A stretch of DNA of 64,000 bases from Takakia lepidozioides. Lineage: Eukaryota; Plantae; Bryophyta. Every line of letters starts with the position of its first letter. Position 1 is the first letter of the stretch. The position numbers and the translations under genes were made by a program. The notes under the pieces were generated by a model. The model saw only the letters and a list, made by a program, of their open reading frames with translations. It was not told the origin of the DNA and made no database searches. The stretch covers positions 51,956,001-52,020,000 of the forward strand of contig CM060732.1 of assembly GCA_030704615.1 (NCBI GenBank). The letters run 5' to 3'. Below are positions 1 through 64,000 of the stretch, one piece after another.

Positions 1-169
1 TTTGAATGTAATCCGTCCCCAGTTTGTCTTTAAATGTTGAGAACTATGCCTTATTGAAGTGGTATTTTTTTTCACTTTATGCCACTCGTCCTTAGTGTAT
101 GGTTCCGTACACTGTTTGTTCCTATGAGGCCACCCCAACACTTCTATAACATCGTCGACAATAAACCGG

Positions 170-1990
170 TGCATTTTCACGTCATCTATGTACTTGTTCA
201 TGCCTTGAATTGATTTGTCTTGTCCTTTGTAATATCGAATGGTCAATTTCAAGTCTAGGATTTTCCCTGCTCCCAGCGTTTGAACACATCTTCCCAGATC
301 TTCCAAACGTCGTCGTCGCAAAGTACCAGAACCATTGCCTCCTTAATGCTACCCATTTCAAGTATCAAATGACAGGCACACATGAACTCCTGCACTTTCA
401 TCCACGGAAAAATTAGGTGTCACTCCGACAACAGATGTATACTTTAGCATAAAATGAATGTGAATAGTAAATTTTCATTCCATAAATGCATGCCTTCCAT
501 TGTTTCGTCTCGGACTTGGTGGTGTGATCGTTGTATTTCTTTGGCTTCCCCCTCAGGTTGAATAACATTCGCGCATGCGCAACTTTCTCCTGCATTGTTG
601 TATCAAACTTTTGCGCCTTCCTCGAGAAGTTCCTGCGACAGTTAAGGTAAAATGGGTGAGAGAGGTGAAAGGGATAGGGACATATCCAATTTCGAGGGAA
701 CACCAACCTCCACTGCCCAGTGGAGGTTCCTTAAAAGAGAGGGCTGGGTGGAAATGAAGTCCATTGCCTTTGCGGCTACAATGGTGTATTGTCCTCCAAT
801 GACGAAGAACCTGGATACGTCCATTTCCTTCCATTGCTTCGGTCGCGATGAAACAATCTTCTTTGGATTTGAAGGGTTGATTGGCACAAGATACACCGGA
901 TGTTTGGAGTCGATCAAATGAAGCTGGGAGAGTCGCGCTTTCACTTCGTCCTTATACTTGATATTTAACGGCCTGTAAACCATGCTCCTTGGAGCTAGTT
1001 CTATCATGGAAACCTTCACAAGGAAGGTACTCTCGAATCCAATCGGAAATACATCGCTATATTCCTTCGTGAGCCTCTCCTCCATCTTCTCCCACTTTTC
1101 CTTGTCAAAAATCTCCCCAGCTTTGGGTCTCTTGTTATCTGTCATCAATGCTGGATCCTGATCCTCCTTCTGTTTCTTCTTGCCTGCGGAAGTCCCGACC
1201 TCATTGTCATTATTCCCAGCAGTCAACGACTTGCGTTTTCCCTTCTTCGGCTTCGATGCTTCCTTCAATGTTCGCTTCTTGCGATTGTCGTTCCCCATTG
1301 TGTGCAGAAGATCCAGAAAAATACTCCAGGCCATCGACAAACCTACGTCGGTAAATACTGAGCCCTCGTCGGGAAATCTAAAACCCAGTCCAATGCATTT
1401 ACTCATCAACGACTTGTTCAGACGATCCACCTCCACTTTGAAACCAAACATCTTTGGGGTTCTCGCATCCTCATACAGGAACAAAACCAACATCGGGTTT
1501 TCCTCTTCAGATTCACGCTCAATATATCAAGAGCTTTTGCGTATTTTACGTCTGTTATTACTCCACGACTTCTGTAATGAAAAGTCAGCTTGTGATCAGG
1601 AGGTGTACCCACAGGGACGATGCCCCAATCTGTCACCTCTGGGTTCAGCTCAAAAATTGCAGTATGGTTACTTTTGAAATTTGAGGACTTGCGGCATATG
1701 AATGCGCCACAAATATCTCCAATCAATTCCGGGACGCAATCTGGTGGTGTAGGATGTTTTCTGTTACAAAACACAAATTCATTAGATATTCAAATAACAA
1801 GATCTCTCTTACTAGCATCCATCATTCCATTTATAAGAACCTCCACTGGACAGTGGATCCCTGACATATACCCCTCCAAACTATTCGCGTGATATACTCA
1901 GGGAGATCAGAAGAAGCATTTTGTAGTGGTTGGGTATAACCTAGACTCGTCTGAGTATAGTAGATGAAGTCTGCGCGAGAAGTCCCTGAG
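170..1990 (-). mobile_element. Degenerate, probably transposon-borne gene with a ParB/Sulfiredoxin-like segment
   Basis: ORFs 1418-1774, 642-1493 and 413-706, plus a frame near 260-400 (GSIKEAMVLVLCDDDVWKIWEDVFKRWEQGK), read as one frameshifted or spliced protein. The segment VSMIELAP..YRPLN..YKDEVKARL...VYLVP...FFVIGGQYTIVAAK resembles the ParB/Srx core. Boundaries are approximate. Confidence 0.4.
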
Positions 1991-4024
1991 TATTTTTTGA
2001 AGGAATTAGGTTCTAAGATTTCATTTGTAGATTTGTCTTGTTTCAGGATGATGTATTCAATGGCTCATGAGCCTCATTTTCATTAAAGTTTCTTTCTACA
2101 ACATCTGTATAATAGGGAAGATTTCCCTTTTCATGTAGAAAGCCTCGTACATACACTTGCGAATACATGGGTGATATTACAATTATCCGTAAAGGGTCCC
2201 AAACTCAGCATGAGAATCCCAAACTCGGCATGAGAACCCTGAGTTTGGCCAAAATTGGGCATGAGACTCGAAACTTAGGATGTGAGGGTACCATTAGAAA
2301 CAAACACGGGACCAAACTGCCAGGACATAGGGAAGTGGTTGTGGTGGGAGTTTGGACCCCAGTTTTGTTCCTCCTCGAGGCGGAGGCACTCAGAGCTCAC
2401 GAGCAGCCGTTGCTCTCATCCCCAGTTTTTTATTTGGTGCCCTCTTTTCCGACTTCGTGCCCGGTTCTGAACTTTGCGGATTTACTCAAACTCATGATGA
2501 AATAAGAACTGAGGTCCAAACTGGGTACAACTTAGAGGTTGGGTAGCGCGTGAGCAGGCTCATGTGAGCACAAGGGCATATTCCCCGAAATTCCGCAAAT
2601 TTCCAAAGCGAAACGAACTTGGCGAAACTAAACATTATGCGAAACTAACACATAAAGAACAAGTAGCCCCTATATCTGATGAACATCTTACCCTATAGGC
2701 GTGGCTTTTTCTCCATAACAGGCGCGAGAGAGTGGTGAGACTTCACCTCAAAATATTGCATGTCCTCACCCATAGCTAATTTCTCACATGGAAACTCTAT
2801 ATCAAATAGCCTGAGAAGAAATCACACTGAAGGATAATTTCGCTCCGAGAAACTCTGTACCAACTAGCCTGAATTGGATATGGGACATTTGCTGAGTTCA
2901 AGGCCTTTTCCACGGTTAACTTAGCTTGGGCCTGCCCCTTATTGTGAGTATGTAGTTCACTACACGTACTCGTACCTGTATTCCACGCCCGAAGGTCAAC
3001 CAGGTACACCGGTCCAACGCTGGGGATGACCTGCGTGGCCCGTGGTAATGGGGGGTTACGTCGTGCTGCACCCGCCATAGTTTCTACCGCCCAGGAGAGC
3101 CCGTGGGCTGTAAAGAAGCAGCGAGCTCAAACCCTAACTGCGATGACCACAGAGCAGCAGGTAAACCCTCGAATGGCCGTGTGTTGCTTGGGGCAAGCCA
3201 CTCCGTAGCAGTCTGTACGCTTTTTGTTTCTGCACATTATCTTACTTGTGTGGCCCGCTCTTTGCGTGCGAGGGATTTTGATATTGGGGTAGTTACTCGG
3301 ATGCCTTCCTCGGAGAAGTCTCTCTGATTCTCCCTAAGTGGGTTCTCTGGTCGTGATCGAAGGCCTGCGTTTGATCTGAGGTATATTGTGGTGTCTCTGT
3401 GAATCGCTTTGTTTCGTGTTGTGTGTAGCGTCAATCTGCTTTCTGATACCCTCTTTTGTGGCGACGTTCTCATCCTGCCCAGAATAGATGAAAATCCCGC
3501 ATAGTAAGGCAAACGATCATGTAGGGGTCTTGCTGCCGATCAGTCGTAGTGTAAATCAAGGGAACGATTTCCAGGTATCGCTTTAGATGCCTACGCTTCT
3601 TTGCTGATGTCAACATTGCATGTCAGCTCCTGTAGTCCGTTTCCAATGTAAGGTGGGGGGTTGCGTGCCATCGATCGAAGAAAATTTCACGTTCAACCCA
3701 CCGGTGGTACGCATGATAACCACGTTTCTTTTCTCAGACTTATCTTGTGGTTATACCACCTCACAGCCTGTGGTATAAACGAACAAGAAAGACTGGTGTA
3801 CAGACAGGTAAGTCAATCGATGAGACGTAGCTGCCTCCAACATTAGGGCATCTTTACTACGCTACTGGACTAAGTAGCTTGTCATGGTTGGGCAGATGAT
3901 GCGGGCATAGAACGAGTGAAGTGTGAAGATGTTTTGCTGAAGTTAGATGGCCTTGCGAATTTTATCGGCATAATCCTCCATAGGTGACATCTTATTGGAG
4001 AAAGTAAGCTACTTTACACCCTCG

Positions 4025-7000
4025 ATGGCTGATACAGAGGATGATGATAGAGATGAGGAATGGTTTAAGGAGGTGTATGGAAGCGGGTATACAGGGCCTT
4101 CTAAGGCTCCCCACGAGAACCCTCGTGATACTACAGCAGTCAGCAAGGCCTCCAGCAAACGTGTCAGCGCCAATATAAGTGACTCTGATGAGGATAATGA
4201 GCCTCGTGACCCATACGCAGTTCCTACAGACTTCACGAGTAGGGAAGCCAAAGTGTGGGAAGCGAAGGCAAAGGCAGTAGAAAGAAACTGGAAGCGCAGA
4301 AAGGAAGAGGAGCTTACCTGCCGCCTCTGTGGCGAGGTTGGCCATTTCGCCCAGGTATGTATTGGTTGGTTTCTGCAGGCATTTCTAAGTCTGACCCAGT
4401 CCCCAGTGCAATGGGCAGTTTAAATGACACTGACGCTTTAAATGCTGGCTAGGTGACCTAATGTTCTATCTACAATCTGCACAAGGAGGTTGACCACTGA
4501 GGATGTTTGACAACTGATGGAGGTATAGAGGGATGATGTGAAATGGCGTTGATTGACCATGATTTATGAACAGATGTACCAGCTAGCTTACCAGAGGTTT
4601 TGAGCCAAGCCTGCAGATGCTGAAAGACAACTTCAGTCACCATAACACTTTCGAGATGTCATGGATATGAAACTATATCTATGTTTCACTGCTGACGCAG
4701 ACTTCCTACTCAGTAATAGAACAAAAGTATCTTATCTGGTCATATTAGCTTGTTGGCACCAATCTTTGAAAACAGAAGAGCTGAATCTGAAAGCCTGATG
4801 TGGGTCTTCTGGCCTCTCACGGTGGTTTCCTCACAGTTACTTATTAGATTTCAATCCAAGCGTAAGCTAGCGTTCTCCTTGTGAGTTCATGTTAATTTGT
4901 CCCATCTTCAACCGCATAGTGTGGGGTAGATTGCTCAACATTGCGTGATGTTTTCCTAACCATAAATTTCAGTATGTTGTCGTTGACCCTGTGTATGTGC
5001 AAAGGGGTATAACACCGAGCAGCGGTTGAGTTGGATCTTCTTTAAGTCTGCGGTTGTTGGTTTCATTTATACATGCACTTGAAATCCTTTTAGTTAAACA
5101 TGGCGTGCCAGGAACTAGAGCAGGTAGCCCAGTGGTTGGGTGTTTCTGCCTTGCCCATGCATAAGCTAGGTGATCTAAAGTGTCCACCTTCAACGGAAGG
5201 CAGTCTTCCTTCAGGATGAAGTGACACTTTAGTTTGCGCTTCCTCTGGGAGGAGTCCTCTTTCTTTCTTTGGTGTGCCAGTTTTTTGTTTTTCGTATTTT
5301 TTGGCGCATATGCTGAGACAGCAAGGTGAAGTTGTCCTGGAGGTGTTTGAACTTCTAGGCACATAATTTGTTCTCTGAAGGTTTTATTCGTTGCCAGAGG
5401 CAATGTGAGATCCTAACCCTGCTTTGAGCTGATGGTGTTTTGTGTTTCTCACTACGTATCTAGTTTTAGCCGTGTAGAGGGAGGCCTACTAAGAGATGCT
5501 ATAGCAATGTCTGCTCCATGCAAGTTATGTTTTCACATTGGCTTATGCGGAAGGAGATTGGATGTGAGTGCAGGGATGCCCGACCACTCTAGGAGGGAAC
5601 CGCAAGTCTGGGGAGGTGGTTGAGAGGATCCCACTTCGTGACAAGCGGTTGAAACCCCGGATCATTGGCACAGGTGGATCTATAATCCAGGGCATTGAAA
5701 AGGACACAGGCTGTCGCCTGAAACTGGAAGATAATCTCACAGCTGGGAACGGGGCCTTTTTTGTGAAAGTTACAGGCCCTGATAGGATGACTGTCTCCAA
5801 AGCGGTTGATGCAGTCTCAAAGCTGGTAGAGCAAGTTGAAGATGAGTGGAAGCAGCAGCAGGGTGTGCGGAGGCCATCTGGGGGAGGAGGCTTCCGAGGG
5901 GGTCCAACAGTCAATCCTTTGATTGCTGCGCAAATGCAGCATATTGCCTCCCAGAGACTGCACCACAATAACTCCAACACCGGGGGTCCTGGCCGTGGGG
6001 AACCAATGGATGAGGAGAAGCGCACCATTGAGCATATTGCATCGCAGCTGGAGGCCCGCCGGCAGTGGGAAGCCGTGTCGGGCTCTTCGCAGCAGTCCCT
6101 GAATGGCTCATATAAAGAGGGTAAGTGAGGCCTAAGTCTCTTGACACTTTAAAGAACTTGTCTAGTTCCAGTGAGAAATGGACTGCACATTGGAGGACTA
6201 GCTAGAAACCAAGATGGGTGACATAATAGCATTAGCATAGTGTGGCATCTCGAAATGGCTATCTCGTCACAGATGCTAGATAGCACCCGATTGGAGTCCT
6301 CAGGTAAGTTTCTGCCCGACCGATACTTGAGAAATTGCTATTTATGCTGAAAAGCCTTTCAGAAATGGACACATATAAGCTTGCTGGCTCGCGAAGGCTG
6401 GAGGACTGGGGGTGCAGAGCACTATGTACACTCAGTTTGAGTTTGGGAATGAGGCCAGGCTTTTTTCCTTGTGGGTATCTGGGTCACCATTATCCTCCTC
6501 CCTGTTTCTCTGGGTGGAGGAAGGCACTTTAGCGATCCCTCAGCCCCGGCTTGATCTGAGGATCTCCCTCACGTTTTCCCCTCATTTCTTGAAGGCCATC
6601 CTGCTTCGGGAGCTGGGAGCATTTCAACACCATTTAAGGGGACTGGTCCTGCCGATGGAGGGAGTGCTTTCTACCCAGACACTGGAGGTTCTTACCCTGT
6701 ACAGATGAAAGAAGAGCTAGACACGGACTTGAGTTACGAGGAACAAACCCTGGATGATATAGAACGTCGATTTCTGCAAGAGACCATCGAACTCACCAAA
6801 GATCAAAACAAGGAAGAAGATGCAGAGAATGCTCGTCATCGCAAGGTTTGTTTTTGTGTACTTTCAATTTCGAGAAAATTAACCAAAATTTTGTTTCTTA
6901 TTCATAGAGGATTGACAAGAAAGGTAATTGGTTTGTACTTAGTCTGCTGAAAGCTGCAGCGGCCGTGCTGAGAAGTGGTGGAAAGTGTTTCATAGAGTTT

Positions 7001-7872
7001 GAGGTGTTTACAAGTGAGAGGCTGAGATCAGCCACTCAAAAGACAATGCCCCATGGTTTACTGCTCTCTCACTTTACTGCTCTCACATGGTCCAGGTAGG
7101 TTCTCTTACACCACTTCTTTGTTTTTGAGAAAAGCCCTTGGAGTTGGTGCACATTTGTTTGCTGTAAGTTCTGGTCACATTTGACCCCATGAAAGCATAG
7201 CTCTCACTGGATGATTGATGAGCAGCCCTGATGAAGCATCTCTTCTGTTATCATCACACTAAAACTGTGACTTCCTGTGAAAACGAGCTCAATGGGTTTC
7301 TGAGTGATGGCAAATTCACCAGCTTACTTGTAAGTAAAGGGAGATGTGTAGAACACCCCGGGATGAAGATCTACTTTGGTAACTTGCTCTATGGCTGCGG
7401 TTGATTTGACCATATTAAGTGACAAGAGAAATTCCTTGCCTGTCTGGTTTTTATGGTGCAGCGACTGTTTGAGATCCAGGAGCACTATCAGCAGAAGATG
7501 ACACAGTTACGTGCCAAGCAGGCCAAACAACGTGAGGACTTCATGTGTCATGAAGCCCACTTGCGATACCAGCAACCCCCTAGCAGTTATCCTCCTTACC
7601 AATATACTGGGGCTGGGGGTGCGGAAGCCTTCCCTTCTGTTCCTACATTCAATGGCAGCAGCACATATGACCAGGACTCCATGGAGAACTTACAGGCCAA
7701 TTCTACCGTCTATGAGACGTATCATGATGGAGGCTACACAAGTGGTGGAGGGGGGGGGGCTTATAACAGAAAGCAGGGGTATGATACCAGCAGTCCATAT
7801 AGCAAAAGCGAGACCTATGACACGCCAGCGTATTCCTATGGAGGTTCACAAACATACCCCACGTATGGATGA
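4025..7872 (+). CDS. CCHC zinc-knuckle / KH-domain RNA-binding protein, 4 exons (4025-4354, 5574-6120, 6595-6845, 7462-7872), 512 aa
   Basis: GT-AG junctions give a phase-consistent 1539-nt CDS. The CRLCGEVGHFAQ|GC knuckle is split by intron 1. KH GxxG loop RIIGTGGSIIQGIEKDTGC; coiled-coil QTLDDIERRF...EDAENARHR. Confidence 0.9.
5121..5200 (+). mobile_element. Degenerate tRNA-derived SINE head in intron 1
   Basis: GGTAGCCCAGTGGTTGGGTGTTTCTGCCTTGCCCATGCATAAGCTAGGTGATC closely matches the reverse complement of 10655-10710; A-box-like start. Confidence 0.5.
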
Positions 7873-9756
7873 CAAAGATAGAGGAACAAAAGCCGATGCG
7901 AGCGAGGAGAGAAAGGTGTGGGGGAAACATACCGTGAATACTTGAGTCTTTACCTTCTTCAAGTCTGAGTTTTCTTTATGAGTCTTTACCTTGTTCATCA
8001 ATAATCTTGGATGGTAAATGCTGCAGTGAGAGTACTAGGGGTCTGGCGGATAGGTTGGGAAGAGTGGTGGATATCTGTGATAACATGGCGAATGGTATGT
8101 AGAGCGTTCTTATTACGTCCCGATTACGTTGTGTTTAAAACATTTGTCTACGAAATACTGGGAAAGAGGAATGACTGGATCTTGTCCTGTAGCTATTTGC
8201 AGATGGGGAGGCTTTTGGTACATTTTTTGCTAATAATGGTTTCTGTGTGGTCAATTGGTGGGGCATTTTACAGCTTACGAGGGAACACCAAAAGAGCTCC
8301 ATCTCTGTCCACATTCATCTGACGAAGGTGGAAGTCATGTTTACTATGTCACGGAAGGAAAAACTGAGAACAGAGGGAGCTCTCTGCCGTGAGTAGAGTA
8401 GCTGAACGTATCATGTGGTTTGCAACATTTTTAACTTGGTTGAGATGCTTTCATGGAGATGGACTGTTCCCCCAATGTCACAGACCATCCAATTGATTGT
8501 TTTGACTTGTGAAATTTGCAGAGCTCATATTTTATGGAGGGGATGTGACACTGACAGATACATAGACCATTTTTATGTATTGTGACTGTAGACAGTTGTT
8601 GTTGTTCGTACCTAGGGTCTGTAGTGCATCGTGACCGTTCCTTGACTCCTGGTTTTATTAAAGTGCTGCCACTTGACCTCTCAAAAGTGGGTATGTAGTA
8701 AGATGCTTAACCTAGGCTCGAAGTCTATTTGCGGATACGAAAGCAGAGGTGGCTTCTGTAGGGAAGATTGTGTAACTTGGTGTTCTTGGATGTGTAATAG
8801 TGTTTGTAGTGAATGAAATTGGGACAAACCTCTAGGAGAAGGAGCATCTGGAGTTTGGGAAAAAGCCAGCATCGCCTCTCCACCTCCACCTACCAACTAT
8901 TTGCAAGAGACCCTGCACTCCAACTGATATCTGAGACTGGAGATGTTATGACTGGGGGTCACAAATATAGATCACTTGTAATGCCATTGTACAAGCTTGC
9001 TAAACCATCCAGGATTGTTTGATGGGATAGAACTCCACATTTGTCTTTTCTTACTTTCCTATATACCCTTAAGTTTGATACTGATAAGTATTTGGATTCA
9101 TCCTTATGAAGGGTAAATCTTGTCTATACTTCCCTTTACTCGAGAGTGAAGTGGTGCATCCGGACAGTATTTAGTATTTACCTTTATCCTGACTTACTTT
9201 CCAGATAAATCTAGGTAAACTGTTTACCTGCACAACCCTTGGTTTTGAGATACCTTGTCTTCCAGTGTACCTACATGTTGGGATGAAGGGTTGATAGCGA
9301 TCAAGTATAGGGGAATCCTAATCGTAATATCTCGGTTATAGTCTAATACATACATGTCTAACTGGGGTTTTTTTTTTCTCTTATTTGTAATATTCTAATA
9401 ATATCTCTTGTTCATTTGAACTATAACGTATACCTTTATGTTAGGGAATATCTGTATGATATACCCTACATTCATACGTACTGTATATCAATGGGTTTTA
9501 ATCAGTGTTGTCTATGGGTTTTAATATACCCTCCGGGTCCAGAGAAAGTTGGCCTCTAAGTTGAATTGGAATACACCAGGGAGGGTTAATAATTTTTTCT
9601 TGTTTTAGCTTATCCACCGATTTATTTTTTGGTTACAAATAAAAATACACAACAATGCCATAATTTGTCCTGAGGATAAAGATAAAAATCACAAAATCTG
9701 CTACACCAGTTTATATACTGGCGGGTATATCCGGATAAGATACCCCCGGCCAACAG

Positions 9757-10510
9757 TCACTGAAGAGGGAGGACCAGGGCTGTTGGATTTCCAGTCTTTG
9801 AAGTCCTTCGTTCCGCCACCCTATGGCAAATTTGGAAAGCAAGATGCAGTTGGGCATTGGACAACCAAAACTCATCTATGTCAAAGATCCTCACTTTGGT
9901 CTTCAATGACCTCACCATTGCTGCTAAACTTGCCTGGGCAAAATTGGGTGCAGAGTACAACAAGCGCCCAGAACGTGGACCTGCACTCCTCACCTCCTTC
10001 AGGCGCACTTGGGGGAATGGGGGGCTCATCTGCTCCTGCATCGACATCAACACCTGTTTATGGGCAGGTACTATTCCCCATATTTGGCAGCAGCGAAGAG
10101 CCCCCCTCTTCAGCCTCCCCTGACTTTGAAAGATCAGATCAAAACTGGAAGCACATCAAGACGACTGTTAAGTCCAAGCTTCATTTTCACCGGTAGATAG
10201 ATGGGCTTCTCACTGGTTTCTAGTTAGCCACTGTGCCCTATATTTGTACCCGGCTCCCCCTAATCTAGGGTTATTCGAGGGCATCCCCCTCCATCGCTCA
10301 ATGCTTAACGCTCCTTAATTCTACTTGGATAGAGGAGGTCCACTGTCTCAGGTCCACTGTACCCAGGATTCGCCTTCACGACTTGTCGTGTGTTAGGCCT
10401 CATGGCAACCCTCGGGCATGTAAAGGGTTTAATTTTTTCCCTTCAAATAATTCCAAATAAAGTTGTCAGGGCCGCTACCCCTGTTAAAAAATAAATAAAT
10501 AAATAAAATG
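9757..10510 (+). mobile_element. 5'-truncated L1-type LINE (ORF2 C-terminus, 3' UTR, A-rich tail)
   Basis: Translates to VFEVLRSATLWQIWKARCSWALDNQ..., the WxIWKARC motif typical of plant L1 ORF2 C-termini. Ends in (AAAT)n at about 10486-10508. Confidence 0.65.
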
Positions 10511-10616
10511 AAGAGTATGGTTAATTGAATTACGCATAAAGATAAAAAATAAAAATTCTTTAACGTCCAGTGAATTTACAGAGCCTACTGCTCAACACAC
10601 AGGCCATCGAGGGCCC

Positions 10617-10712
10617 AATGGACGGTCTGAAGGCACATGTTGAAGGATTGAACCCAGGATCACCTAGGTTATGCACAGGCAAGGTACAAACACCCGACGA
10701 CTGGGCTACCTG
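10617..10712 (-). mobile_element. tRNA-derived SINE fragment
   Basis: The minus strand has an A-box-like GGTAGCCCAGTCG and a B-box GGGTTCAATCC. Confidence 0.55.
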
Positions 10713-10744
10713 CTTAAGTGCATAAAGATAAAGATAAAGTTTCT

Positions 10745-13253
10745 TGGCCAAGACATTTTGGCAGACTCCGACACTTACATCCGTCTTTTGCAAGAGTGCA
10801 TCAACATGCAAGGCCTAGAAGAAGGAAAGTAGGTGCATGCCCACATTATCCGAACTGGGTTCAAGCCAAAAGTCTTCTTACTTAATACCCTTATGAACAT
10901 GTACGCCAAATGCAGGAGCGTGCTGGATGCACGGCAAGTGTTTGACAACATGCCTAAACGAGTGATATTTACCTGGAATATAATGATAGCAGGATATGCC
11001 AATTATGGGTGCGGGAGGGAGGCAATTGAGATGTATAAGCAAATGATGCAGGAAGGGATGACACCCAATAAGGTGACATTCATATGCATTGGTAAAGCAT
11101 GTGCCTGTCTGGCATCCCTGGAGAAGGGCAAAGGGGTCCATGCCGACATTATCAGAGTCGGGATTGCACCAGATGTGATTTTGGAGACTACCCTTGTTGA
11201 CATATATGCCAAATGTGGGAGCATGTGTCGTGCGCATACATATCGCTACACAACTACATCGCTGTCCAAAACCACACAACACATGTGCACACCACACACT
11301 AGTATACCACTAGTCCACCACTAGTCCAACCACTAGGCTACAACTAGTCAGTCACTAGGCTGCCACTATGCTGCCCACTATGGCAGTCACTAGTCCATAC
11401 AACTCTTGTGTGATAAAGAAGAAGAATACAAGCACAAGCTCATGCAAGCTCACAAAGCTGAAGCATAAACTCATGCATATATAACCTCATCACTCAAATA
11501 CAAGTCAAGCCAAGTGCACCCCACGCCATGGGGAATCCACACTACGGCGCCATAGCTAGGCGCGGTGAGGCTCAACTCGAGAAAGATGAGCCTCCCGCGC
11601 TTGCCGTGAAGATAACCACCCAAGGCCTAACTGCCTTGACCCCTGGATTGACACTTGGGCCCATCCCAAATATCAATATGTAAAAGCTAGCTATTTCCTA
11701 GCTAGTTTCACACTAGTGGTGAAATAACTTGACACATGCAATATGCGCGTCAAGTGTTTGATAATTATACTCATCATGGGTGTTGTATGGAGGCTTTTGA
11801 GATGTATGGGCAAATGATACATGAAGAGGTGACTCTGGACAAAATAACTTTCAATTGCGTTCTCAGGGCGTGTGGCAGCCTGGCAGCCCTGGAGAAGGGC
11901 AAAGAGGTTCATGCTAACATTATCAAATGTGGAATTCCACCGGATATCATCCTGGAGACTGCCCTCACAAACATGTACGCCAAATGTGGGAACATGAAGG
12001 ATACGCTTGAAGTGTTTGACATCATGGCTGAGTGTGATGTTGTGTCATGGAGCGCTATGATTGCAGGATATGCTCAGAATCACTGTGGTAGGGAGGCTTT
12101 TGGCATCTATGACCACATGATCAAGGAAGTCGTGGCACCCAACAAATCACATATATCTTCTCAATGCTTGTGCCAGCCTTGTAAGCCTGGAAAAGAACTA
12201 CATGCTGAGATAATCAAAGTTGGAATCCCAGCAGATATCATTCTGGACACTGCCCTTGTTAACATATATGCAAAATGTGGGAGCATGGAGGATGCCATTC
12301 AACTGTTTGACAATGCAGCTCAACGGAATGTGGTTTCATGGAATGCGGTGATTGCAGGATGTGGTTAGCATGGTTGTGCCAGGGACGCCCTTCAATTATT
12401 TGAACAAATGCAAGAGAAAGGGTTGAAGCCAAATAGTGTCACCTTTATTTGTGTTCTCTCTGCATGTAGCCATGTAAGCCGAGTGGATGAGGGTTGTCAC
12501 TACTTTTGATTACATGAATCAAGTTCATGACCTTGCTCCTACAGTGAAGCATTCTGGCCACATGGTGGATCTTTTTGCGCGTGCGGGAATATTGGTTGAT
12601 GCGGAGGAGTTTGCCAACAGAATGCCTATCAAACCAGGTACTTCAGTGTGGGGGGCCTTGCTTGGTGTTTGCAGAATTCATGGCAATGTGGCAGTAGTCG
12701 AATGTGTGGCAAAATGCCTCCTGCAGTAGAATCTGCAGGAGGCTGCGACTTATGTGCTGCTATCAAACATCTATGCTGCAACTGGCAGGTGGGACGATTC
12801 AACAAAAGTGAGAAAAATAATGCAGGACAGAGGTGTGAGAAAAGAACCAGGGCACAGCTACATTAAGGTGGACAACCGGGTGCACACATTCGTTGAAGAA
12901 GAGAATTTGCATCCACAAATTGAGGAAATCCATGCTGAGCTGAAGAGATTGTCTATGTGCATGAAAGAGGCTGGGTATGTACCTGACACACAGTTTGCAT
13001 TGCATGATGGGGAGGTGGAGCAAAAAGAAGTTTCTCTTTGTCACCATAATGAGAAGCTAACGATTGATTTTGGGCTCATGGGCATCCCCCTGGGATGCCC
13101 ATCCGTGTCATCAAAAACCTACAGGTGTGTGATGACTGCCACACCGCTACCAAATTCATATCAAAGATTATTGGTCGTACAATTGTTGGGCGGGATACCA
13201 ACCGCTTTCACCACTTCCAAGATGGGGATTGCTCTTGTGGGGATTACTGGTGA
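10745..13253 (+). pseudogene. PLS-class PPR-DYW (DYW:PG type, organellar C-to-U editing factor) pseudogene
   Basis: P/L/S repeats (NTLMNMYAKC, SWNAVIAG), E domain, PG box KEPGHSYIKVDNRVHTF, HNEK...CDDC deaminase motif and terminal CSCGDYW* (TGA 13251-13253). Contains in-frame stops (10830, 12366), several frameshifts and a solo-LTR insertion. Confidence 0.9.
11226..11734. mobile_element. Solo LTR-like insertion (509 bp) with 4-bp TSD CATG
   Basis: Termini TGTC...GACA, flanked by CATG at 11222-11225 and 11735-11738. Removing the insert and one TSD restores the PPR frame KCGSMQYARQVFD. Confidence 0.85.
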
Positions 13254-13369
13254 AAAAAACAGCAAGTGTGTCGCCTCAAGCAGGTAATAAACAAGTGTTT
13301 CATTGAAAACATCTCAACTGTCCCTGTGAACTACCCGTATGATCTCTTTGCCGCCAAAAACTTTAAAGT

Positions 13370-13740
13370 GATTCATTCATGGTGAATATTGCCATCCACG
13401 TGCAACACTGAAATTTATGGCAGGCCTTATTGCAGAGCAGTGTTGATTCATCCATGTCGACGATCACAATCACAGACATTATCAAACAGCTGGAGTACCA
13501 AACTGACGGGAAGCTTCATTGCAGGGGAGAATGAATCACCAAACAACTGAAGTATTGGATTGCAAGGTGTGTTAGTCCATCATGGTGGTAGTTACCACCT
13601 GTGTACAACTTCAAACAACTGGAGCACCAAATTCGCGGAAAGTCTTATTGGGGCAAAATGTTGATTTATTCATGGTGATGATCACCATTCGCAGTCAATA
13701 GCTGGAGTACTGAATTCGTGGAAGCCAGGTGTTACCAACT
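13370..13740. repeat. Degenerate tandem repeat (3-4 units) downstream of the PPR gene
   Basis: Recurring motifs GATTCATxCATGGTG and CxGGAGxACCAAxTxxCGGAAAG at about 13370, 13440-13515, 13615-13645 and 13660-13725. Confidence 0.45.
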
Positions 13741-14395
13741 TCACATGAAACATATTATGGAGTTGAAAGTTCTTTTACCAAAAAAGGTTGAACATCGAGA
13801 TCACAAAATCATTGAGGATGCAAACGCACACATTCCTAATTGCTGAAAGTAAAACGTCATTTATTTTTTGTTGCCTGCATCTGAAAAAATGCCCAGAATT
13901 GATAACAGAACCGACATTCTAGTAATATAGTCATGTACCATGTTCCAATTTGCATTTGGAAGTTCCATACCTTCTTCCGCCGGCTGCCCGAACCGTTCCA
14001 ATTCAAGTGCCACCCAATCAAGTGACAAGGACACGTGTGCAGCCCCATCCCTTCCTACACAACACGTGTACACTTTGGGATGGATGCATGCACGATTGCT
14101 TTTACATGCAAGTTGGAGCAACTTTGGGATGAATGAACTGTCATGGATGAAGGTTAAAAGTTATCATGCTATGAATGAAAACACATACAGAAAGTATGAG
14201 TGCATATGTGCATACAGACTAAGTGCCTGTACAAGGGAATGATTCCATTAGTCATGAATGGTATCATGAAACCATAAGAGTGTAATACCATTCCCATCCC
14301 GAATGGGAGGAATGCATGCATGCAAGGTTTGAGATGGAAGTTGGACCCACTTTGAAGAAAATATGGATATGCACTCTGTTGCATTCATGAAATTT

Positions 14396-15880
14396 CTAGG
14401 GCGTCCCAGGGGTCGTGCTGATGAGCCCAAAACCAATGGCCAGCTTCTCACTCTGGTGATAGAGAAAAAAATTCTTTTTGCTCCTCCACCACATCTGCAG
14501 TACAAAGCGTGTGTTAGGCACATATCCCGCCTCCTTCATCTGCCTAGACAATCTTCTCAACTAAGCATGGATTTCTTTAATTCTGGGATGCAGTTTGTCA
14601 TCTACAACAAAGGTGTGCGTCTTGTTGCCAACCTTAATGCAGCAGCGACCTGGCTCCTTCCTAACCTCTCTGACCTTCATCATTTTTCTCACCTTTGCAC
14701 TATCATCCTCGCCTCCTTCATCTGCCCAGACAATCTTCTCAGCTAAGCATGGATTTCCTTAATTCTGGGATGCAGTTTGTCATCTACAACAAAGGTGTGC
14801 GCCCTGTTACCAACCGCAATGCAGCAACGACCTGGCTATTTCCTAAATCCTCTGACCTTCATCACTTTTCTCACCTTTGCACTATCATCCCACCTGCTAG
14901 CTGCAACATAGATGTTTGATAGCAACACATAAGTCGCGGCATCTTGTTCATCCCACTTGAGAATAGATGTTGCAGCACGTTCAGCCATCTCCACATTGCC
15001 ATGGATTCTACAGGCACCAAGCAAGGCCCTCCAAACCATAGCATGTGGTTTCATTGGCATTTTGTTAATGAGCTCCTCTGCCTCATCCAATTGCCCCATA
15101 TGTCCAAGAAGGTCCACCATGCAGCCAAAGTGCTTTACTGTCGGAGAGACACCATGATCTTGATTCAGGGAATCAAAGTAGCGTCTTCCTTCATCTAGTA
15201 GGCCACTGTCTGCTCAAAGGTATCCAAAGCCTCCATCCCACGTCCTTGCATATCCTGCAATCATCGTGTTCCATGACACCACATTTTATTCAACCATATT
15301 GTCGAACAACCCCTGTGCATCTTCAATGCTCCCACATTTGGCATACATGTCCACCAGGGCAGTGTTCAGAATGACGTTTGGTACCATTCCAGCTTTGACG
15401 ATATCACCATGGACCTCTTTGCCATTTTCCAAGGCTTCCAGGCTCACACATACATTGCAAATGCAAACAAACGTGACATGGTTGGGCTTCACCCCTCCGC
15501 GCATCATTTGCTCATAGGTCTCCAAAGCCTCCATCCCACACCCGTGCTGTGCATATCCTACGATCATCGCGTTCCATGACACCACATTTCGTTCAACCAT
15601 GTTGTCGAACACTCCCTCTGCATCTTCAATACTCCCACATTTGGCATACATATCCAGCAAGGCAGTGTTCAGAATGACATCTGGTACCATTCCAGATCTG
15701 ACAATGTCACCATGGACCTCTTTGCCCTTTTCCAAGGCTGCCAGGCTCGCACACGCATTGCAAATGCAAACAAACGTGATGTGGTTGGGCTTCACCTCTT
15801 CCTCCATCATTTGCTCATATGTCTCCAAAGCCTCGATACCACGCCCCTGCTTTGCATATCCATATCCTGCGATCAGTCTG
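14396..15880 (-). pseudogene. Second PLS-E-(truncated DYW) PPR pseudogene, convergent with the first
   Basis: PPR repeats in ORF 15286-15933 and E domain in ORF 14836-15120. The PG box is duplicated. DYW runs to HQSEKLAIGFGLISTTPGTP and then breaks off. Stops and deletions are present. Confidence 0.88.
14529..14890. repeat. Tandem duplication, 2 x ~182 bp, of the E+/PG-box region
   Basis: GCCTCCTTCATCTGCC starts at both 14529 and 14711, and both copies end in CTTTGCACTATCATCC. Confidence 0.9.
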
Positions 15881-17061
15881 ATGAGAGGGCAAATCGGGCT
15901 GAAATAGATTGAACAAGAAGGTTCCCTCACCACATTGTCCTTGACTTTGTGTCATGACTGATGGAGGATTAAACCGACCATCAACCAAAAGGACCTCTTG
16001 TATATGCTGCTTGTGTCCATGGTGGGGTAGTGTCCGATTGGTCTGTGAGAACCACCACGGTGTAGCTGAGCAGCCATAGATTGAAACACGACCTCCTAAC
16101 ACCAAGCTGACCCTCCTAAGCACCTTGTAAACTCCAAAGAAAAATACCAAATCGTGATACTAATAGGAAGAGCCAAACTTCTTCACCTTATACATTAAGA
16201 GAAAGCCACACCTTGCGATTATGGTTGTCCCACCATCGTGAAGGATCTTTAAAGAACTCATTCCAGCTCCGCTTCGTGCTCCAAGGTAGACTTTTGTGCC
16301 CAAAAATCCGGCAGCATCAACATTTTGCCAAGTTCCTTTACGGAGGGGGAGCTAGTGAGCTTTCAACAACATTCATGCTGGTCGCTTTGGGCTCCATTGC
16401 ACTCTCCACAACGAGGACATACGAACATGTCCAAATGTACACAGATGTTAAACCAGCTTATGTCTGCAGTGTGGAGATTTTGGAGTGGTCTCTGAAACGG
16501 AGCAGGAGTAGCTGAGCAGCGCCAGTCTTTGGGGACACGATTTTTGAAAGAGGGCATGATGTATGCTTGGGATGCCATGTAGCATGGGGAGGATGAAGGC
16601 ATGCAGGGGGGATGGAGGGCGATGCCATGCATGAGGGCATGATGGGAGGAGGGATGGGGATGCGGGAAAGGGCACGTCTCATGTCCTGGCAGCGGGAACA
16701 TGAGGCGCGGGAGGGCGTGCCGCGCGGCTGCTGCCGCGCGGTGTGCAGGCGTTGGAGCGGGGGTAGGCGTGGGGTGGGGTGGTGGGGGGGGGCTCCACGC
16801 TGGCGGAACCGGGCCCCTCGCATTCAACTCCAAGGCCCCATCTAATGCTTGGCATACTTTTACCAACCAAAGGGAAGATGAGTATGAGTAAAGTAAAGTA
16901 AAGTCTGTTCACTTGTTTGTGGGTTTTTATGTGAGGTAAAGTCTTGCAACCAGTATTTGTTACGTGGTTCGAGATCCCGTAAGCTTAGCCCTAATAATAT
17001 AGACGAGAGTGGTGGTCGCGCAGGCGAGCTTTGCAGGGTTTGGTTCTGTCTGGGAGCAGGG

Positions 17062-20000
17062 ATGCCGAAGCACAGCGAGGGGGATCACCTCCTCGTCTTC
17101 GAGAATGGACGCTTCGCTTATCTCTCAGTGCCACCCCAGTTTTCAACCTCCATCACAGACGAGGCAAAACTGTGCTTCATGGACCACCGCAAGGAGGCCT
17201 GGGATCCGTTGTCGGACATTTGTTGCTTGCAGGAGGCAGGACATGTGCATGCACACGTGCACCATGGCGATATCACAGAAGATATTTTGCTTGAGCAGGT
17301 TAAGATTCCTCTCTTTGCAATTCTTGAAAAAAACACATCGTCACGTGAGAAATCTGGAGAAAAAGTGGAATTTCTGTCTGGAAATGGTGAATTTTGCTGG
17401 TTGTGACATACATGTTGTGCTAGAGACCAAGTACGCTGCGTGAGTCAATTGAATCACACGTTCTTTGATGTATGCCTGTTTTGCAGTGCATGGAGGAGGC
17501 AGGCTGCACCCTACCAATGCTTCGGGAGCTGTCAGGCATGTGCAGACCTGTTTCACCGCACGATGACTCGGGTCACGAACATATGGAAGGATGTGGCCAC
17601 AACCAAATTGCTCATGGCGATCACTTTGATTGGCTCATACCTCTGAAGGACGGTTCTTTTGTGTTGAGCCATGCGCAGAGGACTGAAAATGGTGGATCAC
17701 GATTCATCGAACACGGGCGTCTGATTAAAGTGGGAGAAACTCTTGGCAAATTGACGAGGCGGCCCAAGCAGCTAGTTGATCTCTTCAGTTATGAGAGTCC
17801 TAAAAGGAAGGGGTATGAGAGCCTACCCCAAACAGATGAAATTCTCACAGCAACAGAGACAGACATTGTTAAGACTGGAAAACTTCAGTTGGATGGAAGC
17901 TGTACGCTGATGCCTTCTCCCAGAATGGGAAGGACAGTGGTCCAGGAAGATATGGTGAAGATAACTATCCCTGGTAATCTTAAAGTTTCTGGATTTGGGA
18001 AGACAACTCTTGATGTCATGGGAATCTGCTGTCCAAGTGAGGTTCCCCTGATTAAGAGGATATTGGAGCCCTTACCTGGAGTTGAGGAAGTATCAGTGAA
18101 CGTTACGTCCAAGACGGTCACCGTTCTTCATGATCAGTTATTGGTCTCGGATGGACAACTTGGTACTCAGCTTATACCCTTTCCTTATAGTTTCTGTGAC
18201 TACAGAAGGTGATGAAGAACCACACTTAATTTGGAAAGGCTGAGGGCTCTTTTTGTGGCCAAGACTAACTCCAGTAGTTGCTGCTAATGTGGTCTATTTT
18301 GCAGTAATTTAGCTTTTCAGAAGTTCAAATTAGGAAGGCCTTGGTTATATATCCGGTCCTTGACTCTTTCATGTTAATTTTAGTAGGACGTTTTCATCCA
18401 TGCCAGTCCCAACTCTAACATGTTTCTTTCTGTGACAGTAAAGGTTTTGAATGAAGCAAGTTTGGATGCCAGTATTCACCATCGAGGAGAATGGAAATCT
18501 GGCCGCAAGTGGCCTAGCCCTTGGACCATGGCCTCTGGTGTGCTGCTTGTACTATCCTTCTTCCAGTACGTCTGGCATCCATTACGATGGGTGGCATTGG
18601 GTTCTGTTGCTGTCGGTATACCACCTCTGGTCATAAGAAGTGTGGCTGCTTTGAAAAGCCTCATCCTTGACATCAACATTCTTATGCTTATTGCAGGTAA
18701 GTGAATTCAACGGTCAACTAGGTGATGATTATTTGAAACCTAAGTTTGGCAATGCTCTACAGACAGACACACTCTTTTGTAGGAAGAGTGACGAGGTTTA
18801 TTTCCCAACTGATGCATTCACTACGACTTTGTCATCACTTAAGAATACTTTTAAAGTTCAGGGTGGATTTAGTAGCTAATGTGCAGGGAATATTGAACCA
18901 TGTGGGATGGAATTCAGTTGGTGGTGCCATTGCACTGGGAGACTACCTGGAGGCTGGATCAATTGCCTTCCTTTTCACTCTTGCAGACTGGCTAGAATCA
19001 AGATCTAGTGATAAGGTAATTCTCAGTTTCATAAAATGCACCAGAGAGTAATGAATTTTGTTGGTCCTGCTTGTTGCAAAGAAGGCTTTTTCTTGGTGTG
19101 GAAGTCTGTGAAGGCTCGAAGGGTAGAGGTCATGTCAAATATCATGGAAGGTACATATGAATGTGCAATCCAAGGGGTTTAGTAGCCGGTCATGCAAGGC
19201 TTTCAAAGTTTTGCAGAGGCCACGTCAAGTTGCAGCAAAGTTAAAGTGCGTTTTCCTGGGAACAATTTCTAACAGGAGGTTAAGGTTCTGTTTCAAGAGA
19301 TGGTAAGAATAATGTATCAAGAGAACATTATGCTACTTAGTAAGACAGTGCAATAGAAAATTGGTAAGTCATCAACTTCCAGAGGTCTGCACTTGTATTG
19401 ACACCCTACTTTTCAATCTGGTTTGAATGGCACCTATTGTTGTTGTAGGCTCGGGCTGCATTAGCAGCTGTTGTGGATATGGCACCTCAGACAGCAGTGC
19501 TTTTTGACAGCGGGCTTTGTGTGCGTGTCGAAGATGTGAAAATAGCAACACTACTTGCTGTCAAGGCAGGAGAGTTGATTCCTATTGATGGAGAAGTAGT
19601 CTCAGGGAAAAGTTCTGTGGATGAAAGCAGTTTAACTGGTGAATCTATGCCAGTGGAGAAAGAAGCGGGAGCGACTGTGTGGGCAGGAACAGTGAACATG
19701 TCAGGTACCTAGCCACTTCAGGAGCAGTATTTAGCTGGAAAGCATTATTTGCCAGCCTCAGAAGAAGAACTGCATGTTCCGTCCCGAATTCCAGGTTTCA
19801 CCTACTTGTTGGCACTCGGTAGTTGCTGGAAGCTCAAAGAACATCTGAGGACGTTCCAGTGGAATTGACATAACTAAAGTGACATAAAAGGAGACCAAAT
19901 AATGTACAGGATGTTGCTGTTTTTTGACATCAAGCAATGTACAGGGTACATGACAGTGAGGACCACAGCTCTTTCAGAAGACTCGGCAGTTGCCAGGATG

Positions 20001-23000
20001 GTGAGGCTTGTTGAGGAAGCACAAAATCAGCGCTCTCGTACTGAGCTCATTGTGGAGAAATTAGCAAAGTATTACACACCTGGTATGTCTTGTATATCTG
20101 TGGAAAGCACATATTTGAAAACCATAACGCTCTATTTTATTTTTATTGTGGAACATTGACCACCCATAAAGGAAGACTTGTGGTGTGAATTTTTGGCCGA
20201 GTTTAAAGCTCTCCTAGCACCTATGGCCTTGGTATATCAATGAATGCCCACTTTTTTGTGCTTCATGTGATTTGGGTTTCCTTTTATGTTGGGTGGCACT
20301 TCAATATAAGCTTAGTGGTGTGTTGAGTGATGGCCATGACCTTTTATGAGGTTTGGAATGACGAACTGGGGATCACCCAGCCAGTGGCCTTTGACTTACA
20401 GTGGGCACTCCAACCAAACCTAGGTCTGTGGTTTTGTGAGAAGTGGTCAGTGTGGGGGGCGGGGGGAGAAGGGGGTGGTGCTTGCTTTCCTTCATCAAAT
20501 GGGTGATGGCAATTTGCGAGAACCGAGAGGTGTTCTCTGTTGGCATTACCTATAATTACGATGAGGGTGGTATTAAGTCCATCTTGTTGCTCCTGCTGCA
20601 GCAATTGTGGTGGTAGCGCTCATTATAGGAGTGGTCCCATGGGCATCGGGAGTGCACAATCATCGGCATTGGCTCTACCTAGCTCTGGTCCTGCTTGTGG
20701 TGGCATGCCCCTGTGCCTTGGTTATATCAACTCCTGTTGTGACCACGTGCGGGATTGCGCAGGCTGCTAGACTAGGACTGCTGATAAAAGGTGGAAGCTT
20801 TCTGGAGGTACTAGGCAGGTTGAAGGTTGTGGCTTTGGATAAGACGGGGACCTTGACTGAAGGGCAGTTTTGCGTGTCTGATGTGCTGGCAATTGACGGC
20901 ATCTCTACTGTTCAGCAGATTTTGTATTGGTATGCATACTTACGGATTTCTGCTCTTATCTTATGCTCCACTACGAGGACAATCATGATCCTGCACATGG
21001 TGTCCAGCCTGTGGTCCCTTGTCCCAACAGGTGACAGTGGTTATGCGTATTTATGAAGGTTTGCTTTGCAGCTAGCAGGCTCTGAGCAGAGTCCTGGAGA
21101 AAGCTAGGCCGTTGGTCCCACTTGTTATCTATGTCTATGTATATAGATGTTTATGTCCCACATGATCCATTGGAATTGCTGTGATGCATGAAAGCAGTAG
21201 TGTTGTCCTCCTGGGTCAGTTAGAATACCTGAAAACCTGCAGGCAATTCCTGGATGGTGACCAATTGAGAACCTTGTCAACCATACTGCTAACTGTGTTT
21301 TGCACCGTTATTTGGCTTTTAGGCTCGCTTCTGTTGAAAGCAAAGCCAGCCACCCATTGGCATCAGCACTAGTTCGCTATGCTCGCCTTCATGGGGTGGA
21401 AATCTCTAATGATGTCACTGAATTTGAGGTCATTGTGGGAGAGGGAGTCTCGGCAGTCGTCAAGGGGCGCACCATCCACATTGGAAATGCACGTATGGCT
21501 GCCCGTCTTGGTTGGGATACAGGTGTGTGCGTACAGACCCACAAGATTGAGAATTTCTATTGAAGATAATTGAACTGTTTCCAAGCATTCTTGGCTAATA
21601 CCCCTCCTGCACCATTATGTAAGAATGAAAAGGTCTGTTCAGAGCTTTCTTGCTAAGTCCTAGCCATTGAGCGTTTGTGACTTGTTCCCAACACCTGAAG
21701 ATTGTCTAGAGTGTTAAAACAAATGACACCACAGAGTCAGATGCATTTATGTGCTGCATTATCCTGAATCGCAATTTTTTGTTGTTGTTGCTGGATGGGA
21801 TGTATAGCTGCTGGTTGTGGAATAGTGGACACCTGGAGTAGCCAGGGAGCAACAGTAGGTTGGATTGGTGTGGACGAAGTAGCTGTTGGGGTTTATTGTG
21901 CTGCCGACCAGCTGCGAAAAGAAGCAGTGGAGGCAGTCGTGGAATTAAAGGTCTGCTCATGACTATTTCTTCCCCATGCTTCCTTCTCTATCTTCCCCCT
22001 TTTGATCGAGGTGGCTGCTTCCTTTTTGGTGTCATGTGTGTTTTTTTCCTGGCTCTTTTGTGTGGCTTCTTCAGACTTTCAAATCAATTGAGACTTGCAC
22101 ACGGACTTGTTGAGTTAGAGCCAGTGCTGGGTGGGTATGGGGGCAGACAAGGTCTCAAATCAGCTGGGTATGAGAACCCGCATTTGTAGAGAGCCGCTGG
22201 ATACATTGGGAGGGATACCCTTGTAGAGATCTGGGCTGCAGGTTCTCAGACATTCAGTACCTATTTGAATTTTTGGGGTATTTGAAGATTTCTTTGAAGT
22301 GACGACCTCTAGTAAACCCATAGTAACAAAAACACATATCTGGGTGATGGACAAACCAGTGGGTATGAACTCGGCAACACCTGAAACCGGTGGGTATGAG
22401 AAAATCGAAACCATGGAAGTGACCAGAATCACTGGCATAGGAGCTGCAAATAAACCCACGCTCAGAAATGGAGGGCATCTAATACCTCCCAACACTGCTT
22501 AGAACCAGATTGATTATATTATATGCTGAGTTTGCACCTACCTTCATGGCCTCTAGATCAGTTCAGTCTTTGCAGGCACTTGTGCCGAGGTCAGGAGCTC
22601 TCTAGGTTCGGTGACTTAGGAGTTGTTTTGATATCTACTGCCACTTGCACCAAATTAACAGTCAACTCAATGTACAACATAGTTATTTGGCCTTGATAAT
22701 CATCATGAGGAAGCAGCTTTGTCATTGTTGGGAACCAGGCGATTGTCATATTTACGATGCTCTTCAGTTGCATTGCTTCAGCCTAGACAAACATGCTGGT
22801 TTAATTTACCAATATGCTAGGATTTGTTGTGCTGCACAGAAACTCGGCATTCACATTGCAATGCTGACTGGCGACAGTTCTGCAGCAGCTGCCTCTGCAC
22901 ACAAAATGGTATCCTCATAGTCCAGTCAGAAATGCCACCTTTGATGATTCTCTTCGTTCTGTCCCAGACACTGTTGTTGGCTGCTTTTCCTGGTGGAGAT

Positions 23001-24887
23001 ACATGTGCAGATGTGCCAGGACCATAGAATTTCCTACTATTCTCGCAACGTCTATTGACGAGAATTATGTTCTCATGAGGAATGTTTGGGTTGCAGATTG
23101 GTGAAATTGACATTCATGCCCAGTTGCTTCCAGAAGATAAGGTGAGAATAGTCCGAGAATTGAAGGGAAGTGGAGTCACGGCAATGGTAGGAGATGGTAT
23201 CAATGACGGACCTGCATTGGCTGCAGCAGATATTGGGATTGCAATGGGGGTGGCTGGGTCAGCTGTTGCAATGGAAACAGCTGATGTAGCTTTAATGACA
23301 AACGATCTTCGGAAGTTGGCATTTGGAGTGCAGCTGGGCAGAAGCTGCCGCTGGAAAATTGGGCAGAATGTGACCCTTTCCTTGGTCACAAAGTTTGTAA
23401 TTATTGTGCTTGCAGCGGTAGGATATGCATCCCTTTGGGCAGCCGTGCTGGCAGACGTTGGGACTTGTCTGGTAGTCATCTTCAACAGCATGCGGTTGCT
23501 CAAACACAAGAAGTGTACTGATCAATGTTGCTCAACACCCAAGAGTCTGTCCAATTTTGCAGTCAGACATAAGCAGCTAAAACTGGAGGATAGTTGCTGT
23601 GCGAAATCTGGAATGGACATGAAATGTTCGGATGGTAAGTTGGTTGATTTGTGTGAAGAAGGAACTGCTGCAGTATCACACAGTCACAGGGGACTATTTC
23701 ATTGGTTGCACCACCACCATCATGAGAAGAAGTGTGAAGGGGAAATGAAGGGTTACACAGTGTGTTGCTCGATGGCGACCTCAGAAATCAAGCAGACTGC
23801 TGTACCTCGTTGCTCCAGTTCTAGGTGTGAGCCAGGGCTGCTCACCCCCAGAGGTAAAGGGAATCGCCATAGCTATGGCTATCATCATGAGGAAACTAAA
23901 GCTTCAATCATTGGTTGCTGCTCAAAAGCAGGGTCAGACATCAAGTCAAAGGGTGCTTCAGGGTGCTGCTCCAAAACAGGGTCAGAAATCAAGTCCAAGG
24001 TTGCTACAGGTTGCTGTGGAACAGGTTTGCATGAGAAAGGGGGAATCAGAAATCCACTAATTGGCAGTGCATCTAGTAGTGACCTCAGTGAGCTTCCGGG
24101 GGTGACTGCATATGGTGGTCTTGCCTCCTTGGATGGGTGCCATGAAGATGTAACTGGGATGGAGCACGAAGGTGGGGTTGCTACATGTTGTGAGACGTCC
24201 ATGTTTGGGGGGACAGGGAAAGGAATCCGGAGGAGACTCGGCACAAAAGAGAATTGTTCAAGTGAGAGTCACATTAGCAACACCTCATGTGGCCACCACC
24301 TGGAGGAGCCCTGTTTGCCAGCTTGCGTGGCTGCAAGCAACAGCCCGCAAGGCAATGGCCATGGTGGTTTTATTTCTTTGGATAAGGTTAAGGCCCAAGG
24401 GCTGTCGATTGAAGTTGAAACATGTCCCAAGCAGTGCTGCAGCAAGTCCCCTGCAAACCCCGGCCATGATCCTGTCAAGTCCAAGTCATCAGCTTCTGAG
24501 ATACCCTGTTTGAAAGAGAGTTGCAAAGCAAGTGGTGCCACTGGTATCTGCAGATCTCATGCCTCGGAAACAGTTCCATCATGCTGTGTGAAAGAGGAGT
24601 CGTGCAAGGCTTCTGCTTTACATGCCCCCAGTACAGCACATGGCAAGACAGCAACTTTTGATATGCCTCCCAAGTGTTGTACAAAAGATAGTGGTAAGGC
24701 AACTAGTAATTCAGGCAAAGTGTCCACCAGTAGCACACATGATTTTGAGACTTGTGCCCATAATGGGAACCTCACGTGTGGCATTGTGCCTACCTCTCCC
24801 ATCTCTTTATCAGGGTATGGTGTTAGCCCCGATCCATGCTGCACCAACCAAATAGGTTGCAAGTCTTGTGCTACAGTCTCCAGCTGA
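17062..24887 (+). CDS. HMA2: Heavy-metal P1B-2 ATPase (HMA2/HMA4-like Zn/Cd exporter), 11 exons, ~1397 aa
   Basis: Exons 17062-17298, 17487-18162, 18439-18696, 18918-19015, 19449-19704, 19945-20082, 20602-20929, 21323-21522, 21808-21950, 22840-22908 and 23097-24887 (4194 nt, in phase). Motifs GICCPSE, TGES, CPC, DKTGT, SHP and GDGINDGP. The start codon is inferred and the symbol denotes the subfamily, not proven orthology. Confidence 0.92.
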
Positions 24888-25621
24888 TTCATTGGATGTA
24901 ATGTATGCATATTCACTGGCAAATTGGTCAAGTCCGTGCTGTTGTGGAACCAGAAGAGGAGGATCAGAGGCTTTGAGCACAGTTTCCCATCATAACACAT
25001 CTTTGTGAGATTTCAACTCTCTTTCTATCTGTTTTCGGTAGTTTCCATGCTCGGCAGTGTGTTTTGGCAGGTAATCAGAGGACTGTGTATTGTGTTTGCT
25101 GTAGTTTTTGATTTCTTGGACAATATATACTTCATATTTCGATCTTAGTGGCCAAAATGAGAAAGCAAAAGCTTTGGACTAATTTGGACCTGCGGGACTC
25201 TTCCTGGGTGGGCCATATTGTTGGAAAATGTCATTTGGTATCTCCTGTACACAAATTGACCATACTACTACTTCATCCAACTGCATCTAAGTTCCTCGTT
25301 TGGAGGACGATTTGACTTTTCATGGATCCATCCCACATAATTTGGACACCAGGAGTTGGAATCCGGAATCTATTTCAGGAAGTTGGTCAAAGTTAAGTTG
25401 GGGTGAGAGAGAGAGAGGGAGTGAGCTTGTGGAGCCAAGGAAGGGAGGGGGGGTCCCACTAGTGTATGCTATGTTAAGCGTGCGGTGCTGTGTTTGAGGA
25501 ATTCATCTTCCTTCTTCTGTTGGTTTGCCTTAGAAAATTTCCAGTTAGGGATTTCAATGATTGCTGTTGAGTGATAGCAGCTTGTGAAGCAGCGGCGGTG
25601 TAGCAGAAGTCCTTGATCCTA

Positions 25622-26075
25622 AGGGCCCACTTTAGGCTAAGGACCAAGACACAGCTTCAAACTGGTCCAAATCTTGGCCCCTAGATGCATATTAAAAAAG
25701 TGGGTGTGTAAAGGCGTAGTGCCCAAGACCAAGAAAACTAAAATGAGATGTTCACCTTCCATCATTTGCGATTGATTCTAATTTCCCACTCGACATTCGA
25801 GATTTATTCTAACTGACAGTCACGATCATTTGAGAGAAAATTGTATGTTAAAGTTTGTATACTTGGTGCAGGGTCCAAGAATTGGTCCTCCAAACCAACA
25901 TTGGTTCCTTTGTTGGTCCCTAGACCAACCATCTCCCGCATTAGTGAAGGCCACTTGCAGGCCATGTCATTCCTAACTTTCTCGGTCTTGGACTGTAGTG
26001 TAGACCAGGAAAATTCCCTCCCAATAGGATCATTGCATTTTGAGTTGGTTTTGAACCGTAGTCTAACGTGGCCCT
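25622..26075. mobile_element. Probable PIF/Harbinger-type MITE
   Basis: Imperfect terminal inverted repeats AGGGCCCACTTTAGGCTA ... TAGTCTAACGTGGCCCT around a non-coding interior. Confidence 0.4.
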
Positions 26076-28344
26076 GGTAATAAGCATTTTTGAGGTCTAC
26101 AACTACATGAACTACATGATGATATAAACTCTCACTCATTTACAGAAGAATGTGCAGAAGAGGACTCGCAGCGTTGCCTGTTCCATGGACTGAGACGGGC
26201 TCCCTTCAGAAGCTTAGAAGCCCTTGGCAGTTTTGTTGTGCCTTTCAAAGAAGTGCACAGTGCACAGCACGAAATGTCAGAGTTAAGTTAGTCTGAGTAA
26301 GACATTGTACAAAACTGTTGAACGCGGCTGTCAATGGCACTGCTGATTGAAAACCACGCTCTTTGCATCCCACCATGCTGGATCTCAGATTTCATGCGCC
26401 ATTTGGCTTGGACGGTACTGGTGAGACTCATGAGACGGAGACCAGTACTGCACTCGAGCTGGAAAGTCTGCGATCGTTGCCAAGACTACAAACCCGCTGC
26501 TAGGGTTTGATGTTGTCAGCGCAAAGATTGCTCCGAGCTTTCACATTTCCCGGAGGAATCAGCAGACCTAGGTGAGTAGCAGTTCCCAAAGCAACGGCCT
26601 CCAATAAACTCAGCAATCCTATCCTTAGGAAAAGACATAGCGAGCAGGTGAAGCATTGAATGCAAGAAAGGGAATGAATCCTCAAAAATGTTAAGAACAA
26701 GCAAACAAACAGCAGCAGAATACCTAGAAGTTACGCCGCATTAAACAGCATCACATCCTTAACTAACTCACCCATCCCGACACTAATCGGATTTATCGTT
26801 TGCGGCTGCGTTTACTACCCCCTAATTATCTTACTAGTTATGTTTATTAGGTCTTCCATAACTAATCTTAATTACACGAACGTTAGTTATAATTAACCTT
26901 CCCGCGCTCTGGCATTCTGATGAATAAACATGGGATGAATGACTGTGGTCGCGGTCATCCATCCGCGCGGAGCTCACATGACCCACGACCCGTCCAAATA
27001 TAGCCATGTACGGTCCCACCGCTCTATTTTATTGTGGCCGTATATATTTTAAAAATTAAAATAATAATTAAAAAAACTACTAACAGATCCTCTCTGGCGG
27101 ACAGATCTCTGGGTTCATTCGGGATGAACAGAATCAAGAGTCTGGATGGATGAATTCATCTGAAAATATTGGCCTTAATCTTTAAGACATATAGATTCTC
27201 TTAGTATACTTTTTTGCTTTAATTGTTTTGGGTTTTTTCTTAAAAAAAATTGAACAGGGGACAGCAGCCCTGGATGGAAATTTTATGGTTTCCAAGGATT
27301 TTTTTTCTTTTTTTATACTGTTCGTACTGTATATAATGTTGTTGATAATATTTTCTGTTTCTATAAATCCCATGGAGCACCCTTATCACACATTCCATTC
27401 CACCCATTTATATCCAAGTGAAGCCAATAATAAACGAGGAGAAAGTTTGGAAGACTGGGTTGAGATCCACTGCTGGCTGATAGACCAGGTATGTGGACCA
27501 TCTTTTGTTAACTCCCTTGCAGTACAAGTTGGCCAAAGAGAAGAGCCTGTTTGAGCACCAACCCCTCTGGCCTCCCCGAATCAACTCACTCAGGATGACG
27601 GTGGCCCTGCGCGAGATTTCAGTGCGCTTTCATGCTTTGAGTTTGCGAGGATTGGTGCCATTCAGCTCAGAGGATGGACCATACAAGTCTTTTGCTAGGA
27701 GGGATGAGGACGTTGCTAGGATGGTTGAGGACCTTGCTAAGAGCGTTGAGGACGTGGCAGAAGGGTTGAGGACCTTGCTGCTAAGGTCTGACACAGATGA
27801 TCCAATTGGAGAAGGCTCAATTGATGATGGAGAGGATGGCGGCTTGCATGGATAGGATGTTGCCGTTTTATTGTACGGTCTTGACACGTTCCGCTTTGGA
27901 AGATGATGGCCGTGGAGCGGACGTATTGTCGAATTTTCAGTGGATGATGTGCAAACTGGAATGAGAGAACAAGAGTAAGAGGAGATGTTGAAGAATATTT
28001 CTAACCTTATTGTTGTTTCTTGCTATTTTATATGTAGCTGCAGCAGGCACATAAGGAGTACTTGAAGGGCGCAGGACCTGTCTAACCTTTTTGTGGTGAT
28101 GTCAAATTTTGTACAGAACTGCTTTGTTTCAGCCATGATATCCTGAGAATATAGTGTGGATTCATGTCTGAAATCTTGAGCGTAAATATTTTTGACATGA
28201 CTGGTTTGATCCAACGCGAATTATTTGAGTATGTATTGTGAAATCATGCTTGAATATATTTGAGTAATCCGCTAAGTTGTTCCCTGAAGTGGGGGACTTT
28301 AAAGAAAAAGAAAAAAGTTGTGAAGGCAACATGTCAAATCAAAT

Positions 28345-28570
28345 CTCGGGAGAGTTGGGAAGTACCAAGATATGGATGACTTGTCCTTTCAAATACCATC
28401 CCTTGGAGCCGGAAGGACCAAGATTGAATTGGTGTAGTCATCCATATGATAGGTGTGGATGAATGACTCGTCACTATCAAATTGCATCTAGTGGGGAGTC
28501 GGGGAGGACCAAGATTGAGTTGGTGTAGTCATTCATATGACTAGGTGTGGATGGATGACTCGTCCTCTTC
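28345..28570. repeat. Degenerate tandem repeat (2-3 units)
   Basis: GGACCAAGATTGAxTTGGTGTAGTCATxCATATGAxxGGTGTGGATGxATGACTCGTC occurs at about 28414 and 28505, with a partial unit at about 28350. Confidence 0.7.
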
Positions 28571-29058
28571 TCAATGTCTGCATCCATCCAGTGGGTTTCC
28601 TTGGATTCTGTTCTCGTCACTGATGACAAGATTTTGTTTTGAAGGTGAGTGGGGGAGGAAGGTCGATAAGCCTGCATTGTTTTTAATGTGAAAATGGGGG
28701 AAATAAATCCTGGCAATTATTCCATCTAGTTAGGCGTCACGATTCACGTCGGGGATGAGCAAAGTTTCAATTGCGGGGATAAATTAGTTATATTGATCCT
28801 TTTCTCCTCTCACTATGGCTCGATTTGTGAGCTGTCGCTCCCAGGTGTTTCCCTTAAAAACAAAGAAAAAAAGAGAGACCGAACATACAATGCTTTCCTC
28901 GTGCGAGGAGTTTTTCTTTCTCAAGACATAATTTATAAATAAAATTTAAGGTTGTCCCTCCTTAAGAAAGGGTTTCAATTGTGAGCGGTCATGCTCCCGG
29001 CCTGGTTTCCCATTAAAATAAAATACAAGATAAACTAATTATTTGTTGCCGCAATATA

Positions 29059-29630
29059 GACGGCTGCTGTTTGCATGGCTGGTCGGATCGAGGGAAATTA
29101 TTGGAGTCAATCATAATCCGTTTCCAACTTTCTACTAGTGTGCAATTCCGTGGGCCCGTACCGTTCCCATCCCTATGGACACCCCTAATAGCAGCCCCAA
29201 GTGCACATTTTTTCTTTGTATTTTAGTGCGACCTCCCCCAACAAAATCTTTCTCTGAATTCCCAACAAAATTTCACCTATGATTGACCGACAAGTAGCAG
29301 TCAGACCTCAATTGCAAGCTTTATGTCAACAGCCAATCACCAACTGCCAAGTATAAGATGCACTTTCCTAGTGGAATGTCTTGGAAGGCCCTCCCCCATG
29401 GGTCCTCCTTCACGGAATGCCTATGGCTTCAGAGACGGAATGCACTTTGGGGAGCCCATTTAGTTTGCCCCATTGGCACCCCATTCCATGTTAAATCTTC
29501 GTGCGTAATGTTGACGGCTGTTGTTTGCATGGCTCGTCGGATCGTGGGAAATTATTGGAGTCAATCATAATCCCTTGCAACTTCCTACAAGGTGTGCGAT
29601 TTTGTGGGCCCCTAATGTTCCCATCCTCAT
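29059..29630. repeat. Pair of ~115-bp direct repeats (about 29059-29175 and 29513-29630)
   Basis: Both copies begin GACGGCTGxTGTTTGCATGGCTxGTCGGATCGxGGGAAATTATTGGAGTCAATCATAATCC. Confidence 0.8.
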
Positions 29631-30301
29631 CCACAGCCGGCAAGATGTTTGTAATATTTTTAATTTAATAATATAAAAATACCTAATGTTAGTAAGCCTA
29701 ATAATATGGCCCGGTACTTTTTTTTTTGTTTTTTTAAGCAGGGGTCAGTGGCCGTGGCGGAAATTTATTAATAAGGAAGCAAAACTGGAGACAGCGGGAG
29801 GAAAAAATAACCTCCAAGAAGGCCGCAAAGGCGTATCAAAAGGGGAACTACCCAGCAGCTAGGAGGGATAAGGGGGAATAGCGGGAAGGCAGATTACAAA
29901 GGGGGCCCAAAACCGTGAAAGCTGCAAAACAGCTATGGAGAAGAAGAGGGTCTGAGCTAGAGGCTTATTAGAGCGTCCAGGAATGAAACTAGAATTTAGC
30001 GTCCAAAATCAAGCTGCACTTTGCCATAAATGGTACTAAATATGTAGAGCAGTTTCATTGGGGCCCGGTTCATTCTACAGTGGTCCAGGAATTACTGTGG
30101 GGGCTTATGTAGTAATACTTAATGGTAATAGTACGTTATGGTCAGGAGGTGGTTTTTCTGCCATTTTTGCCCCTCCGTTAAATGGCAGAATATTCGAGTA
30201 GGTAGCAAAATGCTCGAGTAGGTCGCAGAATGCTCCAGCAGGTTGCAGAATGCACGAGTAGTTGACTGTTTCGGGCAGTTTCTGTAGCTGACCATAACGC
30301 G

Positions 30302-30422
30302 ATGGAACGGTCAGGCCGGGCCATTCTGCCCCCTTCGTTGCCCGACCTGAAATTTTGTCTCGGCCGCCAAAATCCACGGCCAGGCAGCTCAGGGGCAGAA
30401 TGGCCCGGCCTGACCGTTCCAT
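30302..30422. repeat. Perfect ~31-bp inverted repeat (hairpin or MITE remnant)
   Basis: ATGGAACGGTCAGGCCGGGCCATTCTGCCCC (30302) pairs with GGGGCAGAATGGCCCGGCCTGACCGTTCCAT (ending 30422). Confidence 0.8.
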
Positions 30423-30506
30423 AGCACCTAATGGTATATATAATATATAATACATCAGTTTAATATAGAGTTTAGAGTTCAGAGTAATGCAATAATAAAG
30501 AGTGTA

Positions 30507-30750
30507 CCAACAGTCAGTAGCTCAGTTGGTAAAGTGCACTGAGTGCCATCCGGATGACCCTGGGGTCAAATCCTGCTACTTGACGGGTGTGGTACGCTCT
30601 TCTCCCCCTTCTCTGCGCAGTGTCGCATCGGAACGCCTTACGGCGAGGTTACTGAGAGGTTATTTTCTCCTCTCTCTCTCTATCAAGGGGCCTGATTTGT
30701 GAGCTGTCGCTCCCAGGTGTTTTCCTTTATAATTTATTTAAAAAAAAAAA
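30507..30750 (+). mobile_element. Full-length tRNA-derived SINE with poly(A) tail and 10-bp TSD
   Basis: A box TAGCTCAGTTGG, B box GGGTCAAATCC, poly(A) tail, and TSD AAAGAGTGTA at 30497-30506 and 30751-30760. The 3' body GATTTGTGAGCTGTCGCTCCCAGGTGTTT also occurs at about 28822-28850. Confidence 0.85.
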
Positions 30751-32585
30751 AAAGAGTGTAAGAAGGCGCAGATGGCGGCAGGGCTGAATAAAGCGCGAGA
30801 TGCTCACAAGAGCCGCCGTCGGAACTTTGGTGGTGGACGACTGCCCGCCCGAACGGAGGGCGACCCGGCACTGCTCTGCCCCGCCCCCGCTCTGTACACG
30901 TCGGTATGCGCGCCCTTTTTGCTCACTGCTCGCACGAGCGTCTTCGCTCTCGTCTCCCTTCCATTCCTTTCCTGCGTTGCACATGCTCGTGCGCAGCTGC
31001 ATTGTAGCCCTGTCGTTTGCGAAGCGACGGAGAAGGTAGAAACTACGAGCTAACGTTGAAGCCTTCACGAGAGAGCTCAAACAGCTTTTGGTAGAAAGGA
31101 CTGTGAATACACGGCTTCTTTAGAGAGAAATAAAAGCCAGAGACAGGGGTGGGGGGGGCTGACAGTAGCGAGGTGAGTTTTGGATGTGAGACGTCCCTTC
31201 TGTTGTCCGGGAAGTGGGAGAAGGAGAAGCTGGGGTGTTTGACGGAGAGAGAGCTAGTTTGTGGAGTGTATGTGAGAGAGTGGCGGGAGAGCTACTGGGC
31301 AATATAACGAGAGAGCATTAGGCAAGTGGAGTCTACTGTGGTAAGATTCGGGTTTTCTGCCTGCATTTTTTAGAAAGGGTAAGAGAGGGAGGTGGGCGGT
31401 GGAACATGCAGGGGCGCACGATAGAGAGGAAAATTTAGAGGTGGAAACTTGGTAATTATGAAGAAATATACGTACGCTTCCTTATCTAGCCGGTCTGCCA
31501 AGAGAAACTACACCGCTTCATTTGAGGTGAGCTAGGCTTTGCTCTCTGCATTGAAAATGTTTACAGACATTTGTTTTGTACGGAATTTCTTTTTGGTGCA
31601 GGTTTGTGGCGCCCAATTGTGTAGCTGTCTAGTATTACAAGAAGAATGATGTTCTTCGCAGTGTAAAGTTGTCAGAGTTTGAACTGTCCACACATTGCAC
31701 ATTGTGATTTTTGACAAGATGTACGATCTGCCGCATGTAGTTGGGGTGCCTGAGTGCTAGTTTACAGTGTCGTTGTGTTTCTGGAGTGTAGGCTAGCCGA
31801 AGGTAAACACCGCCACTACAATTCCTCATGATTTTACTGGTAAAATGGACTGCGGCATAACTCCATTCCACGCCACGCCACATTACCTCAAAGTGTCTTA
31901 GCAGGGACGTACTTACCGCAACTTGAGAGGGACGAAGCTTAGGGATACCGATCGAGAGTGCCCTAGACGACAGTGCCTTCTCGAGAGACTTCCAATTTCC
32001 TGTAATGATTTTGGCAGCTCATCTGTTGGGTTTGTTTCTCTTTTGAAGGCCTCCATTTCTCTCTCTCAACCTCCGTGTCTTCCTTCTCCCTTCCTTCCCC
32101 CCTAAAACTCCTCTACAAACATGGATAGAGAGTTAGTAAATGAGCCCGGATAGAGATTCGTTAGTAGAGAAAAATGCATCTGTTCCTCGGTTCTCAACTA
32201 AGCCCTGTGCATTCAGCTAATTTGGAACTTTTCTTTCGGTTAGTGTCTTTGAAAGGGTCCAGTAAGACAATGTGTTTTGAGGGAAAACACTGATGGAAGC
32301 CTCTCTCGATGTTGCACCGTACCTGGATACCAGTGGCTAAATTGTATATCAAAGTTTTGATTGAATTTGGAGCGACCCTGGGAACGGCGAGTCTCTGGTC
32401 TCCAAAGTCTGTCAGTGCTACTCGTTGATGCTAATGTAGCTTTCTGGCACTTGCCATGATAGAATTCTTGGAGCTCTGGATGTGTCTGGTCAGTAGTTTG
32501 AAATGGGAGTTGCAGTTAACCTGTCACTTTCAATGAATTTCACGGACTAACTCGAAATGACTTGCAGGCGAAGGAAAGGGCCGTG

Positions 32586-35500
32586 ATGATTCCAATCGAT
32601 GAAGAGGAGGGCTTACCTCCAGCAAGGCCTTCTCTCACTGAGACAATAGACTCGCTCTTGGACTCTAAGTCGGAGCTAAACCTGACCTGGGCAGAATCTG
32701 TGCGAGTGATATTGGGGTCGACTGACATGTCATCGCCCAGCTCCAGCAGCAGCAGTGTGTCATCGCCCCCTAGTAGCCCCATGCACGGTCACCAACCGGA
32801 AGATAATCACCTCGACAAAGTGATTGCAGGCCTTGAAGGTGTCATTCTCTTCTTTCTCTTTCATGTGTGCAGCTCCATAGGCCCGGTTGTGCGATATGCC
32901 TGATCTGCTGTGCTGTAGGCTCATTTGATTTATCCAAGATCAACCGGCATAGAGAGTCCATGCAGCCCTTGACCAAGCACAAGCTATGGTGTACTCTGGA
33001 GGGTGTCACTATTTATACTGCAACTATCGTTGGGCTTACAACGTCCAGGGCCTATGAATACTTAATTTTCAAAGAGAGGTTGCCTTTGAGAAATGAGTAC
33101 TGCAATTCAAATGTGGTGAGCTTGGAGAGTACCTCACTGGGGTATTGCAAGTTTTTCCAGATTGCTTAGCATGTATGGAGATTTGTTGAAGCCATTGAGG
33201 AAATGGTTATGTGCACTCATGTCCCAGACAAATGATATCCTGTCTTGCAGGGCTGGGAAGCTAGATATCTAATCTTTTTGTGGTGAATTATTGCAGGTCA
33301 GCTGGTTGTGTTGAAGACAGCTCTGGGAGTATCAGACTCACACCGCCGTGCTACCTTAAACCGAATGCTGGACTTGAAAGGTGGGCTTGACGTCAAGATG
33401 CAGGCCACTTCTCATGCTGGCCCTTCAGATGTGTATTTCCAGGTTTGGTTGGTTGTGATGGTGTCACTTACAGTAGCAAGGGATTATTCCATTTAGGTGA
33501 TGTATCGAGAAACATGCTGGATCTTCTATCTGACATTCTAGTCAACCATGTAGAGCTACTTCTTCCTAAAACTGATTGTGGTCAATTACACTTGCCATGC
33601 CACTGCATACAGGTAATATCCGAGTTTTTTGTCGAGTGCGGCCTTTACTTGCCTCTGAAAAGACTGCACGCATGGGGCCAATTACAACACCAGGCGTGGA
33701 CCTTGTGAAGGTTCCGAGAGCCAGAAAGGACTTCCAATTTGACAGGGTCTTTCTGCCAAGTTGTGTGCAAGGTAAGCGACCACATTATCCTCCCAAAGAT
33801 CCACTAATTCAGGTGTGGAATAACAGGGTGGCACTGAAGTTTTTCAAAGAAATGTGTGCTAGACATAAGTTATCCTTTTCATCAATTGCACTGCTGTGTG
33901 ACTGCAGATGATGTTTTCTCAGAGGTGGAGCCACTTATCAGATCTGCTTTAGATGGTCACAATGTCTGCATCTTTGCATATGGCCAAACAGGGACTGGAA
34001 AGACTTTTACAATGGTATGCGCCACAGCCCATGAGTGTGGAACGTGGTTCTGTAAAATATGTTGTATGTGGATGTTTGTAGAATCACACTAGAAAATCAC
34101 ATCGCAAGGTGCCTAGTATGTCTGGAATCAGGAGTAGCTAACAAATGAAGTTTCCAATCCACGCACCTGCAGAACTATTGCTCTTGAGAATGGCACTAAT
34201 GCAAATCAAGGTAATTTATCTGGACGGATGCAGGAGGGCAGTAATGATCAGCCAGGTGTAGTGCCACACACATTGCAGCGGCTCTTTGATGAAGCCATTT
34301 TTGACACCAATGTGTCTTATGCGTTTTCCCTGAGCATGCTGGAGGTTTATAAAGGCTCATTGCGAGATTTGCTTATCCGACGGCCTAGCCGTCACACGGA
34401 CCCAGCATCTAAATGGTATGCTCACCTTCCCATTCCTGTCTGAGTATTTGTGAAACACTCGTACAAAATGAATCTGTTTTTGCTTCCTTCCTAGGTTTCT
34501 CTTAGGTTTCTCTGAAAATGCTGCTTCTTCAGTTTTCTCAGTTCTGCGTCATTCTTCCACCAAAGCTGGAGAGTCCGCCGTTATCAAGTGGGATGCACTA
34601 ACTTATCTTCTTAATTGTTGTGCTGAATGCAGCCTTTCGATTCAGATGGCTTCAAATGGCTACATTGAAGTTGAAAATTTGACTGAAATGCCTATCCTTG
34701 ATGCCAAGGAGGCAAACAACTTGTTTTTGAAAGGGAGCCACCGTCGGTCCACTGCCTGGACAAATGTCAACGAGACTTCCAGCAGGTCACATTGGTAAGT
34801 GATAGTTTGCCCCTTGTTGTGCCTCCATGAACAATTTCCATGTGAATGCTTATACACATGTGAGATACTTGATATTAGTCACATGTGAGGCACACAAATT
34901 TACCCCAGTTCATGAATAGCTTTTCAGTGTTATACAGAATACAAACTCCTGTATATTGTGTCAACATTTTTGCTACAATTCCTTAAAACCTCATCAGTTG
35001 GCTTAAGAATATTGGTGAGTCAAGGTTGGTTGAAGGTCTAGCAGTGTGTGATTATTTCCACTGACGTACAAAGTACGTGGCTTCAAACAGTTTGCTGCGG
35101 ATCACCATCTCCTGCACGTACATGCTAGACAAAAAAAAATATGTGACAACCAGCAAGCTATGGCTGGTAGATCTTGGTGGTAGTGAACGATTGTTAAGGA
35201 CAAATGCGCAAGGTTTAACACTTGAAGAAGGTAAAGCCATCAATGTGTCATTGTCAGCCTTGGGAGATGTCATCAGTGCACTTCAAAGAAGGCAGCCACA
35301 TGTGCCATACCGGTATGTTTCTCTTATATTATTTCTTGATCTCATGAAGGAGGGAGGTTGGGTGTAATACAAGTGGATGTCATGAGTTTGCAGTTCTGAG
35401 AAACTAGTTCCTGGGGAGAGGGGTGAGAGACACGGTAGTGAGAAAGTCGAGAGGTTTCTGACACTTGTTTTTTGCAATGAATTGCAGAAATAGCAAACTG

Positions 35501-36920
35501 ACCCAAATTTTGCGGGATTCTCTTGGTATGGTGCTCCACCTGCTTGTGAGAATGTGTATGTTGATTCCATTGCTTCCCTCCTCTAAAAGGTCGGGTTGCC
35601 AAGCACAGATGGGAACTGATGTTATCTGAACCGCATTTTGAAGGACTAGACCCCACACAAGTGAATACTTTTCCCACTTTGCACTCAACGTGTTGGGAAC
35701 CCTTAGTAACCTGTTGGTGTCTGTCATGGTCAGGACAAGATTCAAAGACCTTGATGCTAGTGCATGTGAGCCCAAAGGAGGCTGATTTGGGAGAGACAAT
35801 CTGCTCCCTTAGTTTTGCATCTCGTGCACGAGGCACACACCTTGGAAAAGAGTTGTCTCAGGTAAGTTCTATGGATCGAGTTTGTCCAAATCACTTGGGA
35901 AGCCTGCAGACCTTATCTGGAACTGCTGGCCATCATCTTGTGTAAGGATTGTGGCTTCTTTGTTTGAATTTCACGGGTGGCCAAAACTAGACTGCTCTCA
36001 GAATGCCATTAAATTGAGGTGCTAATATTTAATGAGAAAGATGAGAGCACTTTCCATTTCAGATTGTTTATCTGACCTCATGGCTTAGAGATTAGTCCTC
36101 TGTGTTCACCTTGCAGGCGGCAAAGAGAGAGAGAGCAGCAGCTGTGGCGGAGCTCTACAGGCAGATGACCATCTACGAGGGTGAATGTCAGTGCTTACAA
36201 GATAGTATCAAAACCATCGTGGCACTGCTTGACGAGAGACGATCTTTGTTGCCTCTGGACTACTCCCCAGTGCAACCCATGATCACTACTGCATCGGGCA
36301 CAGTGCTGTCTCCCCGAGAAAGGACTCGTAGTAAACTTGATTCCCTGAACAGTGTCCCAAGGTTCATGAGCCCCACAGCAAGTAGTCGGGGGAAGAAAAA
36401 GTTGGAAGAGGAGAACTTGACCCAAGTGTTACAAAGCCCTGGTGATAGGTCGGGAAGAACTCAACGTCCAGTGATGACTCTTGCAGCAGGTCGATCAAAG
36501 CGGGTGCTCAGTCAGAAAAGCGAGGATGTGAAGATGAACACTGTGCACCGATTGGACCAGGCAGCAGCAAAGGCAGCCACAAAGGGAAGATTGGATAGAG
36601 TTCTGTGGCCCACAATGACAAAGGAAGTGTTGAGCCCCTGCGGCACTCCCAAAAGTTCGAAGGTTGGTCCTCCGAAGGCTTGGGTTGGCTCAGTGGACTA
36701 CCAGCCAGAACAAGAGTACAGTCCAAGTTTTGGAAAGTTGATTCTCACTCCCACCAGTCAAAAGTCCTCAACTGATTGTATGGATAAAACCCAGAGTTTG
36801 GACAGATCAGAGATGTCTGTAACGGTCTCTTCTGCAAGAGGGATGACTTCAAGGAGTCGGAGAAGATTGAATATGGAGTGTAACAGCAGCTTATCTGTTG
36901 CCAAGCGTTTTGTGTTTTGA
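32586..36920 (+). CDS. Kinesin-14 family motor protein, 10 exons, ~712 aa
   Basis: Exons 32586-32838, 33297-33380, 33613-33771, 33908-34014, 34234-34415, 34633-34794, 35091-35312, 35488-35525, 35734-35861 and 36117-36920 (2139 nt). Neck [11 protein letters not shown]-loop [21 protein letters not shown] and HVPYRNSKLT. Confidence 0.93.
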
Positions 36921-38060
36921 CAGGCATGCTTGGCTGGGTCGATCCATTTTGAAATGTCTTTGCAATGTCTGATGATGCTTAAAACGTCATCAGTTTCCAG
37001 GTCCTCGACCTTTTCGTCTTGAAGAGCCTGTTCAAGTCGATGTGTACAGTGAAGGGAAACATAAGTTTTCCCAAATTGGCCTCAGATTTGGGAACAGATC
37101 TCAAATCCCAATTATCTTTTTGCCACTGGACATGGCTGGGTGCTATCAAAGACAATAATGTAGAATCCACTTTCATATCGATTGTGAAGTGCAGAATTTC
37201 GGCAGTTTTTGGAAGTGGCCATCCGTCTACTTAATGGATGTATATTCCTGGACCTTTGGGCTGTTTGCGTTAATTATGTTACAGAACTTTCAATTGACAA
37301 GACAATGATATTGCACAAGCTCCTTCTCGGCCCACGGGCTGCTGCACACAATCCCTTTAAATCATCCTTTGTAAGGGGCATGTTCCAAGTGCAAATATGT
37401 TGAGAAAGTGTACATTCGACCCAAAGAAGAGCAAAGAGTAATACTGTCATGGACGATGAGGTTTATTCACTTAGTTATGCACAGGTTTTCAGAGGTTTTA
37501 GCATATGTAGGTCCTTAGGGCTCATTAGCTTTTTGTATTTTGGATACTTCCCATTACACCTTAAACACCGCTTCTTATAGATAGAGCATGGTGTGCAAGA
37601 ACTGTTAGCTAACCTGCAGATAGGTGACTATGAGTAAACTAGGTTAGTAGAAGGACAGTACACCTGATTAATGAATGAATCTCACCTGCCAGAGTACCTT
37701 GCAATTGACTCCCTGTTGATTGTACACGTGTTGTGGGAGTTTTAGCAACCCCTTCCTTGTGAACATTTAGTGGGTGTCTTTCACTCATTCATAACTGTCA
37801 TTCTCCCACCCAAAACAATGTGGATGTGGCAAATGATTAGTCCAGCCTCAACTCTTCACCAACTCTGCAATTATCACGTTCTTCCCAATGTGAAAAGAGA
37901 CTCACATAATTCATTGCTCAACAGCACAATGTACAGAGGCCCAGGGGGATATCATGATGGAATGCATTACACATGCACCCCAAGGTTTCAACTAAGGCCA
38001 ATTCCATCATTCTACTCTATCCATGCCCCAATATCTCCATGGGTCCTCCATGTCCAGGAT

Positions 38061-41000
38061 TCATGTAAGGTATGGCTGCAATCTTTCGCGGGCCACCTCT
38101 AATGGAGTGTTCATCATTTCCCAGATCTTTTCCCCTTGGAACAAAGTGTAGGTGAAGAAGGGCTTTTGCCCTTTCTTGATGGACATCTTCACAATCTCCA
38201 TGAAATACTTGAAATCGTCGACTGTCGCAATCACCTTCACAAAAGCAGACAATTTGTCAAAACTCTACCATGGCTAACCTCTATCTGTGCATGATAGGGG
38301 GCATATGTGAACACAGTGGTGTTGCAGGAAAGTACCTGGCAGCCGGCAGAGAACTTTTCAACCATATCTGTATACTTCGTAAGAAGAAACTTGTACTCAG
38401 CTGTGTCTTTGATACCCGCATGATGGATGTTCACTCCAAATAACCCTTCATCATCATGGCTGTGCCATACATACACGCACCAACTAGTCCATGAGACCTG
38501 CTACAAATGCCCCATAAAAGAGACAACCAGTTTTGGCTGGGAATAAGCTCTGACAGCACTTTTATCTTGATAGACAGTTGTTGTGTGGCACTATGCTGGC
38601 TGGGGCTTTGTGTAATGTCTCAAGAGACAGTACCTTCCAATTACTCCGAAGTCAAGCTTGCCATCACGGTCATGGTCACGCCACACCTTCACTGGTCGTC
38701 TTTGCAACAAAGCTTCATAACACCCATTGTGCATACCAACCTGTCACCTTCCAGTTACTTTCACCTGGTGTGGACAGCTGGACAATAACTGTCATCTCTT
38801 TCTGCTGTTTATATCTGTTTTAGTCTCGAGGCTTCTCTCTTTCTGAAGATCCTTTGGAGTTGGGGCTAGATATAGCAAAATGAGCAAAGTGAAAAGATGG
38901 AAATGTCCCCGTCCCACTGCTTACCCACCCACAGAGAAAGAGGGAGAGAGAACGGAGAAACACACATGGAGTCTAACTCCTTAGTGACATACAAGTAATG
39001 TTTTCAACTTCAGCCATCAGTACTAGTGAACGAGGAGCAAGGAGCTTGCTGAAGGAAACTCCAGAAGGAAGCAGCATGAAACTTGAAGGTGACCTGGTCA
39101 ATATATAGGCTTTAAGTCATTGCAAACCTCATAGGCATCCTGATACTGCCCAGGACAAAGAATAGCCGTGCCACCAGGGCCACCCCAACCCAGTGTTAAC
39201 CACGCTCTCCCTGGGTCCACAGATGCCGTATATGTTGTCACCTGATCCACCATAGCAGCAGTCCTTAGATTTCATTCCACTAGAACTGGACACAATGGGA
39301 TCTACAGTGGTCATCAGGCTCACCTTGGTTGCAAGGTGGGTTGCCCCTTTTCCAGGCCCCGCAGTACTATATCTGGCAGACCTAGTTGCTAAGACTGAGC
39401 AAAATCTATGCTTTGGATCCAACAAAGTTACCAGGGCTGAATCATCATGATATAAATCATGTGCTCGAGATAACCATAGATGGTTGAGATTCAGTGACGT
39501 ACCACCCACTCAGGATTTTTGCCACGTTTGGAGTTAGTGCAATAAACCACGGACAAGTGATCGTCAAATGCCCCCGGCTCATCGGATGGATTTCGCACGC
39601 CAATGATATTAAGCTTATAAGGCTCCTCATAGAATTCATACCCATTCTCTTTGCATGCTTCACGAACTGCCTGCACAGCCAGTGAAACAACAATGCATCT
39701 GGTGCTTGAGGCCACAAACATGAGACCACAACTCGTTTCAAATACACTGAAAAATCATGTCAAATATTGTTCACACAGTTTTTTCAAACCTCAGATTAAG
39801 TGTTATGTGCATTTTCAAGGACACTCTTGTTCAGTGACAAAAACCAAACACCTTGACCTGAGGTCTAAAGCATTGAGCAACCTTCAAGCACTCAAAATCC
39901 TTCAAACTTTCACATGAAACTTGACTCGACCAGGATAGGATTGAAGAGATAGATACCCCAAAGTTCAACTAGTATTGCTATTCTTTTGATGAGCATGCAT
40001 TCTCAGATCGATATTCCTAATGGGTCACCCCTTCATTATTGATGCCCTAATCTATCTGTCTTTACGGTACTTTCCCGGGCTAATTGGAAGTAAGGACCTC
40101 AAACAAAGACTCATGGGATGAGAGAAACACCTCGGCATAGTTGTGTGCCACCTCGCCTACATAGGTCTGTCGTGTGCTAGTCTCCAGCACAATTGCAGTA
40201 CATGCCTTCGTACCTGCAAAACAGCTTAGCGCAGCTCCCAAGAGGACCGCTGCCACCCATCTCCACCTCCCAGTGTTTTCCTCTCTGTCCACCACATCTC
40301 CAGTCATATGCATATCTTGGACTACAATCGTCAGCACTAGAGCACCAACCATGCATAGTGAGTCGATTCTGAGAACAGTGGGCAACAATGCTGCTTTAAC
40401 AGTTCCTGCTGCAAACTTTCTGCTCGAAGAACTGAGCCTGAATCCTCATGCGACATCCATATGGTCTTACTACAGATGTTGTGTTAGAAAGTCTGGAGGT
40501 TAGTTGGATCCTTCATCTAAGCTGGTCTGGTGTATGAGCAGATACCCTGTCCCTCTCAAACCCACAAGAATTTGTGCAAGAAAGTGGTTTTTGTACAACC
40601 ATTTGTAATCAGGTGTGGACCAAGAGAAGAAATAGCAGCAGATTGCAGAAATCTTACCCATCATTGGGGCTTGCACTGCCGCCCCCATCATTGCTGTCAT
40701 CCCCTCCCCATCCATCACTGCCCCTCGCTCCTCCATCTCCCTCACCTCCACTTACTAGTAAGTCAAGCTCTATGGCCTGAGGAAACCTGATGGATACTCC
40801 CACATGGCTTTTGCATGATCTCAGAATTTTCCGGGGAGAAAACACTATTATTGCTGTCATTCCAGTGGGAAAGCAGTCTTGTACTGAGATAGCATTATGG
40901 GGTCTAACAGCAGCAGGTGAAAGATATCTTGAAGATATCTTGAAGGTTGTAACCTTCAAACTCCGTTCAAGCTTTTGTGTAAGATAAGGAAGGAAAGTCG

Positions 41001-41124
41001 AAACTGGACTCGAACACTTCCCAAACTGCTGCATGAGGAGATTTCTTTGAGCGGGGAAGAGGGCACCATAAGAAGCAGATCTACCACCGAAGAGTGAGGA
41101 TGACAATGAGTATCCAACAGCCAT
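38061..41124 (-). CDS. Predicted plastid-targeted membrane protein with a bacterial/phage-type YkuD (L,D-transpeptidase)-like catalytic domain, 7 exons, 463 aa
   Basis: Exons (minus) 41124-40658, 40368-40131, 39670-39503, 39241-39128, 38740-38634, 38459-38336 and 38234-38061; all GT-AG, phase-consistent, 1392 nt, no stops. Domain motifs: KLNIIGVRN..FDD, SVDPG...GTAILCPGQY, GMHNGCYEALLQ..PVKVWRDHDRD, GLFGVNIHHA...FSAGCQV...DFKYFM...FTYTL. The joins of the two 5' exons are less certain than the five domain exons. Confidence 0.8.
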
Positions 41125-43238
41125 TCTGAAGTGGATTTCTCAAATCTGCACAACCAGCAACCCACTTTCATCCATCATGTAGCACATTGTCTCTTTCTAC
41201 CTTCCATTTCTCTCGCCATTCCAAGATTTAATATCTAAGAATCCTTTCTGTGCGTAGCCTGCACTGCTATAATCAGATTCATCAAGGAGAATATGATTAT
41301 GTACTACCATGACATGGGAGCCTCCATCCAAAAGGGCTCTTTAAGCATACATGCCTGCATAAAGCGGGACATATATCTCAACTTTTAGCTGTTTGAAGAG
41401 AAATTATGGAAATCAAGAGGCAATGCATCAAGATTTCCAAATTTCTGCGGTGTTCGAAAGCAAGGGCAAGGGAACAAGTCCAGGACATAACCCCTGCATC
41501 TGAAGTAGAAGTAGCCAAGGTTTTTTGCCCTTGCGGATACTTGGCAAAAAAAGGCAATTATACACACAAGGTACAGAGAAAATTGTGCTTCATGGCTAGG
41601 TTTGGTGGATTTTTGGGGATCTCAATTGCCAAAGTCCAAAACACTGGCAACAGGTTCATTGCAGTCATACCACATTGGTTGGTAATTGCTCTGTCTAGGT
41701 TGCTTTGCTCATGTTCTTATTGGCTCTCCGATTTCTGGGTTCCTAAGTGTTGCAGCCTTTAACCTCGTCGGAAATTGCTGCTTCTAGTCTGGTCTACCGC
41801 ACGTCTTCTTCACTGAACAATCCATCTTGGACCTTACTTCCTTATGCATTTCCCAACAATAAACACAACACTGACGTGGAAGAAAATTCACTACGGGTCT
41901 GGTTGACCCTGCACAAAACACCTGTTGTGAAGAATGACTAACCTTCGCAGCCGATTTTTTGATGGGAAGGCAAACCGCCTTCAGACCTCACGTATCAGAG
42001 TTCCATCACAGATCACATCCTCCTCTTCCCAAATGCTCAAATTGAGACCAACAACAATAAACCCATTAAACTCGACGCAGCTGAAAGCCGCAGACTCTAC
42101 AGAATCCGCTCCAGTCACTGCAATAGCAGCAGCAGGAGCTGCTGAATCTCTGTGACTGCCAACAGAACAACATCCTGCTGTGGACATATCCAAATCAGAA
42201 AAGCCAAGGGGAGAACAGGACAAGCGCAAGTTGCAAGCAGTGCCAGCCGGCATCTGCGAGAGGCAGTTACTATTATTAATATTAAGCGTCAGCTTCTTCA
42301 ATGCCCTTGTTTTCATCCACATTTCAGATGCACTGTGAAGTTTTGACGGCGTATCTCCATCTCTCTTGGGAAACCTTGACACTCCCTCCGTCGACAGAGT
42401 GCTTTGGTGTGGTGCTGAACACTCCTGTCTGATGTATCCACCATCTTTGTTATATCTTCCACCCAATGAAAGTCTTGCATGGTTGAGCTGATTGAACCAC
42501 CTCAATGAAATTTTGATGGAGGCTGGAAATCCATTTTCACGATTCCAAGAAGTAACAGAAATCGAAGTGTTCATGAAATTGCTTCCCAGCCGCAATCACA
42601 GTTGTGATCGGAGGCTACATGCACACGATCTGCGTCTTCGTGTTTGAACAATACAATCTCAAAGATCCAGTGGATCTCATCTACAATCAACCCTACATAT
42701 AAGGTGAAGTGGCTCTTAGTTACACCCAAGTCAGTTTTCGACACAGAGTGAGAGAAGACTCAACTGACTCGCTATGAAGAGCATGCAATTACATGTACCA
42801 TGTCCAAAATTCAGTAGGAGTTATGAAGATTTTGGGCCCTAAAAATTCTGTGAATTCCAAGTTACAGCTCACAAATTTACATCTGCATTCCTACGGTTCC
42901 ACAAAGTCAAGCGCTCCAAAACAGTGTAGGAAGGATCTTTAGTTTTGAGACCTCATCTCCGCCAGATACGGATCCGGAGGTATACCCATTTGATTGGCAG
43001 CTCTCAAAATTTCAAAGAACTAAGGGAGAGTATGGAACCATGGGTATTTAATTTGAAAACAACCAATCAAATATGCCTTCAAATTAAGATCCATGAAAAA
43101 ACTGCCAGGTTTTGATTAGATCCATTGGATCTTTGAGGTTTATGCTAGTATCCAGATCCATAGGATAGGGAGAGAGAAGACGCCAGCAGTGACCACCGTA
43201 ATTAAGAGCCTCTTCACCTTTCGGCTATTGCCCCCTTT

Positions 43239-46200
43239 TTATGAGTACTTATAAACAAATGTGGTTTGCAAAGAATTGGAAAGGGGCTGCTGGGTTGATG
43301 ACAAATCTAAATCATGGGTGAAGACACTGGAGAGTGCAAAAAGCAGTAGCACAAACACCACTTGTGCACTCATGATTCCAAAGTGGCTGATGCTTTGGCC
43401 AATGTCCATCCAGCTGCCTGTAGTCTTCACCTGTGGATCCACAAACCACCATGGTCAAGTCTAAGTGCTTCAATCTACAACACAGGGACAATTCAAACAA
43501 GGTTTATCACCCTCCTGCCTCCTTTCTCCTGCCCTTTTCCCTCCTGAAATGGATGGGTAATAGCATTGTTCATAAAACTGGCATATGCTTTAGGTTAATA
43601 CCCTTTAAGATGAGGAGGCCGAGATGATGTACCGAAGGAACTTGCTGGAGACAACTGCCAAATCGTACGGAGGGGCATTCTCGGTATTCAGACTACTTGC
43701 ATTCCATACCAAGAGGCCACCTCTGAACTTTGAAGTAACCATGAAAAACCTCTTAAAATGGTCTACAATTGTTTTGTCTAATTTAGACCAGAAACAGACC
43801 AGCCTGAAATTGGTAAAATAGTGGAACACTTACTAGGAAGAAAAAGTGAATAGTCATGACATCAGACAGGAGGAGGACAACGAAGTAGCAGCCTAGTCTG
43901 GGCAGCCCTTGTACCCTTGTTACTGCGCTGAAGGCACACCTGTGTAACACCCCTCTCAAAATGGCAGACTTCAACTCCCGGTTTATACTATTCAGAGACA
44001 CAACTTTACTACATCCACAGAGGCCTGGCCAAGATCCCATGCAACACAGTAGAACAACAAGAAGCCACTCCAAAAATTGTCAAGTGCAATCCCTCAGTGC
44101 CACAACATGATGGAAAAAGTGGTCCATGCTATGTCTTTCAACTGGACATCTGGTAAAAGATACTTACGTGACAAGGATGAAAGGTACAAACAATTTGCAG
44201 AGCAGAAGGGCCCCCATTACATATGGCTGTACCCACCACCCATGGACCACACAACCTTGTTTGAGATCTCATCAAACATTAAAAATAGAGGCAATCTGTC
44301 AGGACCATTGCAAGCTAACACCAATGACTTAAACGTGTACTCAATCAAACAAAATCTTTGTGACATTGAGTAGACACTTTCTGAGCTCATGTGACAGATC
44401 AAAGAAGGAGCAATCACCTACACTATCACGAAGACCTAGGCAACATAAACAATCAAGGGTTGGTAAGACCCCAATGCACAAGATGAGAACTGCTACTTAC
44501 ATTGAAAATAGTAATGAATCGATAAACAGAAGATATCTCAAAACTAGCAACACTGGCCATATTCCCCGTTCCAAAGAATGCCACGTTGATAAGCACAAGC
44601 TGCCAAGGAATGAAAACAACATGACCCACCATTATTCTCTAATAAAAACTGCTGGCCCAATCCTCGACTAGAAAGGTAAACCAGTAAACACAAGTGGACA
44701 TCATACCTTGTCAACCACACATAGGTCAACTTCTCAATCAAACAATCAGTGATCTGTTTTATGATACATGTCCTTTCCACTAGTGTACCTTTCTGTGCGG
44801 TTATCCTGGGTGCTAGAGGAGCGGGGGAGAGAGAGAGAGAGAGAGAAGTAACCCCTTTAAAAAATATCAAGCAACACTGACGACAAAGCGTCTCATGTAG
44901 GTAGGCTATGAGGGACTTGGGCTCAAGGCTGAAAGTTTCTACCAAAGATCCTTAGACGACAGCATCTTCCTCATATCTTGTAGTATCCAGGACAGGAGAA
45001 AAATATAAAGGTCCCCAACCTCTACTTCTTGGTGGTATAGGTAGGAGAAATTAAATGGTGCTTTATAATGTCCACGGGAAGCTCAAAGAGCTTATGGGAC
45101 AAGAGGAAGAAAGTAACAAGAAAGAGAGAGGCGCCACAAACAGCCCTAAAGCACTAAAGCTCAAGGGAGAGAAAGAAGAGAGAACGAAACTTTATAATTT
45201 ACACATAGGGCCACAAAGACTAAGGAATAAAGAAAGAGAGAGAGAGAAATGAAATGAAAGAGAGAGAAAGAGGGATAGAACTTACGAAGCACAGAGCGAC
45301 ACGCAAATCTGAAAGCTCCAGAGCGCGATAGGGAAGCTTCAAGGACCCAGTGGGCTCTGGTAATGGAAGTAGTTTTAAATTATCCTGAAATGTTGATGCA
45401 CTAGATTTTCCCAAGAGCTTTGTTGGCACATTGGAGTTGGAGACTACAGACTCCACTAGCACCCACGATAACAGCACTGCTGCTAGAGCGCTGTAAAACA
45501 GAGCCTCGTACCTGGACACCAGATGGTCGGATAAGATATTCGCTATGTGGATATTCCAGATATTTTTTCCAAAAGGTATGCCCATATAACTTCCAGATTG
45601 GCACAAAATCGTCAGATCCAATTTAGCTACTTACATGTAGCACAAATGGATATCCACATGGCGGCCAGAGGCAGACATACCCTATGGAAAGGAGCAAAAA
45701 AAGCGGTGCAAAGCCAAGGAATATAGAAACAAGCCGCGCAAGCATTCCTCGAGGTGATTTCAATGGCAGTAGCAACGACAATCCTGATGTCACCATGCAC
45801 AACAGATAGCGGCATACATCAGAAGCTTCATCAAACGAAATAGATAGTGAACTCTACCCACCCCATTTTACCTACAATGGCATCCCACTAACCTGTGTGT
45901 AAAATTGCTAAGCTGCTTTCTAGATTTTTTACGCCAAATATGCACTAGTAAATAAATTAATAGGGATAACACTTTCGTTGATGGTCGTGCTTGCTGTTGG
46001 CCCAAGGACCCATGGGACAAGATACGACAGCAATAAACCACTTCAAGAAAACAAACAGATTGCCCCTGGGATGCTTAAAGGGCCCAAGAGACTGAAGAGA
46101 GAAATAACAAAAAGTTAAGAGAGACAGACCAGCCAGGGACCAATTGATAAATTGATGAAGAAAGGGAAGACCCCTTTTGTGGACCCTGTAAGATGTTGTC

Positions 46201-49200
46201 ACCCACACCATGCCTGATGCTGCTACCACCAACAACACCTGTTGCCATGTGCTCTCCTCGTCATCACAACGTCCATATTCTCATCATACATATTAACACA
46301 CTGCTAATCAGTTCCAAGAACCAGGTGCTGTAGCCAAGACCTTAAATGTTCCATGGAAAAGATTCCCCCATGAGTATGTTAGCAACATCACATTCACCCT
46401 CACCCCAATCCTAGATTGTGACTACCCACATAAGGAGCAAAACAACATGGTGCTTCCTCCTGGGTACCCACAATCTAATTTTGGGGACAAGCAAAAGGAT
46501 ACACTTTTGAAATTGTGCAAGCGAAAAGTGGCTACCTGGATAAAAAATAAAGGCCAGGAATTGTCAGATTTGCGAGTTGGGCCGCACACAATACCCTGTA
46601 ATGCTGGCTCTGAGGAAGGCAAGCAGTCCACCCACCGTGCCCAGATTGCAAGTGTCACCACCACGAGTGCACTCCCCAACCTGCCAACTCATACTAGATA
46701 CCAGGTAAGCAGTCTGTCATCTAAGTGACAACATGAAAGCGGCACTTTCAGACATACAGACATGCACAATTTCAGAAGAAATCAACACCCCACAAAGCAG
46801 GAGAAAGTGGTAATCAGATGGTGATATCTGCGGGATAGTACTCCCTCTGTAGAAACTAGTCCTGAAAAGCTCATGAATACCAAAAGAAAGAGAGACAATG
46901 AGGATTGCATGTCGAAGGATGGCGCATTGAAGAAAACCAGCGAAAGACAAGTGGAAACAATAGGGCAGACAAGGAAGAGAGACAAATAGCTTACACAAGG
47001 GAGGTATTGTCAGGAATTTGAGGAGGCATGAGAGTGAAACCCGACAGAAACACAGCAAGCCTCCCACACCAACGCCGGTACCATCGACAGGCCTGGGGTA
47101 TTACATGATACCACCACCGCGCCCACAACTCCTGCTACCATGAATACACCAGTGTAGACCTCCCTCTTGAAGAAACTTGCGACCTGCCATCATCATGCTT
47201 TGCTTGAGAATGAAATGAAATGGTATGGTGCTTTATAACGTCCGCGGAAAGCTCATAGAGCTTATGGGACAAAATGGAAGAAAACATGAGAGAGGAAACA
47301 AAACCAGAACCCAAGAATAAGAACTAATGTTCTAGCAATTGTCTAAGGTTGAAGGCCTCGTGCAGATAGGCTGCCAAGCATTTTTGATCCTCATAGTGGA
47401 AGACTTCAGTGAGAGATTGGTGTCCACTGAATAAACAGTGGAATCTCCCACGGATCTCGTAGTATAGAGGGCAGTAGAAGAAGAAGTGTTCTTCAGTTTC
47501 AATTTCCTGGCTGCGCCCTATGCAAGCTGGACATAGGCGGCCTCCCGTTGCAGGTTTCCCATCTCTCTGCTGCCATTCTCTATCCGTAGGTTTGAGATTG
47601 GGTTCCACTGAATAACAGTGGAATCTCCCACGGATCCTCGTAGTATAGAGGGCAGTAGAGAAGAAGAAGTGTTCTTTTTAGTTTCAAATTCCTGGCTGCG
47701 CCCTATGCAAGCTGGGACATAGGCGGCCCTCCCGTTGCAGGTTTCCCATCTTGCCAGTCTCTATCCGTAGGTTGTGGGAACCCACCCTGAACCGCCCCAA
47801 TGCCCTCAGGAGGGAAGGAGATAAGGATGCTGAAAGGTAATTTGACCTCAAGATTCTATCTTCTCAGAGCACCAAGAATGTCTCTCGATAGAAGTGGAGC
47901 TTTGTCGTGAGATTGGGTAGCTTCCAAGTTTTTCTTGCATGTATTCCATAAGCTCTCTCCTAATGAGGTCGGTTGCGGTCATGTCTGGATGTGATGTCCC
48001 CCCATCTGATTCATTGTATAGGGAAGCAGTAGAGAGTCCGTTGCGCTGAAATAAACTGTCCACTCGAGCATACCAGGAGAATGAAAGGGGGGTGGGGGAG
48101 AAAGACAGAAATAAACTTTATACCGTCCATAGGGGCCCCAATGGGACAAACAACAGAAAAAGCCCATATCAAATTACATCAAACCTCACCTGAACACTAG
48201 GTGCCCATTCAATCCAGGTAAGCTGCCAGACACTTCCGGTACCAGAAACTGAGGATCTCTCCTCCAAAGAGTGGGAATCTCTAAAGAGAGTAGTATTTTC
48301 CCCCTACTCTTCGCATGTAGGACATGATACAAAAAACTGTACTGTCTCAACTTCCATCTTTCTAGCCTTGGGAGCCTCTATACCAGCACTCCGTGTCTCA
48401 ATCTGGAAGGAGTGGGAACCTGCCCACTTGATACTTCACTTTCTGTGCTGGTTAGATTCTTTCCTTACACAACAATAGCGAGCTTTTGAATTGTGCTATG
48501 CAGAGAGTTCTGAGGTGTAGTATGCATCTTTACATATAGCAAAATCCCCCCCCCCCTGGCTCCTACCATAGTTTCAATATGGAATATAAACAGAGGTGGC
48601 CTTATTGCTCTAATGTTGTTGGAGAGCCTTCGAAATTTGCCCAAGGTAGGTAGAAAGGTAGAACAATCCTAAAATGTCCCTAGGGCCAGCAAGGGCCCAT
48701 GGGAGAAAACTAACAAAGAGAGAAACCCACAGATGAAAGCTTCAGAGATGACAATGTGCAGATTCCAAGAAGAGACGTATCGCAGAATGAACTATAAGTA
48801 CTTCCTTCTACATGACTCTTGTTTAACCGTTGTCAACATGTAGCCATATCTGTGGGATTAACGCAGATGAGACTTAAGGATTGGATAATTAAAAGGAAGT
48901 TCAATAAGGACTTACAAGAAGCTCCAGCACAAGAAACGACATGGAGGAGCCCGCCACAACTTTGATCCGCCATGCAACTTTGGCTGACCGGATTGCACTC
49001 CTGATCCTTTGTAATAAACCAACATCCCTGAATATTTCAGTCCAAAAGAACACCGCCAAGGCCAAATATACATGATAAAGCAGGGGCGCACGTTCAAAAA
49101 GTAAGAGAAGAGAGCTGGCTCCCATAAACAGTCCTCCTGCAAGGCGCACCGACACCATATGACACAGTACAGTTTGCAAAACTTGGTTATGACTTTTAAA

Positions 49201-52200
49201 AATGTAAAAAGGATGGGGACAGAAAAGAGGTCTAGCCGATCCCATCAGATTAAATTTTAGTTAAAGTTCCATTTAAGTTTTCATAGCTTCTCTGGCATTC
49301 AGGTTGCTTTGACTGAAATTTCCACAACCAAATCCCACACATTGCACAAAAAGAGAGAGAGAGAGAGAGGTGCCCAGTAGAGTAAGGAGGAAGCCGAAGC
49401 ACTTACAAGCCCCTTCTTTGCTTCAACGCTGTGTGCCCTCCGGCTCCTACTCTGTTGAAAGAGGGAAACGGAGGTATATGTCTGCAAGAGGTGGAGTACA
49501 AGATAGAGCATCCACCCCGAAGCGATGGTGATGTAGACATAAGAAAGAGCCAGTCGTAGGTCTGAAAGTAATGCAGGCTAGGGTTATCATCCATGGGAAA
49601 TAAGACTGTCAATGTGATGTAAGATGGAGCTGTGGTCCATGAGAGGTGCAAAGGGCTTAAAGAATAGAGAGGTCGCCTGCTTCAGCTCTGCCTCAGCCCT
49701 GTTAAGGAAGATCCCAAAAACTGGCAATTTATGTACTTGCCCTAGGAAACCTCGAACTATTTCAATGAGAACCTCAGTTTTAGGATTTCAAAGATTGCAG
49801 AGTGAGCTCAGTAGTAGTCAATCTTCAAGTTACACTCTTCTGGGAGTGCAGCTCTTCAATGCTTGATCTCTGTAGTAGATTAACATCAGTTCAAAATTAA
49901 AATTACTAAGATCTATGCTGCAAGACTCCACAAAACAGAGACTAGCCAAAGGGTGATCATCACAGCAATCACAACAGAAGTTCACACTGCACTCCCTGAC
50001 ACCATCCACTCCTTCACCAAGTATCTGCGTGACGCTGGGAATGGACTCTGTCTGGGAATGAAGTAGGAACTTATACATATGCATTCTATAGCCATCTGCT
50101 GAATGAATAGAATTGGATACGAGATTTGCGCAAAACCTGTTTAAGTATTTGCTTTGAATTAGCAAACAAAGCCTGAGCTTGTTCTCCCTGCGTGGTACAC
50201 AAACATGGCATGTAATCAAAAGTCACCATATGCTCGATGGAGAGTTGCACTTGATCCAGCAAGTTGCCCATGGCGTTTCTTACCATACGAATATTGCAGC
50301 TACAACGCATTTTAAACATATTTGACAGCTAAGAGAAAAATAGGTAAATATCATACATAAAAAAAGAGATAATACCTTGTCCAGGGCAAGGTATTCAACT
50401 GGCAATGTTCCGACTGAGTTCATTGGACATGGAAGACCGAGGAGCGTTGACTGCCATCCCAACACATAACAAAGCCAAACAAGCATTATAATCAAGCGCT
50501 GTCACTTCAGAGTATATGCTGTAGGATCGCCATCATTTCAGCAGGCTCTTCGAGATTCTACAACATGTGATCATAATGCAAGCACATAAACATCACTGTC
50601 ATTCAAAGGCCATGGCGTCCCACCATATCTTCCACCTCAAACCCAAAAATTCAACCTGCTGAAGAGCATAGAATCATGAAAATGATGTTACCATGAGGGG
50701 GGCAATATCACCCTGGTTGACGTCAATACGCTCCACGGCAGTTAGGCCCCATGCGAAAGGTGTCTTCTCGTGGTGGGTATGTTGATCTACAAATAGCACA
50801 CCATCATCAACATCATCCTCAGGGCTGGCAGGACCAGGTCCTCGAATACCAGCTCCCCAAGCTACAAGTGGTGTCTCTGTATTTGCTGGATCTCCATCTC
50901 CATGGCTGCCTGCATCAAGATGTTCAACGAGCAAGAGAAAATTAAATATGCCCACATTGGCGACAACTACTTGAGCACTGGCTCCTACCACTAGGCAAAT
51001 GCAAACAGACCTTCCATATTACCCTACTATACATTCATTGTAAAAACGATGTCCAATGCATATTCTGAGCTACTCTTCAAGCGAGAAGAGAACACACCTT
51101 TGTTGCTCATGCCATGGTCAGCAGTGAAGATGTAAGCCGTTTCTCCATCAGGGAAGCGGTCCTCCATAAGCTTCACAGTGCTCTCCACTCCACGATCCAC
51201 AAGCTTGATGTTGTTCAGATAAATAGGGGAGTAAGGGCGGTGTGCATGGCCATTTGTATCACAACCCAGCAGATGTAGAAACACAATTGATCCATCTTCT
51301 TCTAGAAATTTGCGAGGGTTCACATGCTCTAGTGATCCATTCAGAAACTCGGTGAAACGGTCGAATGCCCATTCGTCCAAGAAAGAAGCATCTGTACAAA
51401 TACACTGTTTCAGGCCATTGTTTCCAAGAGGGTAACAAACTCCACAACCAGACCATGCTTCTACATCATTACGGACTGCCAAGTGGACCATGAGCTCGTA
51501 TAGTCACCTCCCAAGTCTGAAAGATTTGCATGGAACAAATCAGTTAATGTCTGGTAGTGTCACACCATGAGCATTTGTGCCTACCCCTATCCTCCACTCT
51601 CTAAGTGGGTGATTACATTGAAGGCTAGGCAATGCCCACATCCACATTCGGAAGCAGAAGTTTAGGTGCAGAAGATTAGGTGCATGCAAAATGAGTAACT
51701 GAAGTAGGTTACACATGCCTAGATAAGGGGAATGTCAAGAGAGGGCGTGACGTACCCGTCGCAAAATCTTCAAACTCATGAGAATATGCCTTCCACTGAC
51801 TGTTAGATAAGCCTCCACAAAAAATGGGAACAATGTCGGGACTCCCAAAGGCCACTGTGTGCCTGCTTCTGTTGAACACAGAGTCAAACTCCACAGGGTT
51901 TGCTTTCCACCCTAAAATTCCCAATAGTGAATTGGTTAGAACACAATTGAGTCATGGGGGGTTTAGCCCTTAACTTACTTGGGCAGAGGCTTGTGACCAA
52001 TATGAGAGAGAGAGGAAAGAGCATGCTACTGAAAGGTCTCAGTTGGGGTTGAGGAAGGAGAATGAAAACTTTTGTCACTGAAACTGGAGCAAAGTAATGT
52101 TTGCTTAGAAAGACGTTTGCGTTTCGACTGCCTTAGAAATCATACCTTTAGTGACAGCACTTGGATCTTCATAGAAGCCTGCTATGATGGCAACATGGCC

Positions 52201-52998
52201 AGGTCGTGATTCGGTAGGAGGCCGTGCATGAGAAACCCCCCAGCGTCCTTTATTATGGATAATGTTGTGTAAAAAAGGTGCTCTGGGCTTCCCATCAATG
52301 TCCATCTCAAAGAATTTGTCAGCCCGCAATCCATCAGCTGTTGCCCACCACAAACAATATTACTAGGTGTATCTAAAGAGCTTCACAGCACATGCATTCC
52401 CGGTTTGCAAGTTTGATTTACTGATTTTGTCCATTCTTTCTACTTCTTCCTTTGTCTTTGTGTACACGGATTGTGATCGTTTCCAACGTGAACCGAAAAT
52501 GCAAGGTAGACTATTCATTGTGAATGTTCAAACATGGAAGTTTGGGTTAACGGTGAAATGCACACCACCTCTCTCTCATTCTACCTTGCACTCACAAGAA
52601 CCTTCTAATGCCGGGGCCGAGTGTGCAAAAGAGAGAGTGGGGAAAAATGAACAAAATCAATCAAACTGAAAACGCAAAATGGGAAATGCACATAAGAACA
52701 GGGGGGAAACGAAGACGAAAACGACAACGAATTGCTTGTACATTTCCTCTTGCACAGTGAAAGAAATTGAAACCCTGTTGAAAGCGGGGGAAAAAAATTG
52801 GTGAGGCAAAAAACCTATGAAAAGTACAAGGCGTTTGGCTGGGGGACGAATCCGGGGTGGCTCTGGGTCCATTCCATGGACGATGGGCGTCTTGAAGTAA
52901 ATGTCAAAAATACTGAGCATGTACAGCGAATGCAATACAACCCCCAGCACCACCAAACCCACCTCCCTCCATCTCCGCCGCTCCATTTCCCTTCTCAT
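43239..52998 (-). CDS. PIGN: GPI ethanolamine phosphate transferase 1 (PIG-N/MCD4), multi-exon, with an apparent deletion/frameshift near 49500-49600
   Basis: [79 protein letters not shown]. The last exon (43239-43430) reads [18 protein letters not shown]. Confidence 0.92.
45050..45260 (-). mobile_element. Short 3'-end copy of the same non-LTR family as 47205-48075, in a PIGN intron
   Basis: ATGGTGCTTTATAATGTCCACGGGAAGCTCAAAGAGCTTATGGGACAA closely matches 47225-47272. Confidence 0.55.
47205..48075 (-). mobile_element. 5'-truncated RTE-X/L2-like non-LTR retrotransposon in a PIGN intron, with internal ~180-bp duplication
   Basis: C-terminal motif [15 protein letters not shown]...RLCPAC...[13 protein letters not shown] and a short-repeat (CCATA/CATTT) tail. 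The segment at about 47427-47607 is repeated at about 47608-47775. Confidence 0.7.
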
Positions 52999-53985
52999 GC
53001 CTAACCACGCTGCTGTCTCATAACGCTTAAGCTTTGCGGGCTGGCTCCTGGGTCCCCCTTTGCCTCAGAGCTTAACAGCTGGGGGAAAAAATAAACACGC
53101 ACTCCTGATCATGTCAGACATCCCATAACAAGATGCTACAACAGGATTGTTGCCCCTCTCTCTAGAATCTCTCTTTCTCTGTGTGCATGAGCTTGCTTCC
53201 TCTTCTCCCCTGCTGCCGCCCAGGTCTACCTTTAATTAATTTTCTTAAATATTTTTTCTAAAAAAGAAAAATAAATAAAAAAGAAAAACCGCGCGGTTAG
53301 GTATGGCAACCGCGCGGTGTGGGTGCAAGCAGTTGCGGTCAACCAAGGGATGCAAGAGCGTGCTCACGTGCGCGTCACTGTCGCGTGTGCGCATATGCGG
53401 CCCCACCACGCGTCGCTCATGAGACCCACCACCTTGCAACTTGCAGCAACGTGCTTCCGAGTCCGACAGAATAAGATGGACTTATCATCCACAGATGAGG
53501 ATGGTTTACTATCGCGACCTTTATCGTCAGGTTCTTGATTTATGTGCGAAAGTAGGGGATAATAAGAGGTACATGTTCCATATCCCACTGGCTTTTCTTT
53601 TCTATTTTTTTGAGCAGAAATCTTGGGCGGGTACATATAGTTTAACTACCGGCCGGATGTCGATCGAAGTATCAATCGCCATATTGATACCAGGACCCGG
53701 CCATTTCCAACCGCTGTCCACTTCCCTGTACTTGATTTTAATTTTCAACGATTGGGGTTACATGGGGTACCCCACATATATTCCAACTGCCTCCACATGT
53801 CCACTTCCCTTTACTATTTTAATTTTCAAACAATCGGGGGTACATGGGGTTACATTGTCTTCCGACAGGATGACCCCAGGAGAGTAAATGCACAGTCCTT
53901 GTTTCTGCCCCTAATATCGATACTGCGCCAGCATTGCCTTTGCGATTACCAGTCTCGGTAGGGCATGGATCATTGACGTATTGAC

Positions 53986-54929
53986 CAGTGTTGTGCGGGT
54001 TCTGCCTTTTTAAGGAAGTGCGGGTTTTTTTTCGGAGCCAAGTCCGGGTCCGGATCCGGGTTTTTGAAATTTGGAAAATCTGGGTCCGGGTTCTTGTCCG
54101 GGTTCGGGTCAGGGTTTGTCAACACGGACTCGGGTTAGGGTCCGGGTAGTTGATGGGAAATATTTCGGGTTCACGGGTTCACGGGTTCGGATCCGGGTCC
54201 TAATTTATTGATTAAATAAATTATAAAAATAAGATTAATCAGGGATAAAATTATTTTTGGCTGGAAAAAACTTTAAATCTTAATAATGAATTTTATTTTA
54301 AGAGACGGTCCTTCAAAATATACCATGAATATGAATATGTATACCACAAATAAGAATTAAAATAGAAGTTTGAGTTCCATTTTATATTCTTCAATATCAA
54401 TTCTTTAAACATGTTAAGAATAGTAATATGCCTCAAGGATAGATCACTATAGCATGGATGTGTGGGATCTGGCCTAATAATAATGTATGACGCCTCCTTT
54501 GGGAGGGGTAAATTATGGTCCCATAGGGCACAACTTTGTGACACCACTCCGTGCATTGAACCCACAACCGCTTTTGAGGTGGTATGTGGGCATTACCATT
54601 GGGCTACAACGTGGTGGGGCTGGCTGCTGCAGTGGCCTATTGCTGCTCGTCCCCTCCACACACATGACAAAACCTACCAGATCTAAGGTGGACCCCGCAT
54701 GCCCATCTAAAATTAAGACCCGGACCCTGACCCGCTACACTAGCCCCGGGGGTAGCGGGTTTAAGGGGTTCTGGACCCAGCAGGCGGGTCCGGTTCCGGG
54801 TTCCGGGTTCATTTTAGAAATGAACCCGGGTCAGGGTCCGGTTTTTTGAGAGCACGGGTCCGGGTCCGGGTAACCCAGATCCTAACGCGCCGGGTACCCG
54901 CCTTCAAAACCCGGACCCGCACAACACTG
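53986..54929. mobile_element. Non-autonomous hAT element (944 bp)
   Basis: 15-bp perfect TIR CAGTGTTGTGCGGGT/ACCCGCACAACACTG, 8-bp TSD GTATTGAC (53978-53985, 54930-54937) and dense subterminal CCGGGT motifs. Confidence 0.92.
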
Positions 54930-54947
54930 GTATTGACCTACCTCACA

Positions 54948-55012
54948 TGGTAGCAGGGTTTGAACCCAGAATCACCTGGGTGGCTCTCAGTGCACTATCC
55001 AACCCACTGTTG
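54948..55012 (-). mobile_element. SINE 5' fragment of the same family as 30507-30750
   Basis: The reverse complement CCAACAGTGG...AGTGCACTGAGAGCCACCCAGGTGATTCTGGGTTCAAACCCTGCTAC aligns to 30507-30580. Confidence 0.7.
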
Positions 55013-55926
55013 GTCTTTATTTTATTTTTTATTATTATTTTTTATCTCGTGAAGGGGACCAAAAATAAGTTGGAAACAAATATTCCAAGTAATATAACGA
55101 CGTTGGCAACTTACTATCATCTCTAACTGGTAACCTACCCTCTCATACATCCACAATAATATTGTACAAAGAGCGGTTCAATGCAGCATTCCAGATTTGA
55201 ACCCAGCATCACAAGGGTGTCGCTGAGTACTTTATGTGGGCCCCATCATGGTGCCCATGGGCCAGGTGTCAGTGTCCCACGATGTCATGCTGTCAGGATG
55301 GACAGTCCACAATAAATAAGTAATAATAACCCGAATTTCTAAAATATCTCAGTAGGAAAATCGGGATGATAAAGTGCGGTATGGATGTAGAAGTGACGAC
55401 TGGATGAGCGGTAAATCATTCGCCTGAAAATGGGTTCGAGAAAAACGCAGACAAGGCGACGGCCTCGACTGGCGAGTATATAATCCCGATCGCTGTGGGG
55501 CACTCACACACTCAGACTCAGACAGGGTGGTCGCTCTCTTGTCTCTCTTTCTTCCTCGCTCTCTCTCTCTTGCGATCACACTCGATCTCTCTCGCACCCT
55601 CCCTTCCAGAGATCTCTCTCACTCTCGGTCACTCTCCCTTGGACAGAGATCGATCTCTCTCTCTAGCGATCACTCTCCCTTTTAAGATCTCTCTCTCTCT
55701 CTCAATCGCTCGATCTCTCTCATGGCGAACTGGCTTACACAGGAGGATAATGTCCCGCCCCAGGAATGGTCTCTGTTCTACTACGAGCGCTTCGAATTTC
55801 CAGTAGAGGCAACTGGCAACGTCGTCACCGCCGAGGAGTGGCTGCGAGCAGGCTCGGCCTTCTTTGAGCCACCAATTTTTCGAGGTAGGGTCATCTTCCA
55901 GACTTCACCTATATTTTACCTGCGGG

Positions 55927-56270
55927 AAGGGAGGGAGAAGGAAGACACAGAGATTGAGAGAGAGAAATGGAGGCCTTCAAAAGAGAACCAAACCAACAGA
56001 TGAGGTGGAAAAATCATAGAGAAAAGGAAATCTCTCGAGAAGGCACTGTTCGTTCTAGGCACTCTCGATCGGTACCCCGTACAACCTAGTCTCTCTCAAG
56101 TTGCGGTAAGTACGTCCCTGATAAGACACTTTGAGGTGATGTGGCGTGGCGTGGAATGGAGTTATGCAACAGTCCATTTCACCAGTAAAATCACGAGGAA
56201 ATTCAGTGGCCGTGCTTACCTCCGGCTAGCCTACACTTGAGACACACAACCACACTGTAAACTAGCACTC
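55927..56270. repeat. Inverted copy of 31750-32095 (upstream region / putative 5' UTR intron of the kinesin gene)
   Basis: For example, CTCAAGTTGCGGTAAGTACGTCCCTG.TAAGACACTTTGAGGT.ATGTGGCGTGGCGTGGAATGGAGTTATGC is the reverse complement of about 31855-31927. Confidence 0.9.
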
Positions 56271-56387
56271 ATGTTTCCCTCAGCAATCAAAGTTCTGTTT
56301 GGTCTAGTTTTCTGTAGTTTCTGTGGTTTTCTCTGGTCAAAGTAGGGTACAGATTTCATTTATGTCTTACTGGTCAGGAAAAGCGGA

Positions 56388-57059
56388 ATGCATGCTGCAG
56401 GACAGCCAGCACTACGTTGTGGATCAGGCTGGGAGTATGCGCTTTATGGTGATCAAGTGATGCACCCAATGCAAGCACTTACCATTCTTGCAGCTCAGGT
56501 TGCAGAGATCCAGCCTACACACCTCCGAAGTAATTTTCCCGAATTTCGGCTGTCCGCTGATCGAATGATCCAGCGAGTACCCCCACTTCCTCTTCCTCAT
56601 CCTGCAGCAAGACTGCAAGATCACCATTTTACTTCACGTTCGGGCCCAATATTCTCGAAGCGACTGCCCCCTCCACTTCCTCATCCTACAGAAAGACTGC
56701 AAGAGCACTGGAATGCACCTACACCTTTCCCACTTGTTCCAAGGAACTCGCATGATTTCGGGTTAGGCTGGTACCTTTATGATCAGAGTCCAATGATCTA
56801 TGACTTGCCGCCCCCTCCTCATCCTACAACCAGAGTGCACACGCCAGCACGTCCCCCAGGAAATCAGGGAGCATCTCCACTTCACAGTGAGGCCCATTCA
56901 GTGAGACCTCGGTTTGATGTTCAGGTTACAACTACCCAGCTCAACCCGCGATATCTACCTCCCTCTCCAAGAGTGGGATTGGTTCCTAGTGTCGCCACTC
57001 GTCTAGGCACTCGGATCTACGAACCTTATCTGCACAGGGATTACACATCTCGGCAATAG
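56388..57059 (+). CDS. Orphan proline-rich ORF (223 aa) with three PPLPHP-x-R-LQ-type repeats
   Basis: Long open frame preceded by a CT-rich leader (55500-55720) and splice-like sites; no recognisable domain. Confidence 0.35.
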   Translation: MHAAGQPALRCGSGWEYALYGDQVMHPMQALTILAAQVAEIQPTHLRSNFPEFRLSADRMIQRVPPLPLPHPAARLQDHHFTSRSGPIFSKRLPPPLPHPTERLQEHWNAPTPFPLVPRNSHDFGLGWYLYDQSPMIYDLPPPPHPTTRVHTPARPPGNQGASPLHSEAHSVRPRFDVQVTTTQLNPRYLPPSPRVGLVPSVATRLGTRIYEPYLHRDYTSRQ

Positions 57060-59110
57060 TCGAACCAACAAGCATGTTTTTGTAACCCGAAAGAAAGATT
57101 GTGTTACGCAGGGTTTAGATCATAGATACATGTACATATATGTTAGCGATTTCCTGCAAGTTCACATGTAACATTATGTACAAAGCTGTTTATGTTCAGA
57201 GAGACTTGGTCCGAACCAAATTTGTATGTAACAATTCAAGATTGAAAGACTCCGACTTGGAAGGAAAAGTTAGTTTTTCTTAATATTGATTCTCTTCACT
57301 TTTCTAAGTGCCATCATGTTCAACTTCATTTGCATAGTCAATCCATTTCGCCTAGGGAAATTTTCAGTATTGCACGATCTACCATTTGGTACTGCATCAC
57401 GGTGTGAAACATGTGGTAAGTATTCAAGTATTTCATCCATGATATGCTAAATCATAACCATGTTAAAATTCCCAGTATCTTGAGTCTTCAGTGAGACAGT
57501 GAAGCGCAAATCTTTGGGGGAGTTTGTAGACAAATACTTTTTCTCAATTGAATCGTGTTCGCGTGCAACAGATCTGCAAAGACACTCATAAACTTACAAG
57601 TAAACTTTCCAGTTGATCCCTAATTTTGGTTGAGAAATTATGGTGGGAATACGGGAATAAGCTTCTTGACATCATGCATCTAGCCTGTTGGAGATACCAA
57701 ATTGAAGAAGCTACCGTTGATGTGTTGTATCCACTATACTTGACATAGTGAAATTCCCAAAGCGAGGTCAGCCCCAATTTTCTGTTATATTTATGTACAT
57801 ATATAAAGTTTTAGCAAGATGCCATGAACAGACCTCCAATTACTAGTTGAACCTTGAATAGAGGTCCTCTGAAATTCCAGAAATAAGGCCTAGAGAATCC
57901 TTTAACCAGTTGGACAGTTTAGCTCAAAGAACTCCCAGTTCAGTTCACTGACACATGACAGAATGCAGACCTGTGATTTTTCGTAGCAGGGATCATTAGC
58001 TTCACAAGCTTATTTCTTTGCAGGTTGGACATTTTTGCCTCGGAACTGGTACCTGTAGGGACACATGACATAATGCAAACCTGTGATTTTCCAAAGTGCA
58101 ATGATCATTAAATTCACAAGCTTGCTCACAACTAAGAGCTACATTGTCCAGACATGAGCCAGACATACTACATAAATTTTGGGGTCAGAATGTGATGATC
58201 GCAGACGGAGCATGATCTACATGATATGTATGTGGTGTCCTGATCACATATAGCGAGTGTAATATTAGTGTGGTAAATGATGCAATCAAAAAGCTCTCCA
58301 TTCACTGTTCAGCCTTGGTCTGTAGTATCTAACTGAATGTACCCCCTTGCGTAGATCGACCTTTGATACATCAGGTTAGTATATACAGTACTGAACTCAT
58401 CTGAGCTTTTTGGACAGCTTATTAATTTCCAAGGACCAATGGTGAGCCATGACTGGTGCACATTATTTGGGGTAATCATGATCATGTACCATATCTCTCA
58501 ACGTCGTAAGCTACATGGGGTTTCAGGAGGTCTTCCTATCCATTATTGTGATCTATTACATGTACAGTACATATTTACATGTAGACTTGGCTGAGCTTCA
58601 GATTCCCTACCTGGATTTTCCAGATAAAATGAACTGGACCTAGCAAGAAAGCAAGAACTCTAACCTTCAGAGTACCCTCCCCCAAAAAAAAAATCCATCC
58701 CCTGAGGGACATTACATGTGTAGCTGAATTGTGGAGGTTCCTTGGCCCATGTCACCCTTACCTAGAGCTGCATTCAGTCCAGTGTACAGTATCGCTAGTG
58801 GTTTCAGCATTATGTCTAATGTTGGTAGTATGGTCTCATATATATCTCTAACTAACATTTTTCCTAGAGGGGTCATGTATTCCCATCCATACGCAAAGAA
58901 ATCATAAACTTGTATTTAAATGTCAGAACTTGGTGGTGGTTATAGATCTATCATAGACATCTTTCATATAGAGCTTCAGATTCCTAAGTTGCTAAACTTC
59001 AGAGGTACCTCTAGGTAAGACCAGAGCAGTGATTTTGATATCAAATAATTGAATAGGTATATTAAACTCACAGAAGAGAGGACGCAACAATGGCCCAACG
59101 ATTGTACATG

Positions 59111-59898
59111 TGTTGTTAGCTATCAGGGAATGAGCCATGGGACGTACCTTGGCCAATCATATGGGTGGCGTTAGAACTCAGGTGGGTTGCATCTGGCAAT
59201 AAGTCTGCAGACTTTGACAGTAGGACACCACTCACAATCAATGGACGGATATAATAAGCTGGGATATAGAGTGGACAAAATCTAAAAAAAAGTGCGTCTC
59301 TCCTTTCATCTAATTGAATCCACGTGCGGAAATACGAAAAGAGCTCTGCGATCATGCAGATTTTAACTCATTGAATTGAGATCATGTTGTAAATGAGCTA
59401 AGAATCAGGCATCAAAAGCTAATTATTGGGTATCTGGATTAGCCCATATACATGCCCATGGGGCCTTCCTCTGTACAGGAGAAGACCGGATAGTAACCAT
59501 GAGCAAGATAGATACATTAAGCAATGATTAATTATGACGTTCAGCAGGAATAAATTGGTAAAGTATACTAATTTCAAGGCTCATGTTGCTAATATGTTTA
59601 AATGGGAATACACTAGGTCTACCCAGGCAATGTGTTCTGAAGGTATTAATTAGGCATAGAGAGCCATATTTTGTGCCCCATGGGTAACTCATTGGGTAAA
59701 TGGGATACAATAGTCCCAGGCTGTGTCTGTTAATGTATGTTGGAAGGAAAGATATATGTGAACGGCATCCCCACATAGTAGTATCGTACCTGTCTCTCAC
59801 TGTGGAATGGTAGAATTGTAGAAAAACCAAGCACACAATACTATCTAGAACAGCAATTCATAAGATCAAGCAATCAAACACCACGATGGTAAACAACA
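59111..59898 (-). repeat. 3' LTR of the Copia element (788 bp)
   Basis: Termini TGTTGTT...AACAACA (7-bp inverted repeat), immediately preceded on the minus strand by the polypurine tract GAGTGGGAG (59899-59907). Confidence 0.75.
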
Positions 59899-62800
59899 CT
59901 CCCACTCACTGGTTATTCCATGGCAAGAGAAAGATCCTACAAAACAAAATGAATAGCCAATGTGTGCACAAAAAACTCACACTCAGATTGGTTGCACTAT
60001 CAATCCAAGCATGCTACGGAATCGATTAAACTTGTCAGCGGTAAGAGGCTTCGTTAAGATATCTACGATCTGTGCATTCGTATTCATATACGTCATCTGG
60101 ATTGCACCCTGTGCCTGAAAATCTCGCAGCATATGATTTGCACATCAATGTGCTTTGTTCTTCGATGAAACTCCGGATTCAACAATTGGATTGCACTTTG
60201 ATTGTCTGAATATAAGGGAGTAGGGTCATTCTGTGTGTGCCCAAGATCAGACAGCAACCTTCGTAACCAGATTGTCTCCTTCGCAGTTAAACAGGCTGCT
60301 ATGTACTCTGACTCTGTCGTGGAACCTGCTGTGCACATTTGTTTTCTGCTCACCCACGTAACCTGCTTGATTGAGTAATGTGACGCTCCCACTTCTAGAT
60401 CATCGATCGTCCAAGTCCCCTGCATAGTCAGCATCAGCAAGTCGTAAGAGTGTTTGAATTCTTGCAACGTGAGTAGCACAGACGATAGTCTGTTGTCCCC
60501 CTGAGATATTTGAATATCCTCTTTACAGCTGTGCAATGAATTCGTTTGGGATTATGTGAATACTTAGCCACAGTGCTGACCGAATATGCAATGTCTGGCC
60601 TTGTGCCAATCATGGCGACATCAAGCTCCCAACTGCCTGTTGGTAAGGAACTCATGTTCCTCTTCTTCATCTTCACCTCTTGGTAGATGCAACTGCACAT
60701 TGGGATCTGCAGGTGTACTCACTGTATATGCATCCCTAAATCCAAATTTTTGGATTATGAACATCACGTATCGGTTTGGTCTATGGTGATCGATCGCAAT
60801 CCCCTGTTTCTTTCAATGTGAAGGCCAACATAGCATTCGGCGCTTCCAGCTTTAACTTCAAATTCCTTGTTAAGAAAACTAATCATACCATCCAGTATTT
60901 CTTTGCTCTCCGAGCAACCTAGCCCGTCATCCACAAAAATGATGGTGAATAATTTTGGTGGTGAGTTGCGAAAATACACACAGGGGTCTGCTGCGCTGGG
61001 TTGCAGGTCATATTTGACCAGAAAATCATTGAACCTCGTGTTCCATGCCCTCGATGCTTGACGAAGTCCATATAAACTTTTTTAATAGTCTACAGACTTT
61101 CTTTTCTTCTCCTGGCTTCACATAGCCTCTGGGTTGATCATATATATCTCCTCCTGTAACTCTCATGCAGAAAGCGGTTTTTATATCGAACTGAATCATT
61201 TCTAGATCCTCAGCGGCAGCCACTGCTAATAGGGTTCTGATTGAATCGAATTTCGCAACGGGGGCAAAAGTTTCTTGAAAATCAATTCCATACTCCTGCG
61301 AGTATCCTTTTGCAACCAACCGGGCTTTATACCTCTCAATACTCCCATCTGCTCGAGGCTTTACCTTGTATACCCATTTGCACTTCACGGTGTCTTCCCT
61401 TTGGCAGATCAACAAGCATCCACGTTTCATTTTTGTTGTACCAGTCAATTTCTTCCTTCATTGCTAGGCACCTTGTATACCCATTTGCACTTCACTGTGT
61501 GTCTTCCCTTTGGCAGATCAACAAGCATCCACGTTTCATTTTTGTGTAACGAGTCATTTCTTCCTTCATTGCTAGCTCCCACTTAGCTCGATCAGGAGAC
61601 ATCATCGCCTCCTCATACCGTTTTGGCTCCTCTGGTAATGGTATGTATTCAGTTATTCCAGCAAACGTAGGGTAATTACTCTCCGACTCGCCGAATGTCT
61701 GTGGTGGCCGTCGAGATCGACGTACTCGGTTCCCTGACTTTGCAAGCTTGGTGCAACCCGCTCAGGCCCTGTGTTGCTGCATGAATTTCGCCTTCATCCA
61801 TGGCAATAGGTAGATCCACTACTAACTGAAGCTCAGGATGCTCATTATGTTGGTCAATCGTATTCCCCTCGAATTTTGTACTTCTGGAGCCATTTTGTCT
61901 CCCACCCCTCAAGTACCATAGTGCACGTTTAGGTCTGCTCATCATTTCTTCGATGGGTAAGAATTACGGTTACCCTTCTCATCTACTACACATCACGGCT
62001 GATGATATGTGCTGCTGCCAATATCCCATAGCCGATACACCTTAGATTCCACACTGTAACCAAGAAATATGCACTTTTTGCTCTTGGCATCCAATTTTTT
62101 TCTCAGCTCTTTGGGTACATTGAATATGCCATGCTAACAACACTCGTAGATGCCTGATGTCAGGGTTCTTCCCATTCCAGGCCTCCAAAGGTGTTTTCCC
62201 CTCAACAACCCTGGTTCCCGTTCGATTTAGGGTGTATGCAGCTGTAGTGGCAGCTTCTGCCCAGAAATTGGACTGAGACCTTTTGCTTGCAGATAACATC
62301 TAACTCTTTCAACCAGAGTCCATTGGCCTTTCGATGACACCATTTTGCTCTGGGGATATGGCGCTGTAAGTTCCTGCCGAATTCCATCTTCAGGAAAGTC
62401 TGAATTTTGCGCTCAAGAATTCTCTCATCTGTCGCTTCTAAGTTTTCTCACTGCAGTCCTGTCTCTATCTCTGATTCCACACACAGCTGCTTGAAGAACT
62501 TGTTGAGAACTTCTCCTTTGTTTTCATGCAATAAAGATCCTATAGCTGCTATGATCATCTTTAACATGAAAAATGTTTGGAACCTCCATGCGAGTCTACA
62601 TTCATTGTACACACATCAGCATGGTAGAACTTCCAGGAGTTGAACCCTCTCACGTTCTTCATTTACTGGAAACGCAACTCTGTGATTCTTGCCCATGGCA
62701 CAAACCTTCACAGAACTCCAGATCTGCATTAGGGTTCAGATTTTCATACCATTGACGATTTGTGTTTTCTCCATTTGTTTAATCATGTCGACACTGATGT

Positions 62801-64000
62801 GTCCAGTCGATCATGCCACGTTTGAAGACTTGCTCCCCCAATTGTCACCGGCCACATTTGCTTGAATATTATCCGTGACAACAATACCATGTTTGCTTGC
62901 AGAGATTCTCCGTAATCACTTTGATTTGCAGTTTCCAAAGTTTCCCTCTCTCACGCCAGTCATCATAAGAGGTCCCCCTTCCCTGATTTGCATACAGCTT
63001 ACAAGTACGCTTATCATAGATGGACGATGTAATCTCTGTCTACAGCCTTCACTACTGAGAACAGATTCTGTCTGAGGTCAGGTACAAACAACACGTTGTG
63101 TATTGTTCCCTTCTCCACTCACTTCCTGCTAGGGTTAGGATATCTATATCCCCTATTCCACTTGCCCTATTGGTAACATCAGTGGCAACTTGTACTCCCC
63201 AACGATGAGATTCAATCTTCTTAAGATTTTGAACATTGCATCTGTTGGTCATGTGCTCAGATGCACAACTGTCCGAAGTACAGGATATATCGTCTTCATC
63301 GCCAACTTTCTCTCCAATTGACGTGTTGTTGTACACTGCCTGAATAGCATTGCTAATATGTACAATCTTTACCATATCATTGACAATGTTCTGATCAGTG
63401 TTTCTTCGTTGTGCACTGACCATCATCGACACGCTCTCTTTCTTCATGATGAATGCAGTGGCAGCATAGGCAGCGCTCATCTTAATGGATTCCACCATGT
63501 TAGCAGCGATACTCTTGTACATTTCTCGCTCCAGTGCCCAACTTCACCGCAGGTATTGCACATCATTTTCTTTTTTAACCGCTATTCTTTCAGCTCTCTC
63601 CTTCTTCTGCTCCGTTGTCAGAAAACTTCCAACTGCTTGTGGATGAGTTATGTCTTCCTTTGACATGCTTTGGTGAAGAAAGCTCTATCCATGACATCCT
63701 CTGTGTTTCCTCACGCTTTTCTCAACGCTTCTTTTTTGAGTAACCTAGATTGCAAGTTGTTCAACGTCTCTCGGCAGTGGGTACACTATCCCATGCATCT
63801 AAGATGTTCTCATAGCTTGGAGGTAAAGTGCACACTATCTTTTGCCATGATAGCTGATTCAGTCATCTCTTCCCAAGATTCACTCAACTGTTTTGCCATC
63901 AGTTCTATCTGCGGATATAACTGGAGATGACTCCATTTTCTTCCATCTTGAGATGATACATCTTACTTTGTAAGACATGAATGTTCTCGGTAGCATTTTG
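59111..64000 (-). mobile_element. Degenerate Ty1/Copia LTR retrotransposon, continuing beyond the window
   Basis: Copia domain order: gag knuckle CNTCGEVGHWSEKC (about 63520-63562), protease DSCASEHM, integrase FWAEAATTAAYTLNR, RT KCKWVYK..RYKARLVAKGYSQEYGIDF...FVDDGL, RNase H STTESEYIA...DNQSAI...TKHIDV. Many frameshifts. Confidence 0.95.

Follow-up and report, generated by a model that had tools for sequence, protein, structure and literature searches.

The peptidoglycan genes that non-seed plants maintain for their plastids are MurA-G, MraY, DDL and a class A PBP, with DipM/LytM as the hydrolase. The plant plastid peptidoglycan toolkit amounts to ten genes (PMC10784329, PMC12681378), and DipM is an M23 metallopeptidase (PMC4015805). 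No YkuD-like gene was found in the plant peptidoglycan literature searched, in keeping with a sequence-only reading of the locus described here, which had not recognised its gene among the described plant peptidoglycan genes. YkuD-fold enzymes carry the canonical motif phi-G-phi-H-G-[ST]-(X)10-[ST]-x-G-C-phi-R-[ML] (PMC12729407), and the fold has its outliers: LdtGo is a 1,3 L,D-transpeptidase belonging to a family that is itself 'YkuD-like' (PMC10864386). Here we describe an intact, spliced and expressed plant nuclear gene of seven coding exons and 435 aa with a YkuD-fold domain, predicted to encode an L,D-carboxypeptidase or L,D-endopeptidase that would trim or open plastid peptidoglycan, a functional reading to which we give about an even chance. 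The gene lies on the minus strand of the window, the whole 64-kb stretch of Takakia lepidozioides DNA that was analysed, and is laid out as follows.

40658-41124, minus strand: coding exon I, 155 codons plus 2 nt, from the ORF list, with ATG at 41124-41122
40131-40284, minus strand: coding exon II, 1 nt plus 51 codons, both junctions in contig 3 of the public RNA run X1
39503-39670, minus strand: domain exon 1, 56 codons, ...YKLNIIGVRNPSDEPGAFDDHLSVVY..., profile E 2.2e-12
39128-39241, minus strand: domain exon 2, 38 codons, VTTYTASVDPGRAWL...GGTAILCPGQYQDAYE, profile E 3.6e-7
38634-38740, minus strand: domain exon 3, 35 codons plus 2 nt, VGMHNGCYEALLQRRPVKVWRDHDRDGKLDF..., profile E 1.2e-10
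38336-38459, minus strand: domain exon 4, 1 nt plus 41 codons, GLFGVNIHHAG...VEKFSAGCQ
38061-38234, minus strand: domain exon 5, 57 codons plus the stop TGA at 38063-38061, VIATVDDFKYFM...PFFTYTLFQGEK... and a C-terminal tail, profile E 8.3e-7
38026-38060 (at least), minus strand: 3' untranslated region, X1 contig 1 reaching 38026

The coding sequence runs to 1308 nt (435 aa plus stop) and is interrupted by six introns of 101-460 nt, all with GT..AG borders, a codon being split 2+1 across domain exons 3 and 4. Five of the exons had been proposed from the letters alone as minus-strand, GT-AG-bounded and in phase, and they proved exact; RNA contigs added two coding exons upstream of the span then noted. 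A family HMM, made from 112 members of bacteria and phages with zero plant rows, was set against the 2134 stop-free pieces of a six-frame translation of the whole window, and its only matches there were the five domain exons (E 2.2e-12 to 8.3e-7). All five are minus-strand pieces, and they follow the order of the profile (positions 6-58, 59-98, 97-128, 131-192 and 155-197). Because a plant-free HMM picks exactly these five pieces, a chance origin of the five-exon reading is unlikely. Domain exon 1 carries the family-invariant N, R, F and D, and domain exon 3, which matches phrog_3000 in PHROG (E 6e-5), carries the invariant H, Q and R-D. PPR-E-DYW genes in the same window mark land-plant surroundings; Rfam gave no match on the window, and an exact look-up of seven window ORFs in the protein collection gave none either.

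Spliced contigs from X1 show the junctions 40658|40284, 40131|39670 and 38634|38459, thereby joining exons I and II to the domain exons, and a loose end of 12 nt on contig 2 agrees with the start of domain exon 5, the fourth of the six junctions. Contig coverage of exon I spans 40658-40742 and 40765-41037, where it ends; the ATG at 41124 is the probable start codon. Contig 1 covers 38026-38236. The remaining junctions, 39503|39241 and 39128|38740, flank domain exon 2, over which the X1 contigs of this genome have no coverage. Both are absent from X1 and are supported only by L091, a transcript contig of the orthologous species, in which the counterparts of exons 1/2 and 2/3 directly abut. Orthologue transcripts also support the domain exon 4/5 junction, and a second run, X2, yielded nothing for the locus. 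Between them, the X1 contigs and the HMM bear out the earlier suggestion of a plant nuclear gene with introns and of bacterial or phage type, and show it to be transcribed, with four junctions seen in its own RNA and two in that of its orthologue.

That orthologue, from one further plant, has identical intron positions, and its similarity is confined to the exons (77% identity in domain exon 1 and 92% in domain exon 2). Over 207 codons pN is 0.107 against a saturated pS of 0.75, a comparison that points to strong purifying selection on the plant gene. Among the matches listed, word-indexed protein searches and an exhaustive representative search gave bacterial and phage proteins only, lists that are uninformative about plant orthologues. 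The bacterial and phage affinity of the domain is what might suggest bacterial contamination, a dead insertion of recent date or a functionless pseudogene; yet six GT-AG introns, spliced transcripts, PPR-DYW neighbours, an orthologue with shared intron positions, pN far below pS and the retention of all invariant residues each contradict such a view, and we reject both contamination and pseudogene as barely conceivable.

On the evidence of a structural model, the C-terminal 228 residues are a YkuD-fold Cys/His enzyme domain. The fold was assigned via a bacterial member, P0167 (AlphaFold, pLDDT 96.3), and reaches the plant domain through the alignment. In a structure search with P0167 the best 20 of 48,161 chains were all YkuD-fold (Z 5.9-8.9, the next standing at Z 3.2), among them Pgp2, Csd6, Bd1075, LdtGo, Ldtfm, LdtMt2, DpaA and Tlde1a, and the ranges aligned with YkuD-fold chains span both the His and the Cys. 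Together with the AlphaFold model and a Foldseek search, this agrees with the YkuD-like fold first proposed from the motif. The proposed His...SxGC signature also held: H144 and S159-x-G161-C162 are conserved in 100% of 112 members (the Gly in 95%) and are present in the plant, where 38 out of 43 strongly conserved columns are retained, the invariant ones without exception. The two candidate catalytic codons fall together in domain exon 4.

38425-38423, minus strand: codon of the candidate catalytic His
38341-38339, minus strand: codon of the candidate nucleophile Cys

The spacing from His to Cys is 18 in the family, equal to that of His336 and Cys354 in LdtMt2; in the plant it is 30, since ~12 further residues, IKDTAEYKFLLTKYTDM, are inserted between the two in exon 4. 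The insertion is plant-specific, being absent from every bacterial or phage alignment row shown in full; its counterpart in the orthologue is IKDAAEYNLLLTKYTDM. The family consensus, FGINIH[RKH][AS]...WSAGCQVF, keeps the His, Ser, Gly and Cys of the canonical motif and loses HG[ST] and C-phi-R. No exon, phage protein or member reaches the gathering threshold of Pfam YkuD (PF03734); six of 117 members touch that family (best E 0.0045), which with Tlde1_dom is the Pfam family most often touched. A comparison by hhalign with a profile of E. coli LdtA/B/C/E/DpaA gave E 0.34 and aligned only the SxGC stretch, that with E. coli LdtB alone was insignificant, and a profile search over PDB sequences found nothing relevant.

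Transpeptidation and hydrolysis are equally compatible with a YkuD fold. Were the enzyme a true L,D-transpeptidase, its acyl-enzyme would be resolved by an amine, either the mDAP side chain on an adjacent stem (giving 3-3 cross-links) or the Lys of an envelope protein (giving covalent anchoring), and plastids would possess a PBP-independent cross-linking route. The best Foldseek match of P0167 is indeed LdtGo (8qzg, probability 0.97, E 3.8e-3), many LDTs stand at Z 6-8.6, the His-Cys spacing of the family is that of LdtMt2, its motif resembles the YkuD consensus (PMC12729407), and the plant protein has an N-terminal hydrophobic segment and then the catalytic domain, like membrane-anchored LDTs. 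Nevertheless, the L,D-carboxypeptidases Pgp2 and Csd6 tie among the top structural matches, HG(S/T) and GC-phi-R are replaced by H[RKH][AS] and GCQV, the plant carries 12 extra residues between its catalytic pair, and the contexts of the relatives are lytic and not synthetic; on balance we regard a transpeptidase as a tenable but unlikely reading. A strict L,D-transpeptidase, the cross-linking option among the activities suggested at the outset, draws no support from the Pfam YkuD scan, which stayed below the threshold, from the insignificant hhalign comparisons or from the lytic cassettes in which the relatives occur.

These relatives form a family of 4029 representatives at E<=1e-3, ranging over crAss-like and other phages, Bacteroidota and cyanobacteria, with crAss-like phage proteins collinear with all five domain exons. 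When exons, taken singly, and phage homologues were scanned, the domain had no family match in Pfam or NCBIfam and a sole match, phrog_3000 (exons 3 and 4), in PHROG. Members are fused to Amidase_2 and LysM, to Amidase_2, to PG_binding_1 or to SLT, a cyanobacterial cluster being PG_binding_1-fused, and the earlier picture of a family shared by cyanobacteria, Bacteroidota and phages and often joined to peptidoglycan-binding domains is thereby substantiated. In Chitinophagaceae isolates (L069, L053) the family gene lies directly 3' of an Amidase_2 gene, and a PG_binding_1 protein also precedes it; the Chitinophagaceae member matches phrog_3000 at E 3e-37 and the C-terminal part of phrog_33083 ('endolysin') at E 1.3e-15. 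A peptidoglycan-lytic cassette is thus the setting of the bacterial relatives; the plant gene is without a partner domain of this kind. A signal peptide is missing from many bacterial members, some of which carry a C-terminal hydrophobic tail instead; the signal-less members would need something like a holin route to reach the wall. The patterns of the contig profile scan are Bacteroidota-specific, so its taxonomic picture is biased.

The plant protein carries an N-terminal extension ahead of this domain. Its first 60 aa are Ser/Thr-rich and acid-poor (24% S+T, zero Asp, one Glu), with no signal-peptide-like hydrophobic core at the N-terminal end, and are followed in exon I by a Gly/Asp-rich linker (...SDGWGGDDSNDGGGSASPNDG) and in exon II by a moderately hydrophobic segment, WRWVAAVLLGAALSCFAGTKACTAIVL, whose maximum Kyte-Doolittle 19-residue mean is 1.69 and which could be a membrane anchor or sorting signal. 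The orthologue keeps this layout, with the same Ser-rich N-terminus, a G/D linker ending ...GDG and a weaker hydrophobic segment (1.18; exon II identity 50%). Such a composition is consistent with putative plastid targeting. The protein might otherwise be a domesticated antibacterial lysin, directed against bacteria or cyanobacteria, or some other non-plastid enzyme, for example mitochondrial, with a role unrelated to plastid peptidoglycan. The family does resemble an endolysin catalytic module, and in similarity expressed as per-exon scores and summed, the nearest sampled relatives are Bacteroidota proteins, at up to 195 bits versus 115-152 for the cyanobacterial PG_binding_1 fusions, which fits horizontal transfer rather than inheritance from the endosymbiont. 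A start that lacks a signal-peptide-like core and, in its wealth of Ser and scarcity of acidic residues, resembles organelle presequences, and an architecture conserved across a divergence that has saturated synonymous sites, both argue against a lysin or non-plastid enzyme, which we consider very unlikely.

We return to the hydrolase acting on plastid peptidoglycan, a reading that the lytic cassettes of the relatives, beside amidases, favour at least as much as they do a cross-linking enzyme. On the pattern of other YkuD-fold enzymes, the NIH motif would supply the invariant His that activates the invariant Cys in SAGC, and this Cys would attack an L,D peptide bond of the peptidoglycan stem peptide to form a thioester acyl-enzyme. 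Because the relatives are fused or adjacent to muramoyl-alanine amidases, lytic transglycosylases and peptidoglycan-binding modules, that intermediate would most likely be resolved by water. The outcome would be the trimming or opening of plastid peptidoglycan, for instance at plastid division, with the Ser-rich, acid-poor N-terminus, Gly/Asp linker and hydrophobic segment perhaps delivering the enzyme to the plastid envelope and holding it there. A bolder proposal, that in bryophyte-grade plants a Cys-based L,D-transpeptidase of a new YkuD-like family, derived from Bacteroidota or their phages and not from the cyanobacterial ancestor, cross-links the plastid peptidoglycan or ties it covalently to envelope proteins as a second, PBP-independent way of building the wall, and that the family is also a widespread but unnoticed peptidoglycan enzyme of crAss-like phages, strikes us as distinctly improbable.

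If active in plastids, the enzyme would bring new chemistry to the plastid wall, be it L,D trimming, 3-3 cross-linking or protein anchoring, and the accepted plant toolkit of MurA-G, MraY, DDL, PBP and a few hydrolases (DipM) would gain a Cys/His enzyme of YkuD fold. Beyond plants, a fold and a likely substrate can be offered for a very large family, common in crAss-like gut phages and Bacteroidota, whose thousands of members have no function in Pfam, NCBIfam or PHROG. The gene would also be a further instance in which a eukaryote has domesticated a wall enzyme of bacteria or phages, here one that has gained introns and an N-terminal address.

Set beside described systems, the family shares its fold with the YkuD-fold enzymes (PF03734; LdtMt2, Ldtfm, B. 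subtilis YkuD, H. pylori Csd6, C. jejuni Pgp2, E. coli DpaA and Salmonella Tlde1a). Like them it has an invariant His followed ~18 residues on by an invariant SxGC and then by a strand, a helix and a final strand, and its relatives go with peptidoglycan-binding modules. Unlike them it gives no significant sequence or profile match, bears the motif NIH[RKH][AS]...SAGCQV in place of HG[ST]...[ST]xGC-phi-R, possesses an extra N-terminal alpha/beta part (~200 versus ~130 residues) and, in the plant copy, has the 12-residue His-Cys insertion. LdtGo of Gluconobacter oxydans (PDB 8qzg) aligned in VIA over the greatest length of any match (169 residues, Z 8.1), but at 13% identity and an rmsd of 4.4 A, and it belongs to Alpha/Betaproteobacteria and is synthetic, not lytic. 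Phrog_3000 and the C-terminal module of phrog_33083 are the family itself; their proteins are those of phages and bacteria and have neither introns nor a transit-like N-terminus nor the insertion of the plant copy. With the plastid peptidoglycan genes the plant gene has in common a nuclear location, introns, a bacterial-type product, an N-terminal extension and, presumably, plastid peptidoglycan as its substrate; it differs in lying outside the ten-gene toolkit, in not being DipM, in its Cys/His fold and chemistry, and in an origin that is possibly from Bacteroidota or phage rather than cyanobacterial.

The five stop-free minus-strand pieces that the sequence-only reading had spliced into a hidden L,D-transpeptidase-like gene are present exactly as it wrote them, with canonical GT-AG borders, and its proposed check for RNA junctions was answered in part by a public sequencing run (X1) containing 22% of the words sampled from 37700-41300. 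Four X1 contigs, at least 99% identical, cover exons only, splicing at 40658|40284, 40131|39670 and 38634|38459; the skipped introns have CT..AC ends in plus-strand reading, equivalent to GT..AG for the minus-strand gene. A loose contig end of 12 nt at 38334 is, in reverse complement, the start of the last exon. These junctions therefore add two coding exons (I and II) upstream of the domain, giving a full coding sequence of 1308 nt and a protein of 435 amino acids.

Features of the gene (all minus strand), with amino-acid identity to the orthologue of a second plant
41124-40658: coding exon I, with the putative ATG, joined to the gene by X1 junction 40658|40284
40284-40131: coding exon II, with X1 junctions at both ends; 50% identity
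39670-39503: domain exon 1; 77% identity
39241-39128: domain exon 2; 92% identity
38740-38634: domain exon 3; 77% identity
38459-38336: domain exon 4; 83% identity
38425-38423: candidate catalytic His codon
38341-38339: candidate Cys codon
38234-38061: domain exon 5; 67% identity

All introns are GT...AG, with lengths of 101-460 nt, and one codon is split 2+1 across domain exons 3 and 4. The hydrophobic stretch LCMVGALVLTIVV (40285-40388, within ORF 40080-40388) falls in intron 1 according to the 40658|40284 junction, leaving a single hydrophobic segment in the protein instead of two. Chance assembly was addressed with an HMM trained on 112 members of the family from bacteria and phages, plant rows excluded, and run against all 2134 stop-free pieces of at least 20 amino acids in the six-frame translation of the entire 64-kb window: only the five domain-exon pieces matched, all on the minus strand and in profile order, with E-values from 2.2e-12 to 8.3e-7. 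Elsewhere in the window, ORFs at 11736-13287 and 15286-15933, on both strands, encode PPR repeats, an E motif and a DYW deaminase domain of the organellar RNA-editing factor type, and ORFs at 17472-24887 encode a heavy-metal-associated (HMA) domain together with the C-terminal portion of a haloacid-dehalogenase-type hydrolase domain and probably represent exons of a gene for a heavy-metal P-type ATPase; such content is typical of land-plant nuclear DNA.

Used as a query on contigs of JGI metagenomes, domain exon 1 recovered the same gene, with identical exon borders, on sequences reaching 77.6 kb in length (L086-L090, e.g. Ga0116227_10000477) from metagenomes that we take to be moss-associated, bringing the plant species known to carry it to two. 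Only the exons are similar between the species, in both DNA and translated comparison; the orthologue's introns have other lengths and canonical splice sites. Across 207 aligned codons pN is 0.107 against a pS of 0.75, at which synonymous sites are saturated, indicating that the two copies diverged long ago and have been under strong purifying selection. The N-terminal layout is shared too: a start rich in Ser, then a Gly/Asp linker that ends ...DG, followed by a WRW-hydrophobic segment. In L091, a transcript contig from another sample, exons 1|2|3 and 4|5 are directly joined, which confirms the junctions that no Takakia RNA contig covers (domain exons 1/2 and 2/3). The domain exon 3/4 intron is retained in every spanning orthologue transcript contig (L091:338-471, L114, L115 and L116; products of P0495-P0498), the resulting ORFs running through out of frame; in Takakia run X1 it is spliced out.

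Neither Pfam nor NCBIfam matched any plant exon or phage homologue. Domain exons 3 and 4 match PHROG phrog_3000, of unknown function, and the five exons can all be aligned, in order, to hypothetical proteins of 202 amino acids encoded by crAss-like phages. The family is very large: a library clustered at 50% identity contains 4029 representatives at E<=1e-3, of which 1140 reach E<=1e-30. Named sources among the matches are mostly Chitinophagaceae and other Bacteroidota, while structure-based Atlas clusters comprise Uroviricota, Bacteroidota and one Cyanobacteriota cluster fused to PG_binding_1. Longer members carry Amidase_2 with LysM, Amidase_2 alone, one or two copies of PG_binding_1, or an SLT lytic transglycosylase, so that the taxa and peptidoglycan-binding fusions named in the sequence-only reading are both borne out. 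In the Chitinophagaceae isolates Flavisolibacter nicotianae (L069:1634-3600) and Longitalea luteola (L053:1584-3657) a three-gene cassette is conserved: a PG_binding_1 protein (Longitalea) or a protein matching endolysin PHROGs (Flavisolibacter), an Amidase_2 amidase and, directly 3', the YkuD-like family gene, whose start codon in Longitalea overlaps the amidase stop codon. A Chitinophagaceae member also matches the C-terminal module of the PHROG 'endolysin' phrog_33083 (E 1.3e-15), and many proteins in the family alignment (A7) have no N-terminal signal but a C-terminal hydrophobic tail. The context of the bacterial members is peptidoglycan-lytic. In crAss-like phages (Intestiviridae; L001:2590-3198 and L002:2587-3195) the family gene lies 3' of a PD-(D/E)XK exonuclease or helicase gene; in L002 it is upstream of a terminase gene, and the L001 record ends before any terminase. 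This locus is not an obvious lysis module.

In summed per-exon scores, a measure taken from biased sampling rather than a tree, single-domain Bacteroidota proteins reach up to 195 bits, PG_binding_1 fusions 115-152 and the plant orthologue 373. Since those Bacteroidota proteins are the closest relatives sampled, horizontal transfer, with Bacteroidota or their phages as the source, seems somewhat likelier than inheritance from cyanobacteria.

The fold was predicted for residues 1-205 of the closest sampled bacterial member, P0167, from an alignment of 117 rows with the plant exons as separate rows (mean pLDDT 96.3, pTM 0.92). An exhaustive comparison with 48,161 PDB representatives gave 20 matches at Z 5.9-8.9, the next scoring 3.2, and all 20 are YkuD-fold proteins: the L,D-carboxypeptidases Pgp2 and Csd6, Bd1075, the 1,3-transpeptidase LdtGo, Ldtfm, LdtMt2, LdtMt5, YcbB, LdtA, DpaA and the type VI effector Tlde1a. 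Foldseek likewise placed LdtGo first (8qzg; E 3.8e-3, probability 0.97), and almost all of the remaining rows that are not spurious belong to L,D-transpeptidases. The proposed YkuD kinship thus holds for the structure of the bacterial member, but at sequence level it is only an echo: the Pfam families most often touched are YkuD (6/117 members, best E 0.0045) and Tlde1_dom (5/117), and hhalign against E. coli Ldt proteins was not significant, aligning only the SxGC motif and the following helix.

Residues N30, R35, D46, H101, Q110, R119-D120, N142, H144, S159, G161, C162 and L193 (P0167 numbering) are invariant or nearly so in the 112 non-plant members, and the plant domain has the consensus residue at every invariant column and at 38 of the 43 columns conserved at 80% or more, allowing for overlapping fragment rows and the M printed for a first GTG codon. 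H144 and C162 are 18 residues apart, as are His336 and Cys354 of LdtMt2. Between the candidate His and the SxGC Cys both plants carry a well-conserved insertion of about 12 residues, IKDTAEYKFLLTKYTDM (38372-38410, within exon 38336-38459), absent from all bacterial and phage rows viewed in full; the insertion has an amphipathic-helix-like sequence and may cover the active site as a lid.

To our knowledge, all characterised YkuD-fold enzymes work through a Cys thioester on the L,D bond at mDAP in peptidoglycan stems, and the acceptor sets the outcome. With water the activity is that of a carboxypeptidase or endopeptidase; an mDAP amine leads to 3-3 or 1-3 cross-links, a Lys of a protein to anchoring, and a free D-amino acid to exchange. 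Substrate, reaction type and localisation are inferred: hydrolysis, in which the plant enzyme would trim or open plastid peptidoglycan, is only mildly preferred to cross-linking because the family's relatives occur in lytic cassettes. The plant N-terminus, Ser/Thr-rich, nearly without acidic residues and lacking a signal-peptide core at its start, appears more compatible with an organelle presequence than with secretion, and these same features weaken the rival proposal of an antibacterial lysin.

Plant peptidoglycan inventories list ten proteins, MurA-G, DDL, MraY and PBP (PMC10784329, PMC12681378). As the sequence-only reading had supposed, no YkuD-like plant gene is mentioned there, in the moss DipM paper (PMC4015805), among 57 horizontally acquired gene families of Physcomitrella (PMC3493653) or in a 2025 L,D-transpeptidase review (PMC12729407); full-text searches pairing YkuD or LD-transpeptidase with plastids or land plants, which did not cover Utsunomiya et al. 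2021 on moss peptidoglycan hydrolases, returned nothing relevant. Compared with the YkuD consensus (PMC12729407), the family shares the order of Cys, strand, helix and final strand but departs from it in HG[ST] and GC-phi-R, both of which are replaced. We consider the fold and chemistry of the gene product known, and the family-level variation, the host and the setting new.
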